In this document: piece after piece, positions 1-64,000 of the stretch
Layout: every line of letters starts with the position of its first letter
How positions within the stretch are numbered: position 1 is the first letter of the stretch
Assembly (NCBI GenBank): GCA_018693105.1
Contig: JABHLN010000003.1
Location: 4,782 to 68,781, forward strand
Direction of reading: 5' to 3'
DNA length: 64,000 nucleotides
Source of the DNA: Desulfobacterales bacterium
Lineage (GTDB): Bacteria > Desulfobacterota > Desulfobacteria > Desulfobacterales > SURF-7
Position numbers and translations under genes: made by a program
Notes under the pieces: model-generated
What the model saw: the letters and a program-made list of their open reading frames with translations, nothing else
What the model was told of the DNA's origin: nothing
Database searches by the model: none

Positions 1-51
1 TTTTCAGATTTTAATCTTTTTAGTATCTGTCCTTTCATTTTCACCCCATCT

Positions 52-87
52 CTTAGCCATCGGTTATACTTTTTACAAGTTCATCAA
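52..87. repeat. Repeat family A end fragment (CTTAGCCATCGGTTATACTTTTTACRAGTTCATCAA)
   Basis: Near-identical to 16491-16526 and 52451-52486; reverse copy at 14113-14142. Confidence 0.85.
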
Positions 88-206
88 ATGGTTAACTTTA
101 AAGGACGTGTGGTTAACCAAATGTTTAAAAAAAATCAATTCATGTTTAATAAAAAGAAGTAAATACAATAAATTAATCTACTTTCTGCTATTTCCGTCCA
201 TTCTTT

Positions 207-3200
207 TTAAGCTTTCTGTTCACGTACAATATGCTCTCCGATTTTTTCAGCCGAACTCCCGAAAAGCTCTTTAGTTTCAACTATTTCAAGGAATTCATCA
301 TCCCATGCTAAGCTGTTTTCCTGTACGATATTCTGAATATGTTCAAATTTTCCGCCTAAAGCCTTTTTCTTGACATCCAGCGGGATGTTCTCCCGGAAAC
401 CGACATTAAGCAGTAAAAGGTTGTCTATAATATTCTGGCCCGTCGAAGATGTAGAAATTACCGGTATGACAATTATACTGCGGTCGTCTTTTCTCCCTTT
501 ACCGATATAGACATTCCCCTGGGCTACAATTGTTTTTTTAGTTCCCTTAAGCCTGTTATCGTCTTCCACTCTTGAGGGAATAGGCTTTAACACTCCTTCC
601 TTGTTTAAAACTTTTATTGTCGTGTTATCAATAGGTTCACCAAGAAGGTTCAGTCCATCTATCCGATATAGTATATTCCCTTTGATCTCTGATACTACCC
701 CCTGGAGATTTCTAAGAACAATTACATTTTTATTTGTTAGATGTGTTACATTGAAATTATTTCCGGCAAGTATATCAAAAAGTATCCCTTCAACTTTTTC
801 ACTGATGCGACTGGTTCCCACTGTAACAGTCTTTGCCTGATGTTTAATAGCATCCACAGGTCTTGCCATAAAATTTATTGAATTTCCCAGGCACTCAAAC
901 AGGGAATTCAACATATTAAGGGCTGTACCCTTTTTCCCGAAATCAATCTCAAAGTCTGAAACCGGCAGCCTTCCTGAAAGATATTTAAGCAGAAGCGTCA
1001 AATCAGATGCTGCGTCAAAACCAATTGATGTAGGAAAACTTTTTTCCGCCCTTTTTCTCCGGAATTCATAATAAAATCCTGCAATCTTTTCTCTGAAGCT
1101 TTTCTCAAGAACCAATTCATATACATTCAGTCCGTTATCAGCATAAGTATCTATCGTATCCTGAATATCCTTACGGAAATTATCTAAAAACCGTGAGCCA
1201 TCGTTTATTGATAGAGCAGCATAATATCCCCAGATATGACCGGCAAGTGTATTTAAAATCGGCGCAAGATGCTCGGGAACAACCGGAACATGAAATACAT
1301 CCTCGGAATACTGCGTAAACCTCTCCTCACCTTCATTTGCAATTACAATCGGAGTCGACTTGTGCGCATGAAAAATCGCGGTATCTTTTATTATGTCCCC
1401 GACAACATTCTCCCTGGTACCTGCAGCGCACACAATTATAAGAGGTTCGGATGAAAGATCTATGTGTTTTTTATCTTCCACATAATCTGAAGAAATAGTT
1501 TTATAACAAAGCTCACTAAGCTTTATCCTGATTTCATCAGCTGCAGCTTTATTCGGTCCGCTTCCAACAACTGCCCAGTATGTCTTATTTACAGCGAGTC
1601 TTCTTGCAGAATTCTCCATACTCTTACTTCCCGACAATACTTTCCGCATGCATGCCGGAAGTGAGAGAAGATGTTTTATTTCATCAGAAATAAAATCACC
1701 ATTCCGGAACTCTTTAACTCCGGTTATGTAGAGACTGAGGATTGCCCCTGCAACTATTTGTGAATAAAACGCTTTAGTCGATGCAACTGACATTTCAATA
1801 TCACGGCCTGTGCTGGTATATATAACACCGTCAACTTTGTATGTAAGGTCGGAATCTCTTCTGTTTACAATGGCAAGAGTATATGCGCCCCTTTCCTTCA
1901 CCATATCCACGGCACGGTTCGTATCTGTAGTAGTTCCTGACTGGCTTATGGCAACTACAAGAGTATCCTTCATACTAAGGGAGTCGTCATCTTCTTTTAA
2001 ATCAAACCCGCTAAACTCAGATGCCTTACAGGCCTGTATATGAATCGATGGATCATTAAGATAGTACTTTAAAATATCCGCACAGGCCAATGCAGCAACT
2101 CCGGCTGTACCCTGTCCTATAAAAAAGACACGGTTTATCCGTTTCTCTTCAGTTTTCTCAACAAGTACCTTTTGTAATATTGTTGGAATTGTCTTTTCAT
2201 CAAGATCAATTACATACCTGCTTTTATTAGTTTTGCTGATTTTCCAGCGATTACGGAGTGTTTTTTCAACTGAGACAGGTGCTTCCGAAATCTCTTTCAT
2301 AAAGTAATGTGGGAAATCCTGACGATCAATATCCCTGGATGTTATATCAGTATATTTAATATCCTTCTTTTTGTATTTTATTTTTGTGCCGTCATAATAC
2401 ATACCCTTAATACCTTCCAGACCACCTGCAGAAGATTGATCCAGAATTACAATTTGCCCTTGTGTTTTCCCCTTTTCCCCGTCAACGACTTTTTCCCCGT
2501 CCATTTTGAGAAAATTGGAGGTTTCTTCAATAAAACCGTAAACTTCAGAAGTCGGCATGTAATGCTCATTGGAAATACCGATAAAAACTGCCTGCCCGCT
2601 TCCCTTTTGTGCAAGAAACAATTTACCCGGGGCAAGGTCTGTTTGCATGGAAATAGCATGAGAACCCTCAAAGTCATTGACTGCACGTCGAAAGGCCTCC
2701 TCAGGGTTATTACCCTCATTAATATATTTTCCAATCTGAATTGGAATAATCTTTGTGTCTGTTGTTACCTCTTCAGGAACATGACCTCCTTTCAACTCAA
2801 ATTCTTTTTTCAGTTCCAGATAATTATCAATATCACCATTGAGGCAGACATGAATTATTCCTTCCTGACCGGATGAGGTTGTCCTGTTATCCACAGGATG
2901 GCAGTTCGGTTCACTTATTTCACCGACAGATGCCCATCGCGTATGAGCTGAAATTGTATAGAATTCTGCAGGATAAGAAATCAGCCCTTTAAATATTGGA
3001 TCATTTTTAATTTCCCATCGCAGAAAATTAATATTATCACCAAGACTGCCGATCTCGGCAGCTATTTTATAAGTAAACGTAATGGCTGTAAGTTTATCCC
3101 CGCCATCATTTTCAGAATCCCTGATACTTATACTTTTATTTACAAGGGTCTTCTTTCCCATGCGTTCGTTAAGTAATTCCGAAAGATTTGTCCGGCCTTT

Positions 3201-3989
3201 ATAACCGTCAATCCAAGCTTTGAATTTTTTATATTCCTCTCTTGCCAGAATAAACATTATTGAAATACCGGATGAATCGCGCCCCCTTACTTCGAGACGG
3301 TCAATACTGTTTAACACGGCATTGATTTTCTTGTAGATTGTAATAACAGATGTAGATGAATGGTTATTCCCATTTCCCACAAAGTCCATTACTTTTATAA
3401 TGTTCCCTGATATTTCAGTGGCAAGACACCATCTTGTATCCTTGAGGTCTTCTATAGCCTGACTCATAATTTCAACATTGCCAGAACTCATAAATCCCAT
3501 ATTATCTGCCAGAGCTTTTTCTTCATTATCTATTAGTTTCTCAATACGCCCTGATATTTTCCCGAGTTCATTATAAAGTGTTTTATCTTTGTAAATACTT
3601 ATGAAAGGGGTCTCGTCTTTAAGGCTTTTAACCTCCCCTGCAAGCATACTGATATGTTTTTTTCCTCCAAGATAATACTCTCCAATCGCTGCTTTTTCTT
3701 TGGATGAAAAATATCGGTTTGTTTCGGCTTTTTTTACCATATCCTCCAGGAGAGAGATATTAACCGCTCTTTTTTCATTCTTTGTGTTTTTTCCCTTTTT
3801 ATTAAATGATACGACACCGGATAATCCGCAAAAGAACACGTTTTCATCATAAGGAAAGAAAACGATTGATCCTTCAGGAACACAGGCCATTCTCCTGCCG
3901 AAATACACACAAGTTGAAAGACAAGAATATAAACTGACTTTCATATATTTTAAAAAAGCGAATATTCCTTCAGTCAATTTTATCTCCAT
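207..3989 (-). CDS. glmS: Extended glutamine--fructose-6-phosphate aminotransferase-like protein (GATase-II + 2 SIS domains, with insertions and a C-terminal extension)
   Basis: CGL at residue 54, RLEVRGRDSSG, AHTRWA, NCHP, NGDIDNY, SQSGTT, VASTKAF, AKTVTV; 1260 aa versus ~610 aa for canonical GlmS; start codon uncertain. Confidence 0.8.
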   Translation of the reverse strand: MEIKLTEGIFAFLKYMKVSLYSCLSTCVYFGRRMACVPEGSIVFFPYDENVFFCGLSGVVSFNKKGKNTKNEKRAVNISLLEDMVKKAETNRYFSSKEKAAIGEYYLGGKKHISMLAGEVKSLKDETPFISIYKDKTLYNELGKISGRIEKLIDNEEKALADNMGFMSSGNVEIMSQAIEDLKDTRWCLATEISGNIIKVMDFVGNGNNHSSTSVITIYKKINAVLNSIDRLEVRGRDSSGISIMFILAREEYKKFKAWIDGYKGRTNLSELLNERMGKKTLVNKSISIRDSENDGGDKLTAITFTYKIAAEIGSLGDNINFLRWEIKNDPIFKGLISYPAEFYTISAHTRWASVGEISEPNCHPVDNRTTSSGQEGIIHVCLNGDIDNYLELKKEFELKGGHVPEEVTTDTKIIPIQIGKYINEGNNPEEAFRRAVNDFEGSHAISMQTDLAPGKLFLAQKGSGQAVFIGISNEHYMPTSEVYGFIEETSNFLKMDGEKVVDGEKGKTQGQIVILDQSSAGGLEGIKGMYYDGTKIKYKKKDIKYTDITSRDIDRQDFPHYFMKEISEAPVSVEKTLRNRWKISKTNKSRYVIDLDEKTIPTILQKVLVEKTEEKRINRVFFIGQGTAGVAALACADILKYYLNDPSIHIQACKASEFSGFDLKEDDDSLSMKDTLVVAISQSGTTTDTNRAVDMVKERGAYTLAIVNRRDSDLTYKVDGVIYTSTGRDIEMSVASTKAFYSQIVAGAILSLYITGVKEFRNGDFISDEIKHLLSLPACMRKVLSGSKSMENSARRLAVNKTYWAVVGSGPNKAAADEIRIKLSELCYKTISSDYVEDKKHIDLSSEPLIIVCAAGTRENVVGDIIKDTAIFHAHKSTPIVIANEGEERFTQYSEDVFHVPVVPEHLAPILNTLAGHIWGYYAALSINDGSRFLDNFRKDIQDTIDTYADNGLNVYELVLEKSFREKIAGFYYEFRRKRAEKSFPTSIGFDAASDLTLLLKYLSGRLPVSDFEIDFGKKGTALNMLNSLFECLGNSINFMARPVDAIKHQAKTVTVGTSRISEKVEGILFDILAGNNFNVTHLTNKNVIVLRNLQGVVSEIKGNILYRIDGLNLLGEPIDNTTIKVLNKEGVLKPIPSRVEDDNRLKGTKKTIVAQGNVYIGKGRKDDRSIIVIPVISTSSTGQNIIDNLLLLNVGFRENIPLDVKKKALGGKFEHIQNIVQENSLAWDDEFLEIVETKELFGSSAEKIGEHIVREQKA

Positions 3990-4062
3990 TTTACAATGAT
4001 AATGATATCAGATTTAAAAGTCTTTTCGTTTCAATAATGAGAACTATATAAAAAAAGATAAG

Positions 4063-5184
<1,122 letters not shown>

Positions 5185-5236
5185 TTATATTAAAGTTTTT
5201 ATTTAGTGTCCATCCATAAACAGGATAATTTGGCAA

Positions 5237-6421
5237 CTATTTAAATACCCCTTCAATTTTTTTTATACGATCATTTAAATCATCTTCTGTCCAGGATAGT
5301 TTTATCTGCATTGATATCATTCTTTTCATTAAACTGTCAGACTTTGGCATCTCAACCCTTTTGTAGTCAGGACAGTTTTCAAGAAGCTGAACAGGAAGAG
5401 GTGCTGCCGAATCAAGATTTTTAAGATGATCCCATTGTCGAATATAATGCCAGTTATTAGCATACCAGTAAAAACATCCATCAACACCCGCTTGTGCAAG
5501 ACCCTCAACAGCCTCACACGCCTGAGCTTCATCCGGAAGAAAAAAAGAAATAAATGTTGCAGAATCACCATTTTCATCAGGCAGGCTTCTGAAAGAAATA
5601 TTCGAAAACCCTGACATGGCATCTTTGACTGCTTTTTTGTTTGCTTTCTGTTTTTCAAGAATTGAATCAAGTTTTTTTAGCTGTGCAACACCAACTGCGG
5701 CGTTTAGTTCGCTTATACGATAATTAGCACCAAGTATGGGATGGCCTTCAAGCCCCCTGTCACTGCCCACATGATCATGTCCATGATCAGAATAGGCATC
5801 TGCGTTCACATAAAGTTCTTTTGAGTCTGTAACAACAGCTCCTCCTTCACCACAGGTAATGGTTTTTACATAATCAAATGAGAAGCACCCCATATTACCA
5901 AAGGTTCCCAGAAATTTACCTTCATAGGATCCACCTATCGCCTGACAGGCATCCTCGATAAGAACAAGACCTTTCCTGTCACAGATATCTTTTATTTCAT
6001 CAATACGGGCCATTGCGCCACACATATGGACAGGCAACACAGCTTTTGTATTAGGCGTAATAACCTTTCTGATTTCATTCGGATCAAGGCATAAGGTATC
6101 ATCTATTTCTGCAAATACCGGTATCGCACCGGCATTTAGTACTGACTCTATTGTTGCAAGAAAGGTAAAGGGAGGAACAATGACCTCATCCCCGGCACCA
6201 ACACCACATGAAGCCAGTGCAATTGAAAGAGCTGAAGTACCGCTGGAACAAAGGTGACAGTGTTGTACATCAAGCTTTTTTGATAGCATTTCCTCAAAAG
6301 TTTTTGCCTTCCAGTGCCCGTTGCGAGCCTGATCAAAGCCGTAACGAAACAGGACACCTGTTTCCAGGACATCCTGAACTTCCTTCCTTTCATCATCACC
6401 AAATAATTCAAATCCAGGCAT
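5237..6421 (-). CDS. kdnA: 8-amino-3,8-dideoxy-manno-octulosonate (Kdo8N) transaminase, DegT/DnrJ PLP family
   Basis: N-terminus MPGFELFG, EDACQ, FSFDYVKTITCGEGG (PLP lysine) and DHGHDH, as in KdnA; paired with kdnB. Confidence 0.85.
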   Translation of the reverse strand: MPGFELFGDDERKEVQDVLETGVLFRYGFDQARNGHWKAKTFEEMLSKKLDVQHCHLCSSGTSALSIALASCGVGAGDEVIVPPFTFLATIESVLNAGAIPVFAEIDDTLCLDPNEIRKVITPNTKAVLPVHMCGAMARIDEIKDICDRKGLVLIEDACQAIGGSYEGKFLGTFGNMGCFSFDYVKTITCGEGGAVVTDSKELYVNADAYSDHGHDHVGSDRGLEGHPILGANYRISELNAAVGVAQLKKLDSILEKQKANKKAVKDAMSGFSNISFRSLPDENGDSATFISFFLPDEAQACEAVEGLAQAGVDGCFYWYANNWHYIRQWDHLKNLDSAAPLPVQLLENCPDYKRVEMPKSDSLMKRMISMQIKLSWTEDDLNDRIKKIEGVFK

Positions 6422-6464
6422 ATCATTTCTCCTTACCGGTTTAAATCTTTCTCAAGTATAATGG

Positions 6465-6525
6465 TGCTGCTCCAGCTATAGCTGGACCAATTAGCCATCG
6501 ATTATGCTTTTTATGACTTCTTCAA
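6465..6525. repeat. Degenerate repeat family A fragment with CCAGCTATAGCTGG palindrome
   Basis: TTAGCCATCGATTATGCTTTTTATGACTTCTTCAA resembles the family A end. Confidence 0.55.
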
Positions 6526-6590
6526 GTTTAAACTGAAATCGCTCATGGAAGAGGCCTTACGCTGTATGAAATATATGTAATTGCTGCTTT

Positions 6591-6732
6591 GAGACCTTTG
6601 CATAACACCCCTTTTTGCTCAATTTCTGCGTCAAGCTCAAATTTTAATCCTCGAAATACTCAATGTATTACTGTGGTTAAAATTTTCGCTTTCCTTGAAC
6701 TTGAACAAAAATGGACATTCTGCAAAGGTCTC
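6591..6732. repeat. 142-bp palindromic element (RPE/MITE-like), family B
   Basis: Terminal IRs GAGACCTTTGCA...TGCAAAGGTCTC; homologous to 12104-12250. Confidence 0.8.
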
Positions 6733-6742
6733 GTTTTATATC

Positions 6743-6786
6743 AACAAAGAGAACCAATAGAACCGGTTAAACTAAAAAGGACCGGC
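6743..6786. repeat. Degenerate 9-bp periodic repeat (AACYRR-NNN)
   Basis: aacaaagag aaccaatag aaccggtta aactaaaag; same unit type as 13362-13430. Confidence 0.45.
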
Positions 6787-6819
6787 TTTCAGAACAGAAT
6801 ATTATATTTTTCTTTATTA

Positions 6820-7620
6820 CTATTTTCTGGTTATAATCTCAGACAGATCAATTTCTGCTTCTACACCATCTTCAAGCTTGACACTTATTTTGTTGGAAAT
6901 AAGATTATGACGAACAACTTTCCCTTTTCCTCTTTCAGTATCAACCTTCTTACCAACTTTTGGAGCCTTATCCTTGAGATGCTGATAGGTCTTATTTTCA
7001 AAAGTCAGACAGCACATAAGCCTTCCGCACTGACCTGAGATTTTTGTCGGATTAAGTGACAGCCCCTGATTCTTTGCCATGCGTATTGAAACAGGTTCAA
7101 ATTTTCCCATAAAAGCCGAACAGCAGATTTCACGTCCACACCGTCCCATACCGCCGCACATTTTTGCCTGATTGCGAATCCCAACCTGACGCATCTCAAT
7201 CTTGACCCGGTATTTATTGACAAGCATTTTCACAAGCTGTCGAAAATCAACACGGCCTTCAGCGGTAAAGAAAAAAGTCAACTTGCTGGCATCAAAGATA
7301 CTTTCAACAAAAAAAAGATTCATTTCAAGTTTAAGCTCTTTTATACATTCAAGACAATAATCATGTGCTTTCTTCTCAAGTTCAGTATTTTTTTCCCTCT
7401 GCAGAAGATCGTCCTGATTTGCAAGTCTGTATACCTTTTTCAGCGCTTTTTTTAAATTAACTTTCTCCACAGGTACCTGTGGAGTTACCACAAACCCGAA
7501 GCTGAGTCCCTGATCTGTTTCAACGATCACATCATCCCCGAGTTCAAGTACAAAAGCGCCACAGTCAAAATCATAAATCTTTCCGGCGGGTTTAAATCTA
7601 ATTCCTACTACTTTTACCAT
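6820..7620 (-). CDS. PSP1-domain protein (YaaT/RicT family)
   Basis: RVDFRQLVK, GRCGREICC, LNPTKISGQCGRLMCCL; follows holB as is usual. Confidence 0.9.
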   Translation of the reverse strand: MVKVVGIRFKPAGKIYDFDCGAFVLELGDDVIVETDQGLSFGFVVTPQVPVEKVNLKKALKKVYRLANQDDLLQREKNTELEKKAHDYCLECIKELKLEMNLFFVESIFDASKLTFFFTAEGRVDFRQLVKMLVNKYRVKIEMRQVGIRNQAKMCGGMGRCGREICCSAFMGKFEPVSIRMAKNQGLSLNPTKISGQCGRLMCCLTFENKTYQHLKDKAPKVGKKVDTERGKGKVVRHNLISNKISVKLEDGVEAEIDLSEIITRK

Positions 7621-7628
7621 AAACTTTC

Positions 7629-8699
7629 TTATCCGATAGGATTTGCGAGTCTCATTACCATTAGTTCCAGGGTCAGCTTCAAATTTGCATTAGCAGTAAT
7701 ACTTCGCTGAGCTACCTGAACTGCTTCAATCTTTGAAACAATCGACTCAACAGTTGTTTTTTGTGAAAATGACTTTATTCTGGATGCAAGGTCAATGTTT
7801 ATAATTATCTCAGGAGAATATCGATAGATTAATATATCCCGCAAATAGGTTTTCAATATTTCAAGAGTATCCGAAATATATGCTTTTTTTTCAGCCAGTT
7901 TTTCTGCAAAAGCCAATACTGAACTCATTGAACGTGACGGCAGTATTTCAACTTCATTTACCAGCCATTTTCTCCAATTGTTTAAACTTACCCTGCCTAC
8001 TTTACCAGGTGCTATTGACAAAGCTCTTGCCAAACTTCCATTAGCCATAGAAGCTGCAGCAAATGCTTCATCTTCAGATATCCCGTGGTTGTCAATAAGA
8101 ATTTTCTCAATGTTTTTTCTTGAGACAGGATTAAACCTGATCTGTTGACAACGGGAAACAATAGTTGGGAGGAGATCTGATGTATGCGTTGCCGTTAGAA
8201 CAAATAAAGTTCTTTCAGGCGGTTCTTCCAGTATTTTCAGAAGCGCATTCCCTGCCTCTTTATTCATTTTATGAGCATCGGATATCAAAATGACACGAAC
8301 CTTTGCTTCATAAGGTTTCAAAATAAGAGAATTGCATAGTTCACGGATCTGTATGATTTTGATAATTAAACCTGAAGGTTCAATATTAATAATATCCGGG
8401 TGGTTTCCTGAAAGGATTTTACGACAGGATCGGCATTTACCGCATGGGTTTGAAACTTTCCGTTCCCTATGGGTGTTATGTGGTTCATCTATATTTCCAG
8501 AGTAAACCCGAGCAACCTCTGAACAATTGCAGGCCATCGCAAAGATATTTGCAATTGTAAGCTTACCGATACCGTCTACCCCTGTGAAAAGCATGGCATG
8601 GGGGATGCTCCCTTTTGCCAGGATAGCGGACAATGTTCTTATTGGCTGTCTCTGGTTTAATAAACCATCAAATCCGGAAAAAGCCTCGTTCCCAGGCAC
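7629..8699 (-). CDS. holB: DNA polymerase III subunit delta'
   Basis: HAMLFTGVDGIGK, CGKCRSC zinc module, HPD, NALLKILEEPP, PTIVSRC. Confidence 0.92.
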   Translation of the reverse strand: MPGNEAFSGFDGLLNQRQPIRTLSAILAKGSIPHAMLFTGVDGIGKLTIANIFAMACNCSEVARVYSGNIDEPHNTHRERKVSNPCGKCRSCRKILSGNHPDIINIEPSGLIIKIIQIRELCNSLILKPYEAKVRVILISDAHKMNKEAGNALLKILEEPPERTLFVLTATHTSDLLPTIVSRCQQIRFNPVSRKNIEKILIDNHGISEDEAFAAASMANGSLARALSIAPGKVGRVSLNNWRKWLVNEVEILPSRSMSSVLAFAEKLAEKKAYISDTLEILKTYLRDILIYRYSPEIIINIDLASRIKSFSQKTTVESIVSKIEAVQVAQRSITANANLKLTLELMVMRLANPIG

Positions 8700-8703
8700 A
8701 GAT

Positions 8704-8979
8704 CTAATAATCCACTCTTTCTTTTAATTCTTTGCCGCATTTAAAGAAAGGAAGCTTTTTAGGTTTAATAACAACCTTTTCTCCAGTCTTGGGATTTCTA
8801 CCTGTATAGCTTTTATAGTCCTTTACATAAAAACTGCAAAGTCCACGGATTTCAACCCTCTCACCCTTTGCCATGGCATCAGCCATTGAATCAAAAAAGA
8901 TCTGTATAACCTTTGCAGCATCAGATTTGGATATATTCGCTTCGGTTTTCAAAGCGGAGATGAACTCCAACTTGTTCAT
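8704..8979 (-). CDS. ihfB: Integration host factor beta / HU-family DNA-binding protein
   Basis: VEIRG, GRNPKTG, FKCGKELKERV; GGAGG RBS. Confidence 0.85.
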   Translation of the reverse strand: MNKLEFISALKTEANISKSDAAKVIQIFFDSMADAMAKGERVEIRGLCSFYVKDYKSYTGRNPKTGEKVVIKPKKLPFFKCGKELKERVDY

Positions 8980-9063
8980 ACGGCCTCCCTGTATATAAAA
9001 ATATTAAAAATAACTAACATCAAAGTCTTTTTAATAAACAAAACTTGATAAGAAGTCAAGCAG

Positions 9064-9603
9064 TTATGTCAAAATTTTAGGTAATAATTCCACATCATCT
9101 TTATCAACAACAACCGAAGCAAACTGACCAAGGGCTTCAATATTTACAACAACACAATCCTTCCCTTTGTATCTGACAAAATTCCCTGCAACACCTGTAA
9201 GCGGCCCATTTACAACGATAACCTTATCACCTGCCTCAAAAATGTTTCCGGTTAAAATGTCATCCTCTGACCCAACCATTATCTTCAATGATTCCAGCAC
9301 ATCACTAACAACAGGAACCGGACCGTCATTAAAACCGATAAATCTAACAACACCAACCGTTTTTACGATTTCAAGACGCTCATTAGGACTCAAACCGGAC
9401 TTCACGAAAATGTAACCCGGAAAAAGCGGCAAATTAATCATTATTTTTCTGTCACGCCGTTTGCTTCGAACCTTTATCTTTGGAAGAAAAGACTCTATGG
9501 ATTTCTTCGTAAGTGCTTCATTTACAACATTTTCAAACCGGCTTTTAGTATGCAGAACATACCATGATCTTTCATTTTTATTTTCAGATATCATTTTTTC
9601 CAA
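9064..9603 (-). CDS. NusG paralog, UpxY/RfaH/LoaP-type transcription antiterminator
   Basis: NGN domain WYVLHTKSRFE and PLFPGYIFV; KOW motif GDKVIVVNGPLTG; not in secE-rplK context. Confidence 0.85.
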   Translation of the reverse strand: MEKMISENKNERSWYVLHTKSRFENVVNEALTKKSIESFLPKIKVRSKRRDRKIMINLPLFPGYIFVKSGLSPNERLEIVKTVGVVRFIGFNDGPVPVVSDVLESLKIMVGSEDDILTGNIFEAGDKVIVVNGPLTGVAGNFVRYKGKDCVVVNIEALGQFASVVVDKDDVELLPKILT

Positions 9604-9634
9604 CTATAAACTCATATAAAATATTATTTCAGGA

Positions 9635-12094
9635 TCATAAAGTCGGATCTTCAAAAACTTTTCCCTTTATACTTTTCTGGAACTTTCCCAACCCGTAAAG
9701 ACTGATCACAAAACCATATTTGCGATCATTTTCTTCATCAACAAAATTTAAATCAATCGACCAGCACTGGGATTTATATATAACACCAGCGCTGGTTATA
9801 ATATTTTTTTTTGCGTAAAGATTCCGTTCATGATCGGCATATACAGTTACCCTGTCATTTACAACAAAGCTAAGATCAGTATATATAGATTCACTACTAT
9901 TATGTTTGTATCTGTGCTCCACGAAAAGTCTGTCCCTTCTTTTATCGGAGATTCTCATGGAAATATTATGTGACTGATAAAAGCTCTCATAAGGTGACCT
10001 TTGGGCTGTAGCTTTTATATTACAATATTTGCCAAAATCAAGTTCAAGCTCACCTTTTAAAGGTGTAACAGGACGTTTGTTTGCACCACCTATTCTTTTG
10101 GAAACAATTTCTTCCTTTGCTTCATTAATATCATAACTCTGCTCCAGCTTGAAACGACAAAATTGGTGATAGGCATAAGTGACCGGTGGTTTTTCGATAC
10201 TTTCCAAAGATTCTTCCTGACCGGGTTTCAATTCTGACTCATCCTGGGCATCAGTATCTTTCACCGATTTTGGCGTTCGATAAGTGAATGTGTTTATCAG
10301 CGAATAGGTGATAAGACTTTTTCGATTTATATTATCAAGGGAATCAAATTGAGGATATTTCACCCCCTGATTATCATTGTAAGGTATATATTCATATGCA
10401 ACTCTGGGAGTAATGCTATGTTTTATACTATTGTCATTTTCTCCTATACCGTTGTATATCCTGTACACTTGAGAAGAAACACCAACTTTAAAATCATAAA
10501 GCTCTCTGGACATTGTATCTTCATAGCGCTTGGTGTCGGATGTATCCATATTAGAAAAGAGGTATTTATCCCTGTCAAAGTGCCATATGGTTTCCTGAAA
10601 ACCGACTGAAGGCTCAATAGTTGCGTAATTCCCTATATTAAAAGGCAGATACATCCTCGGATAAGCATCTACTCTGTGCCCTCTTATCCCATCCTCCCTA
10701 TAAAAATAGGTATACTCAGAATCAAGGTCAAAATAGAAAGGAGTTTGAAAAACCTGTTGTTTTGCCCCGACAAACTCCACATAGGGCATCTTTTGAAGGG
10801 TTGTATCAGTATCATTCCAGCGTCTTGCAACAACATTATCATACCATAGAAAATCCGCATTCAGGCTGTATCCTGACCAGCTTTTGTTTATATTCAGCTT
10901 ATTGGTTCGGGTTTGATCATCAAAATCATCAAGATCCCTGCCAAAAGCCTGATTAAAATAATCATCAGTAAAATAAAATCCGGTAAGGCCGTCTTTGAAT
11001 TCACGAAGGTAATCCTGGTCACTTACAATATCAAGATCAATTTTTGCATTAAATCCGAAGGGTACCCCCTGATTATGCTTCATTCTAAACCAGTATCTGT
11101 CTTTATTAGGCCTGAGTATTTCATTTTCTTCATGGTACCCCCAATCACGATTTGATATAATGGCACCATCATCAACTTTACTGTCATGTAGAACATCAAG
11201 CATGAAAGTTCCCTTTGATTTTTCACTCAATGCATACCGGTATTCAAATCCGATCTTTTCCCCACGGCGTTCCATGTGGTGTAAATAAAAAGTAGCATCA
11301 GAACTGTCATTTATGGCCCAGTAAAAAGGCTGAATATATTCCTCCCAGGTTCTATCAGAAAACCCAAACTCCGGCGGGAGCATACCTGTCTGGCGTTTTA
11401 ATTTCACAGGGAAAATAAAATAAGGCGAATAAATTACAGGTACCTTCTTTGCCCATAATGCCGCGTGGCTGAGAAATGCATAACCTTCAATTGTAACCTT
11501 TAAATTCCTTCCGGTGATTTTCCATGCCGGATTATCTCCGTCACAGGTTGATATGCTTGCTTTATGCACCTCATATGAGTCTTTTCCTACCTTTTGAATC
11601 TCATCGCCCCTGATATAAAAATGATTTGCCTTTATGAACACAGTTCCATCAAAGATGGTCCCTGTTTCCGAATCAAGATTTATCTCCATTCGACTTCCGG
11701 CAATATAGTCTTCACCAACCGTCATGATAACATTACCTTTTGCGAATGCATCCATGGTCTTTTGATAAAAACGCACATAATCTGCTGAAAGTGTTTTAAT
11801 TCCTTTTTTTACATGCACATTACCTTTCACGACATACTGTTGATTTCTATCATCAAAACTGATGCTGTCACCAATTATATGCCATGCATCCTCGGGTTTA
11901 TCTTCAAGAAAAGAGTTCTGTATTCCGGCCTCTATCCCGCCAACCTGGAAAAAAACAGTTACAAGAAAAAGGAACACGGGGGTGAACACTTTAATATATA
12001 TACTTAAATTTTTTAAATAAGAGATATGAATATTATTCTCACTTAAAAAATCAACACTCCTATAGTTTTGTTTTGTATTATGATCCATTATCAC
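9635..12094 (-). CDS. lptD: LPS-assembly outer membrane protein LptD
   Basis: OstA-like N-domain (GNVHV, LSAD), STC..DNPAW, KRQTGMLPP, YWAI..SSDAT, C-terminal YKSQCW; true start probably downstream of 12094. Confidence 0.85.
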   Translation of the reverse strand: MIMDHNTKQNYRSVDFLSENNIHISYLKNLSIYIKVFTPVFLFLVTVFFQVGGIEAGIQNSFLEDKPEDAWHIIGDSISFDDRNQQYVVKGNVHVKKGIKTLSADYVRFYQKTMDAFAKGNVIMTVGEDYIAGSRMEINLDSETGTIFDGTVFIKANHFYIRGDEIQKVGKDSYEVHKASISTCDGDNPAWKITGRNLKVTIEGYAFLSHAALWAKKVPVIYSPYFIFPVKLKRQTGMLPPEFGFSDRTWEEYIQPFYWAINDSSDATFYLHHMERRGEKIGFEYRYALSEKSKGTFMLDVLHDSKVDDGAIISNRDWGYHEENEILRPNKDRYWFRMKHNQGVPFGFNAKIDLDIVSDQDYLREFKDGLTGFYFTDDYFNQAFGRDLDDFDDQTRTNKLNINKSWSGYSLNADFLWYDNVVARRWNDTDTTLQKMPYVEFVGAKQQVFQTPFYFDLDSEYTYFYREDGIRGHRVDAYPRMYLPFNIGNYATIEPSVGFQETIWHFDRDKYLFSNMDTSDTKRYEDTMSRELYDFKVGVSSQVYRIYNGIGENDNSIKHSITPRVAYEYIPYNDNQGVKYPQFDSLDNINRKSLITYSLINTFTYRTPKSVKDTDAQDESELKPGQEESLESIEKPPVTYAYHQFCRFKLEQSYDINEAKEEIVSKRIGGANKRPVTPLKGELELDFGKYCNIKATAQRSPYESFYQSHNISMRISDKRRDRLFVEHRYKHNSSESIYTDLSFVVNDRVTVYADHERNLYAKKNIITSAGVIYKSQCWSIDLNFVDEENDRKYGFVISLYGLGKFQKSIKGKVFEDPTL

Positions 12095-12103
12095 CGATTC
12101 TAA

Positions 12104-12250
12104 AAGAGCCCTTTGTATAACGTCCCTTTTTGTCCGATTTCTATGTCAGGCTCAATTTTTTAACCCTCGAAATACTATGTGTATTAATGTCGTTAAAATT
12201 TTCACCTTCCTTGAACTTAAACAAAAATGAACGCTCTTCAAAGATCTCTT
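12104..12250. repeat. Palindromic element family B, second copy
   Basis: Aligns along its length with 6591-6732; imperfect terminal IRs AAGAG...CTCTT. Confidence 0.75.
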
Positions 12251-12523
12251 GAATAAATGTGGAAAAATTCAATTTCCGAGTTGAAAGATAACATCTTGTA
12301 TACTTATAAAAAATTAAGTATAAATCTAATCGAGTGAAAAAAGTCAAGATGTAGTTTATTTAAAAAAATCATAACAGATAGCTGAATATAAATCTTTATC
12401 TGCAATTCGTAGCGGTTGATCAGGAGTCATGGCACTCATATAATGCATCAAACTTCTGGCCATCACTATAAAGCATTAGTCTCGAAAAAGCTTGATATAT
12501 AAGACAGTAAAATTTCTAATATT

Positions 12524-13300
12524 ATGAAAATTCTTCTAACTAACGACGACGGCATTTATGCAAAAGGTCTTTGGGCTTTATATGACAGGCTTTCAATGAA
12601 GCACAGCCTTACTATAGTCGCGCCGGCAAGTGAAAAAAGTGCTGTTGGGCATGGATTAACCCTTCATCGCCCTCTTCGTGTAAAAAACACTGAAATCTTT
12701 AAAAACAAATGGGGATATTCTGTAAACGGCACACCTGTAGACTGCATTAAACTGAGTATACTTGAGATCCTCAATGAAAAACCGGACATGGTAATCTCCG
12801 GGATCAATCCGGGTGCAAACACAGGAGTTAACATCAATTATTCAGGTACTGTGGCCGCAGCAAGAGAGGCCGCCCTATACGGTATAACTTCAATAGCGGT
12901 TTCCATGCAGGGGAAAAAGCCTGAGCATTATGATGATGCCGCGGCTTTTATTGAGAAACTTGCAGAAAATATTTATAAAAAACCGCCCCTCTTGGGTACT
13001 GTTATAAACGTAAACATTCCTGATCTGCCTAAACATATGATAGCAGGTACAAAGATTATCCGGCAAAGTATGAAACACCCCGAAGAATATGTAAAAAAAA
13101 ATGTCGATCCCAGGGGAAGTTCATATTTCTGGCATGGAATCAATTCAAAATTAAACGGAAGTGATCCTGATTCTGATGAAGATGTTTTGTTAAGAAATTA
13201 TATCGCAATAACACCTGTAAAATGCGACACAACTGATTATAGCATAATTGATGAAATGAACAATTGGGAAATTGACAAGTGCCTTGGAACTGCCAGGTAG
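12524..13300 (+). CDS. surE: 5'/3'-nucleotidase SurE
   Basis: ILLTNDDG, GTPVDC, SGINPGAN, YSGTVAAA. Confidence 0.95.
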   Translation: MKILLTNDDGIYAKGLWALYDRLSMKHSLTIVAPASEKSAVGHGLTLHRPLRVKNTEIFKNKWGYSVNGTPVDCIKLSILEILNEKPDMVISGINPGANTGVNINYSGTVAAAREAALYGITSIAVSMQGKKPEHYDDAAAFIEKLAENIYKKPPLLGTVINVNIPDLPKHMIAGTKIIRQSMKHPEEYVKKNVDPRGSSYFWHGINSKLNGSDPDSDEDVLLRNYIAITPVKCDTTDYSIIDEMNNWEIDKCLGTAR

Positions 13301-13361
13301 TGGAAGCTATCTAAAAAACGGACTTTACAACTCAATGTCCGAAGGAGTATAAAACCTGAGG

Positions 13362-13430
13362 CTGGTTCTATTGGTTCCATTAGTTTGATTAGTTCGATTA
13401 GTTAACCAATAAAACTAATTAAACCAATTC
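13362..13430. repeat. Mirror-arranged 9-bp periodic repeat forming a hairpin
   Basis: ctggttcta ttggttcca ttagtttga ttagttcga ttagtt then aaccaataa aactaatta aaccaattc. Confidence 0.65.
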
Positions 13431-13465
13431 AATAGGTTATTATTTATAGAGGTTAGGCTGATATC

Positions 13466-14098
13466 ATGTTCATTACACTTGAAGGTATAGAAGGCTCCGG
13501 TAAAACAACGCAGCTGGAAAATATAGTAGAATTTATGAATGACAGGCATTATGAATATGTTGTTACAAGAGAACCGGGTGGCACTGCGATTGGGAAAGAA
13601 ATCAGGGCCATACTTTTAAGCCCCGACACAAAAAACCTGAACAGTCTTACTGAACTTCTTTTATATGCTGCTGATAGGGCGCAGCATGTTAAAGAGGTTA
13701 TTATTCCTACACTTGATTCCGGTAAAACCGTTATATGTGACCGTTTTTTTGATGCAACAACAGCATATCAGGGCTTTGCAAGGGGTCTTGATATGAAACA
13801 GATAAAAATACTACATGAAATCATATTAGGTAGTTTGAAACCCGACATTACACTCCTGTTTGACCTTCCACCTGAAACAGGTCTTAAACGAGCATGGACA
13901 CAGATTAATAATGGTGGGCGGTCTGAGAACGAAACCCGTTTTGAAAAGGAAATGATTTCTTTTCATGAAAAAGTCAGAAAAGGTTATCTTAAAATAGCAG
14001 ATACTGAACATGAGCGGTTTCATGTCATTGATGCATCAAAAAATGTAGACCAGGTAAAAAAAGCAATAATAGATATCCTGTCAGATAAAATGCCTTAA
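13466..14098 (+). CDS. tmk: Thymidylate kinase
   Basis: FITLEGIEGSGKTT, TREPGG, ADRAQH, CDRF, AYQG. Confidence 0.95.
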   Translation: MFITLEGIEGSGKTTQLENIVEFMNDRHYEYVVTREPGGTAIGKEIRAILLSPDTKNLNSLTELLLYAADRAQHVKEVIIPTLDSGKTVICDRFFDATTAYQGFARGLDMKQIKILHEIILGSLKPDITLLFDLPPETGLKRAWTQINNGGRSENETRFEKEMISFHEKVRKGYLKIADTEHERFHVIDASKNVDQVKKAIIDILSDKMP

Positions 14099-14112
14099 AG
14101 GTATTAATAATA

Positions 14113-14142
14113 ATGAACTCGTAAAAAGTATAACCGATGGCT
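14113..14142. repeat. Repeat family A end fragment (reverse orientation)
   Basis: ATGAACTCGTAAAAAGTATAACCGATGGCT is the reverse complement of the family A end. Confidence 0.8.
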
Positions 14143-14189
14143 CCAACATATTATTATATAAAATCCGTATGAGGTCAGGAATAAATTAA

Positions 14190-16466
14190 ATGAATCGTAC
14201 AATTTTAGATTCCATAGGAAACACACCACTTGTTGAAATCAGAAACCTGAATCCGAACCCGGACGTAAAAATCCTTGCGAAGCTGGAGTATTTTAATCCC
14301 GGTGGCTCCATTAAAGATAGACCGGCCCTATATATGATTAATGCTGCTGAACAATCAGGTGAACTGACAAAAGACAGGACAGTTATTGAGGCAACCAGTG
14401 GCAATACAGGTATTGGGCTCGCTCTTGTTTGTTCGGTTAAAGGGTACAAACTTTTACTGACAATGTCTGAAGCGGTCAGTCAGGAAAGACAGAAAATCCT
14501 GAAAGCAAGGGGGGCAGATATTCTGCTGACTCCCGGACACCTGGGAACTGATGGTGCAATAGAGGAAGCCTACAGATTAACACGCGAAAATCCCGAAAAA
14601 TATTTCATAACTGACCAGTTCAACAATGAATATAACTGGCGCTCTCACTATTATGGAACAGCTGAAGAAATCTGGGAACAGACAAAAGGTCAGGTATCGA
14701 CTGTTGTAGCGACTCTTGGAACAACCGGCACTGTAATGGGTATATCAAGAAAACTAAAAGAATATAAACCGGATATCCGGATAGTCGGTGTTGAACCATA
14801 TTTGGGGCACAAAATTCAAGGTCTCAAAAATATGAAAGAGGCATATCAGCCTGAGATTTTTGAAAAAAAACGGCTTGATAAAAAAATCAACATTGATGAT
14901 GAAGAAGCCTATGAGATGGCAAGAAATCTGGCAAGAGAAGAGGGCTTGTTTGTAGGTATGAGCAGTGGAGCAGCTATGGTTGTTGCCTGTGAGGAAGCCA
15001 GAAAAATGGATAAGGGTACAATTGTTGTAATACTGCCGGATAACGGGGAACGGTATCTAAGCACTTCTCTTTTTGCAGTACAGGAAAAAATTGGCCTGAT
15101 GTTAACAAATACAATGAGCCGAAACAAAGAACCGTTTGAACCGGTCGTACCCGGTAAGGTTTCAATGTATTCATGCGGACCTACCGCACATGCCCGACTG
15201 CATATTGGTGAATGCAGGCGTTTTGTATTTGCCGATCTTCTTAGTAGATATCTTGAATACAGGGGATATGATGTCACTCATATAATAAACATAACAGATC
15301 TTGACGATAAAACCATAATAGGTTCTGAAAAAGCCGGTATGGAATTGTCAGATTTTACAGAAAAGCATATTAAATCATTTAAAGAAGACCTTGAAGCACT
15401 TTATATAAAACCTGCAACAAGGTATCCGCGTACAAGTGAACATGTCGAAGATATGGTGGATCTTGCCGGGAAACTAGTAAATAAAGGAGCTGCATATGAA
15501 AAGCTTCGTTCTCTTTATTTTAACATTTCCCGTTTTCCCGAATACGGAAAACTCTCAGGCATAGATATTAACAAGATAAGACTGGGTGCAACCGTTGACC
15601 TGGACGAATATGAAAAGGATAATCCAAGGGATTTCACCCTCCTGAAAAGAACCCGGCTCTCGGAACTGAAAAGGGGAATTTACGTTAAAACAAAATGGGG
15701 AAATGTTCGGCCTTCCTGGCATATACAATGTGCTGCAATGTCTATGAAATATCTTGGGGAAAAATTTGACATTCATACAAGCTCTCGCGAACTGGTTTTC
15801 CCGCATCATGAAAATGAACTTGCTATTTCAAAAACTGTAACAGGAAAATCTCTTGCCAAATATTGGGTTCACTGTGACAGGGTTCTTGTAGACGGGAAAA
15901 AGGTTGATGAAAAAGGTGCCGGCCTGACACTTGAAGATTTAACTGGCATGGGTTACTCACCAAGAAAAATAAGATATTGGCTTCTTTCAACTCATTACAG
16001 AAAGTCTCTTACTTTCTCAAAAGGAAGAATTGAAAATACGAGCCTGTCTTTAAAAAGGCTGAATACTTTCATAAAAAACATGAAGAGTATAACTGAAGGA
16101 GAAGCCTATCCGGAGCTTGATCAATTAATTTATGATATAAAACAGGGTTTCACAAACGCCATGGATGATGACCTTAATATTTCAGCAGCCATGGCCTCAA
16201 TATTTAAGACAATAAAAAAAGTAAATACCCTTAAAATCAAAAAAGAAATTGATCCTGAAGGAGCACATAGAGTTGTTGAGGCCATGAAAGATATTAATAA
16301 GGTTCTGAATTTTATAAATTTTGATGATAATAAATCCGATCCTGAGATACAAAGACTAATTTCTGAAAGAGAAAATGCAAGAAAAAATAAAAACTGGGAG
16401 CTTTCTGATCTGATCAGGGATCAGCTGCTGGCAAAAGGTGTTAATATCAGTGATAATAAATATTGA
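14190..16466 (+). CDS. cysS: Cysteine synthase (CysM-like) fused to a cysteinyl-tRNA synthetase domain
   Basis: Residues 1-~295: IGNTPL, NPGGSIKDR, EATSGNTG, GTTGT, GMSSGA. Residues ~300-758: CGPT, HIGE, NITDLDDK, WHIQC, FPHHENE, AMDDDLN and anticodon-binding helices. Confidence 0.9.
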   Translation: MNRTILDSIGNTPLVEIRNLNPNPDVKILAKLEYFNPGGSIKDRPALYMINAAEQSGELTKDRTVIEATSGNTGIGLALVCSVKGYKLLLTMSEAVSQERQKILKARGADILLTPGHLGTDGAIEEAYRLTRENPEKYFITDQFNNEYNWRSHYYGTAEEIWEQTKGQVSTVVATLGTTGTVMGISRKLKEYKPDIRIVGVEPYLGHKIQGLKNMKEAYQPEIFEKKRLDKKINIDDEEAYEMARNLAREEGLFVGMSSGAAMVVACEEARKMDKGTIVVILPDNGERYLSTSLFAVQEKIGLMLTNTMSRNKEPFEPVVPGKVSMYSCGPTAHARLHIGECRRFVFADLLSRYLEYRGYDVTHIINITDLDDKTIIGSEKAGMELSDFTEKHIKSFKEDLEALYIKPATRYPRTSEHVEDMVDLAGKLVNKGAAYEKLRSLYFNISRFPEYGKLSGIDINKIRLGATVDLDEYEKDNPRDFTLLKRTRLSELKRGIYVKTKWGNVRPSWHIQCAAMSMKYLGEKFDIHTSSRELVFPHHENELAISKTVTGKSLAKYWVHCDRVLVDGKKVDEKGAGLTLEDLTGMGYSPRKIRYWLLSTHYRKSLTFSKGRIENTSLSLKRLNTFIKNMKSITEGEAYPELDQLIYDIKQGFTNAMDDDLNISAAMASIFKTIKKVNTLKIKKEIDPEGAHRVVEAMKDINKVLNFINFDDNKSDPEIQRLISERENARKNKNWELSDLIRDQLLAKGVNISDNKY

Positions 16467-16526
16467 TGGCGTCGTATATGAAGATTTCTACTTAGCCATC
16501 GGTTATACTTTTTACGAGTTCATCAA
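16463..16526. repeat. Internally deleted family A element carrying both terminal IRs (TTGATG...CATCAA), TA-flanked
   Basis: TATTGATGGCGTCGTA...TACGAGTTCATCAATA; includes the TGA stop of the cysM-cysS fusion. Confidence 0.8.
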
Positions 16527-16544
16527 TAATAGGAAGTTTTATAA

Positions 16545-17528
16545 ATGAAACCTGTTTATTTCCCTCATACATTTATTTCAGAGCAGATGGTTTCTACCGT
16601 TTGTAATTTTTTCCAACAGATAGTCGTTTACCAGCCTTCAGAGATTAATATACCTGAAAACATTCAAAAAATGGCTGACAACGGCATACTTGAAATAAAA
16701 ATTCCGATTGATAAAGACGGAGAAAAACTTGATAGTATCAGCAGAGATTTCAGAGACTGGAGAAGTCTTGTTACAGGAGTTGAATCATCATATTTAAAAA
16801 CCCAAAAAGGCCGGGTCCCTTTTTTTGAAGATTCTGCAATATCCCGTATAAGATCAAATATTAAGGACAAATCGGAGAATACTACGAAAGAAAATCCGGA
16901 CACAGATCTTAATGCCAGATTATTTCTTTTGCTTTCACAGCAATATGACATGCAGAAACATGAAATAGATCAAAACCTTCTACTCACCCAGAACATGGAA
17001 CAGGAAATTTTCAACAAACTCATTGACGACAGGGCTGATTTGACGGGAAGCGGCCTTGAAGATCCTGCAATAGACTTAAAACCCAAAGTAAGCCCTGATG
17101 ATAATATGATTAGTGAACGAATCTCTTCATGGACTCGCTTGTTTATGCATGATCGTGACATTTCCGGCCTTTACATAACACACAGTAAGGCAATATTTGA
17201 ATATTTAATTGAAAAAACAAACGACTCAGAAATCTTATCAGGTTCTGATTCAATACATTTGCCGATTTTACAACCTCATGAAATGAAAAAATGGCAGGAA
17301 ACTCTTATAAATAAAATCACAGCTTTGGCAGACGGCAGCCTGACAGGTATTAAGGATAACATTCCACGACAAAATGATAATAATAGAAATATGACTTCAC
17401 TATCACTTTGCCGTGTAGCAGGAAAAACACCTTATGAATTTTTTGGAGGATTTTTAGAAAACAACGCTTCAGTAAAGGTGGTTACCAACACTATTTATAA
17501 AAACTGCATATTCGGACTTATAAAATAA
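16545..17528 (+). CDS. Hypothetical protein
   Basis: 327-aa ORF with typical composition; no motif recognised. Confidence 0.7.
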   Translation: MKPVYFPHTFISEQMVSTVCNFFQQIVVYQPSEINIPENIQKMADNGILEIKIPIDKDGEKLDSISRDFRDWRSLVTGVESSYLKTQKGRVPFFEDSAISRIRSNIKDKSENTTKENPDTDLNARLFLLLSQQYDMQKHEIDQNLLLTQNMEQEIFNKLIDDRADLTGSGLEDPAIDLKPKVSPDDNMISERISSWTRLFMHDRDISGLYITHSKAIFEYLIEKTNDSEILSGSDSIHLPILQPHEMKKWQETLINKITALADGSLTGIKDNIPRQNDNNRNMTSLSLCRVAGKTPYEFFGGFLENNASVKVVTNTIYKNCIFGLIK

Positions 17529-17676
17529 ATTAAGTGGTATGAAAAAAATATTTCAAACCCTTGACTCACATTATCAATTAGTATATGGATTTCACTTAAT
17601 TCTAAAAAGAATATTATTTGCTAAAAAATAATAGAATTTATTAATAATTATTTACAATCAAATGGGAGGAAATAAA

Positions 17677-17865
17677 ATGGCGTTTAATGCAATAGTTGAC
17701 AAAGAAAAATGCACCGGTTGTGAAGAGTGCGTAGATGTTTGCCCGGTTGAAGTATTTGAAATTGTAGACGGTAAATCAGACCCTGTTAATGCTGATGAAT
17801 GTCTTGGTTGCGAAAGCTGTGTTGAAGTTTGTGAAGTTGATGCAATTACAATTGAGGAAGATTAA
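17677..17865 (+). CDS. 2x[4Fe-4S] ferredoxin
   Basis: CTGCEECVDVCP and CLGCESCVEVC; GGAGG RBS favours ATG at 17677. Confidence 0.93.
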   Translation: MAFNAIVDKEKCTGCEECVDVCPVEVFEIVDGKSDPVNADECLGCESCVEVCEVDAITIEED

Positions 17866-17883
17866 TACAGATTTCAGAACAAC

Positions 17884-17925
17884 AATCCCCTGATTATATA
17901 GCATATATTACCAGGGGATTTTTTT
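17884..17925 (+). terminator. Rho-independent terminator after the ferredoxin gene
   Basis: AATCCCCTG...CAGGGGATT stem followed by a T run. Confidence 0.7.
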
Positions 17926-18134
17926 ATATTACTAAGCTGCATTCCCTAATAATGCCTTTTAACAACGGCATTGCTATCTATCCAAATATTTAAGACGCTC
18001 AAGCCCTGGGGCATTAGTTATCATAAGGCTGGTTATTCATAATCTGATTCACCTTGATACCAGGATACAAATATTAATTTGTGATTCCTGCTTATTAAAA
18101 GATCTTCTTGCTTTTTTTTATTTAATAAAAAGAT

Positions 18135-19406
18135 ATGACACAAAATCAAATATTATTTCCGGATATGGCTGTTGTAAAACAAAAGCTATACAAATCCTGT
18201 ATAAACAACATACCAGAAATAATATCTTCATCACTTTCAGATATTTCTCCTTTTAAAAATATTAAACCCGGCGAAACGGTTGCTATAGCAGTCGGAAGCA
18301 GAGGAATAGACAAGATCAATTCAGTTGTATTGAACTGTATTCAATTCCTGAAGGGAAAAGGGTTAAAACCTTTTATTGTTCCTGCAATGGGAAGCCATGG
18401 AGGCGCTACAGCGGAAGGGCAGGAAAAAACCCTTGAAAAGCTCGGAATTACTGAAACATCTATGGGTGCTCCCATTTTTCCTGAGATGGAAACCTGTAGC
18501 CTTGATAAACTCCCCTGCGGCCTTAATATTTATTTCTCAAAAAAGGCTCTGGAGGCAGACCATATTGTTGTAATAAACAGGATTAAGCCGCACACCAAAT
18601 TTACAGAAGATATAGAAAGCGGCCTTTGTAAGATGTTAACAATCGGCCTTGGAAAAATTGACGGGGCGGCTGAATTTCATCGTTTCGCTATAGGAAATTC
18701 TTTTAAAATTATTGAAGAGGCTGTAGCGATAATTTTAAAAAAATGTAATATTCTCTTCGGCCTGGCCCTCACAGAAGATGGTTATGGCAATCTTTCACAT
18801 ATTGAAACGATTGATTCTTCATCCCTTATAGAAAAAGAAAAAAACCTGCTTAAAGATGTATACAAAAAAATGAGTAAGATTCCTTTTGATAATCTGGACA
18901 TCCTGATTGTTGATTATATAGGTAAAAATATCAGCGGAATAGGAATGGATTCCAATATTACCGGTAGGCATATTGATATTACTGGTGATTTTAAATCAAG
19001 CCCGCATGTTAAAAGAATTTTTGTAAGAGATCTGGATCCTGATTCAGACGGCAACGCTAATGGAATAGGCCTTGCAGATTTTACGACAAAAAGACTTGTA
19101 AATGCCGTTGAATTTGAAAAAACATATATAAATGCTCTTACTGCAATTTCGCCTGAAAAAGCCGCCATCCCCATTTATTTCGATTCAGACAGGCAGGTTC
19201 TCAACGCATGCTTTCAAACCATAGGGCTGGATTCGACCGTTAATGCGCGTATAGTCAGAATAAAAAGCACTGCAAGTCTTGAATTAATGGAAATTTCAAA
19301 AACGCTTGAAAAGGAAATTAATGATAACCTTGGAATTGAACAAATATCAGAATGGAGACCATTACAGTTCAATAATAACGGAAATCTAATTGAATTAATT
19401 GGATAG
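18135..19406 (+). CDS. Lactate racemase N-terminal (DUF2088/DUF362)-like protein
   Basis: AVGSRGI, PAMGSHGGATAEGQ, NRIKPHT, ESGLCKMLTIGLGK, GKNISGIGMD, GNANGIGLAD. Confidence 0.75.
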   Translation: MTQNQILFPDMAVVKQKLYKSCINNIPEIISSSLSDISPFKNIKPGETVAIAVGSRGIDKINSVVLNCIQFLKGKGLKPFIVPAMGSHGGATAEGQEKTLEKLGITETSMGAPIFPEMETCSLDKLPCGLNIYFSKKALEADHIVVINRIKPHTKFTEDIESGLCKMLTIGLGKIDGAAEFHRFAIGNSFKIIEEAVAIILKKCNILFGLALTEDGYGNLSHIETIDSSSLIEKEKNLLKDVYKKMSKIPFDNLDILIVDYIGKNISGIGMDSNITGRHIDITGDFKSSPHVKRIFVRDLDPDSDGNANGIGLADFTTKRLVNAVEFEKTYINALTAISPEKAAIPIYFDSDRQVLNACFQTIGLDSTVNARIVRIKSTASLELMEISKTLEKEINDNLGIEQISEWRPLQFNNNGNLIELIG

Positions 19407-19982
19407 TGAAGTGAATCTCTATTTGGTGTTATTATCACTTTATATGGATGATGGAAATTTATTATAGCTATTGATAATATTTTTTTAAGGAAAATCATGG
19501 TTAATAAAAAAACAATAATCTATTACTCAAAACTCCTTCTGGTGATGCAGGTATTATCTATCAGGAAATACCACTTTTTATAATAAAGACAAGCCCCTCA
19601 ATCCCCCCCCAGGAAATTAATAAAACTATAATTAAGTTGCAAACTATAATTGAAACTGTTAAAAGTTTCACAACTATATATAAGTCTTAATATGTTTTAA
19701 GTTCTCCATCAGTCACCTCACGATTTTAATATTACTCTGATTCTGACTTTACCTGAAAAATAACTTTTGGATCTTGTCCAGTTTAGATACCTGATTCTAC
19801 ACATATTCTTATTTTAATTCTACCTGACCAGAGACCTGATCAGAGAAAGGGCTCAATTATAAAAGGTCATGTTTTTTAAGCAAAGATCTTACTTTTGCTG
19901 TCAGGGGCTTTTCCCATGTCAGGGATATATAAAAAATCATTGCATTGTGAAATCCCCTTAACAACAAACTGAGTTTTGTGTT

Positions 19983-20498
19983 ATGAGCATCATAAAAGAA
20001 TTTATTAGCAGAAGAAAAAATAAAAGATTTAAAGTACCGAACGATGCCTTTGCTATACTCAGACCGAATTCGGCAACGCTAGGCCAAATCCTGAATATGA
20101 GTACAGGCGGGCTTGCATTCAATTATATTGATAATGGAGAAGATGAATACAAATCAAAGCTTATGGACATATTCCTTGCCGAAGATGGTTTTTATATGGA
20201 TAAGCTGCCGGTTAGAACTGTTTTTGATGAGAAAATAAATTCGTATTCTAATGACGGTAGCGCAATTACTATTAACAGGTGCAGGGTACAATTCGGCGAA
20301 CTTTCTCAAAAACAGATAGACAAGATGAAGTGCTTTATCCCATCTAACCCAAGGGGTTACCTACAAGACAGGAGAGCTAAAAGCTGCAACCGTTCCGGTG
20401 ATAATAGAAGAAGCTATAAAAGGCATGAATTCAAGGAAACTGATAAAAGAAAAGTTGAAGACAGAAGAATTATTGAAAGAAGAACTATCCGGATATAA
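19983..20498 (+). CDS. PilZ-domain protein
   Basis: RRKNKRF (RxxxR) and NMSTGG (D/NxSxxG); basic C-terminal tail with repeated DRR/ERR. Confidence 0.8.
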   Translation: MSIIKEFISRRKNKRFKVPNDAFAILRPNSATLGQILNMSTGGLAFNYIDNGEDEYKSKLMDIFLAEDGFYMDKLPVRTVFDEKINSYSNDGSAITINRCRVQFGELSQKQIDKMKCFIPSNPRGYLQDRRAKSCNRSGDNRRSYKRHEFKETDKRKVEDRRIIERRTIRI

Positions 20499-20545
20499 AT
20501 GTACCTGCAAAAATTATATATCTATTCATAATTTTCCTAATGAAG

Positions 20546-22249
20546 CTATTTCTGCCCGACATAAGCTTCTGCAAGATTCATAATATGATTTGAAATTCTT
20601 TTCATTCCTACTATCATATCAATAAAAATTAATCCGCTTAAGCTTTCACAGGTGCCTTCGTTCAGTCTTTTCATATGCTGTTCACGAACATAATCACCAT
20701 ATTCCTGAACATTTTTCCCACTAACTTTTGCCTCTGGAAGAAAAGTTTTGTCATTGTTAATAAATCCGTTCTTAGTAATTTCATAAAATTTTATTATTTT
20801 GCCGCACATTTTTTCAAGTTCTTTTGTTGCCTCTTCTGAAAAGTTGATATTGTTGACTTTGGCTCGTCGAACGTATTGAACTATCGCCTCACAATAATCA
20901 CCTATACTTTCAAGCTCATCAATAGCACGAATCATACTCTGCGCTTCCCTTGTCTGGACACTGTTTAAATCTCTTGATGTAAGCCTGACAAGATATACTG
21001 TAATCTCTTTCTGAATGTTATCGAGAAATTCCTCAAGCGTAAGAACCTGCTTGACATTGCTTTTCACGTCTCCCTTCTGGGTGATAATATCTTTTGTAAG
21101 AGTAAGCATGGTGTAAACATCTTCACCCAGAAACAACAATTCTATTCTCGCTTTTTCCAGAGCTATTGCAGGAATACCGAAAGCTGTCGAATCTATAAAC
21201 TTTAAATGAGAAACCCCATTTTCAGACTTACCGGGAATTATCAAGGTAACAATTTTTACCAGAACTCCTATAAGAGGCAGCCATATAAGCGTATTTGTAA
21301 TATTAAACAACGTATGAGACATGGCTATATACTGTGCCATATGAGGGGCCTCACCAGCTTCATTAATAAAATTTGCAGGGTTTGAGGCCAGTCCGAGTAT
21401 TTCATACACAAAATAATGAACAAAAGTTATATACGGTTTGAAAATTAATATGATGAACACAACTCCTATAACATTAAAAACCATGTGTGCAACTGCTGCT
21501 CGTCTTGAATTAATATCTGTACCAATACTTGCAAGATTTGCTGTTATCGTTGTTCCGATATTTTCACCGAGGACAAGTGCTGCAGCTCCTTCAAAAGAGA
21601 TTACACCGCTCATTGCAAGGGCTATTGTAATACCTAACGTCGCGCTCGATGACTGAACAATCATGGTCAGAATTGCCCCCACCATCACTGACATTATTAT
21701 TGAAGAATAATTTTCAGCACCAAATTTGGAGAACCATGCAATAAATGCAGGGTCGGCTTTTAAAGAGATAAATCCGGTTTTCATTATAAATAAACCGAAA
21801 AAAATAAATCCAAACCCCATTGCAAGTTCGCCGAAGTCTTTCAGATAATCCTTTTTTGAAAAAATATGAAAACAAACACCAACTCCAAGTATCGGCAGAG
21901 CATATTTAGTTATCTTTATGGCAATAATCCACCCGGTTATAGTCGTTCCGATATTTGCTCCAAGTATAACGCCTATCGCCTGCTGTAATTGCATCAAACC
22001 TGCATTAACAAATCCGACTACCATGACTGTAGTTACCGAACTGCTCTGCACCATAGAAGTCACAAAAATACCAACTCCAACAGCAATAAAGCGGTTTGTA
22101 GTCAAAGCATTTATTGCCATTCTGAGTCGGTCACCAGCAATTTTCTGTAATGCATCCGACATGGAAAACATGCCGAACATAAACATTCCCAAACCACCAA
22201 TTGTATGAAATATTATTGTCTCTATCACTTTTATAAATCCATAAATCAA
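20546..22249 (-). CDS. Na+/phosphate cotransporter (NptA/YjbB type) with C-terminal PhoU-like domains
   Basis: Two QSSS repeats, GANIGTT and GENIGTT, ELESIGDY; start uncertain. Confidence 0.9.
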   Translation of the reverse strand: MIYGFIKVIETIIFHTIGGLGMFMFGMFSMSDALQKIAGDRLRMAINALTTNRFIAVGVGIFVTSMVQSSSVTTVMVVGFVNAGLMQLQQAIGVILGANIGTTITGWIIAIKITKYALPILGVGVCFHIFSKKDYLKDFGELAMGFGFIFFGLFIMKTGFISLKADPAFIAWFSKFGAENYSSIIMSVMVGAILTMIVQSSSATLGITIALAMSGVISFEGAAALVLGENIGTTITANLASIGTDINSRRAAVAHMVFNVIGVVFIILIFKPYITFVHYFVYEILGLASNPANFINEAGEAPHMAQYIAMSHTLFNITNTLIWLPLIGVLVKIVTLIIPGKSENGVSHLKFIDSTAFGIPAIALEKARIELLFLGEDVYTMLTLTKDIITQKGDVKSNVKQVLTLEEFLDNIQKEITVYLVRLTSRDLNSVQTREAQSMIRAIDELESIGDYCEAIVQYVRRAKVNNINFSEEATKELEKMCGKIIKFYEITKNGFINNDKTFLPEAKVSGKNVQEYGDYVREQHMKRLNEGTCESLSGLIFIDMIVGMKRISNHIMNLAEAYVGQK

Positions 22250-22807
22250 AATATTGATAAATAGGCCTAAACAAACTACAGGCTTTTTCCGGTAGTAATT
22301 AATATTAAATAATTATGGTAAATTCAAGTTAAAAAGGAATTTTATAGTTTCATATAAAGAAAGAAAAGACTATTAAAACATGTTATCACGTTTGAAAATA
22401 AGTCGTTAACACATTATTGATAACACATTATGGATCACACAATAAAAATGAACTTGATTTTAAGCGACCCTCTAAATAAAAAATATCCGTCTGTGGTCAA
22501 AAATCGGTTTACAACATGCGGAATTTTTTAAATCCTACCGTGATCCTTCCGTTAAAAATATAATCTATGAATAATTAAAAAATATTATATGGATTATTTT
22601 ACTGCGCAAAACATCTATTTACATTACCTGAAGAAAACAATAAATATACTTTAAAGTAATTTTTACAGAATGAAAATTACAGCGAAAATAAAAAATTTAT
22701 CAAATAGAAGTAATAACTATAGATTTTGTTGACTTTTGTTAATAAATATACTATTTTATAGTTTCTATTTGTTATTTAAACTTCTCACAATAAGGAGGAT
22801 AATTTAA

Positions 22808-23329
22808 ATGAAGCAATTGCAGATTCAATTAAAATCAATAGCCAAAGCCCTTACCTCTCTCGCCAAGAAAGTAGAGACTGCCTCAAAGCAGATTGAAAAA
22901 CTCCAGGCAAAACCCGCAGCAAAAAAGAAAAAGACAGTCAAAAAAGCCGCTCCAAAGAAAAAAATAGTTAAGAAAAAAATAGTTAAGAAAAAAATAGTTA
23001 AAAAAAAAATAGTTAAAAAAACCGTAGCAAAGAAAAAAGCTGCTCCGGCAAAAAAGAAAGCAGCAAAAAAGAAAAAAGCTGCTCCGGCAAAAAAGAAAGC
23101 GGTAACAAAGAAAAAAGCTGCTCCGGCAAAAAAGAAAGCCGGAAAGGCCAAGGAATCTGTCATTGATAAGGTTTTTGACGTAATCAAAAGAAGCAAAAAA
23201 GGTATTGATAACGACGGTATTAAAAAGAAAACCGGTTTTGATTCAAGACAGGTCAGCAATGCCATATACAAACTTACTAAAAAAGGCGACATAAAAACCG
23301 CCGCACGCGGCATGTACGTGAAAAAATAA
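22808..23329 (+). CDS. Lys/Ala-rich histone H1-like protein with a C-terminal winged-helix-like domain
   Basis: KKKIV repeats and KKKAAPAKKKA repeats; C-terminal IKKKTGFDSRQVSNAIYKLTKKG; AGGAGG RBS. Confidence 0.8.
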   Translation: MKQLQIQLKSIAKALTSLAKKVETASKQIEKLQAKPAAKKKKTVKKAAPKKKIVKKKIVKKKIVKKKIVKKTVAKKKAAPAKKKAAKKKKAAPAKKKAVTKKKAAPAKKKAGKAKESVIDKVFDVIKRSKKGIDNDGIKKKTGFDSRQVSNAIYKLTKKGDIKTAARGMYVKK

Positions 23330-23402
23330 CTGCTACAAGCATGATATAATAAAACGGCAGTTATTAAATCTAATATAGGCTACTTGACCTTATTATTAAG
23401 TT

Positions 23403-23461
23403 AAAAGTCTTTAACCGGCACTATAGTTATATTCATATATAGCCGACTTAAAGACTTTTTT
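23403..23461 (+). terminator. Long hairpin terminator
   Basis: AAAAGTCTTTAA...TTAAAGACTTTT stem with a T tail. Confidence 0.6.
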
Positions 23462-23482
23462 GCTTTTTTCAGGAGTATATTC

Positions 23483-26323
23483 ATGTTCAAAAGGTTATTT
23501 TTTACATTAATGTTTGTTTTTTATATTTCACTTTTCCTTGATACTTATCATATAAAAAACATTGAAGCCTCAACTAAATGGCCACATGATAAAAGTGATC
23601 TCCTGCCTGATCAAAATGTCAAGTACGGAAAACTTTCCAATGGTTTCAGATATGTGCTTATGGAGAACAATGAACCAAAGGATCGTGTTAGCATGCATTT
23701 AAATGTTCAGGCAGGTTCAGTATACGAGAAAGATGATCAGCAGGGGACAGCTCACTTCCTCGAACATATACTTTTTTGCGGCTCCGAGAACTTCAAACCA
23801 GGCGAACTTGTAAAATATTTCCAGAGTATCGGTATGCAGTTCGGGGGAGACGCTAATGCCCATACCGGCTTTTATGAAACTGTTTATGACCTTCTTTTAC
23901 CTGATGGCAGTAGAAAAAGCATTGATAAAGCATTACTTGTTCTAAAAGACTATGCAGAAGGCGCCCTCATCCTTCAATCTGAAGTAGAAAGAGAAAAAAA
24001 GGTAGTTCTTTCTGAAAAACGTACCCGGGACTCAGCATCATACAGAACATTTATATCCACATTAAAATTTGAACTCCCGGGAATAAGACTTTCAAACAGA
24101 CTTCCCATAGGAACTGAAGTAGCACTTAAAAAGGCCAGCCGAAGTACCCTCAAAAAGTTTTATGACACATGGTACAGGCCTGAAACCATGATACTAGTCA
24201 TAGTCGGTAGCTTTGATACAAAGCTCACGGAATCACTTATAGTGGAAAACTTCTCAGCACTATCACCAAGAGATTCAAAACAACTCCCACCTGAATCTAT
24301 AGATTTTAATCATAAAGGGATAAAACCATTTTACCATTTCGAAGGGGAAGCTGGGAAAACATCTGTAACCATAGAGATTGCAAAAAAAATAACTCATACA
24401 CCTGATACTCTCGTTAAAAAAAGGCAACGATTTTCAAAAAATATTGCAGACAGAATAATAAATAACAGGTTAGAAGAACTTGTGAGTAAACCTGAAACTC
24501 CGTTCACTGCGGCTTCGATCAGTTCGGGTATATATTTTAAAAACATTGAGTTTGCTTCCATATCAGCTGATTGCAGCCCTGAGAACTGGGAAAAATCACT
24601 TTCTCTTATCGAACATGTTTTACGGAGGTCAATAAAATTCGGTTTTAACAAGTCCGAACTTGACAGAGTAAAAAAGGAATATATTTCAGGCCTGGATAGG
24701 GCTGCCAAAGGCGCTTCAACCCGAAAAAGCCAGAGCCTTTCCAGAAAAATAGTCAGTAATCTTAACAATGACAGAGTATTCCAATCCCCTGAACAGAGAA
24801 AAAAGATTTACACACCCTTAATAAATTCACTTACACTTGAAAAAATACATGAATCTTTTATTGAAACATGGGAAACTGATCACAGGCTTGTCCTTGTAAC
24901 CGGGAATGCCGATTTGAAAAACTATGACAAGAAACCGGAAGAAAAGATTCTTGAGGTTATAAATAAAAGTGCATTAACAAAAATATCAAAACCTGAAGGA
25001 AAGGCTGATGTTGTTTTTCCATATCTCAAGGAGCCTGCAGAATACGGGGAAATATCATATAAAGAAGAAATCACAGATCTTGGAATAATCCTTATCGATT
25101 TTCAAAACGGGCTCAGATTAAATTTAAAGAAGACTGATTTTAAAGCTGATGAAGTACTTGTTACAATAACCTTTGGTCACGGCAGATCAGGAGAACCGTC
25201 TGACAAACCGGGGCTTGCAAATCTTAGTTCCATGGTAATAAATGAAAGCGGTCTTGGAAAACTCAATAAAGATGACATAGAGCGTGCACTTGCAGGGAGG
25301 AACACCAGTACTTATTTTAGTATTGAGGAAGAAAGATTTGCCCTGAAGGGCCGAACTGTTACCAAAGAAGTACCTTTACTGTTTCAACTCTTATACTCAT
25401 ATATAAAAGACCCTGGTTACAGAAAAGATGCATACCTTCTCTCCACGGAGCGTTTCAGGCAAAGATATCTTTCACTTTCACACGATATAGAAGGGGCAAT
25501 GGCCCTTTCCGGTAAACGTTTCCTTGCAGGAGGTGACAGTCGCTTCGGCCTACCTGATTATGATACTTTTAAGAAGAATACTCTTAATGATATCCGGAAT
25601 TGGTTTGATAACGCACTCAATAATGAAATGCTTGAAATATCTATAGTGGGGGATTTCGATACAGACCTTGCTGTAAAAACTATATCAAAATATTTTGGAA
25701 CTCTCCCGTCTGGTCGTACCTCCGGTAAAAATAAAAACAAAAGAAAGCCTGTTTTCCCTGAGGGAAAATCAATCGAAATAAAAGTACCGACACAAATACA
25801 AAAAGGCATTGTTGAAGTTGCTTACCCTACAGAAGATTTTTGGAACATTCACAGAACACGCAGGCTTTCAGTGCTTGGACAGATTTTTTCAGAAAGGGTG
25901 CGTGTGAGAATACGAGAAAAGCTTGGTTCTGCATATTCATCATATGCATACAACAAGCCATACAGGTCTTATCCAGGATACGGTATTTTCCATGCAGTAA
26001 TTCATGTTGATCCTGAAGAAACGAATAAAATCATAAAAGAGATAAAAAATATTGCTTCAGACCTTTCGGCAGGAATAATTTCAGATGATGAATTCAGGAG
26101 AGCTTTAGACCCTATCTTAACAGGTATAAAGGACAAGCGCAGGACAAACAGCTATTGGCTGAATAGTGTACTTACCGGCTTAAAAAAACATCCCGAACAG
26201 CTCGACTGGAGCAGAACATTTTTTAAGGATTATGCTTCAGTGACCATAAGTGATGTTAAAGTACTTGCGGAAAAATATCTTGATAATAAAAAAGCGGCAA
26301 CAATCAAGATAGTTCCTGAATAA
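23483..26323 (+). CDS. M16-family zinc protease (PqqL-like), exported
   Basis: Inverted zincin HFLEH, NAHT, YDTWYRP, IREKLG; N-terminal signal peptide. Confidence 0.9.
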   Translation: MFKRLFFTLMFVFYISLFLDTYHIKNIEASTKWPHDKSDLLPDQNVKYGKLSNGFRYVLMENNEPKDRVSMHLNVQAGSVYEKDDQQGTAHFLEHILFCGSENFKPGELVKYFQSIGMQFGGDANAHTGFYETVYDLLLPDGSRKSIDKALLVLKDYAEGALILQSEVEREKKVVLSEKRTRDSASYRTFISTLKFELPGIRLSNRLPIGTEVALKKASRSTLKKFYDTWYRPETMILVIVGSFDTKLTESLIVENFSALSPRDSKQLPPESIDFNHKGIKPFYHFEGEAGKTSVTIEIAKKITHTPDTLVKKRQRFSKNIADRIINNRLEELVSKPETPFTAASISSGIYFKNIEFASISADCSPENWEKSLSLIEHVLRRSIKFGFNKSELDRVKKEYISGLDRAAKGASTRKSQSLSRKIVSNLNNDRVFQSPEQRKKIYTPLINSLTLEKIHESFIETWETDHRLVLVTGNADLKNYDKKPEEKILEVINKSALTKISKPEGKADVVFPYLKEPAEYGEISYKEEITDLGIILIDFQNGLRLNLKKTDFKADEVLVTITFGHGRSGEPSDKPGLANLSSMVINESGLGKLNKDDIERALAGRNTSTYFSIEEERFALKGRTVTKEVPLLFQLLYSYIKDPGYRKDAYLLSTERFRQRYLSLSHDIEGAMALSGKRFLAGGDSRFGLPDYDTFKKNTLNDIRNWFDNALNNEMLEISIVGDFDTDLAVKTISKYFGTLPSGRTSGKNKNKRKPVFPEGKSIEIKVPTQIQKGIVEVAYPTEDFWNIHRTRRLSVLGQIFSERVRVRIREKLGSAYSSYAYNKPYRSYPGYGIFHAVIHVDPEETNKIIKEIKNIASDLSAGIISDDEFRRALDPILTGIKDKRRTNSYWLNSVLTGLKKHPEQLDWSRTFFKDYASVTISDVKVLAEKYLDNKKAATIKIVPE

Positions 26324-26335
26324 ATACAAAAAGTA

Positions 26336-26470
26336 TTAGAATCTTTCCAAAAAAAACGGGGTTCATAGCGAGACGCAAAGGGTGGGAAAAAGGTCATAGA
26401 GTTAGTATGTGATTATTTTAAGCCGTTTTGTAACACAGCCGGGAGTACTTGGATTGATTTTTTTGCTTCT
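26336..26470. repeat. Degenerate palindromic element related to 58253-58396
   Basis: CGGGGTTC...GCAAAG...CATAG-loop-GTATGTGA...TTTGTAACACAGCCGGGAG aligns with the 58253 element; lies between convergent genes. Confidence 0.55.
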
Positions 26471-27221
26471 ATTCTTCCTGTTCTTCCAAGCCTTTAATTA
26501 ATGCAAGCACATTCTGCCCAATAACACTGTGATTATATCCACCTTCCAGTATGGCAAAACAACCGCCCCCCGACTTTTGAGCACTGTGTCTTACCATTCT
26601 GCCTATCTCGGTATAATCATCTGTTGAAAGCACTCCACCCCAGTCTTCCATGTGATTATCAAATCCTGCTGAAATCCCTATGATATCAACTTCACACCTG
26701 TCCATAATATCTGCAATCTGATGCATGTAATCAATTCTGTCATGGGTATCAATATTGAAAATAGAAACATAACCCATCGGCTCAAGGATATTTACATTGC
26801 CATCACCATAATGCATGTCTATATCTAGAACACAGGCGGTTTTTATCTTACCTTGCCTCTTTAAGACCTCAAGAGAAATTGACATGTTATTGAAATAACA
26901 AAAGCCCCATGCTGACCCTGAAGAAGCATGGTGCCCCGGGGGGCGAATAAGAGCAAAACAAGGCTGGGTCAATCCTGTAATGGCTGCCTGAATAGCTCCC
27001 CCTGCTGCAAGTGCTGATATTTGATATAGTCCCTCTTCCTTAACATAGTTTATATGATCCCGGGTATGCACCCTTGCTATGTCCTCTTCCTTTGCAGGTT
27101 CAGCCGTTACAAATTCCACTTCTGATGCTATAGCATCTACGACAGCCTCGATTCTACCCGGTGCAGAAGCAGGATCAGAAGTATAGACATGGTAAAAATC
27201 ATTGTGAAAAAACACTTTCAT
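26469..27221 (-). CDS. Zn-dependent histone deacetylase family protein (compact)
   Basis: RPPGHHA, GFCYFNN, DIDMHYGDG, SAGFD, LEGGY. Confidence 0.9.
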   Translation of the reverse strand: MKVFFHNDFYHVYTSDPASAPGRIEAVVDAIASEVEFVTAEPAKEEDIARVHTRDHINYVKEEGLYQISALAAGGAIQAAITGLTQPCFALIRPPGHHASSGSAWGFCYFNNMSISLEVLKRQGKIKTACVLDIDMHYGDGNVNILEPMGYVSIFNIDTHDRIDYMHQIADIMDRCEVDIIGISAGFDNHMEDWGGVLSTDDYTEIGRMVRHSAQKSGGGCFAILEGGYNHSVIGQNVLALIKGLEEQEE

Positions 27222-27263
27222 ATCAACTTCCCTTCAATAAGTTATATTTTTTATGGAAGGATC

Positions 27264-27533
27264 TTATTTTGCAAGCCCCAGGCCGCGAAGTCTGTTTTTT
27301 CTCCTGATCTTGTATAGTTCTTCATCTTCTCTTACCAGATAAAAAAAACTCACATTGTCTTCATCAAAACATTCATAAAGTGAGGTATATTCTTCATAGT
27401 CACTCACTTCACGAATTCTATGCACATCGTTGTTGAATTTCTCACAAACATCAGACCAGTCTTCAATTATTTTATCTTTACCAGCTTTAATAATTTCCTT
27501 GTCTGTATTATAATTTACATTTATTGCTTTCAT
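27264..27533 (-). CDS. Small acidic hypothetical protein
   Basis: ATG at 27533 preceded by GGAGGAG; 89 aa. Confidence 0.65.
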   Translation of the reverse strand: MKAINVNYNTDKEIIKAGKDKIIEDWSDVCEKFNNDVHRIREVSDYEEYTSLYECFDEDNVSFFYLVREDEELYKIRRKNRLRGLGLAK

Positions 27534-27722
27534 TACTCCTCCCCTGGGATTGAAAACCAAAATATTTTTTGTGGATGAGCACTGAACATGAAGTGTTTTT
27601 TTAATTCTTGGTACTTTAATATGCAATAAGATTCAGTTGAACTGATGCATATTATTCACCCCTTTTTATGAAAAAAGCAACTATAGAATATCTTTACTAT
27701 ATTTTTCAGGAATATAAAAAAC

Positions 27723-27781
27723 TTGACATATAATATAAAGACTATTAATTTAAACTAAATGTTTTAACTAAATGGTTAGTT
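27723..27781 (+). promoter_or_regulatory. Sigma70-like promoter and TetR-type operator palindrome
   Basis: TTGACA at 27723; AACTAA-ATGG-TTAGTT at 27766-27781 plus a half copy at 27752, just upstream of the tetR gene. Confidence 0.6.
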
Positions 27782-27835
27782 TAATTATCCTAAAGAGTCC
27801 AAATCATAAATTATCAATAAAAAAGGTAATTGTTA

Positions 27836-28465
27836 ATGGCCAAAAAAAACAAACGATACGAAACATCAAGTAAAATCCTTAAGGCCGCCACCCAGGTGTT
27901 TTCAGAGGTCGGTTTTGCCGGAGCACGAGTTGATGAAATTGCACAACGGGCAGGAGTAAACAAAGCAACCATCTATTATAATACGGGCGACAAGAAAACA
28001 TTGTATGCACGTGTATTGCAGAAAATTTCAGGTGAAATGTATGCACATCCTTCAGAAAATATTGAAAAGGTGCTCACACCTGTAGGCCAGTTAAAAGCCT
28101 ATGTTAGAAATATTGCCAATGTTATCGACCGGAATCCTGCTCTTCCCAACATTATACTATGGGAACATGCAAGCGGGGGTAAAAACTTTCCTGAAGAGGC
28201 TTCAATCGAAATTGCTAAAATGATCGAAATGTTGATAAATATACTAAAAGAAGGGGAAAAACAGGATATATTTATTAAGACCTCACCGATTCTTATCCAG
28301 TTTATGATAATGGGTTCCTTTATGCTTTATAAAACAAGCAACCCCATAAGAAAAATGCACACAGCCTTCCCCCGGGAGGTAAAAAAATCAGAATCGAATC
28401 TATCCGGTACTATTGCGGATGAAATTGAAAAATATATTTTAAAGGCTGTTAAAAAGGAGAACTAA
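27836..28465 (+). CDS. TetR/AcrR family regulator
   Basis: GFAGARVDEIAQRAGVNKATIYY HTH. Confidence 0.92.
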   Translation: MAKKNKRYETSSKILKAATQVFSEVGFAGARVDEIAQRAGVNKATIYYNTGDKKTLYARVLQKISGEMYAHPSENIEKVLTPVGQLKAYVRNIANVIDRNPALPNIILWEHASGGKNFPEEASIEIAKMIEMLINILKEGEKQDIFIKTSPILIQFMIMGSFMLYKTSNPIRKMHTAFPREVKKSESNLSGTIADEIEKYILKAVKKEN

Positions 28466-30892
28466 ATGTCCGGTACAAGAGACCGCATAGAAACATGGTT
28501 TGAAAAAACGGCAAACCTGATTTATGACAATCGTTATAAAACACTAATATTAATTTTTATCTTCATCCTGACACTGACTGCCCAGATAAGAAAAATTACA
28601 ATAGACGTATCAACAGAAGGTTTCCTCCATAAAGACGACCCCAAGCTTTCACAATATGAAGCATTTCGTGACCAGTTCGGCAGAGAGGAAATGATTATAA
28701 TAGCCCTTAAACCACCCGATGTATTCAACCTGGAATTTCTTACGGAACTTAAGAAACTTCATGAAGAAATTGAAAATAAGGTTCCTTTCCTTGAAGATGT
28801 AAAAAGTCTTATAAATGCAAGAAGCACGCGTGGTGAAAAAGATGATCTTATCGTGGGGGATTTTCTTGAAAACTGGCCGGAAACACCTGAAGAGGTTAAT
28901 GAATTAAGAAACCGCGCCCTTGCAAACCCCATGTATAAAAACATGCTGGTGTCTGAAGACGGCATGTTCACAACGATTATAATTCAGTCACAGACATATA
29001 CAGCAGACTTAAACAAGGAAGACGCTCTTGATGGTTTCGACGATTCTTTTGAAACGGATACGGAGGAAGCAAAACCTGAATCCAACGGCCCTGCTTCTAA
29101 AAATTATCTATCGGACAAGGAAAACGGTGAAATTGTAAAAGCTGTAGAAGAAATTATAAAAAGTCAAAATATACCAAACACGGAGATATATGTTGGAGGC
29201 ACACCGGTTGTTACGCATTTTTTAAAAAGGACGATGATGAAAGATATGAGGAAATTTATGGCTATTGCCATTGGTACGATCAGCCTCTTTCTTTTTATCA
29301 TGTTCAGGAGGATATCATGCATATTTATGCCTCTTGGGGTTGTAATTTCTTCGCTTCTTTCCACAGTGGGTCTGATGGCCCTTACAGGCACTGCGATAAA
29401 ACTACCCACTCAGATTCTTCCGTCATTTATACTTGCTGTAGGCATTGGTGATTCGGTCCATATTCTTGTTATTTTCTTCCAGCATTTTAATAAATATGGC
29501 AAAAAAAAAGAGGCCATCTCCCATGCTCTCGGTCACTCAGGGCTCGCGGTCCTGATGACCAGCCTCACAACCGCAGGGGGTCTTTTATCATTCTCAACCG
29601 CAGCAGTTGCCCCAATAGCAGATCTAGGCCAATTCGCAGCTGCCGGTGTTTTGCTCGCTTTTTTATATACTGTGGTTCTGCTTCCGGCGCTGCTGGCTAT
29701 TTTCCCGCTGAAGCCGAAAAAATCGGGGGATACAGAAGAAACGAAGCCGATAATAGACAGGTTGCTCAAATCCATCGGCAAAATTTCGATAAACTATCCA
29801 TACAGGGTCCTTGCTATCTCATCTGTTATTATCATTTTTTCAATATGCGGAATGGCTAGAATATATTTTTCTCATAATCCTTTAAAATGGTTTCCGGCTA
29901 CTAGTTCGGCCCGTATTGCGAATGAAAAGATTGACGCGGAAATGAAAGGATCAACCAGCCTTGAAGTCATTATTGATACAAGTAAGGAAAACGGGCTTTA
30001 TGAGCCGGCATTATTAAATAAACTTGAAGAAACAACAAAGCATTTCGAAAAATACAAATCAGACAAAGTTTTTATAGGTAAAGCCTGGACGATCACAACA
30101 ATATTAAAAGAGATTAATCAGGCGCTGCATTCAAATGACAAAGATTATTATAAAATACCCGGCGACAAACAGCTTACAGCACAGGAATTTCTACTCTTTG
30201 AAAACAGCGGCTCTGATGACCTTGAAGATGTAACAGACAGCCAGTTTACAAAAACAAGGTTTACAATAAAAGTCCCCTTCATTGATGCAATTGCCTATAC
30301 CGGATTTATAAAATATGCTGAAAAGTATTTTACATCGAATTATTCCGAAGAAAAAATCACAATTACCGGAATGGTGTCCCTGTTCGTCCAGGTAATAAAC
30401 AGCGCAATTATCAGTATGGCAAAAAGCTACGGATATGCTATGATTATAATTAGCATTCTAATGATTCTACTTGTGGGACGTGTCAGAATCGGTCTGTTAT
30501 CTATGATTCCTAACATCGCACCAATACTTGTTATGCTTGGTATCATGGGATGGGCAAATATTCCCATGGACCTATTCTGCATGCTGGTTGGAAGTATTGC
30601 CATAGGACTTGCCGTTGATGATACGATTCATTTCATGCATAATTTCAGACGATATTTTGAAGAAAGCAATGATGCAGAAGATGCTGTACTGCGTACCCTG
30701 CATACAGCAGGACGGGCAATGCTTGTAACCACATGTGTATTGTCCATCGGTTTCTTCACATTCATGTTCGCCGACATGAAAAACCTTTTCAATTTCGGCA
30801 TGCTGACCGGAATTACAATTTCAATGGCGCTTCTTTCAGATTACTTCATCGCGCCATCACTAATGATAATAGTAAACAGAGGAAAAAAATAA
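28466..30892 (+). CDS. MMPL/RND-family transporter
   Basis: Duplicated architecture; AVGIGDSVH, TSLTTAGG, GLAVDDTIH, GRAMLVTT. Confidence 0.9.
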   Translation: MSGTRDRIETWFEKTANLIYDNRYKTLILIFIFILTLTAQIRKITIDVSTEGFLHKDDPKLSQYEAFRDQFGREEMIIIALKPPDVFNLEFLTELKKLHEEIENKVPFLEDVKSLINARSTRGEKDDLIVGDFLENWPETPEEVNELRNRALANPMYKNMLVSEDGMFTTIIIQSQTYTADLNKEDALDGFDDSFETDTEEAKPESNGPASKNYLSDKENGEIVKAVEEIIKSQNIPNTEIYVGGTPVVTHFLKRTMMKDMRKFMAIAIGTISLFLFIMFRRISCIFMPLGVVISSLLSTVGLMALTGTAIKLPTQILPSFILAVGIGDSVHILVIFFQHFNKYGKKKEAISHALGHSGLAVLMTSLTTAGGLLSFSTAAVAPIADLGQFAAAGVLLAFLYTVVLLPALLAIFPLKPKKSGDTEETKPIIDRLLKSIGKISINYPYRVLAISSVIIIFSICGMARIYFSHNPLKWFPATSSARIANEKIDAEMKGSTSLEVIIDTSKENGLYEPALLNKLEETTKHFEKYKSDKVFIGKAWTITTILKEINQALHSNDKDYYKIPGDKQLTAQEFLLFENSGSDDLEDVTDSQFTKTRFTIKVPFIDAIAYTGFIKYAEKYFTSNYSEEKITITGMVSLFVQVINSAIISMAKSYGYAMIIISILMILLVGRVRIGLLSMIPNIAPILVMLGIMGWANIPMDLFCMLVGSIAIGLAVDDTIHFMHNFRRYFEESNDAEDAVLRTLHTAGRAMLVTTCVLSIGFFTFMFADMKNLFNFGMLTGITISMALLSDYFIAPSLMIIVNRGKK

Positions 30893-30902
30893 AGGAGACA
30901 CA

Positions 30903-31712
30903 ATGAAGAAAATCATTATATCATTTATATTAATTTTTTCAGCTGCCATTATACTTATGCCAAAATACCTGTTTGCTGATGACCAGAAGGCCCGTAAAAT
31001 CATGCAGAAAGTTGAAGACCGGGATGACGGCGACAATATGACCGGACAGACTGAAATGATCCTTATTGATAAAAACAAGAAAGAGCGCAGGCGAAAAATC
31101 AAACGTTTCACAAAAGATAAAGGAGAAGACACATACAGTATTATGTTTTTCCAGCATCCTGCAGATGTTAAAGACACCGGGTTTTTAACGTATGATTATG
31201 ATGACCCTGATAGAGATGACGACCAGTGGCTGTTTCTCCCGGCCCTGAGAAAAACAAAAAGAATTGCTTCAAGTGATAAAAGCGGCAGCTTTATGGGATC
31301 TGACCTGAATTACTCTGATATGACTTCCCGCAATCTTGATGATTATGATTTCAAACTTATGAAGGTGTCTGAAGTAAGGGGAAAAAAGGTCTGGATTATT
31401 GAATCAATTCCTCGTTCTAAAGATGTTATTGAAGAAACCGGTTATAAAAAATCTGTCCTTTTTATTCGCCAGGACAATTATGTTCTTGTAAGGGCGGTAA
31501 ACTGGACAAAGAACGGGGGCTACCTGAAATATCTTGACGTAAAAAAGCTTGAGCTTATTGACAATATATGGATCGGCACTGAGTTACATGTAACAAAGAA
31601 AAAAGGGAAAAAGACAGTACATAAAACGATACTTAAAATAAATAATGTTAAATTCAACCAGGATCTTAACTACGAGCTTTTCACCATTCGCAGACTCGAA
31701 AAAGGGCTATAG
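30903..31712 (+). CDS. Outer membrane lipoprotein-sorting (LolA-like) protein
   Basis: PADVKDTGFL, DDQWLFLPALRKTKRI, SFMGSD; signal peptide. Confidence 0.85.
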   Translation: MKKIIISFILIFSAAIILMPKYLFADDQKARKIMQKVEDRDDGDNMTGQTEMILIDKNKKERRRKIKRFTKDKGEDTYSIMFFQHPADVKDTGFLTYDYDDPDRDDDQWLFLPALRKTKRIASSDKSGSFMGSDLNYSDMTSRNLDDYDFKLMKVSEVRGKKVWIIESIPRSKDVIEETGYKKSVLFIRQDNYVLVRAVNWTKNGGYLKYLDVKKLELIDNIWIGTELHVTKKKGKKTVHKTILKINNVKFNQDLNYELFTIRRLEKGL

Positions 31713-31721
31713 AGGATATTA

Positions 31722-31764
31722 CTGGTTTCCTTGGTTTAAATTAGTTTCATTGGTTTTATTGATT
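31722..31764. repeat. Degenerate ~9-bp periodic repeat (TTRGTT-NNN)
   Basis: ctggtttcc ttggtttaaa ttagtttca ttggtttta ttgatt. Confidence 0.45.
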
Positions 31765-31780
31765 ACACGGAAAGCAAAGC

Positions 31781-33184
31781 ATGAATAAAAAACTGAAATT
31801 ATTATTTACTGTTGTCTGCATATTTTTTTTAGTTTTCACAGTACCCATCTGTTCATTTTCGACAGAAAACAAAGGATTTGAAGAAGTATTGAACGGTTTT
31901 GAAGAAGACGATCAGGAATCAGATGATGCACTTTCAGGATTTGATGAAGAAGTTGAAGATATTTCACATGCAGAAGAAGAGATAGAAAAAACTTCTGTCT
32001 TCAGCCTTGACGGATATTTCAAGATCGGTACAGCTTTTAATATAGATAATGATGATAAAAAATGGCGTGGTCTTATCAAACTCCGTACAGAGACGCTTAT
32101 TGAACTGAACGTAAAACTTTCAGACTCATGGCAGGCACGTGCCGGATGCAATACATTTTTTGATTTTTCATATGATATGAACGGGCGATCGGAATATACA
32201 TCGGAAATACTTGATAATTATGAAAAGGCGCTTGAACTTCGTGAAGTATACATATTAGGAAGCCTTTCAAACAACCTTGATATAAAATTCGGCAGGCAGA
32301 TAGTGGTCTGGGGTAAATCGGACAACATAAGGGTTACCGATATTTTAAATCCTCTTAACATGCAGGAACCGGGATTGACCGATATCGAAGATCTGCGCCT
32401 TTCTGTTGTTATGACTCGAATAGACTACTACAAAGGCCAGTGGAATCTCACAACAATAGCCGTCCATGAAAACAGGTATAATAAAAACCCGGAATTCGGC
32501 AGTGATTTTTATGTTTTCCCTGTAAAAATGCCGGAGGAGAATACCCCAGCAAATGATTTCAGTAATACTGAATTCGCAGCTGCATTAAACGGTACCTTCT
32601 CAGGATGGGACATAGCATTATATTATGCAAATATATATAATGATACGCCTCACCTTGATACTTTAACTCTTCAAATGGAACATGGCAGAATAAAAATGGG
32701 AGGAATAGCATTCAACACTGCTTATGGGAACTGGCTTTTTAAAAGTGAAGTTGCTTATTTTTCGGGAATTGAATATTCACAAGTTTCAGGAAAAAAATAC
32801 TCAAGAACTGATGTCCTTATAGGTGCTGAATATTCTGGTATTTCAGATACTACCATAGGGTTTGAAGTAGTTGACAGACACCAGAATAACTATGAGCAAT
32901 TACTTGATCTTCTTCCCATGAAAGTCGTAAGAGATGAAGTCCAGACAGCTATACGGATTACAAGAAAGTATATGAATGACACTCTTACCTTGACAATGCT
33001 CGCATCTTTTTTTGGAGAAACAGCACAGCATGGCGCATTTGAACGCATTTCAACTGGATATGATCTCTCTGACACTATAAATATAGCATGCGGAGTCATC
33101 CTATACCAGGCAGGCGACACACTCTCATTTAAGAACATAGACGACAATACCCGTATTTTCATGGATATAAAATACAATTTTTAG
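31781..33184 (+). CDS. Outer membrane beta-barrel protein (DUF1302-like)
   Basis: Signal peptide, ELREVY, GRQIVVWGKSD, C-terminal IKYNF. Confidence 0.75.
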   Translation: MNKKLKLLFTVVCIFFLVFTVPICSFSTENKGFEEVLNGFEEDDQESDDALSGFDEEVEDISHAEEEIEKTSVFSLDGYFKIGTAFNIDNDDKKWRGLIKLRTETLIELNVKLSDSWQARAGCNTFFDFSYDMNGRSEYTSEILDNYEKALELREVYILGSLSNNLDIKFGRQIVVWGKSDNIRVTDILNPLNMQEPGLTDIEDLRLSVVMTRIDYYKGQWNLTTIAVHENRYNKNPEFGSDFYVFPVKMPEENTPANDFSNTEFAAALNGTFSGWDIALYYANIYNDTPHLDTLTLQMEHGRIKMGGIAFNTAYGNWLFKSEVAYFSGIEYSQVSGKKYSRTDVLIGAEYSGISDTTIGFEVVDRHQNNYEQLLDLLPMKVVRDEVQTAIRITRKYMNDTLTLTMLASFFGETAQHGAFERISTGYDLSDTINIACGVILYQAGDTLSFKNIDDNTRIFMDIKYNF

Positions 33185-33282
33185 CTGCAAATCATTTGAA
33201 GCAAGGGGTGCTGTTTTGTAAAATATAAATCTTTATATGATAAGGTATAGAGCTACCATAAAAATAATCAAGGAGATCATCC

Positions 33283-33804
33283 ATGAGTAAAACAGAAGAA
33301 AACTTAATGACAGCTTTTCTAGGCGAATCTCAGACAAGAACCAAATATTCCTATTATGCACAGATTGCCAGGAAAGAAGGGTATCATTATATTGCTAAAA
33401 TATTTGAAGAAACAGCGGAAAATGAAAAATATCATGCTATAGAAGAATTTAAACTCCTTTATGATGAAAAGGATACCGCCGCTAATTTAAAAGAAGCTAT
33501 TGAAGGTGAAAATTACGAAACAGAAGAGATGTATCCAAAATTTGCACGGGAAGCTGAAGTCGAAGGTAATAAGGAAGCATGCATTCTGTTTAATCAAATA
33601 GGTAAAATTGAAAGAAATCACAGGGATCGGTTTAAAAAACTATTGGAACTAATAGAATCCGGTAGTGTATATGAGCGAGAAGAACCTATCAGGTGGAAAT
33701 GCAGTATATGCGGCTATACTTATGAAGGCCGGGAAGCGCCAACTCGATGTCCATATTGTAAGCACCCCAAACAATACTTTGAACCGGCTAACCTTGATGT
33801 ATAA
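33283..33804 (+). CDS. rbr: Rubrerythrin
   Basis: AFLGES, ENEKYHA, ENYE, ERNH di-iron ligands; C-terminal CSICGY...CPYC. Confidence 0.92.
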   Translation: MSKTEENLMTAFLGESQTRTKYSYYAQIARKEGYHYIAKIFEETAENEKYHAIEEFKLLYDEKDTAANLKEAIEGENYETEEMYPKFAREAEVEGNKEACILFNQIGKIERNHRDRFKKLLELIESGSVYEREEPIRWKCSICGYTYEGREAPTRCPYCKHPKQYFEPANLDV

Positions 33805-33855
33805 AGGCCATGAAGATAAAGCTCAAACGATTAACCCCCTCTAAGGAGTAAGTAA

Positions 33856-35268
33856 ATGGCAAAATACTTATGTGAAGTTTGTGAATATATTTATAATGAA
33901 GAGAAAACCGATACGATGTGGAATGAGCTTCCCGATGAATGGGTTTGCCCTGTATGCGGTTCTACAAAAAAGTATTTTAAAAGCATACAGGAAGAACAGC
34001 CTGAACCAGAAGATGTAGTTTCAACTGTTCCTGAAGAAGATGATGATGATATCCTGGATTTGAAAAAAACAATGGCTGAATCTGAAAGTCATTTTTCTGA
34101 TATCCGGGAAATTTCTGAAAGTGGGAAATCGATTTATGAACCCATGCGTACAAAACTTAATACTTTTTCATGGGATGAAATTTTAATAAAAGGTGCTCAG
34201 CTCAACAGAATTCCATTGAATACAGATGATCCAGTCAAAACCAGAACAATTATAGGTCCGGGATCTAATCAGCCTCTAATTATTGAAACTCCTGTTTATA
34301 TCGCTCATATGTCCTTTGGCGCACTTTCAAGGGAAGCAAAGATTGCCCTTTCAAAAGGAAGTTCAGCTGTTAAATCCGCCATATGTTCCGGTGAGGGGGG
34401 GATTCTTCAGGAAGAACATGAAAATTCTTATAAATACATATTTGAATATGTACCCAACCAATATAGTGTAACCGAAGAAAATTTAAAAAAAGTAGACGCA
34501 ATTGAAATAAAGATCGGTCAATCCGCTAAACCCGGTATGGGAGGGCACTTGCCTTCCGGAAAAGTTACAGACGAGATAGCTATGATCAGGGGTTCAAAAA
34601 AAGGGGAAGATATAAAAAGCCCCTCCCACTTCCCTGGTATAAAAACCAAGGAGGATTTAAAGCAGAAAGTAGAGTGGTTAAGAAAAATTTCCGGGGGTAA
34701 ACCTATAGGTATAAAAATGGCTGCAGGCCACATCGAAGATGACCTTGAGATTGCATTATACGCTGGCCCTGATTTTATTACGCTTGATGGACGGGCAGGT
34801 GGTACCGGTTCTTCACCCAAGTTTATAAAAGCAGCCACATCAGTACCAACAATATTCGCATTATATCGGGCCCGTAAATATTTTGATGAGAATAACATCA
34901 AAGATGTAAGTCTGATTATAACCGGCGGCCTTAGAGTTTCATCTGATTTTGCTAAAGCATTGGCTTTGGGAGCTGACGCAATAGCCGTTGGTACTTCAGC
35001 CTTAATTGCAATAGGATGCCAGCAATACCGTGTATGCAACACAGGCAAATGCCCAATGGGAATTGCAACACAGGACCCTGATTTGAGAAGACGATTAAAT
35101 ATTGACAATTCAGCAAAGCAGGTTGAAAACTATTTAGCTATTTCTACCGAAGAAATAAAAGATTTCGCAAGACTGACCGGAAACAATAATGTACATAATA
35201 TTGGAGTACATGACCTTTGTACAACCAATTCAGAAATTTCCAACCACACATCAATTAAGCATGTTTAA
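33856..35268 (+). CDS. Rubredoxin domain fused to an FMN-binding glutamate synthase domain
   Basis: CEVCEY...WVCPVC; MSFGALS, SGEGG, EIKIGQSAKPGMGGHL, GGTG, TGGLR, CQQYRVCNTGKCP. Confidence 0.88.
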   Translation: MAKYLCEVCEYIYNEEKTDTMWNELPDEWVCPVCGSTKKYFKSIQEEQPEPEDVVSTVPEEDDDDILDLKKTMAESESHFSDIREISESGKSIYEPMRTKLNTFSWDEILIKGAQLNRIPLNTDDPVKTRTIIGPGSNQPLIIETPVYIAHMSFGALSREAKIALSKGSSAVKSAICSGEGGILQEEHENSYKYIFEYVPNQYSVTEENLKKVDAIEIKIGQSAKPGMGGHLPSGKVTDEIAMIRGSKKGEDIKSPSHFPGIKTKEDLKQKVEWLRKISGGKPIGIKMAAGHIEDDLEIALYAGPDFITLDGRAGGTGSSPKFIKAATSVPTIFALYRARKYFDENNIKDVSLIITGGLRVSSDFAKALALGADAIAVGTSALIAIGCQQYRVCNTGKCPMGIATQDPDLRRRLNIDNSAKQVENYLAISTEEIKDFARLTGNNNVHNIGVHDLCTTNSEISNHTSIKHV

Positions 35269-35279
35269 AAGGTGGGATT

Positions 35280-36266
35280 ATGAAAGCACTTGTTACCGGA
35301 GCAGGAGGCTTTATTGGTTCTTTTATATTAAAAGAGCTTGTCAGTAGAGGATATGAGGCAAGAGCCCTTTTCCTTCCACATGAAGATTCAACTGGGGCTG
35401 AAAAATCAGGAGTCGAAATAGTACGCGGAGACCTGACTCGCCCTGACACATTAAGGAATATCGCTGACGATATCGACCTGGTCTTTCATCTTGCCGGAAG
35501 AGTCCTTGACTGGGGGCCTAAAAAGGCCTTCAAGGCAGTTATGGTTGACGGTACAAAAAGCCTTCTTGAAGAATGTAAAGGAAAAATTAAACGCTTCATA
35601 TATTTTTCTTCCATAGCAGCACTAGGCATGAACCGTAACCTTGTGGGACTTGATGAAGATGCAGAGAGACAAAGAACAGGTATTTCTTATTGTGATACAA
35701 AAATTGATGCGGAGATACTCGTAAATGATTTCTGCATTCAACATGACATGTCATACGTCATAATTCGACCATCAAATGTAATAGGGCCAGGAAGTGTCTG
35801 GGTCAAAGATATTATTGATGCTTTTCAGAAAGGTCCCATGCCGTTAATCGGTGATGGAAATGTTCCAGGAGCATTCATCTATATAAATAACCTTGTTGAT
35901 GGGACAATATATGCTGCAGAATTAGAAAATGCCTCCGGTAGAACATACCATCTACGGGATGACTATGATATTACATGGAAGCAATACATGGAGACGCTTG
36001 GAAGCTGGGTCGATAAAAAACCGTTTGTAAGTGTTCCGGTAAAACTGGCATGGGCTCTCGCATCTTTTTTTGAGGTTATTTTGAATCCCATTTCAATTCG
36101 CCCACCCATTTCACGGCTGGCTGTCGGTGTGCTTGGAAGAAATAACGATGTTGATAATTCCCGTGCACGTAAAGAATTAAATTGGAAAAGCCGGATCAAT
36201 CTTAATGAAGCAATGGATGAAATCAGGCAGTGGGTTATAGAAGAGTACCTGAATACTCAAAAATAA
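35280..36266 (+). CDS. NAD-dependent epimerase/dehydratase (3-beta-HSD-like)
   Basis: TGAGGFIG, SS, YCDTK, RPSNVIGPG. Confidence 0.88.
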   Translation: MKALVTGAGGFIGSFILKELVSRGYEARALFLPHEDSTGAEKSGVEIVRGDLTRPDTLRNIADDIDLVFHLAGRVLDWGPKKAFKAVMVDGTKSLLEECKGKIKRFIYFSSIAALGMNRNLVGLDEDAERQRTGISYCDTKIDAEILVNDFCIQHDMSYVIIRPSNVIGPGSVWVKDIIDAFQKGPMPLIGDGNVPGAFIYINNLVDGTIYAAELENASGRTYHLRDDYDITWKQYMETLGSWVDKKPFVSVPVKLAWALASFFEVILNPISIRPPISRLAVGVLGRNNDVDNSRARKELNWKSRINLNEAMDEIRQWVIEEYLNTQK

Positions 36267-36500
36267 ATAGATAAACAAAAAAACCTTCACCATGCTTTGA
36301 ACAGCCAGTATAAAAAATCCTATCATTTCTTGACAATCTAGTGAATTTTTGAGATTTTTATATATTACAAATAATTTCTGGCCTTTAAATCTGGTTTGTT
36401 TTATTTCAGATGAGTCGGTAATTGCTACAAAAGAAATTGTTTTTACATAATCTGATATTTTTTAAAAAACCAAATCAACCTGAATCGGTATTAATCAACA

Positions 36501-37607
36501 ATGAATAAAGTCCTTTTCGTTGACGATGACAAAAACTTACTTGATGGCTACAAACGTCGCCTGAGAAAACAATTTGATATCGTGACTGCCTTAGGAGCAG
36601 AAGAAGGCCTTGACACAATCAAAACCAAGGGACCTTTTGAGGTTATAGTATCTGATCTTCGCATGCCGGTAATGGACGGTTTTGAATTCCTGGCACGGGC
36701 CAAAAAAATAAGCCCTGAAAGTGTATGCATGGTGCTCACCAGCCATACAGATCTTCAGGAATCAATGAAAGCTGTTAATGAAGAGAACATTTTTCGTTTT
36801 CTGACCAAACCCTGTAAAACACACCTAATGGTCAAGGCAATTTCTGCCGGGATAAAGCAGTATATAAAAAACTCCCAGATGGCTTCTGAAAAAAAACCAC
36901 TGGAAAACATAAAAAGCCCTAAAAAAATTCTCATTGTCGATGACGATCCCGAAACTCTGACAATAATATCCACCGCTCTCAAAGACCAGGACAAACTATA
37001 TGTTTTGACTGCTGAAAACGGAAGTGTGGCGGCAAAACTCTTAAATATTATAAAAATTGATGTCGCAATTATCGATAAAGAAATGCCGGTAATGAACGGC
37101 ATAAAACTCATGAATCATATCTATGAAAAATATCCTGAAATTCAGACTTTCATGATGACCTGGCATATGACAACTAAATTTGAAAAAGAAATACACGCAT
37201 TAGGGTGTTCCGGATATTTTCTAAAACCTCCGGATATTGACAGTTTAACAAACAGGATAATTGAAGAGATTCAATCAGGTACTATCGCCAAAATTGACGG
37301 GATAAGTGTTGCTGCATGCATGCAGATGATTGAAGCAGAGGAAAAGACATGTACAATAAAGATTACTTCGGATAATAAAACCGGATTTATTTATTTTTTA
37401 AAAGGCAACCTGATTTCAGCAAAAGCCGACGATATAAGAAATGAAAAGGCCGCTTATGAAATAATCAATTGGGAGAGGCCTGTTATAGAAATTGAAGATA
37501 CCCTGGAATTTCAAAAGAAGGAGATTAACAAACCACTTATGTGGATACTTATGGAAGCTGCAAAAATAAGGGACCATAAAGCTTTTAAAGATAAGTCGGC
37601 TGTCTGA
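36501..37607 (+). CDS. Response regulator with two REC domains and a C-terminal DUF4388-like domain
   Basis: FVDDD/SDLRMP/TKP and IVDDD/IDKEMP/LKP; MQMIEAEEKTC..GFIYFLKGNLISA. Confidence 0.85.
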   Translation: MNKVLFVDDDKNLLDGYKRRLRKQFDIVTALGAEEGLDTIKTKGPFEVIVSDLRMPVMDGFEFLARAKKISPESVCMVLTSHTDLQESMKAVNEENIFRFLTKPCKTHLMVKAISAGIKQYIKNSQMASEKKPLENIKSPKKILIVDDDPETLTIISTALKDQDKLYVLTAENGSVAAKLLNIIKIDVAIIDKEMPVMNGIKLMNHIYEKYPEIQTFMMTWHMTTKFEKEIHALGCSGYFLKPPDIDSLTNRIIEEIQSGTIAKIDGISVAACMQMIEAEEKTCTIKITSDNKTGFIYFLKGNLISAKADDIRNEKAAYEIINWERPVIEIEDTLEFQKKEINKPLMWILMEAAKIRDHKAFKDKSAV

Positions 37608-37683
37608 TGTAAACTTTTTTATTATAAGTAAGGGCTTTTGAAAAAATAAAATATCAGAATATGTTTATAAGGATAAGGTAAAG

Positions 37684-38955
37684 ATGGGGCAGGAATACAA
37701 ATTTTCAAGAATTGAAGAACAATTAATTAAAGAAGGATTCATAGATTCAAAAGACATCGAAAAAGCATATGATATTCAGCTAAAAAAAATTGAAGATTCA
37801 AAAATGCCTCTTGGAATAATATTTGTAAATAACGGGGGCGTATCAAAAGAAAAGATACTCAACCTGCTAAAACATCCTGATATTCAAAATAATATCCGTA
37901 CAACAGCACTTTCAAAAGGACTGATCAGCCAAAGGCAGTTATCAGAAAGCGGAACTGAAGAAACCAAAATGCAGGATATTACTTCAATATGGTTAAAGAG
38001 GGGGTATATTAACAAAACCGAGCTTAAAAAGATCATGTATGAGCAGCTTGACGGAAAAATATTCTGGAACCTTGCATTACTTTTAGGCCTTGTAAGCGAA
38101 AAAGCGCTTGAAGAAGCTTTAAGAATAAAACATTTTAAGAAATCAATCTGTGAAATATTACATGACCTTAATCTTATTACTCTCACAGAATTAAATCATA
38201 CTTTCAAAAAAATTAACACGGAACTCATATTAGGAACAATTTTACTTCAGCAGAGTATTGTTAATGAAGATGATTTGAATAAGGCTCTGCATGAACAGGA
38301 ACAAACATCACATTCTCTGGGCAAAATACTTGTTAGAAATATGTTGATTTCCAATGATCAGCTGTATTTTGCTCTTTCCATTCAGAACGATGTTCCTTTC
38401 CAGAAGCTTGAAGGTTTTGTTTTCTATGATAAACAGAAACTTGATCTTCGTGATATTATAGGTCAGCGTTATGCAGAAGAAAAAAAAATGATCCCGTTGT
38501 TCTTGAACAACTATAATCTTACAATAGCCATATCAAATCCTGTAAATATTCTGAATGCGCATGAGCTTCGTTCATTATATAAAAATCTTCAGATATCATG
38601 TATATTGATTACAGAAGAAAAGTTTGAGCAGTTATATTCAATCCTATACGGGGAAATACTTAAAACCTCAGAAACACAATATAAAAAACCGATTGATGAA
38701 TATCAGGTTGAAGAGCGTACAACCCTTTCTGATTTAAAAATGCAAAAACAGCTGGTTGATAATTTATATTTAAAATACAAAACCCTGCAAAATAAAATAG
38801 GGGAAAAGCCATTTGAATCCGGGGAAAAATTATTTCAGGAATTTATTGAAAGTAACTATAAAAGTACATGTGAAAAATTTAAATGTAACAAAGTTGTCTT
38901 TTGGTTGGAAGTAAAAGACAACAATATAAGAACAATGGCATTACCAATGCAGTAA
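37684..38955 (+). CDS. PilB/GspE N-terminal (MshEN/T2SSE_N)-like protein lacking an ATPase domain
   Basis: Repeated LGxxLxxxxxIS/N motifs, ALSIQ, A...KMIPL...LTIAISNP; no Walker motifs. Confidence 0.7.
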   Translation: MGQEYKFSRIEEQLIKEGFIDSKDIEKAYDIQLKKIEDSKMPLGIIFVNNGGVSKEKILNLLKHPDIQNNIRTTALSKGLISQRQLSESGTEETKMQDITSIWLKRGYINKTELKKIMYEQLDGKIFWNLALLLGLVSEKALEEALRIKHFKKSICEILHDLNLITLTELNHTFKKINTELILGTILLQQSIVNEDDLNKALHEQEQTSHSLGKILVRNMLISNDQLYFALSIQNDVPFQKLEGFVFYDKQKLDLRDIIGQRYAEEKKMIPLFLNNYNLTIAISNPVNILNAHELRSLYKNLQISCILITEEKFEQLYSILYGEILKTSETQYKKPIDEYQVEERTTLSDLKMQKQLVDNLYLKYKTLQNKIGEKPFESGEKLFQEFIESNYKSTCEKFKCNKVVFWLEVKDNNIRTMALPMQ

Positions 38956-38992
38956 ATAATATTTAAAATAATTAATAACAATTTATCTTAAA

Positions 38993-40222
38993 ATGACAAA
39001 AACAATTACAATTACAAGTGGAAAAGGCGGTGTAGGTAAAACTAATATCTGTGTAAACCTGGCGTTGCAACTTTCACAGTCAGGTTATAATACATGCCTT
39101 TTTGATGCCGATTTAGGGCTTTCAAATATAAACATACTTCTAGGGCTATATCCGGAATATACTCTGGAAAATGTATTAAAAGGCGAAAAAAGCATAAAAG
39201 ACATAATTATCCGTTATACACGCGGAGTCGATATTGTACCGGGAAGCACGGGGGTTGAATTCCTTGCAGATCTTCCATCAGATAATTTGAAACACCTTCT
39301 TGATGCATCCTTACAACTCACAGGCTACGATTATACTTTATTTGATACAGCTGCCGGAATATCAAAAAATGTTATTTCATTCTGCATGGCTTCTTCAGTA
39401 GTAATTTTAGTTATCTCCCCTGAACCAACATCCCTGACTGACGGGTATTCACTTTTAAAAGTATTGTCATTAAAAGGTTTCAATAAAGAAGTTAAGATAG
39501 TTGTAAATAGAAGTAATGACAAAAAAATGGCGGAATTAATATTTGAAAAATTCCATACTGCTGCTAAAAAGTTCCTGCATCTTCAAATTACATACGCAGG
39601 ATACATTATTGAAGATGAATGTCTGCTTGATTCGGTTAACAGGCAGGGTGCTGTAGTATCACTTTATCCAAGCTCTAATGCATCTTTATGTATCAGGGAT
39701 ATAGCAAAAAATCTGGTTGAAAACATATCTGATGATAAGAGTTCGGATAAAACTGACAATGTCTGGTCGCAATATATTGAACTTATTGAAGGCCCAGTGA
39801 AGACACAGGCAATTGATAAAAATGATAATTTGAAAAGCCAGATAAAAACAGATACCGGTATTAATGAAACACCCCAACAAAATCCTGATGACAGAGAACT
39901 TACAACATGGGATTTAAACGAAGAAATGCCCAGCAATATGGAGGATGATACGAAAGTATCACAGGAAGACCATGAGATAAATCATGAAAACCCTAAGCTT
40001 AATACTGTAGTAAATTCCATAAATGATCTTGTTGAAACTGTTTCTTCAATATCCTTGGAGATGGGTGAAATAAGAAGAGCAATCAAAATCGATGACCGGG
40101 ATAACTTACAGCCAGACGTACTCGAAAAGAATGATGACTTAAATAACCCGACTTTTTTAGTTTTTGATTTTAAAGATTATGTTAAAAAACGAAAAATTCA
40201 GCAGGCTATGAATAAGGAGTAA
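38993..40222 (+). CDS. MinD/FlhG-family ATPase with an acidic C-terminal extension
   Basis: SGKGGVGKT, DADLGLSN, DTAAG, PEPTSLTDGY. Confidence 0.88.
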   Translation: MTKTITITSGKGGVGKTNICVNLALQLSQSGYNTCLFDADLGLSNINILLGLYPEYTLENVLKGEKSIKDIIIRYTRGVDIVPGSTGVEFLADLPSDNLKHLLDASLQLTGYDYTLFDTAAGISKNVISFCMASSVVILVISPEPTSLTDGYSLLKVLSLKGFNKEVKIVVNRSNDKKMAELIFEKFHTAAKKFLHLQITYAGYIIEDECLLDSVNRQGAVVSLYPSSNASLCIRDIAKNLVENISDDKSSDKTDNVWSQYIELIEGPVKTQAIDKNDNLKSQIKTDTGINETPQQNPDDRELTTWDLNEEMPSNMEDDTKVSQEDHEINHENPKLNTVVNSINDLVETVSSISLEMGEIRRAIKIDDRDNLQPDVLEKNDDLNNPTFLVFDFKDYVKKRKIQQAMNKE

Positions 40223-40227
40223 AAAAA

Positions 40228-41868
40228 GTGGGACCTGATAATAACAATAAGTCAAACCAGAAATTTCCTATACTTATTGCTGAAGATGAACAGATAACGA
40301 GAGGACTCCTTGTCAAAATTCTTACAAACGCAGGATATGATGTTGTGGCTGTAGAAAATGGGCGGGAAGCTCTTGAAGCCTTTGATGAAAAATTCTACCC
40401 TATGGTCTTAACCGATTGGATGATGCCCGAAGTAGACGGTATAACAGTATGCAGTACAATTCGCCAAAAAAAATTAGACAGATATGTTTTTATTATAATA
40501 CTGACAGCTCTGAAGAACACAGATGATATTGTTAAAGGCCTTGAAGCAGGAGCTGACGATTATGTGGCAAAACCTATTGATCAGGCAGAACTCATAGCGA
40601 GATTAAATACGGGCAAACGGGTTCTCATGCTCGAAAATTCTTTAAACCAATCAAACGATGAACTTCAAATAGAGATAGAAAAAAGGAAACGTGTACAAAA
40701 AGTTATATTAAAACGCGAAAAAGAGATGCAAAAAATTTTCGAGTCATTACCAATAGGGGTTATTCTTGTTGACAATCAAACAAAAAATATAAGCTGGGCA
40801 AACCCCAGCGCTCTTAAAATGATTAATATTGGAGAAGAAGAGGTTGCAAAACATAAATACAAGTCTTTTTTCAAGACTGTACAATCAGGACAGTCCCTTC
40901 TCAATGATCAATCCTCAGGCAATGAAACACTTCAAAAAACTGATGGTGAAACAATTCCAATTTTGAAAAGTGAAACTTATATCAATTATAAAGAAAGAGA
41001 TCATATCCTTTATGCTTTTTTTGATTTATCCGATATCAAAAAGCTTGAAGACCAATTGTTAAGAGTACGGAAACTTGAGTCAGTGGGCCAACTGGCATCT
41101 GGTATTGCACACGAGATTAATACACCGGCACAATATGTCACGGACAATATGTATTTTTTACAGGACTCCTTTGAAGATATAATGAACCTTATTACTGAAT
41201 ATGATAAACTCGCAGAAGGATTAAAAAATAATGCTGTTACGGAAGATATGGTCAATGAATTAGAAGAAGCTGCTAAGAGTGCGGATATGGATTACCTTGC
41301 AACTGAAATACCCGAGTCAATTCGCCAGTCACTTGAAGGAATGGAGCGTATTACAAATATAGTACAGGCAATAAGCGACTTTTCTCACCCCGGCTCAACA
41401 GAAAAAACCAAAGTAGATATCAATAAAGTTATTCAAAGCACAATAACCGTATCAATGAATACATGGACTGACAAAGCTGTAATAAAAACAGATTTTGATT
41501 CAGACCTTCCACTTGTACCCTGCCTTCCCGGAGAATTTAACCAGGCAATCCTAAATATTATTATAAATGGTGTACATGCTGTTACCGAAGTAGCAGAAAA
41601 AGAAGACAATAAGAAGGGAGAAATTCTTGTGTCTACAAGGCAGGATACTGATTGGATAGAAATAAAAATAAGTGATAACGGTGAAGGCATACCTGAACAT
41701 ATTCAGGATAGAATATTCGATCCTTTTTTTACAACAAGAGATGTGGGGCAAGGCCTGGGACAGGGACTGGCTATATCACACTCAATAATTTCCAATCATG
41801 ATGGAACCATAAATTTTTCTTCAGAAACAGGAAAGGGAACAACATTCACGATTCGCATACCGCTATAA
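40228..41868 (+). CDS. Hybrid sensor histidine kinase (REC-PAS-HisKA-HATPase)
   Basis: IAEDE/TDWMMP/AKP; GIAHEINTP; NIIIN, SDNGEGI, FDPFFTT, GLGQGL. Confidence 0.92.
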   Translation: MGPDNNNKSNQKFPILIAEDEQITRGLLVKILTNAGYDVVAVENGREALEAFDEKFYPMVLTDWMMPEVDGITVCSTIRQKKLDRYVFIIILTALKNTDDIVKGLEAGADDYVAKPIDQAELIARLNTGKRVLMLENSLNQSNDELQIEIEKRKRVQKVILKREKEMQKIFESLPIGVILVDNQTKNISWANPSALKMINIGEEEVAKHKYKSFFKTVQSGQSLLNDQSSGNETLQKTDGETIPILKSETYINYKERDHILYAFFDLSDIKKLEDQLLRVRKLESVGQLASGIAHEINTPAQYVTDNMYFLQDSFEDIMNLITEYDKLAEGLKNNAVTEDMVNELEEAAKSADMDYLATEIPESIRQSLEGMERITNIVQAISDFSHPGSTEKTKVDINKVIQSTITVSMNTWTDKAVIKTDFDSDLPLVPCLPGEFNQAILNIIINGVHAVTEVAEKEDNKKGEILVSTRQDTDWIEIKISDNGEGIPEHIQDRIFDPFFTTRDVGQGLGQGLAISHSIISNHDGTINFSSETGKGTTFTIRIPL

Positions 41869-41971
41869 GGTTTGGCACAAAAATAAGATATTATTATTAA
41901 GCTATCGAATATGAACTTAATACATTTTAAAAAATGAATCTTTCAATAGGATTTATCAGAGGTGATACAAA

Positions 41972-51753: not shown

Positions 51754-52074
51754 ATGAATTTTGAAGAGTTGGGTTCTAATCTGGGGTTGGAAAAAGATGA
51801 ATTTATTGAACTTGTTGAGCTTTTTGTTACTACTACGTCAGAAGATATAAACAAATTGCAGGTTGCATATGAGAACAAAGATGATAATTCAGCAGCCAGA
51901 GCAGTACATTCCATTAAAGGCTCATCAGGAAACCTGGGGTTTATAGAACTTTCGGATATCGCAAAAAAAGCTGAAGAATTAGCAGGCAATAACAAACTTA
52001 ATGAAGCTGTTGCTACCCTTGAAATAATGAAAACAAAGCTTAATGAGATATCCGAACACCTCAAGAAATCTTGA
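51754..52074 (+). CDS. Hpt (histidine phosphotransfer) domain protein
   Basis: AVHSIKGSSGNLG. Confidence 0.9.
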   Translation: MNFEELGSNLGLEKDEFIELVELFVTTTSEDINKLQVAYENKDDNSAARAVHSIKGSSGNLGFIELSDIAKKAEELAGNNKLNEAVATLEIMKTKLNEISEHLKKS

Positions 52075-52125
52075 AGATAATATAGTAGTAAAGAGTATAC
52101 ATCGATAAGGCAGGCTCATGCTCTA

Positions 52126-52350
52126 AAGAACAGGCGGGTGGATAGACTATTTCATCCCAGAGATTTCAGGCCAATTTTAAAATCCATCCACCCCCCATCC
52201 TCTTAAATCTTTCCTGCGGATTAATTCGTCACCTGTACAGGTGAGGGATCACCCGGCAATTCAACTTTTTCATTTAATTATTCGAAAACGAGGCAACTCA
52301 TTTATAGGGATCGGGCTATTTCGATCAAATAAAAGTTGAAAGAAAGATTT
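52126..52350 (-). ncRNA. Candidate structured non-coding RNA (unassigned)
   Basis: Two long stem domains with G-U pairs on the minus strand; TTGACA-17-TATGAA upstream on the minus strand; no ORF. Confidence 0.4.
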
Positions 52351-52450
52351 ATTATTTACTTTCATAAAAGAGCACAGGTTGTATGTCAAGAAAAAAATGA
52401 CACAATATATAGCGGTTTCTATAAATCAGGCATATCAGAAAAGATATATA

Positions 52451-52486
52451 CTTAGCCATCGGTTATACTTTTTACGAGTTCATCAA
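52451..52486. repeat. Repeat family A end fragment
   Basis: Identical to 16491-16526. Confidence 0.85.
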
Positions 52487-52795
52487 ATTTGAATGTGATG
52501 GAAATCAGTTAATAGCATTAAGAATCTTTACAAATTCCTGTGAATAATAAACAAGGAGTTCTGATTTTTCCATCAATAATTATTGGTAAAGATATTTAAA
52601 CCGGTTATAAAATATTTAACAGTAAAAAAAGAAAATGTCCTTGCAACACATATAAGAATAAGCTACAGCCTGTACCCAAAGGTTGGTAAAAATAAAGAGG
52701 CGCATGAGCTTAGTGCTTATGAATGTCATTAGAACCTGTCTCAAAAATGTAATTCGGTTTCAAATAGAATATATCTGACATATTATGCACATATC

Positions 52796-54706
52796 ATGAA
52801 AAAAGAATATAATGCTGAATCGATTGAGGTACTTAAAGGGCTTGAACCTGTAAAACAACGCCCTGGTATGTATACTGATACCTCAAGACCAAACCATCTT
52901 GCTCAGGAAGTTATCGACAATAGTGTTGACGAAGCTATTGCCGGTTTTGCAACCAGGATAGATGTCATTCTTCATGAAGACGAGTCTCTGGAAGTAAGTG
53001 ATAACGGACGAGGGATGCCTGTAGATATACACCCGGAAGAAGGGATTACAGGCGTTGAATTGATTCTGACCAAACTTCATGCCGGGGCAAAATTCTCCAA
53101 CAAGGACTACCAGTTTTCAGGAGGTCTCCATGGCGTTGGTGTTTCTGTAGTTAACGCCCTTTCATTGAGACTTGAAGTGCTGATAAAAAGAGATGGAGAA
53201 AAACATCAAATTGCATTTAATGACGGTTTCAAACAATATGAACTTGAGGCCACCGGTTCTGTAGGCAAAAAAAATACCGGAACTACAATACACTTCTGGC
53301 CTGATCCTAAATATTTTGAATTCCCGAAATTTTCCATACGTCGTTTAAAACATATAATGCGTGCAAAAGCTGTCCTCTGCCCCAAACTACTTGTTACCTT
53401 TCTGAATAAAAAAAATGGTGAAACAGAAGAATGGTATTATGAAGACGGACTTCAGGAATATCTTACAGACAGTCTCCAGGAATATGATCTTATTCCTGAA
53501 GAGCCTTTTGTCGGGAATTTTGAAGGGAATAAAGAAATGGCCGCCTGGGCGGTGGCATGGCTGGAGGAAAGCGGTGAAACTGTAAACGAGAGCTACGTAA
53601 ACCTCATCCCCACCCCCCAGGGGGGTACACATGTTAACGGGTTCCGGACCGGCCTGCTTGCTTCAATCCGTGAATTTTGTGAATTCCGTAATCTGATTCC
53701 CAGAGGTGTGAAACTCGTCCCGGAGGATATATGGGACAGATGCAGTTATATACTATCTGTAAAAATGCTGGACCCTCAATTTTCAGGCCAGACAAAAGAG
53801 CGTCTTTCTTCACGTAAATCAGCAGCCTTTGTTTCCGGGATTGTCAAAGACTCATTCAGCCTCTGGCTTAATCAGCATACTGAAATCGGTGAAAAGCTTG
53901 CCGACATGGCGATAAGTAATGCTCAGAACCGTTTACGTTCAAGTAAAAAGGTGCAAAGGAAAAAAGTAACCAGCGGACCCGCCCTCCCCGGCAAATTGGC
54001 GGACTGCGTCATCCAGGACCCCTTTCAGAGTGAACTTTTCCTTGTTGAAGGTGATTCCGCAGGCGGTTCGGCAAAACAGGCAAGGGACAGACAGTTTCAG
54101 GCCATAATGCCCCTGCGCGGAAAAATCATGAATACATGGGAGGTAGATTCAGTACAAATAATGGGGTCAAAGGAAATAAGTGACATTTCAACAGCTATAG
54201 GAGTAGATCCGGGTTCAGACAACCTGGACAACCTTCGATATGGTAAGATATGCGTTCTTGCAGATGCCGATTCCGACGGTCTCCATATAGCAACTCTTTT
54301 ATGCGCTCTCTTCCTGCGGCACTTCCCTGCTCTTGTAAAGGAAGGCCATATTTATATGTCAATGCCCCCACTTTATCGAATAGATATTGGCAAGGATGTC
54401 TATTACGCGCTGGACGATTCTGAAAAAGAGGGTATCCTTGACAGAATAGCAGCGGATGGTAAAAGTGGAAAAATTAATGTGCAGCGTTTTAAAGGTCTTG
54501 GAGAAATGAATCCCATTCAGCTCAGGGAAACAACAATGGCAAAGGATACACGACGCCTTGTACAACTTTCTGTTAACAGATCTGATTCCGAAGAATTAAA
54601 AGAAGGCGCTTATGAGGTTATGGATATGCTTCTTGCAAAAAAAAGAGCTGGTGACAGAAAAGTCTGGCTGGAAAAGAAGGGAGATTTAAAAGAAAATCAT
54701 GAGTAG
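52796..54706 (+). CDS. parE: DNA topoisomerase IV subunit B
   Basis: [58 protein letters not shown]; lacks the GyrB insertion. Confidence 0.95.
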
Positions 54707-56972
54707 CCAAACTGAATTTAATCATGAAGGTATAGAACGCATTCCTCTGCAGGATTTTACTGAAAAAGCTTACCGTGAATATTCAATGTATGTAATTCTT
54801 GATCGGGCACTTCCCCACATTGGCGACGGTCTCAAGCCGGTACAGAGGCGTATAATATATGCCATGTCTGAACTGGGACTGAAATCTACAGCCAAATATA
54901 AAAAATCAGCCAGGACGGTTGGAGACGTTTTGGGTAAGTTTCATCCTCATGGGGATTCCGCCTGCTATGAGGCGATGGTTCTCATGGCCCAGCCTTTTTC
55001 CTATCGTTATCCCCTTGTTGACGGTCAGGGGAACTGGGGGGCTCCTGATGATCCAAAGTCTTTTGCTGCAATGCGTTATACGGAATCAAGACTTTCCCCC
55101 TATTCTGAAATCCTTCTTAATGAACTTGGCCAGAATACCGTTGACTTTATTTCAAATTTTGACGGCACCCTTGATGAACCTTTGACACTGCCGTCCAGGC
55201 TGCCTAATGTGCTGCTGAACGGTTCCACAGGTATTGCCGTAGGTATGGCAACCGACATACCGCCGCACAATCTGCGAGAGGTAACCGAAGCCTGTATTCA
55301 TCTTCTCGATAATCCAAAGGCAACCACCGAGGAAATCTGTGAGATTATCCAGGGTCCGGATTTTCCCACAGAAGCTGAAATAATAACCCCGCACAACAGT
55401 ATACTCGAAATGTATAAGACCGGAAACGGTTCGTTGCGAATGAGGGCAAAATACTGCATTGAAAACGGTGAAATTGTCGTAAAGGCTCTTCCACACCAGA
55501 CTTCAGGTGCGAAAATACTGGAGCAGATTGCTGCACAGATGCAGTCTAAAAAACTTCCAATGGTATCCGACCTCAGAGATGAATCCGACCATGAAGACCC
55601 CACACGAATAGTTATAGTCCCAAGGTCAAACCGTGTAGACAAGGAAGCCATTATGGCACATTTGTTTGCAACTACCGACCTTGAGCGAACATACCGTGTC
55701 AACATGAATGTTATAGGGCTTAACGGACGTCCAAAAGTAAAAAGTCTTGCAGAGATGCTTTCCGAATGGCTCAAATACAGGAAAATTACAGTTACAAGAC
55801 GGTTAAATTTCCGGCTGGAAAAAGTTATTGACCTTATTCATAAACTGGAAGGCCTTCTCATTGCTTATCTTAACCTTGATGAGATCATTGAAATTATCCG
55901 CCATGAAGAACATCCTAAGCCGGTACTAATGAAGCGCTTCTCCTTAAGTGACTTTCAGGCGGAAGCGATACTAGAAATAAAACTCCGTCAGCTTGCAAAG
56001 CTTGAAGAAATAAAAATTCGAAAAGACCTTAAGGAGCTGACAAAAGAACGCGAAAACCTTGAAAAGGTACTCGGGTCCAAACGTCGCCTTAAAACCCTTA
56101 TCCGTAAAGAGCTTGAGGCCGATGCGGAAAAGTTCGGGGACGAACGCAACTCCCCTATTGTTGAACGTAAAATCGCACAGGCCATGAGCCAGACCGATAT
56201 AACACCTGTTGAACCGGTCACAGTAATTCTTTCAACCAACGGCTGGATACGTTCGGCAAAAGGTCATGATATTGATGAAACCAATCTGAACTTCAAGGCT
56301 GGAGATGATCTCCTTGTATCAGTTCGGGGGAGAAGCAATCAGCAGGTTGTTTTTCTTGATTCTACTGGTCGCAGTTATTCCCTCCATGCTCACGAGCTTC
56401 CATCTGCAAGAGGACATGGGGAACCTTTGACCGGTCGCCTTACACCTCCTTCAGAAACAAGTTTCAAGTCAGTTATTATCGGGGAACCAGACCAGGCGAT
56501 CCTTGTAGCAAGTGACGCAGGTTACGGGTTTGTTACCAAAATGTCAGATTTTTTCAGCAAAAACCGCAGCGGCAAAACAATGCTCAACCTTCCCGCCGGA
56601 TCAAAACCTCTTGCCCCGATACATGTAGACAAACATGAGAGCGACATGCTTGCCGCAATCACAAATGAAGGGCGTCTGCTGATATTTCCTTTAAGAAAAC
56701 TACCTACCCTTCAAAGAGGAAAAGGAAACAAGATAATAAATATCCCAAAAGCTCGTGTAAAATCCAGAGATGAGTATATTTCAATACTTGTAACATTTCC
56801 AACTGGTAGCGAATTGACAATTCATGCAGGCAAACGATTTCTTACACTGAAAGCGGGTAATCTTTCAGAATATGAAGGTGAAAGAGGGCGGCGAGGTAAA
56901 AAACTCCCCCGGGGATATCAGAAAGTAGATTACGTAGAAATAGCCGAATCAAAACAGCTTGCTCTATTATAG
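54699..56972 (+). CDS. parC: DNA topoisomerase IV subunit A
   Basis: [41 protein letters not shown]; no GyrA box seen. Confidence 0.95.
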
Positions 56973-57093
56973 CGGCGTAGAATATCACTATTTAGCTTTT
57001 TATGAGTTCGAAAAGAAATGATGGCAGGGTACCAAAAGTTTTCTACTTAACCACCTATTATATTGTTTACGTGATAATCAAAACCGGGGAACA

Positions 57094-57891
57094 GTGCAAA
57101 TGGCAAAAAAGATAAAAATAGGCGCGGTGATATCAGGCGGGGGAACAAACCTTCAGGCAATAATTGATTCTTGCCGTTCAGGTGAAATTAATGGAGAGAT
57201 AGTATTTGTAGGCACCGACAACCCTGATGCAAAAGGGCTTCAAAGAGCCGAAGAAGACAGAATACCGACATTTGTTACCAATTATTCCGGCATAATAAAA
57301 AAGTATAATAATGATCCGGAAATAATTGCGGCCCCCGATGATTTTATTTATGAAGATATTCTTACAAAACAGTCATTTTCCCCGGAGGGCTACAATCCTG
57401 AAAAAATAAAAAAATTTCTTGTAACAAGGGCAGTTGCAGAAGATGATCTTTTGAAACAAATGGCCCCTTATCAATTTGATCTCATAGTTCTTGCAGGCTT
57501 TATGCGTAATCTTACCCCATATTTTATCGACAGGGTAAATACTGACCCCTTAAATCCGCGCATCATGAACATTCACCCGGCCCTTCTGCCTTCCTTTCCA
57601 GGAGTTGACGGATATGGGGATACATTTCGTTACGGATGCAAAACAGGGGGATGCACTGTTCACTTCATAGATTACGGTGAGGACTCCGGTCCGATTATCG
57701 GACAGAAATCGTTTCAGATTGAACCTGAAGATACAATAGATACAATAAAGAAAAAAGGTCTTGAGCTGGAATGGCAGCTTTACCCCGAATGTGTCAGATT
57801 ATTTGCCGAAGGCCGTCTTAAAACCGAGAAAAAAACATTCACTCTTGATAACGGAAAAACCTTTGAAAGAGTTTTTGTTACAGTGGTGTAA
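57094..57891 (+). CDS. purN: Phosphoribosylglycinamide formyltransferase (with internal insertion)
   Basis: ISGGGTNLQAI, LAGFMR, NIHPALLPSFPG, GCTVHF, DSGPII. Confidence 0.92.
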   Translation: MQMAKKIKIGAVISGGGTNLQAIIDSCRSGEINGEIVFVGTDNPDAKGLQRAEEDRIPTFVTNYSGIIKKYNNDPEIIAAPDDFIYEDILTKQSFSPEGYNPEKIKKFLVTRAVAEDDLLKQMAPYQFDLIVLAGFMRNLTPYFIDRVNTDPLNPRIMNIHPALLPSFPGVDGYGDTFRYGCKTGGCTVHFIDYGEDSGPIIGQKSFQIEPEDTIDTIKKKGLELEWQLYPECVRLFAEGRLKTEKKTFTLDNGKTFERVFVTVV

Positions 57892-58252
57892 ATTACCATT
57901 AATCAGCTTTTTACAATTCCATCAAAATAAAACCCTTTAAAAATTCCATAACTGATAATTTCAGTAAAGCCAACAGCATTGAAGGGAGTGAATGATATTT
58001 TTTAAGATAAAATTTCATGATACTTTTTTAATTATTATGAAGCTGAAATTTGTCATGGACAAGCCTTCCACTCCAGAGAATTGATGCACACAGGTTTATG
58101 TACAAAATTAAAATCTTCTTAAAAGATTGGGCCGTGTTCAGTGCACAGTCAGGTCGTTCTATTTTATCTTGGAAAATATTATTCACTTACCGGCAGTTAT
58201 TACTTTACCTTGATTCAGGAGCGCACAACTTGTGTGTCTCTAAATATTTTAC

Positions 58253-58396
58253 TATAAGCTATCTCAAAAAAAAGATCGGGGTTCCTGGCAAGGCACAAAG
58301 TGGCGAGAAAGCAGAGCATACAGGAAGTATGTGAGCATTTTGAGCCGCTTTGTAACGCCGCCAGGGGCACTTAGATTTATTTTGAGATAGCTTATA
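58253..58396. repeat. 144-bp palindromic element, family D
   Basis: TATAAGCTATCTCAAAA...TTTTGAGATAGCTTATA perfect 17-bp IRs; shared core motifs. Confidence 0.8.
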
Positions 58397-58397
58397 C

Positions 58398-59456
58398 TCA
58401 CATTGTAAGTTCAAATATATTCCCTGCCGGTTGCCCGTCTTCAATAAAATCAAGATATTCAGCCATCCCTACACCCCGCATACCATTATAATGAAACTCT
58501 ATCATGGCTTCAATTATACGAGTTTCAAGCACGTCACCTTCATCTGTAGTACGTCTATTGCGCAATGGTATCAGAGACAGAATCTTTCCTTCCATTTTAT
58601 ATTCCGTTCCATCATCAGCTTTCATACTTAGATTTACTTTACGGCAATACAAACTTTTATCATATTCGGTTTTGATCTTTGCTTCTACGATTTTCTTTAA
58701 CCGGTCACCTTCATGAATATAACCAAAATAATTAACATCAGAACTGATGTCCATTTGCTGCATTATACATGCAATGCCGAAATCCTCACCAAAACATATA
58801 GGGAACCATCTATACCAGCGCATGTTCTGCCAGTAACGCGGCCCCCATGAATGATCCCTCAATCCATAGCCGTTAAATTGGAATTTCATATTATCAACAA
58901 CAATACTTCCGGTCGCCCTCATATGCTGTTCATAATGTCCGCGAAAAAAACCATTGTATAACTCAGGGGGAACAGGCCCGCCATCGTCAGCAACCACTTC
59001 CCCTCCCACAACAGGATGAAGCCCATGAAACTCGATATCAACAAAACAATCTACCATGGGATTTTCTGAAAAAGCCTTTTTAGGGTCCTGCATATCCCCG
59101 GGATCATTAAGAAGACAAATCTTCCCTTCATAAGTCACCTGAATATGTTTCAAGGGGTCTACAACTTTAAAACTTAAACCGGCTGCCACCAGCTCCGAGT
59201 TATCCGCTATTTCAGGTCGCGCATAAATAAAGCCAACCTTCCCATCCGGCAGGTAAAGGCACACCGACACCTCTGCATGATGTTCGTTCGGACGGTTCCC
59301 TACACGAAACCATCCGCCGATGTTTTGAGTATGATCAAAAGCATTGATATACATACTCTCGTTGTAGTTAACAACTTCTTCAACAACATGCGTAAATTCA
59401 TCTTTAGAAGCAACAGTGCGCGTTGGCCCATTATTTCCTGTGAAGTCGTAGTCCAT
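58398..59456 (-). CDS. Hypothetical beta-rich protein (tocopherol cyclase/lipocalin-like)
   Basis: NESMY, HYEQ and GLRDHSWGPRYW motifs; GAGGAG RBS before ATG at 59456. Confidence 0.7.
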   Translation of the reverse strand: MDYDFTGNNGPTRTVASKDEFTHVVEEVVNYNESMYINAFDHTQNIGGWFRVGNRPNEHHAEVSVCLYLPDGKVGFIYARPEIADNSELVAAGLSFKVVDPLKHIQVTYEGKICLLNDPGDMQDPKKAFSENPMVDCFVDIEFHGLHPVVGGEVVADDGGPVPPELYNGFFRGHYEQHMRATGSIVVDNMKFQFNGYGLRDHSWGPRYWQNMRWYRWFPICFGEDFGIACIMQQMDISSDVNYFGYIHEGDRLKKIVEAKIKTEYDKSLYCRKVNLSMKADDGTEYKMEGKILSLIPLRNRRTTDEGDVLETRIIEAMIEFHYNGMRGVGMAEYLDFIEDGQPAGNIFELTM

Positions 59457-60486
59457 AGCTCTCCTCATTAGTTTTATTGATAGTTTCTATCCCAAGCCGT
59501 GCAATAGTCTTGGCATGATCATCCATTGCAAAAGCAGCCTTGTTCGAAGCAAAACCGTCCAGCCCCCTTTTGTAAACTCCAACCGTGATTACGGCCATAC
59601 GAAAAAACTGAAAACATATACGAAAATCCATATTATCAATATTTGATATTCCCCTATGCCGGCAGTACATTTCAATATATTCGCTGTCTTCGGGAATATT
59701 TTCCGATTTACGGTTAACGCCTTGAAGTGTTTTATGGCCTTTTGCATTCGGCAACCGAAGCATGACACAATGGTTGGCAATGTCTGCCAGGGGATCCCCA
59801 AGTGTGGAAAGTTCCCAATCCAGTACCCCGACAATACGAAAACTATCAAAATCAAAGAAAAGGTTATCCAGTTTATAGTCTCCATGAAGCAGACGGTTAT
59901 CACCATAATCAATAATACGGCCGGGCAGCCAGTTGATCATCTCTTCAATTTCAGGAATCGTTTCAGTCTCAGCAAATCGATACTGTTTTATCCAGCGTGA
60001 AATCTGCCGCTCATAGTAGTTGCCCGGATGGCCGTAGTCATCAAGGCCGGCGGCTTTTATATCAACGTTATGTATCTTTGCTAAAACCCTTGCTTGTTCG
60101 TTATAGATTTTCGGGCGTTCCGATAAAGCTATCTCGTCTAGTACAGGGTTTATAAGAGCCCGGCCTTTGATATAAGACATAATGTAAAACTCGGTCCCTA
60201 TAACATCTTCTGTTTTGCAATAATGAATTATTTCAGGTACCGGTACTCCCATATCATACACTGCTCCCATCACACGATACTCTCTATCCAGGGCATGAGC
60301 TGATTCAGGGATTTTTCCTCTGGGTTTTTTCCGGAGTACAAATTCACCAAGACCTGTTGTAAGCAAATAGGTGGGGTTAGACTGGCCGATATCAAATTTT
60401 TTAAGTGAAATGGGAGCTATTTCATTTCCCATAACACTTTTCAGATATTCTTCAAGATCATTTACCGGTAAACCTTCATTAATCAT
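59431..60486 (-). CDS. APH/choline-kinase-like phosphotransferase (ACAD10/11 kinase-domain type), paralog 2
   Basis: GQSNPTY, LRKKP, SAHALDREY, HGDYKLDN, LDWELSTLGDP. Confidence 0.9.
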   Translation of the reverse strand: MINEGLPVNDLEEYLKSVMGNEIAPISLKKFDIGQSNPTYLLTTGLGEFVLRKKPRGKIPESAHALDREYRVMGAVYDMGVPVPEIIHYCKTEDVIGTEFYIMSYIKGRALINPVLDEIALSERPKIYNEQARVLAKIHNVDIKAAGLDDYGHPGNYYERQISRWIKQYRFAETETIPEIEEMINWLPGRIIDYGDNRLLHGDYKLDNLFFDFDSFRIVGVLDWELSTLGDPLADIANHCVMLRLPNAKGHKTLQGVNRKSENIPEDSEYIEMYCRHRGISNIDNMDFRICFQFFRMAVITVGVYKRGLDGFASNKAAFAMDDHAKTIARLGIETINKTNEESYGLRLHRK

Positions 60487-60494
60487 GTTTTTAG

Positions 60495-61517
60495 TTACCC
60501 TGTTTTATTAATGGCTTCTATCCCAAGCCGTGCAATAGCCTTGGCATAATCACCCATTGCAAAAGCAGCTTTGTTCGAAGCAAAACCATCCAACGCTCTT
60601 TTGTAAACTCCATGCATTACAACAGCTGCACGGAAAAACTGGAAACATATACGAAAATCCATATTATCCATATTGGATATTCCGCTATGCTTGCAGTACA
60701 TTTCAATATACTCGCTGTCTTCAGGAACATTTTCCAATTTACGGTTAACTCCCTGAAGTGTTCTAAGACTTTTTGTATCCGGAAGCTGAAGCGTAATACA
60801 ATGGCTGGCAAGGTCTGCCAGGGGGTCTCCAAGTGTCGAAAGTTCCCAGTCCAGTACCCCTACAATACGAAAACTTTCAAAATCAAAGAATAGATTATCT
60901 AACTTATAATCACCATGAAGCAGCCGGTTTTCACCATAATCAATAATACGGCCGGGCAGCCAGTTTATCATATCTTCGATTTCAGGAATCGTTTCAGTCT
61001 CCGACAATCGATACTGTTTTATCCAGCGTGAAATCTGCCGTTCATAGTAGTTACCGGGATGGCCGTAACCATCAAGACCTGCGGCTTTTATATCAACGCT
61101 ATGTATTTTTGCCATAACCCTTGCATGTTCGTTATAGATTTTCGGGCGTTCCGATAAAGCTATCTCGTTTAGTACCGGATTGATCAGGGTTCGGCCTTTA
61201 ATATAAGACATAATGTAAAATTCAGTACCAATAACATCTTCTCTTTTACAATAATGAATCATTTCCGGTACCGGTACACCCATATCATACACTGCCCCCA
61301 TTACACGATATTCTCTATCCAGGGCATGTGCTGATTCCAGGATTTTTCCTCCGGGTTTTTTCCGGAGAGCAAATTCACCCAGACCGGTAGTAAGCAGGTA
61401 GGTTGGATTAGACTGGCCAACACTAAATTTTTTTAGCGAAATGGGAGCTATTTCATTTCCCATAATATCTTTCAGGTAATCTTCAAGAGCCTTGATAGGT
61501 AAGTCTTCAGCAATCAT
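60495..61517 (-). CDS. APH/choline-kinase-like phosphotransferase (ACAD10/11 kinase-domain type), paralog 1
   Basis: Same motifs; highly similar tandem paralog of 59431-60486. Confidence 0.9.
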   Translation of the reverse strand: MIAEDLPIKALEDYLKDIMGNEIAPISLKKFSVGQSNPTYLLTTGLGEFALRKKPGGKILESAHALDREYRVMGAVYDMGVPVPEMIHYCKREDVIGTEFYIMSYIKGRTLINPVLNEIALSERPKIYNEHARVMAKIHSVDIKAAGLDGYGHPGNYYERQISRWIKQYRLSETETIPEIEDMINWLPGRIIDYGENRLLHGDYKLDNLFFDFESFRIVGVLDWELSTLGDPLADLASHCITLQLPDTKSLRTLQGVNRKLENVPEDSEYIEMYCKHSGISNMDNMDFRICFQFFRAAVVMHGVYKRALDGFASNKAAFAMGDYAKAIARLGIEAINKTG

Positions 61518-61540
61518 ATTTATAGTTACCTTTTGATATA

Positions 61541-62719
61541 TTAGTACAGTTCATATTTCACAAGTCTACCATCAAGGCCCCCTGCCATGATTGGTTTTTT
61601 CCATGATGCTTTCAGACCCATCTTCTTTATATACATACGCTCACCGAAAAAAACATAGGCAGTAGAACCTTTACATTTCTGCTTAAGGAAATCACCGAAG
61701 CTTTTGTAAAATATGTCAAGATTCTGATCCCCTCCCATTCTTATGCCGTATGGAGGATTTGTTACAATTATCTGCCCTTCAATGGCGTCAATATTCTTAA
61801 AGTCTGTTTTTTTAATACTTACATTCTTTCCGAAATGAATCCCCATTATATTCGTCTTTGAAGCATTTACAGCCTTCCTTGACATGTCGCTCCCTGAAAT
61901 AATTCCTTCCGGGAGTTCTATAATCTTCCCGTCAGCTTCTTTTTTTACTTCTTTCCATACAGATTTGTCAAAATCAGGTAGAGACTCAAATCCGAATTTC
62001 TCTCTGAAAATACCCGAAGGAATTCTGCAATACCGCATCAGAGCCTCACACAAAAGGGTTCCCGACCCGCACATGGGATCGTATAGAGGAATAGACCCGT
62101 CCCATTCAGTATACCTGATAATTGCTGCCGCAACAGTTTCCTGCATAGGGCCTGATACAGTTTCCTCTCTATAACCGCGCTTGTGAAGCGGACCGCCTGA
62201 TGTATCAAAACTTATATCCGCTCTGTCTTTCCTGATATGAAGATTAAGTATAATATCAGGATTAAAGGTGTCTACATCCGGCCGTATACCTGTTTTTTCC
62301 CTGAAATAATCAACAACAGCATCTTTAAGACGGAGGGAAGCGTATTGTGAGTGAGAAATATTGCTGTCAGAAACATTGCTTGCGACAGCAAAAGTATCAT
62401 CTTTGGAAAAGAAGTCCTCCCACTTTATCTCCTTTGCCTTATTGTACAAAACATCTGTATCATGGCAGCTAAATGAAATTAAAGGTGCAAGACACCTTGA
62501 AACAAGCCTGGTAGAATAATTTATCCGGTATAGTACTGGTTTTTCAGCCTTGAAATGCAGCCCTCGAAAAGTTGGTGTAATGTCTTCTGCACCAAGCCGT
62601 TCAAGCTCTTCCGCACCGGCTTCTTTTATATCTTCTGCAACCTGGGCAAAAAACCGGGAGTCCTTAACATACTTATATTCCGGTATCTGCGGTTTACTTT
62701 TTCTTTTTCTTTTTATCAT
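61541..62719 (-). CDS. THUMP-domain RNA methyltransferase (RlmL-like)
   Basis: LHKRGYR, ETVAAAI, DPMCGSGT, TNPPYG. Confidence 0.9.
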   Translation of the reverse strand: MIKRKRKSKPQIPEYKYVKDSRFFAQVAEDIKEAGAEELERLGAEDITPTFRGLHFKAEKPVLYRINYSTRLVSRCLAPLISFSCHDTDVLYNKAKEIKWEDFFSKDDTFAVASNVSDSNISHSQYASLRLKDAVVDYFREKTGIRPDVDTFNPDIILNLHIRKDRADISFDTSGGPLHKRGYREETVSGPMQETVAAAIIRYTEWDGSIPLYDPMCGSGTLLCEALMRYCRIPSGIFREKFGFESLPDFDKSVWKEVKKEADGKIIELPEGIISGSDMSRKAVNASKTNIMGIHFGKNVSIKKTDFKNIDAIEGQIIVTNPPYGIRMGGDQNLDIFYKSFGDFLKQKCKGSTAYVFFGERMYIKKMGLKASWKKPIMAGGLDGRLVKYELY

Positions 62720-62720
62720 T

Positions 62721-62762
62721 ATATAGTTTACTTCATATAGTTTACTTCATATAGTTTACTTC
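62721..62762. repeat. 14-bp tandem repeat x3 (ATATAGTTTACTTC)
   Basis: Three perfect copies immediately upstream of the start codon at 62719. Confidence 0.9.
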
Positions 62763-62831
62763 AATATGTTGATTTGTTTACGTGCTTATCAAACATAAAT
62801 ATTCAAATACATATAGGCTTCAGGCAGTGCA

Positions 62832-63608
62832 TTAAAGATTTAGACTGTTTGCATGTGCTCCGTCAACCAGGAATGTCTGCCCGTTAACAAAATCCGATGC
62901 ATCGGAAGCTAAAAATAAGGCTATGCCTTTAAAATCCTCCGGCAAGCCTAACCGTCCTGCCGGAATCTTTTTTGCTACCCTTGCCAGTGTTTCTTCATCT
63001 GCAGCATTTGACAGCATTTTAGTTAGGACAAAACCGGGTGCAATAGCATTAATATTTATTTTTTTCTTTGCTAAATCCACTGCCATGGCCATAGTTATGC
63101 CGGAAATAGCCTGCTTGGATGTACAATATGCCAGATGCCCAGGGGGAGGCACTAAACCTGCCATTGAGCCAACATTTATAATCTTTCCTCCTTTTCCCTG
63201 AGCAATAAACTGATTACTTGCCGCAACTGAAAGAAATACGATTACATTCTGATTAACGTCAGTGACTTTAGAATATTCATCAAAAGAAAAATTCTTATAA
63301 GGTGTTGTCTTGTGAACCCCGGCACAGTTTATTAAAATATTAATTTCACCAAACTCTTTAACTGCTTTTTCTATAATCCTGGACGCATTTTCAGCATCTC
63401 TCAAATCAGCCTGAATCGGAAAATATTTTTTTCCGGTTTTTTCTATCAGTACTCTTGTTTCTTCCGGAGAGGTCTTATTATATACTCCTGCAATATCCGC
63501 ACCTGCTTCAGCTAAACTTTCCGCCATTGCCTGACCAATTCCCGAAGCCGATCCTGTAACAACAGCTGTTTTTCCTTTTAGGTCGAACATTTCCATTACA
63601 TTTCTCAC
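62832..63608 (-). CDS. Short-chain dehydrogenase/reductase (KduD/FabG-like)
   Basis: TGSASGIG, INCAG, YCTSK, NAIAPG. Confidence 0.9.
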   Translation of the reverse strand: MRNVMEMFDLKGKTAVVTGSASGIGQAMAESLAEAGADIAGVYNKTSPEETRVLIEKTGKKYFPIQADLRDAENASRIIEKAVKEFGEINILINCAGVHKTTPYKNFSFDEYSKVTDVNQNVIVFLSVAASNQFIAQGKGGKIINVGSMAGLVPPPGHLAYCTSKQAISGITMAMAVDLAKKKININAIAPGFVLTKMLSNAADEETLARVAKKIPAGRLGLPEDFKGIALFLASDASDFVNGQTFLVDGAHANSLNL

Positions 63609-63647
63609 GACAACCTCCTTATTTAATCAGTCAGAGAGTGTTTCACC

Positions 63648-64000
63648 TTAATCATTCAGAAACCCTGCTTTTGCCTCCTCCCGGCCCTTTGCGACATCAA
63701 CTTTTATAAGCAGTAACGTGCCTATAATTACCATAAGCAACAAAGGCAGGATGGCTCCGGCCATGGAGTTAATAATAGGAATGGTTTCAAGGCGGGCTGC
63801 ATATAAAGCACCTGCACCAAAAAGAAAAGGTCCTACCAGAGAAGCTATTTTACCTACAATGGCATAGAGGCTGAAAAACTCGGCCGAATGCCCGTGTGGA
63901 ATCATCAGAGCATAGATAGTACGTGATGCAGACTGGGACACTCCAAGGATAAGACCGCCGATAAAGGCCATGACGTAAAATTCTGCCAGCTTATGCATCA
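63648..64000 (-). CDS. MFS transporter (UMF1/YxiO-like), C-terminal part; truncated by the window edge
   Basis: GVSQSASRT, AEFFSLYAIVGK..SLVGP. Confidence 0.8.
   Translation of the reverse strand, partial: MHKLAEFYVMAFIGGLILGVSQSASRTIYALMIPHGHSAEFFSLYAIVGKIASLVGPFLFGAGALYAARLETIPIINSMAGAILPLLLMVIIGTLLLIKVDVAKGREEAKAGFLND

Follow-up and report, generated by a model that had tools for sequence, protein, structure and literature searches.

A gene in the window (the whole 64,000-nucleotide stretch of Desulfobacterales DNA analyzed here) codes for a PLP-dependent cysteine synthase (CS) fused to a cysteinyl-tRNA synthetase (CysRS)-like module that lacks the ATP-site motifs and keeps the anticodon-reading residues. 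The interpretation we favor, to which we give an even chance, is that the fusion is a tRNA-Cys-gated cysteine synthase, probably phosphoserine-using, that works like GCN2 and HisZ. The gene, its two halves and its upstream neighbors are as follows.

14190..16466, plus strand: fusion gene P0001, CysM-type cysteine synthase plus putative pseudo-CysRS, 758 aa (ORF, domain profiles, AlphaFold2 model)
14190..15077, plus strand: PLP fold-II cysteine synthase domain, aa 1-296, with PLP Lys42, TSGNT loop and Gln143 (TIGR01136, conservation)
15090..16463, plus strand: CysRS-like module, aa 301-758, with Rossmann fold, CP domain, DALR bundle and anticodon domain (profiles, alignment, fold)
12524..14098, plus strand: surE and tmk, upstream; conserved housekeeping context in the order

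The ORF 14190-16466 on the plus strand contains no internal stops, confirming the preliminary description of a PLP cysteine synthase joined to a CysRS domain in one 758-aa protein. Pfam assigned residues 6-284 to PALP (E 6e-73), 316-617 to tRNA-synt_1e (E 1e-82), 654-707 to DALR_2 and 717-756 to CysS_C, and the AlphaFold2 model had a mean pLDDT of 89.8 and a pTM of 0.76. All the motifs quoted earlier were located: GGSIKDR (38-44), HKIQGLKN (207-214), SCGPT (328-332), HIGE (338-341), WHIQC (510-514), DIHTSSRE (527-534), HHENE (539-543), and KKVDEK (570-575). The same architecture occurs in 119 other full-length homologues at 71-76% identity, and the fusion was found in 110 of 121 genomes of the order, so it is not an assembly chimera. 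In the phylum sample it was present in 101 of 251 genomes. Among 93 fusion loci, tmk was a neighbor in 41 and surE in 26. No conserved partner gene emerged from the neighbors (tmk, surE, lptD, and an unknown ORF), and no CysO-type sulfur carrier gene was conserved near these 93 loci. A search for an upstream RNA regulator gave no Rfam match within 11500-18500, and promoter and terminator counts around the fusion were at shuffle level. In one RNA run with a small share, a 255-base contig lay in tmk, and only pieces of 32-43 bases lay in the fusion gene.

The N-terminal half has the features of the CysK/CysM subfamily, namely the PLP lysine, the TSGNT loop, the glutamine, and the glycine-rich phosphate loop, and it scored 367 bits against the TIGR01136 cut-off of 344. 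K42, N72, and Q143 were kept in 95/95 non-redundant fusions, the set used for the family counts throughout, with 26 housekeeping CysRS as controls. A CysM-type loop is present, and the scores stayed below the CysM equivalog cut-offs (TIGR01138, 356 vs 394 bits; NF008735, 336 vs 413 bits). One residue of this loop bears on the substrate.

14826..14828, plus strand: Lys213 in GLKNM, aligned with Arg210 of E. coli CysM and Arg220 of M. tuberculosis CysM

Lys213, which was aligned to PDB 3dwi and 2bhs by way of an actinobacterial CysM, is conserved in 95/95 fusions. A basic residue here would fit a preference for O-phosphoserine, for which the absence of cysE from part of the fusion genomes and a SerK-like fusion give indirect support, although E. 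coli CysM also has a basic residue here and yet uses O-acetylserine; phosphoserine is the putative substrate of the fusion CS. CysM and the O-phosphoserine sulfhydrylases (E. coli 2BHS, M. tuberculosis 3DKI) share with the fusion the PLP lysine, the substrate loop, and a short CysM-type loop in which the Arg210/Arg220 position is basic. Unlike them, the fusion has Lys for Arg, a docking patch, and a fused module, its loci lack a conserved CysO-type carrier, and it scores below the cysM cut-offs. A CysE-CysK-like autoinhibition by a C-terminal Ile tail was also considered and rejected, as the last residue is variable (Ile in 12/120).

The C-terminal half scored above the cut-off for cysteine--tRNA ligase (TIGR00435, 378 vs 340 bits), which accounts for the database label of the fusion. 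It shares with canonical class I CysRS (TIGR00435; PDB 1LI5, 1U0B, 8QHP) the fold, zinc ligands, CP domain, DALR bundle, and anticodon residues. By comparison with those enzymes it has lost HIGH, GGxD, and KMSKS and has gained a docking helix and the N-terminal CS. It does not score as MshC (TIGR03447, 182 vs 485 bits). The altered motifs and the zinc ligands lie at these positions.

15174..15221, plus strand: zinc ligand Cys329, degenerate HIGH motif (HIGE, 338-341) and family-specific Arg343-Arg344 (motifs, conservation)
15729..15818, plus strand: Cys514, His539 and Glu543 as zinc ligands, and a remodelled loop, DIHTSSRE, replacing DIHxGGxD (alignment)
15897..15914, plus strand: degenerate KMSKS loop, KKVDEK (alignment)

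All of the housekeeping CysRS controls (26/26) have HxG[HN], GGxD, and KM[SA]K. The fusion reads HIGE for the HIGH-type motif (HxGH in 0/95 and HxGN in 5/95 fusions), TSSRE for GGxD before FPHH (0/95), and KVDEK for KMSKS (KM[SA]K in 0/95, KMS[KR] in 12/95), and with HIGE, SSRE, CD, and KVDE four positions of the ATP site hold acidic or bulky residues. The degeneracy claimed earlier thus stands, whereas the presumed ancestral forms HIGH and DIHGGG do not, because the parent CysRS clade has HIGN and DIHTGG; what was truly lost is N (now E), GGxD (now SSRE), and KMSKS (now KVDEK), and Arg344 is new. Across the family the ATP-site positions drift, and some members have lost the KMSKS loop by deletion. 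A near-usable set (HxGN, GxD, and KMSR) occurs in 4/95 fusions, which could remain active. Close relatives of the present fusion keep the replaced pocket (R533 and E534 in 120/120, E341 in 117/120), and this could signal new chemistry rather than decay. Judged from its motifs, this CysRS copy is probably not an active ligase and would have lost aminoacylation.

Had the fusion been the only cysS and charged tRNA-Cys with normal kinetics, independently of its N-terminal domain, the preliminary description would have been contradicted. A canonical cysS is, however, present elsewhere in the host genome. The host also encodes cysE and cysK, a point against our interpretation. The canonical cysS likewise occurs in 104 of the 110 fusion-bearing genomes of the order and, within the phylum sample, in 100 of 101; none was found in five fusion-bearing drafts (G001, G030, G065, G095, and G262; 91-95% complete), and that of G156 has a gap over the KMSKS region. 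A cysE match was absent in 53/101 fusion genomes vs 36/150 other genomes of the phylum. Of eight single-contig genomes lacking cysE, seven have no CS-grade PALP enzyme besides the fusion. The usual cysteine feedback acts on CysE (PMC9547175), so this control is missing in those genomes.

Within the CysRS-like module retention is strictest in the anticodon domain; the preliminary description had noted that the anticodon helices are kept.

16341..16463, plus strand: anticodon-binding domain with R727, R731, D740, R743 and D755 (aligned to 1LI5)

The five residues, all present in the fusion, correspond to R423, R427, D436, R439, and D451 of E. coli CysRS, of which we take R423 and D451 to be anticodon-reading residues. 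R427, D436, and R439 are anticodon-contact residues that were mutated in PMC4536326. R727, D740, R743, and D755 occur in 95/95 fusions, and position 731 is R or K in 95/95; with R731 counted as R or K, all five were kept in 139/139 full-length fusions. The exceptions were a second copy without the anticodon domain (L143) and two loci frameshifted ahead of it (L159 and L160). In the alignment of the 95 non-redundant fusions, therefore, the ATP-site positions vary and the anticodon readers are constant, suggesting that tRNA-Cys binding would be the conserved job of the module.

The structure models suggest how such a module could act on the synthase. Three elements were identified.

15645..15677, plus strand: family-specific helix inserted in the CP domain, KRTRLSELKRG, aa 486-496, with predicted docking on CS (model, interface)
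14559..14624, plus strand: predicted docking patch in the CS N-terminal lobe, aa 124-132 and 140-145, with E125, Y128 and D142 (interface, co-variation)
14835..14855, plus strand: predicted docking loop in the CS C-terminal lobe, aa 216-222, with E217, Y219 and P221 (interface, co-variation)

The insertion helix spans 490-495 in the model and is missing from the 26 housekeeping CysRS. It is predicted to dock across the CS active-site cleft: the complex of a CS dimer with aa 300-640 gave an ipSAE of 0.64 vs 0.00 for the best control. Among solved complexes, 116 of 157 reached this mark, as did 2 of 215 mismatched pairs; these counts are only roughly valid here. At least 87% of contacts agreed between runs, and the partner pLDDT was at least 82. 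The five-residue CS patch was present in fused sequences (94/95, 68/68, and 8/8) and in 7/7 split pairs with a helix-bearing CysRS, and in none of the pairs with a helix-less CysRS (0/8), lone CS (0/9), or actinobacterial CysM (0/8). This co-variation follows the tree and could stem from one origin instead of many independent events. The predicted docking and the matching CS surface residues are new here. Our search found no published description of a CS-CysRS fusion; the supplementary cysS survey of PMC5389517 might include such genes.

The split pairs place the origin of the interface. In seven Woesearchaeota/Parcubacteria-type loci the same CS adjoins an intact, helix-bearing CysRS, so the predicted docking is older than the loss of catalysis. 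Degenerate members also occur as stand-alone proteins (P0257, P0260, and P0266). With the helix columns removed, intact and degenerate helix-bearing CysRS formed one clade (33/33, SH-like 0.95), and the fusion module, which is 50% identical to an intact helix-bearing CysRS and 35% to the host's own cysS, belongs to this HIGN/TGG clade and not to the cysS lineage of its host. A pair of CS and CysRS genes, the latter coding for an active, docking enzyme, would have entered an ancestor that already owned cysS; after the fusion of the pair, selection would have kept docking and tRNA reading and let the ligase function decay.

The zinc site is the main ground for a different view of the control, namely that the module binds free cysteine, or the cysteinyl end of Cys-tRNA, at this site and inhibits CS through the helix, with tRNA playing a minor part. 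As noted earlier from the motifs, C329, C514, H539, and E543 are all present; we take H234 and E238 of E. coli CysRS to be zinc ligands. C28 and C209 are zinc ligands of the same enzyme (PMC5660078). All four ligands were found in 61/95 fusions, and C, C, and H in 78/95. HisZ does likewise for histidine (PMC9437257), and the docking evidence fits equally well. However, one or both zinc cysteines are gone in 17/95 fusions at several separate places in the tree (midpoint-rooted inside the fusions, and used only for the spread of these losses), whereas the anticodon readers stand in all 95. We regard this cysteine-centered feedback as unlikely, although it survives better than the explanations below.

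Less probable still is tRNA-linked chemistry, in which the module would hold an aminoacyl-tRNA-Cys, such as the Ser-, phosphoseryl-, or Cys-form, while the amino acid is converted or removed at the PLP site. Such an enzyme would correspond in bacteria to SepCysS or to an editing domain. The CP domain, on which CS is predicted to dock, handles the acceptor stem (PMC5389517), and the remodelled pocket and R343-R344 are conserved. However, the carboxylate-binding loop and Q143 are invariant, and it is the free alpha-carboxylate that triggers closure (PMC9547175). The fusion must also make free cysteine where it is the sole CS of closed genomes without cysE, and no partner ligase gene is conserved nearby. 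We place at the same low level a constitutive scaffold, in which the module, with no switching, stabilizes or activates CS by way of the helix or else anchors it to tRNA or to the translation machinery. Its interface would be conserved and older than the loss of catalysis, as found; but lone CS of the same subfamily exist without the patch, and a scaffold has no need for five invariant anticodon readers at 43-75% overall identity.

A still-active, unusual CysRS that channels fresh cysteine onto tRNA-Cys is very improbable: the TIGR00435 score, the retained fold and zinc ligands, the five drafts that show the fusion only, and the intact helix-bearing relatives, which are the only CysRS found in 5/5 small genomes, speak for it, but the four ATP-site positions with acidic or bulky residues vary freely across the family, with KMSKS deleted in some members, and a canonical cysS is nearly always also present. 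Channelling, one of the two roles first suggested, needs an active ligase and is therefore unlikely for the fusion copy; it may apply to the intact helix-bearing relatives. The other suggestion, sensing of tRNA or cysteine, is best supported by the separate cysS, by the drifting ATP site against the fixed anticodon readers, and by the predicted co-varying interface; its tRNA part is the one we favor, and its cysteine part looks secondary because of the lost zinc cysteines. Persulfide synthesis by the CysRS half is unsupported, since the CARS-type reaction is reported to need the lysines of KIIK and KMSK (PMC5660078) and the fusion, with KTII and KVDE in their place, does not keep both.

For the tRNA-Cys-gated synthase, the loss of the ATP motifs and the kept anticodon residues suggest that the pseudo-CysRS would bind tRNA-Cys without charging it. 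A build-up of uncharged tRNA-Cys would then switch cysteine synthesis on via the docked helix, and free cysteine at the retained zinc site would be a second, inhibitory input. The full version, a demand valve in which a dead CysRS moves the helix bridging the CS lobes and which descends from an undescribed CS-CysRS complex with the ligase still intact in Woesearchaeota- and Parcubacteria-type genomes, falls slightly short of an even chance.

HisZ is not known to have an anticodon domain. It is otherwise comparable, as an inactive synthetase paralogue tied to the enzyme of its own amino acid, the regulatory subunit of HisG (PMC9437257); it is a separate HisRS-derived subunit sensing free histidine, whereas here the module is fused and its anticodon domain is the most conserved part. 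The HisRS-like domain of GCN2 (PMC11363354) is likewise a synthetase module without adenylation elements fused to a regulated enzyme, with catalytic-fold and anticodon domains kept. In GCN2 the module derives from class II HisRS and its partner is a eukaryotic kinase; in the fusion it derives from class I CysRS and its partner is a metabolic enzyme. The GCN2 anticodon domain lacks decoding side chains, and the fusion keeps the cognate readers. The fusion has a class I CysRS fold and no class II HisRS origin, and its likeness to HisZ and GCN2 is one of proposed function, not of membership. CysRS* of Desulfobacterales (PMC5389517) is likewise a second CysRS copy in the same order; it has no anticodon domain, shows linkage to selB* and selC*, and has tRNA charging as its proposed role. 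The fusion, with its anticodon domain and its neighbors tmk and surE, is the opposite case.

Through the intact relatives with the predicted docking, gene pair, complex, and pseudo-enzyme form a natural series. A major order of sulfate reducers carries the fusion as a near-core gene, and several closed genomes yielded no other cysteine synthase; because most database entries name it 'cysteine--tRNA ligase', models of cysteine synthesis in these organisms are probably wrong. To our knowledge, the coupling of amino acid supply to tRNA charging in bacteria works via gene expression, by means of attenuation, T-boxes, and RelA. If our interpretation is true, direct control of an enzyme by its own tRNA would add a new layer and give GCN2 a prokaryotic counterpart, and sulfide-rich bacteria would gain a post-translational demand valve for cysteine.

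The ORF at 14190-16466 (+) is stop-free and codes for a 758-aa protein (P0001, the fusion), in which the domain search identified the following features:

aa 6-284, + strand: PALP domain
aa 316-617, + strand: CysRS catalytic domain, followed by DALR and the CysRS anticodon domain

P0001 scored above the cut-offs for cysKM (367/344) and cysS (378/340), and below those for cysM, cysK, and MshC in family-model scoring. The preliminary description had reported degenerate HIGH, DIHGGG, and KMSKS signatures with retained zinc ligands and anticodon helices, and every motif that it quoted was found in P0001. The AlphaFold2 model, built on a 130-sequence alignment (mean pLDDT 89.8, pTM 0.76), resembled CysRS and O-acetylserine sulfhydrylase structures in the fold search. 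Matches at E<=1e-150 were present in 110/121 genomes of the order Desulfobacterales and 101/251 genomes of the phylum Desulfobacterota, counts that include a few contig-edge fragments or stop-bearing copies. The fusion of cysteine synthase (CS) and CysRS is real, widespread, and mislabelled. Three further CDSs lie downstream:

16545-17528 (+): 327-aa ORF immediately 3' of the fusion, with no match in Pfam or NCBIfam; apparent homologues (similar N-terminus) in 40/93 loci
18135-19406 (+): nickel-pincer cofactor-dependent isomerase, group 22; similar gene in 12/93 fusion loci
22808-23329 (+): Lys/Ala-rich protein of 173 aa in which KKK-type units recur, presumably resembling histone H1-like proteins

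No description of such a fusion was found in the open-access literature searched, including the accessible text of PMC2922099, PMC8762117, and PMC5424206. The review table in PMC9437257 names two paralogues of CysRS, CysRS* and MshC, and no others.

A second canonical cysS, which the preliminary description had proposed looking for, was located beside ispF on contig C106 with HIGH, DIHGGG, and KMSKS intact; the source genome (G000) has its own charging enzyme, apart from the fusion. One tRNA-Cys(GCA) was found in this genome, and contig C10 carries genes for CysK and for CysE of the long type. In 104/110 fusion-bearing order genomes, a distinct cysS with a better score was present; ten of the lower-scoring ones among these 104 proved on inspection to be intact enzymes of the HIGN type. 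Such a better-scoring cysS also occurred in 100 of the 101 phylum genomes. None was found in G001, G030, G065, G095, and G262 (91-95% complete); other exceptions to an intact separate cysS are G038, with a piece carrying one stop, and G116, with a candidate second match, and in G156 a gap spans the KMSKS region of the canonical cysS. In several families of the order (L177-L186, L203), the housekeeping CysRS is of the HIGN type, carries an insertion following ITD, and belongs to a clade other than the usual one, which suggests replacement of cysS. A further CysRS paralogue in G026 and G030 (L201:1231-2694, L202:1429-2730) retains the HxGN and KMSKS motifs but lacks the anticodon domain, and its second zinc cysteine is replaced by Asp (WNIQD/WNVQD, RHHDY); it is possibly a tRNA-independent ligase. 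Two genomes contain two fusion copies each (G105, with L145 and L146, and G077, which has L143), and the copy in G095 (L142) carries four stops.

The fetched loci contained 155 fused ORFs, of which 148 were distinct and 139 (735-830 aa) were kept; the nine left out comprised five fragments at contig edges, a piece of a pseudogene (L142), two frameshifted ORFs whose anticodon domain remains encoded further downstream (L159, L160), and a second copy that has lost this domain (L143). In the non-redundant set of 95 (P0001 and 94 others with mutual identity <85%), HxGH, GGxD, and KM[SA]K were each present in 0/95, whereas HxG[HN], GGxD, and KM[SA]K were present in 26/26 housekeeping CysRS. HxGN occurred in 5/95 fusions, KMS[KR] in 12/95, and a near-usable set in 4/95. 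All four zinc ligands were retained in 61/95, and C, C, and H in 78/95. The replacement pocket was conserved among close relatives. The anticodon readers R727, D740, R743, and D755 were found in 95/95, and position 731 was Arg in 90 sequences and Lys in the other 5; they align with E. coli R423, D436, R439, D451, and R427, respectively. We take R423 and D451 to be anticodon contacts. R427, D436, and R439 are treated as such in the available part of PMC4536326. Conservation thus ranks the anticodon readers above the cysteine pocket and the latter above the ATP site, and this order points to tRNA-Cys as the probable relevant ligand of the CysRS-like module.

The CP domain of the fusions carries a family insertion, K486-G496, that is absent from housekeeping CysRS. 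When two copies of aa 1-297 and a separate chain of aa 300-640 were submitted to complex prediction, ipSAE was 0.64 (best control 0.00), with contact agreement between runs of at least 87% and partner pLDDT of at least 82. The ipSAE mark was attained by 116/157 solved complexes versus 2/215 mismatched pairs, counts that are only approximate for this three-chain job with a custom alignment. Sequence and fold searches found no single solved chain spanning both halves, so the predictor is unlikely to have drawn on a similar solved complex. In the predicted interface, helix 487-496 faces CS residues 124-132, 140-145, and 216-222, which lie in the N-terminal lobe, adjoin the substrate-binding Gln143, and directly follow the CysM-type loop. 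The equivalent OASS-A residues Met119, Gln142, Phe143, and Ala231 sit at the ligand pocket, according to the accessible text of PMC3805590, and the open-closed cycle of the synthase is set out in the part seen of PMC9547175. From the model, we infer that the helix may control this cycle. The CS patch (E125, Y128, D142, E217, Y/F219) was present in 94/95, 68/68, and 8/8 fused sequences and in 7/7 split pairs with a helix-bearing CysRS, and absent from 8/8 pairs or fusions with a helix-less CysRS, 9/9 lone synthases, and 8/8 actinobacterial CysM; given the shared ancestry of these groups, the co-occurrence may be one event. The helix is also carried by stand-alone degenerate CysRS proteins (P0257, P0260, P0266), of which P0257 heads a 58-member cluster in which the 468-aa length recurs; no CS partner of these three was located.

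A profile search of 50% clusters recovered P0243, named as a Nanoarchaeota protein, in which the same CS type is fused to an intact CysRS (HIGN, DIHTGG, KMSKS). Locus searches yielded a series of three arrangements:

State A: CS adjoining or fused to intact helix-less CysRS (L204, L205, L207, L209-L212, L216)
State B: patch-bearing CS adjoining intact helix-bearing CysRS (L284-L288, L290, L300)
State C: fused and degenerate (68/80 loci of one locus search)

Among the record titles for state B are Woesearchaeota, Nealsonbacteria, and Parcubacteria; judged by gene order, certain MAG titles look doubtful. In 5/5 state B genomes searched, small MAGs of unestablished completeness, the helix-bearing CysRS was the sole CysRS found and no cysE was found. 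Three state B loci adjoin HcyBio and NIL-ferredoxin genes (sulfide-dependent homocysteine synthesis), which co-occur with SepCysS according to the portion available of PMC5424206. Homologues of the HcyBio, NIL-ferredoxin, and UPF0280-like genes that flank the intact CS-CysRS pair in these three loci are present in G000, scattered on contigs C21, C116, and C56. G363 (L285) and G366 (L290) are flagged as unpublished genomes, require the depositors' permission, and account for 2/7 B loci, 2/5 sole-CysRS genomes, and 2/3 HcyBio neighbourhoods; state B also rests on L284, L286, L287, L288, and L300. P0001 shares 50% and 69% identity with the two L286 proteins, and 35% with its own cysS. A CysRS tree was computed from 68 hand-picked domains over 449 columns, without the columns of the helix, with SH-like supports and a root on host housekeeping cysS. 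In it, B, C, and the three stand-alone degenerate proteins formed one clade (33/33, 0.95) within the HIGN/TGG lineage, and the degenerate forms were nested (0.95). By this nesting, the predicted docking would be older than the loss of the ATP site.

In the CS half, K42, N72, Q143, and K213 were found in 95/95 fusions. Alignment by way of an actinobacterial CysM places K213 opposite Arg220 of M. tuberculosis and Arg210 of E. coli, a position contributing to O-phosphoserine selection in some organisms (PMC3805590, accessible text). However, E. coli CysM has a basic residue there and uses O-acetylserine. A cysE match was missing in 53/101 fusion genomes versus 36/150 others, although kin are not independent. 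Of eight single-contig, cysE-less fusion genomes, seven have the fusion as their sole synthase-grade PALP protein, including G132, where it is frameshifted after the synthase half; the eighth, G351, has two besides the fusion. In two single-contig genomes with cysE, a second synthase directly adjoins it. In the relative P0271, where a cysteine synthase of the GLKN type is joined to a ParB/SerK-like domain, the N-terminal domain has free serine kinase as its best solved match (E 4e-7). Taken together, the K213 alignment, the absence of cysE, the sole-synthase genomes, and P0271 make phosphoserine a likely candidate for the substrate of the synthase half. A hexapeptide-repeat (CysE-like) domain is fused to a CysM-type synthase in P0349 and to an intact CysRS in P0331.

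We give about an even chance to a mechanism in which tRNA-Cys would bind the degenerate CysRS-like module, and the tRNA-bound module would gate CS. Charged tRNA is sequestered by EF-Tu, and uncharged tRNA-Cys is for this reason taken as the putative activator. Such a fusion would be similar in mode of working to, and not a member of, the GCN2 HisRS-like domain (PMC11363354) and HisZ (PMC9437257), and it represents the reverse case of CysRS*, the selC*-linked copy without an anticodon domain (PMC5389517), as far as the accessible text of these papers describes them. Cysteine feedback alone is an unlikely explanation, the cysteine pocket being less conserved than the anticodon readers. Chemistry on aminoacyl-tRNA and a constitutive scaffold are each more doubtful still. 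An active ligase is very improbable, the ATP site ranking last in conservation. Cysteine exerts feedback on CysE (PMC9547175, part seen). If phosphoserine is used, this feedback would be bypassed, which would offer a rationale for regulating the synthase directly.
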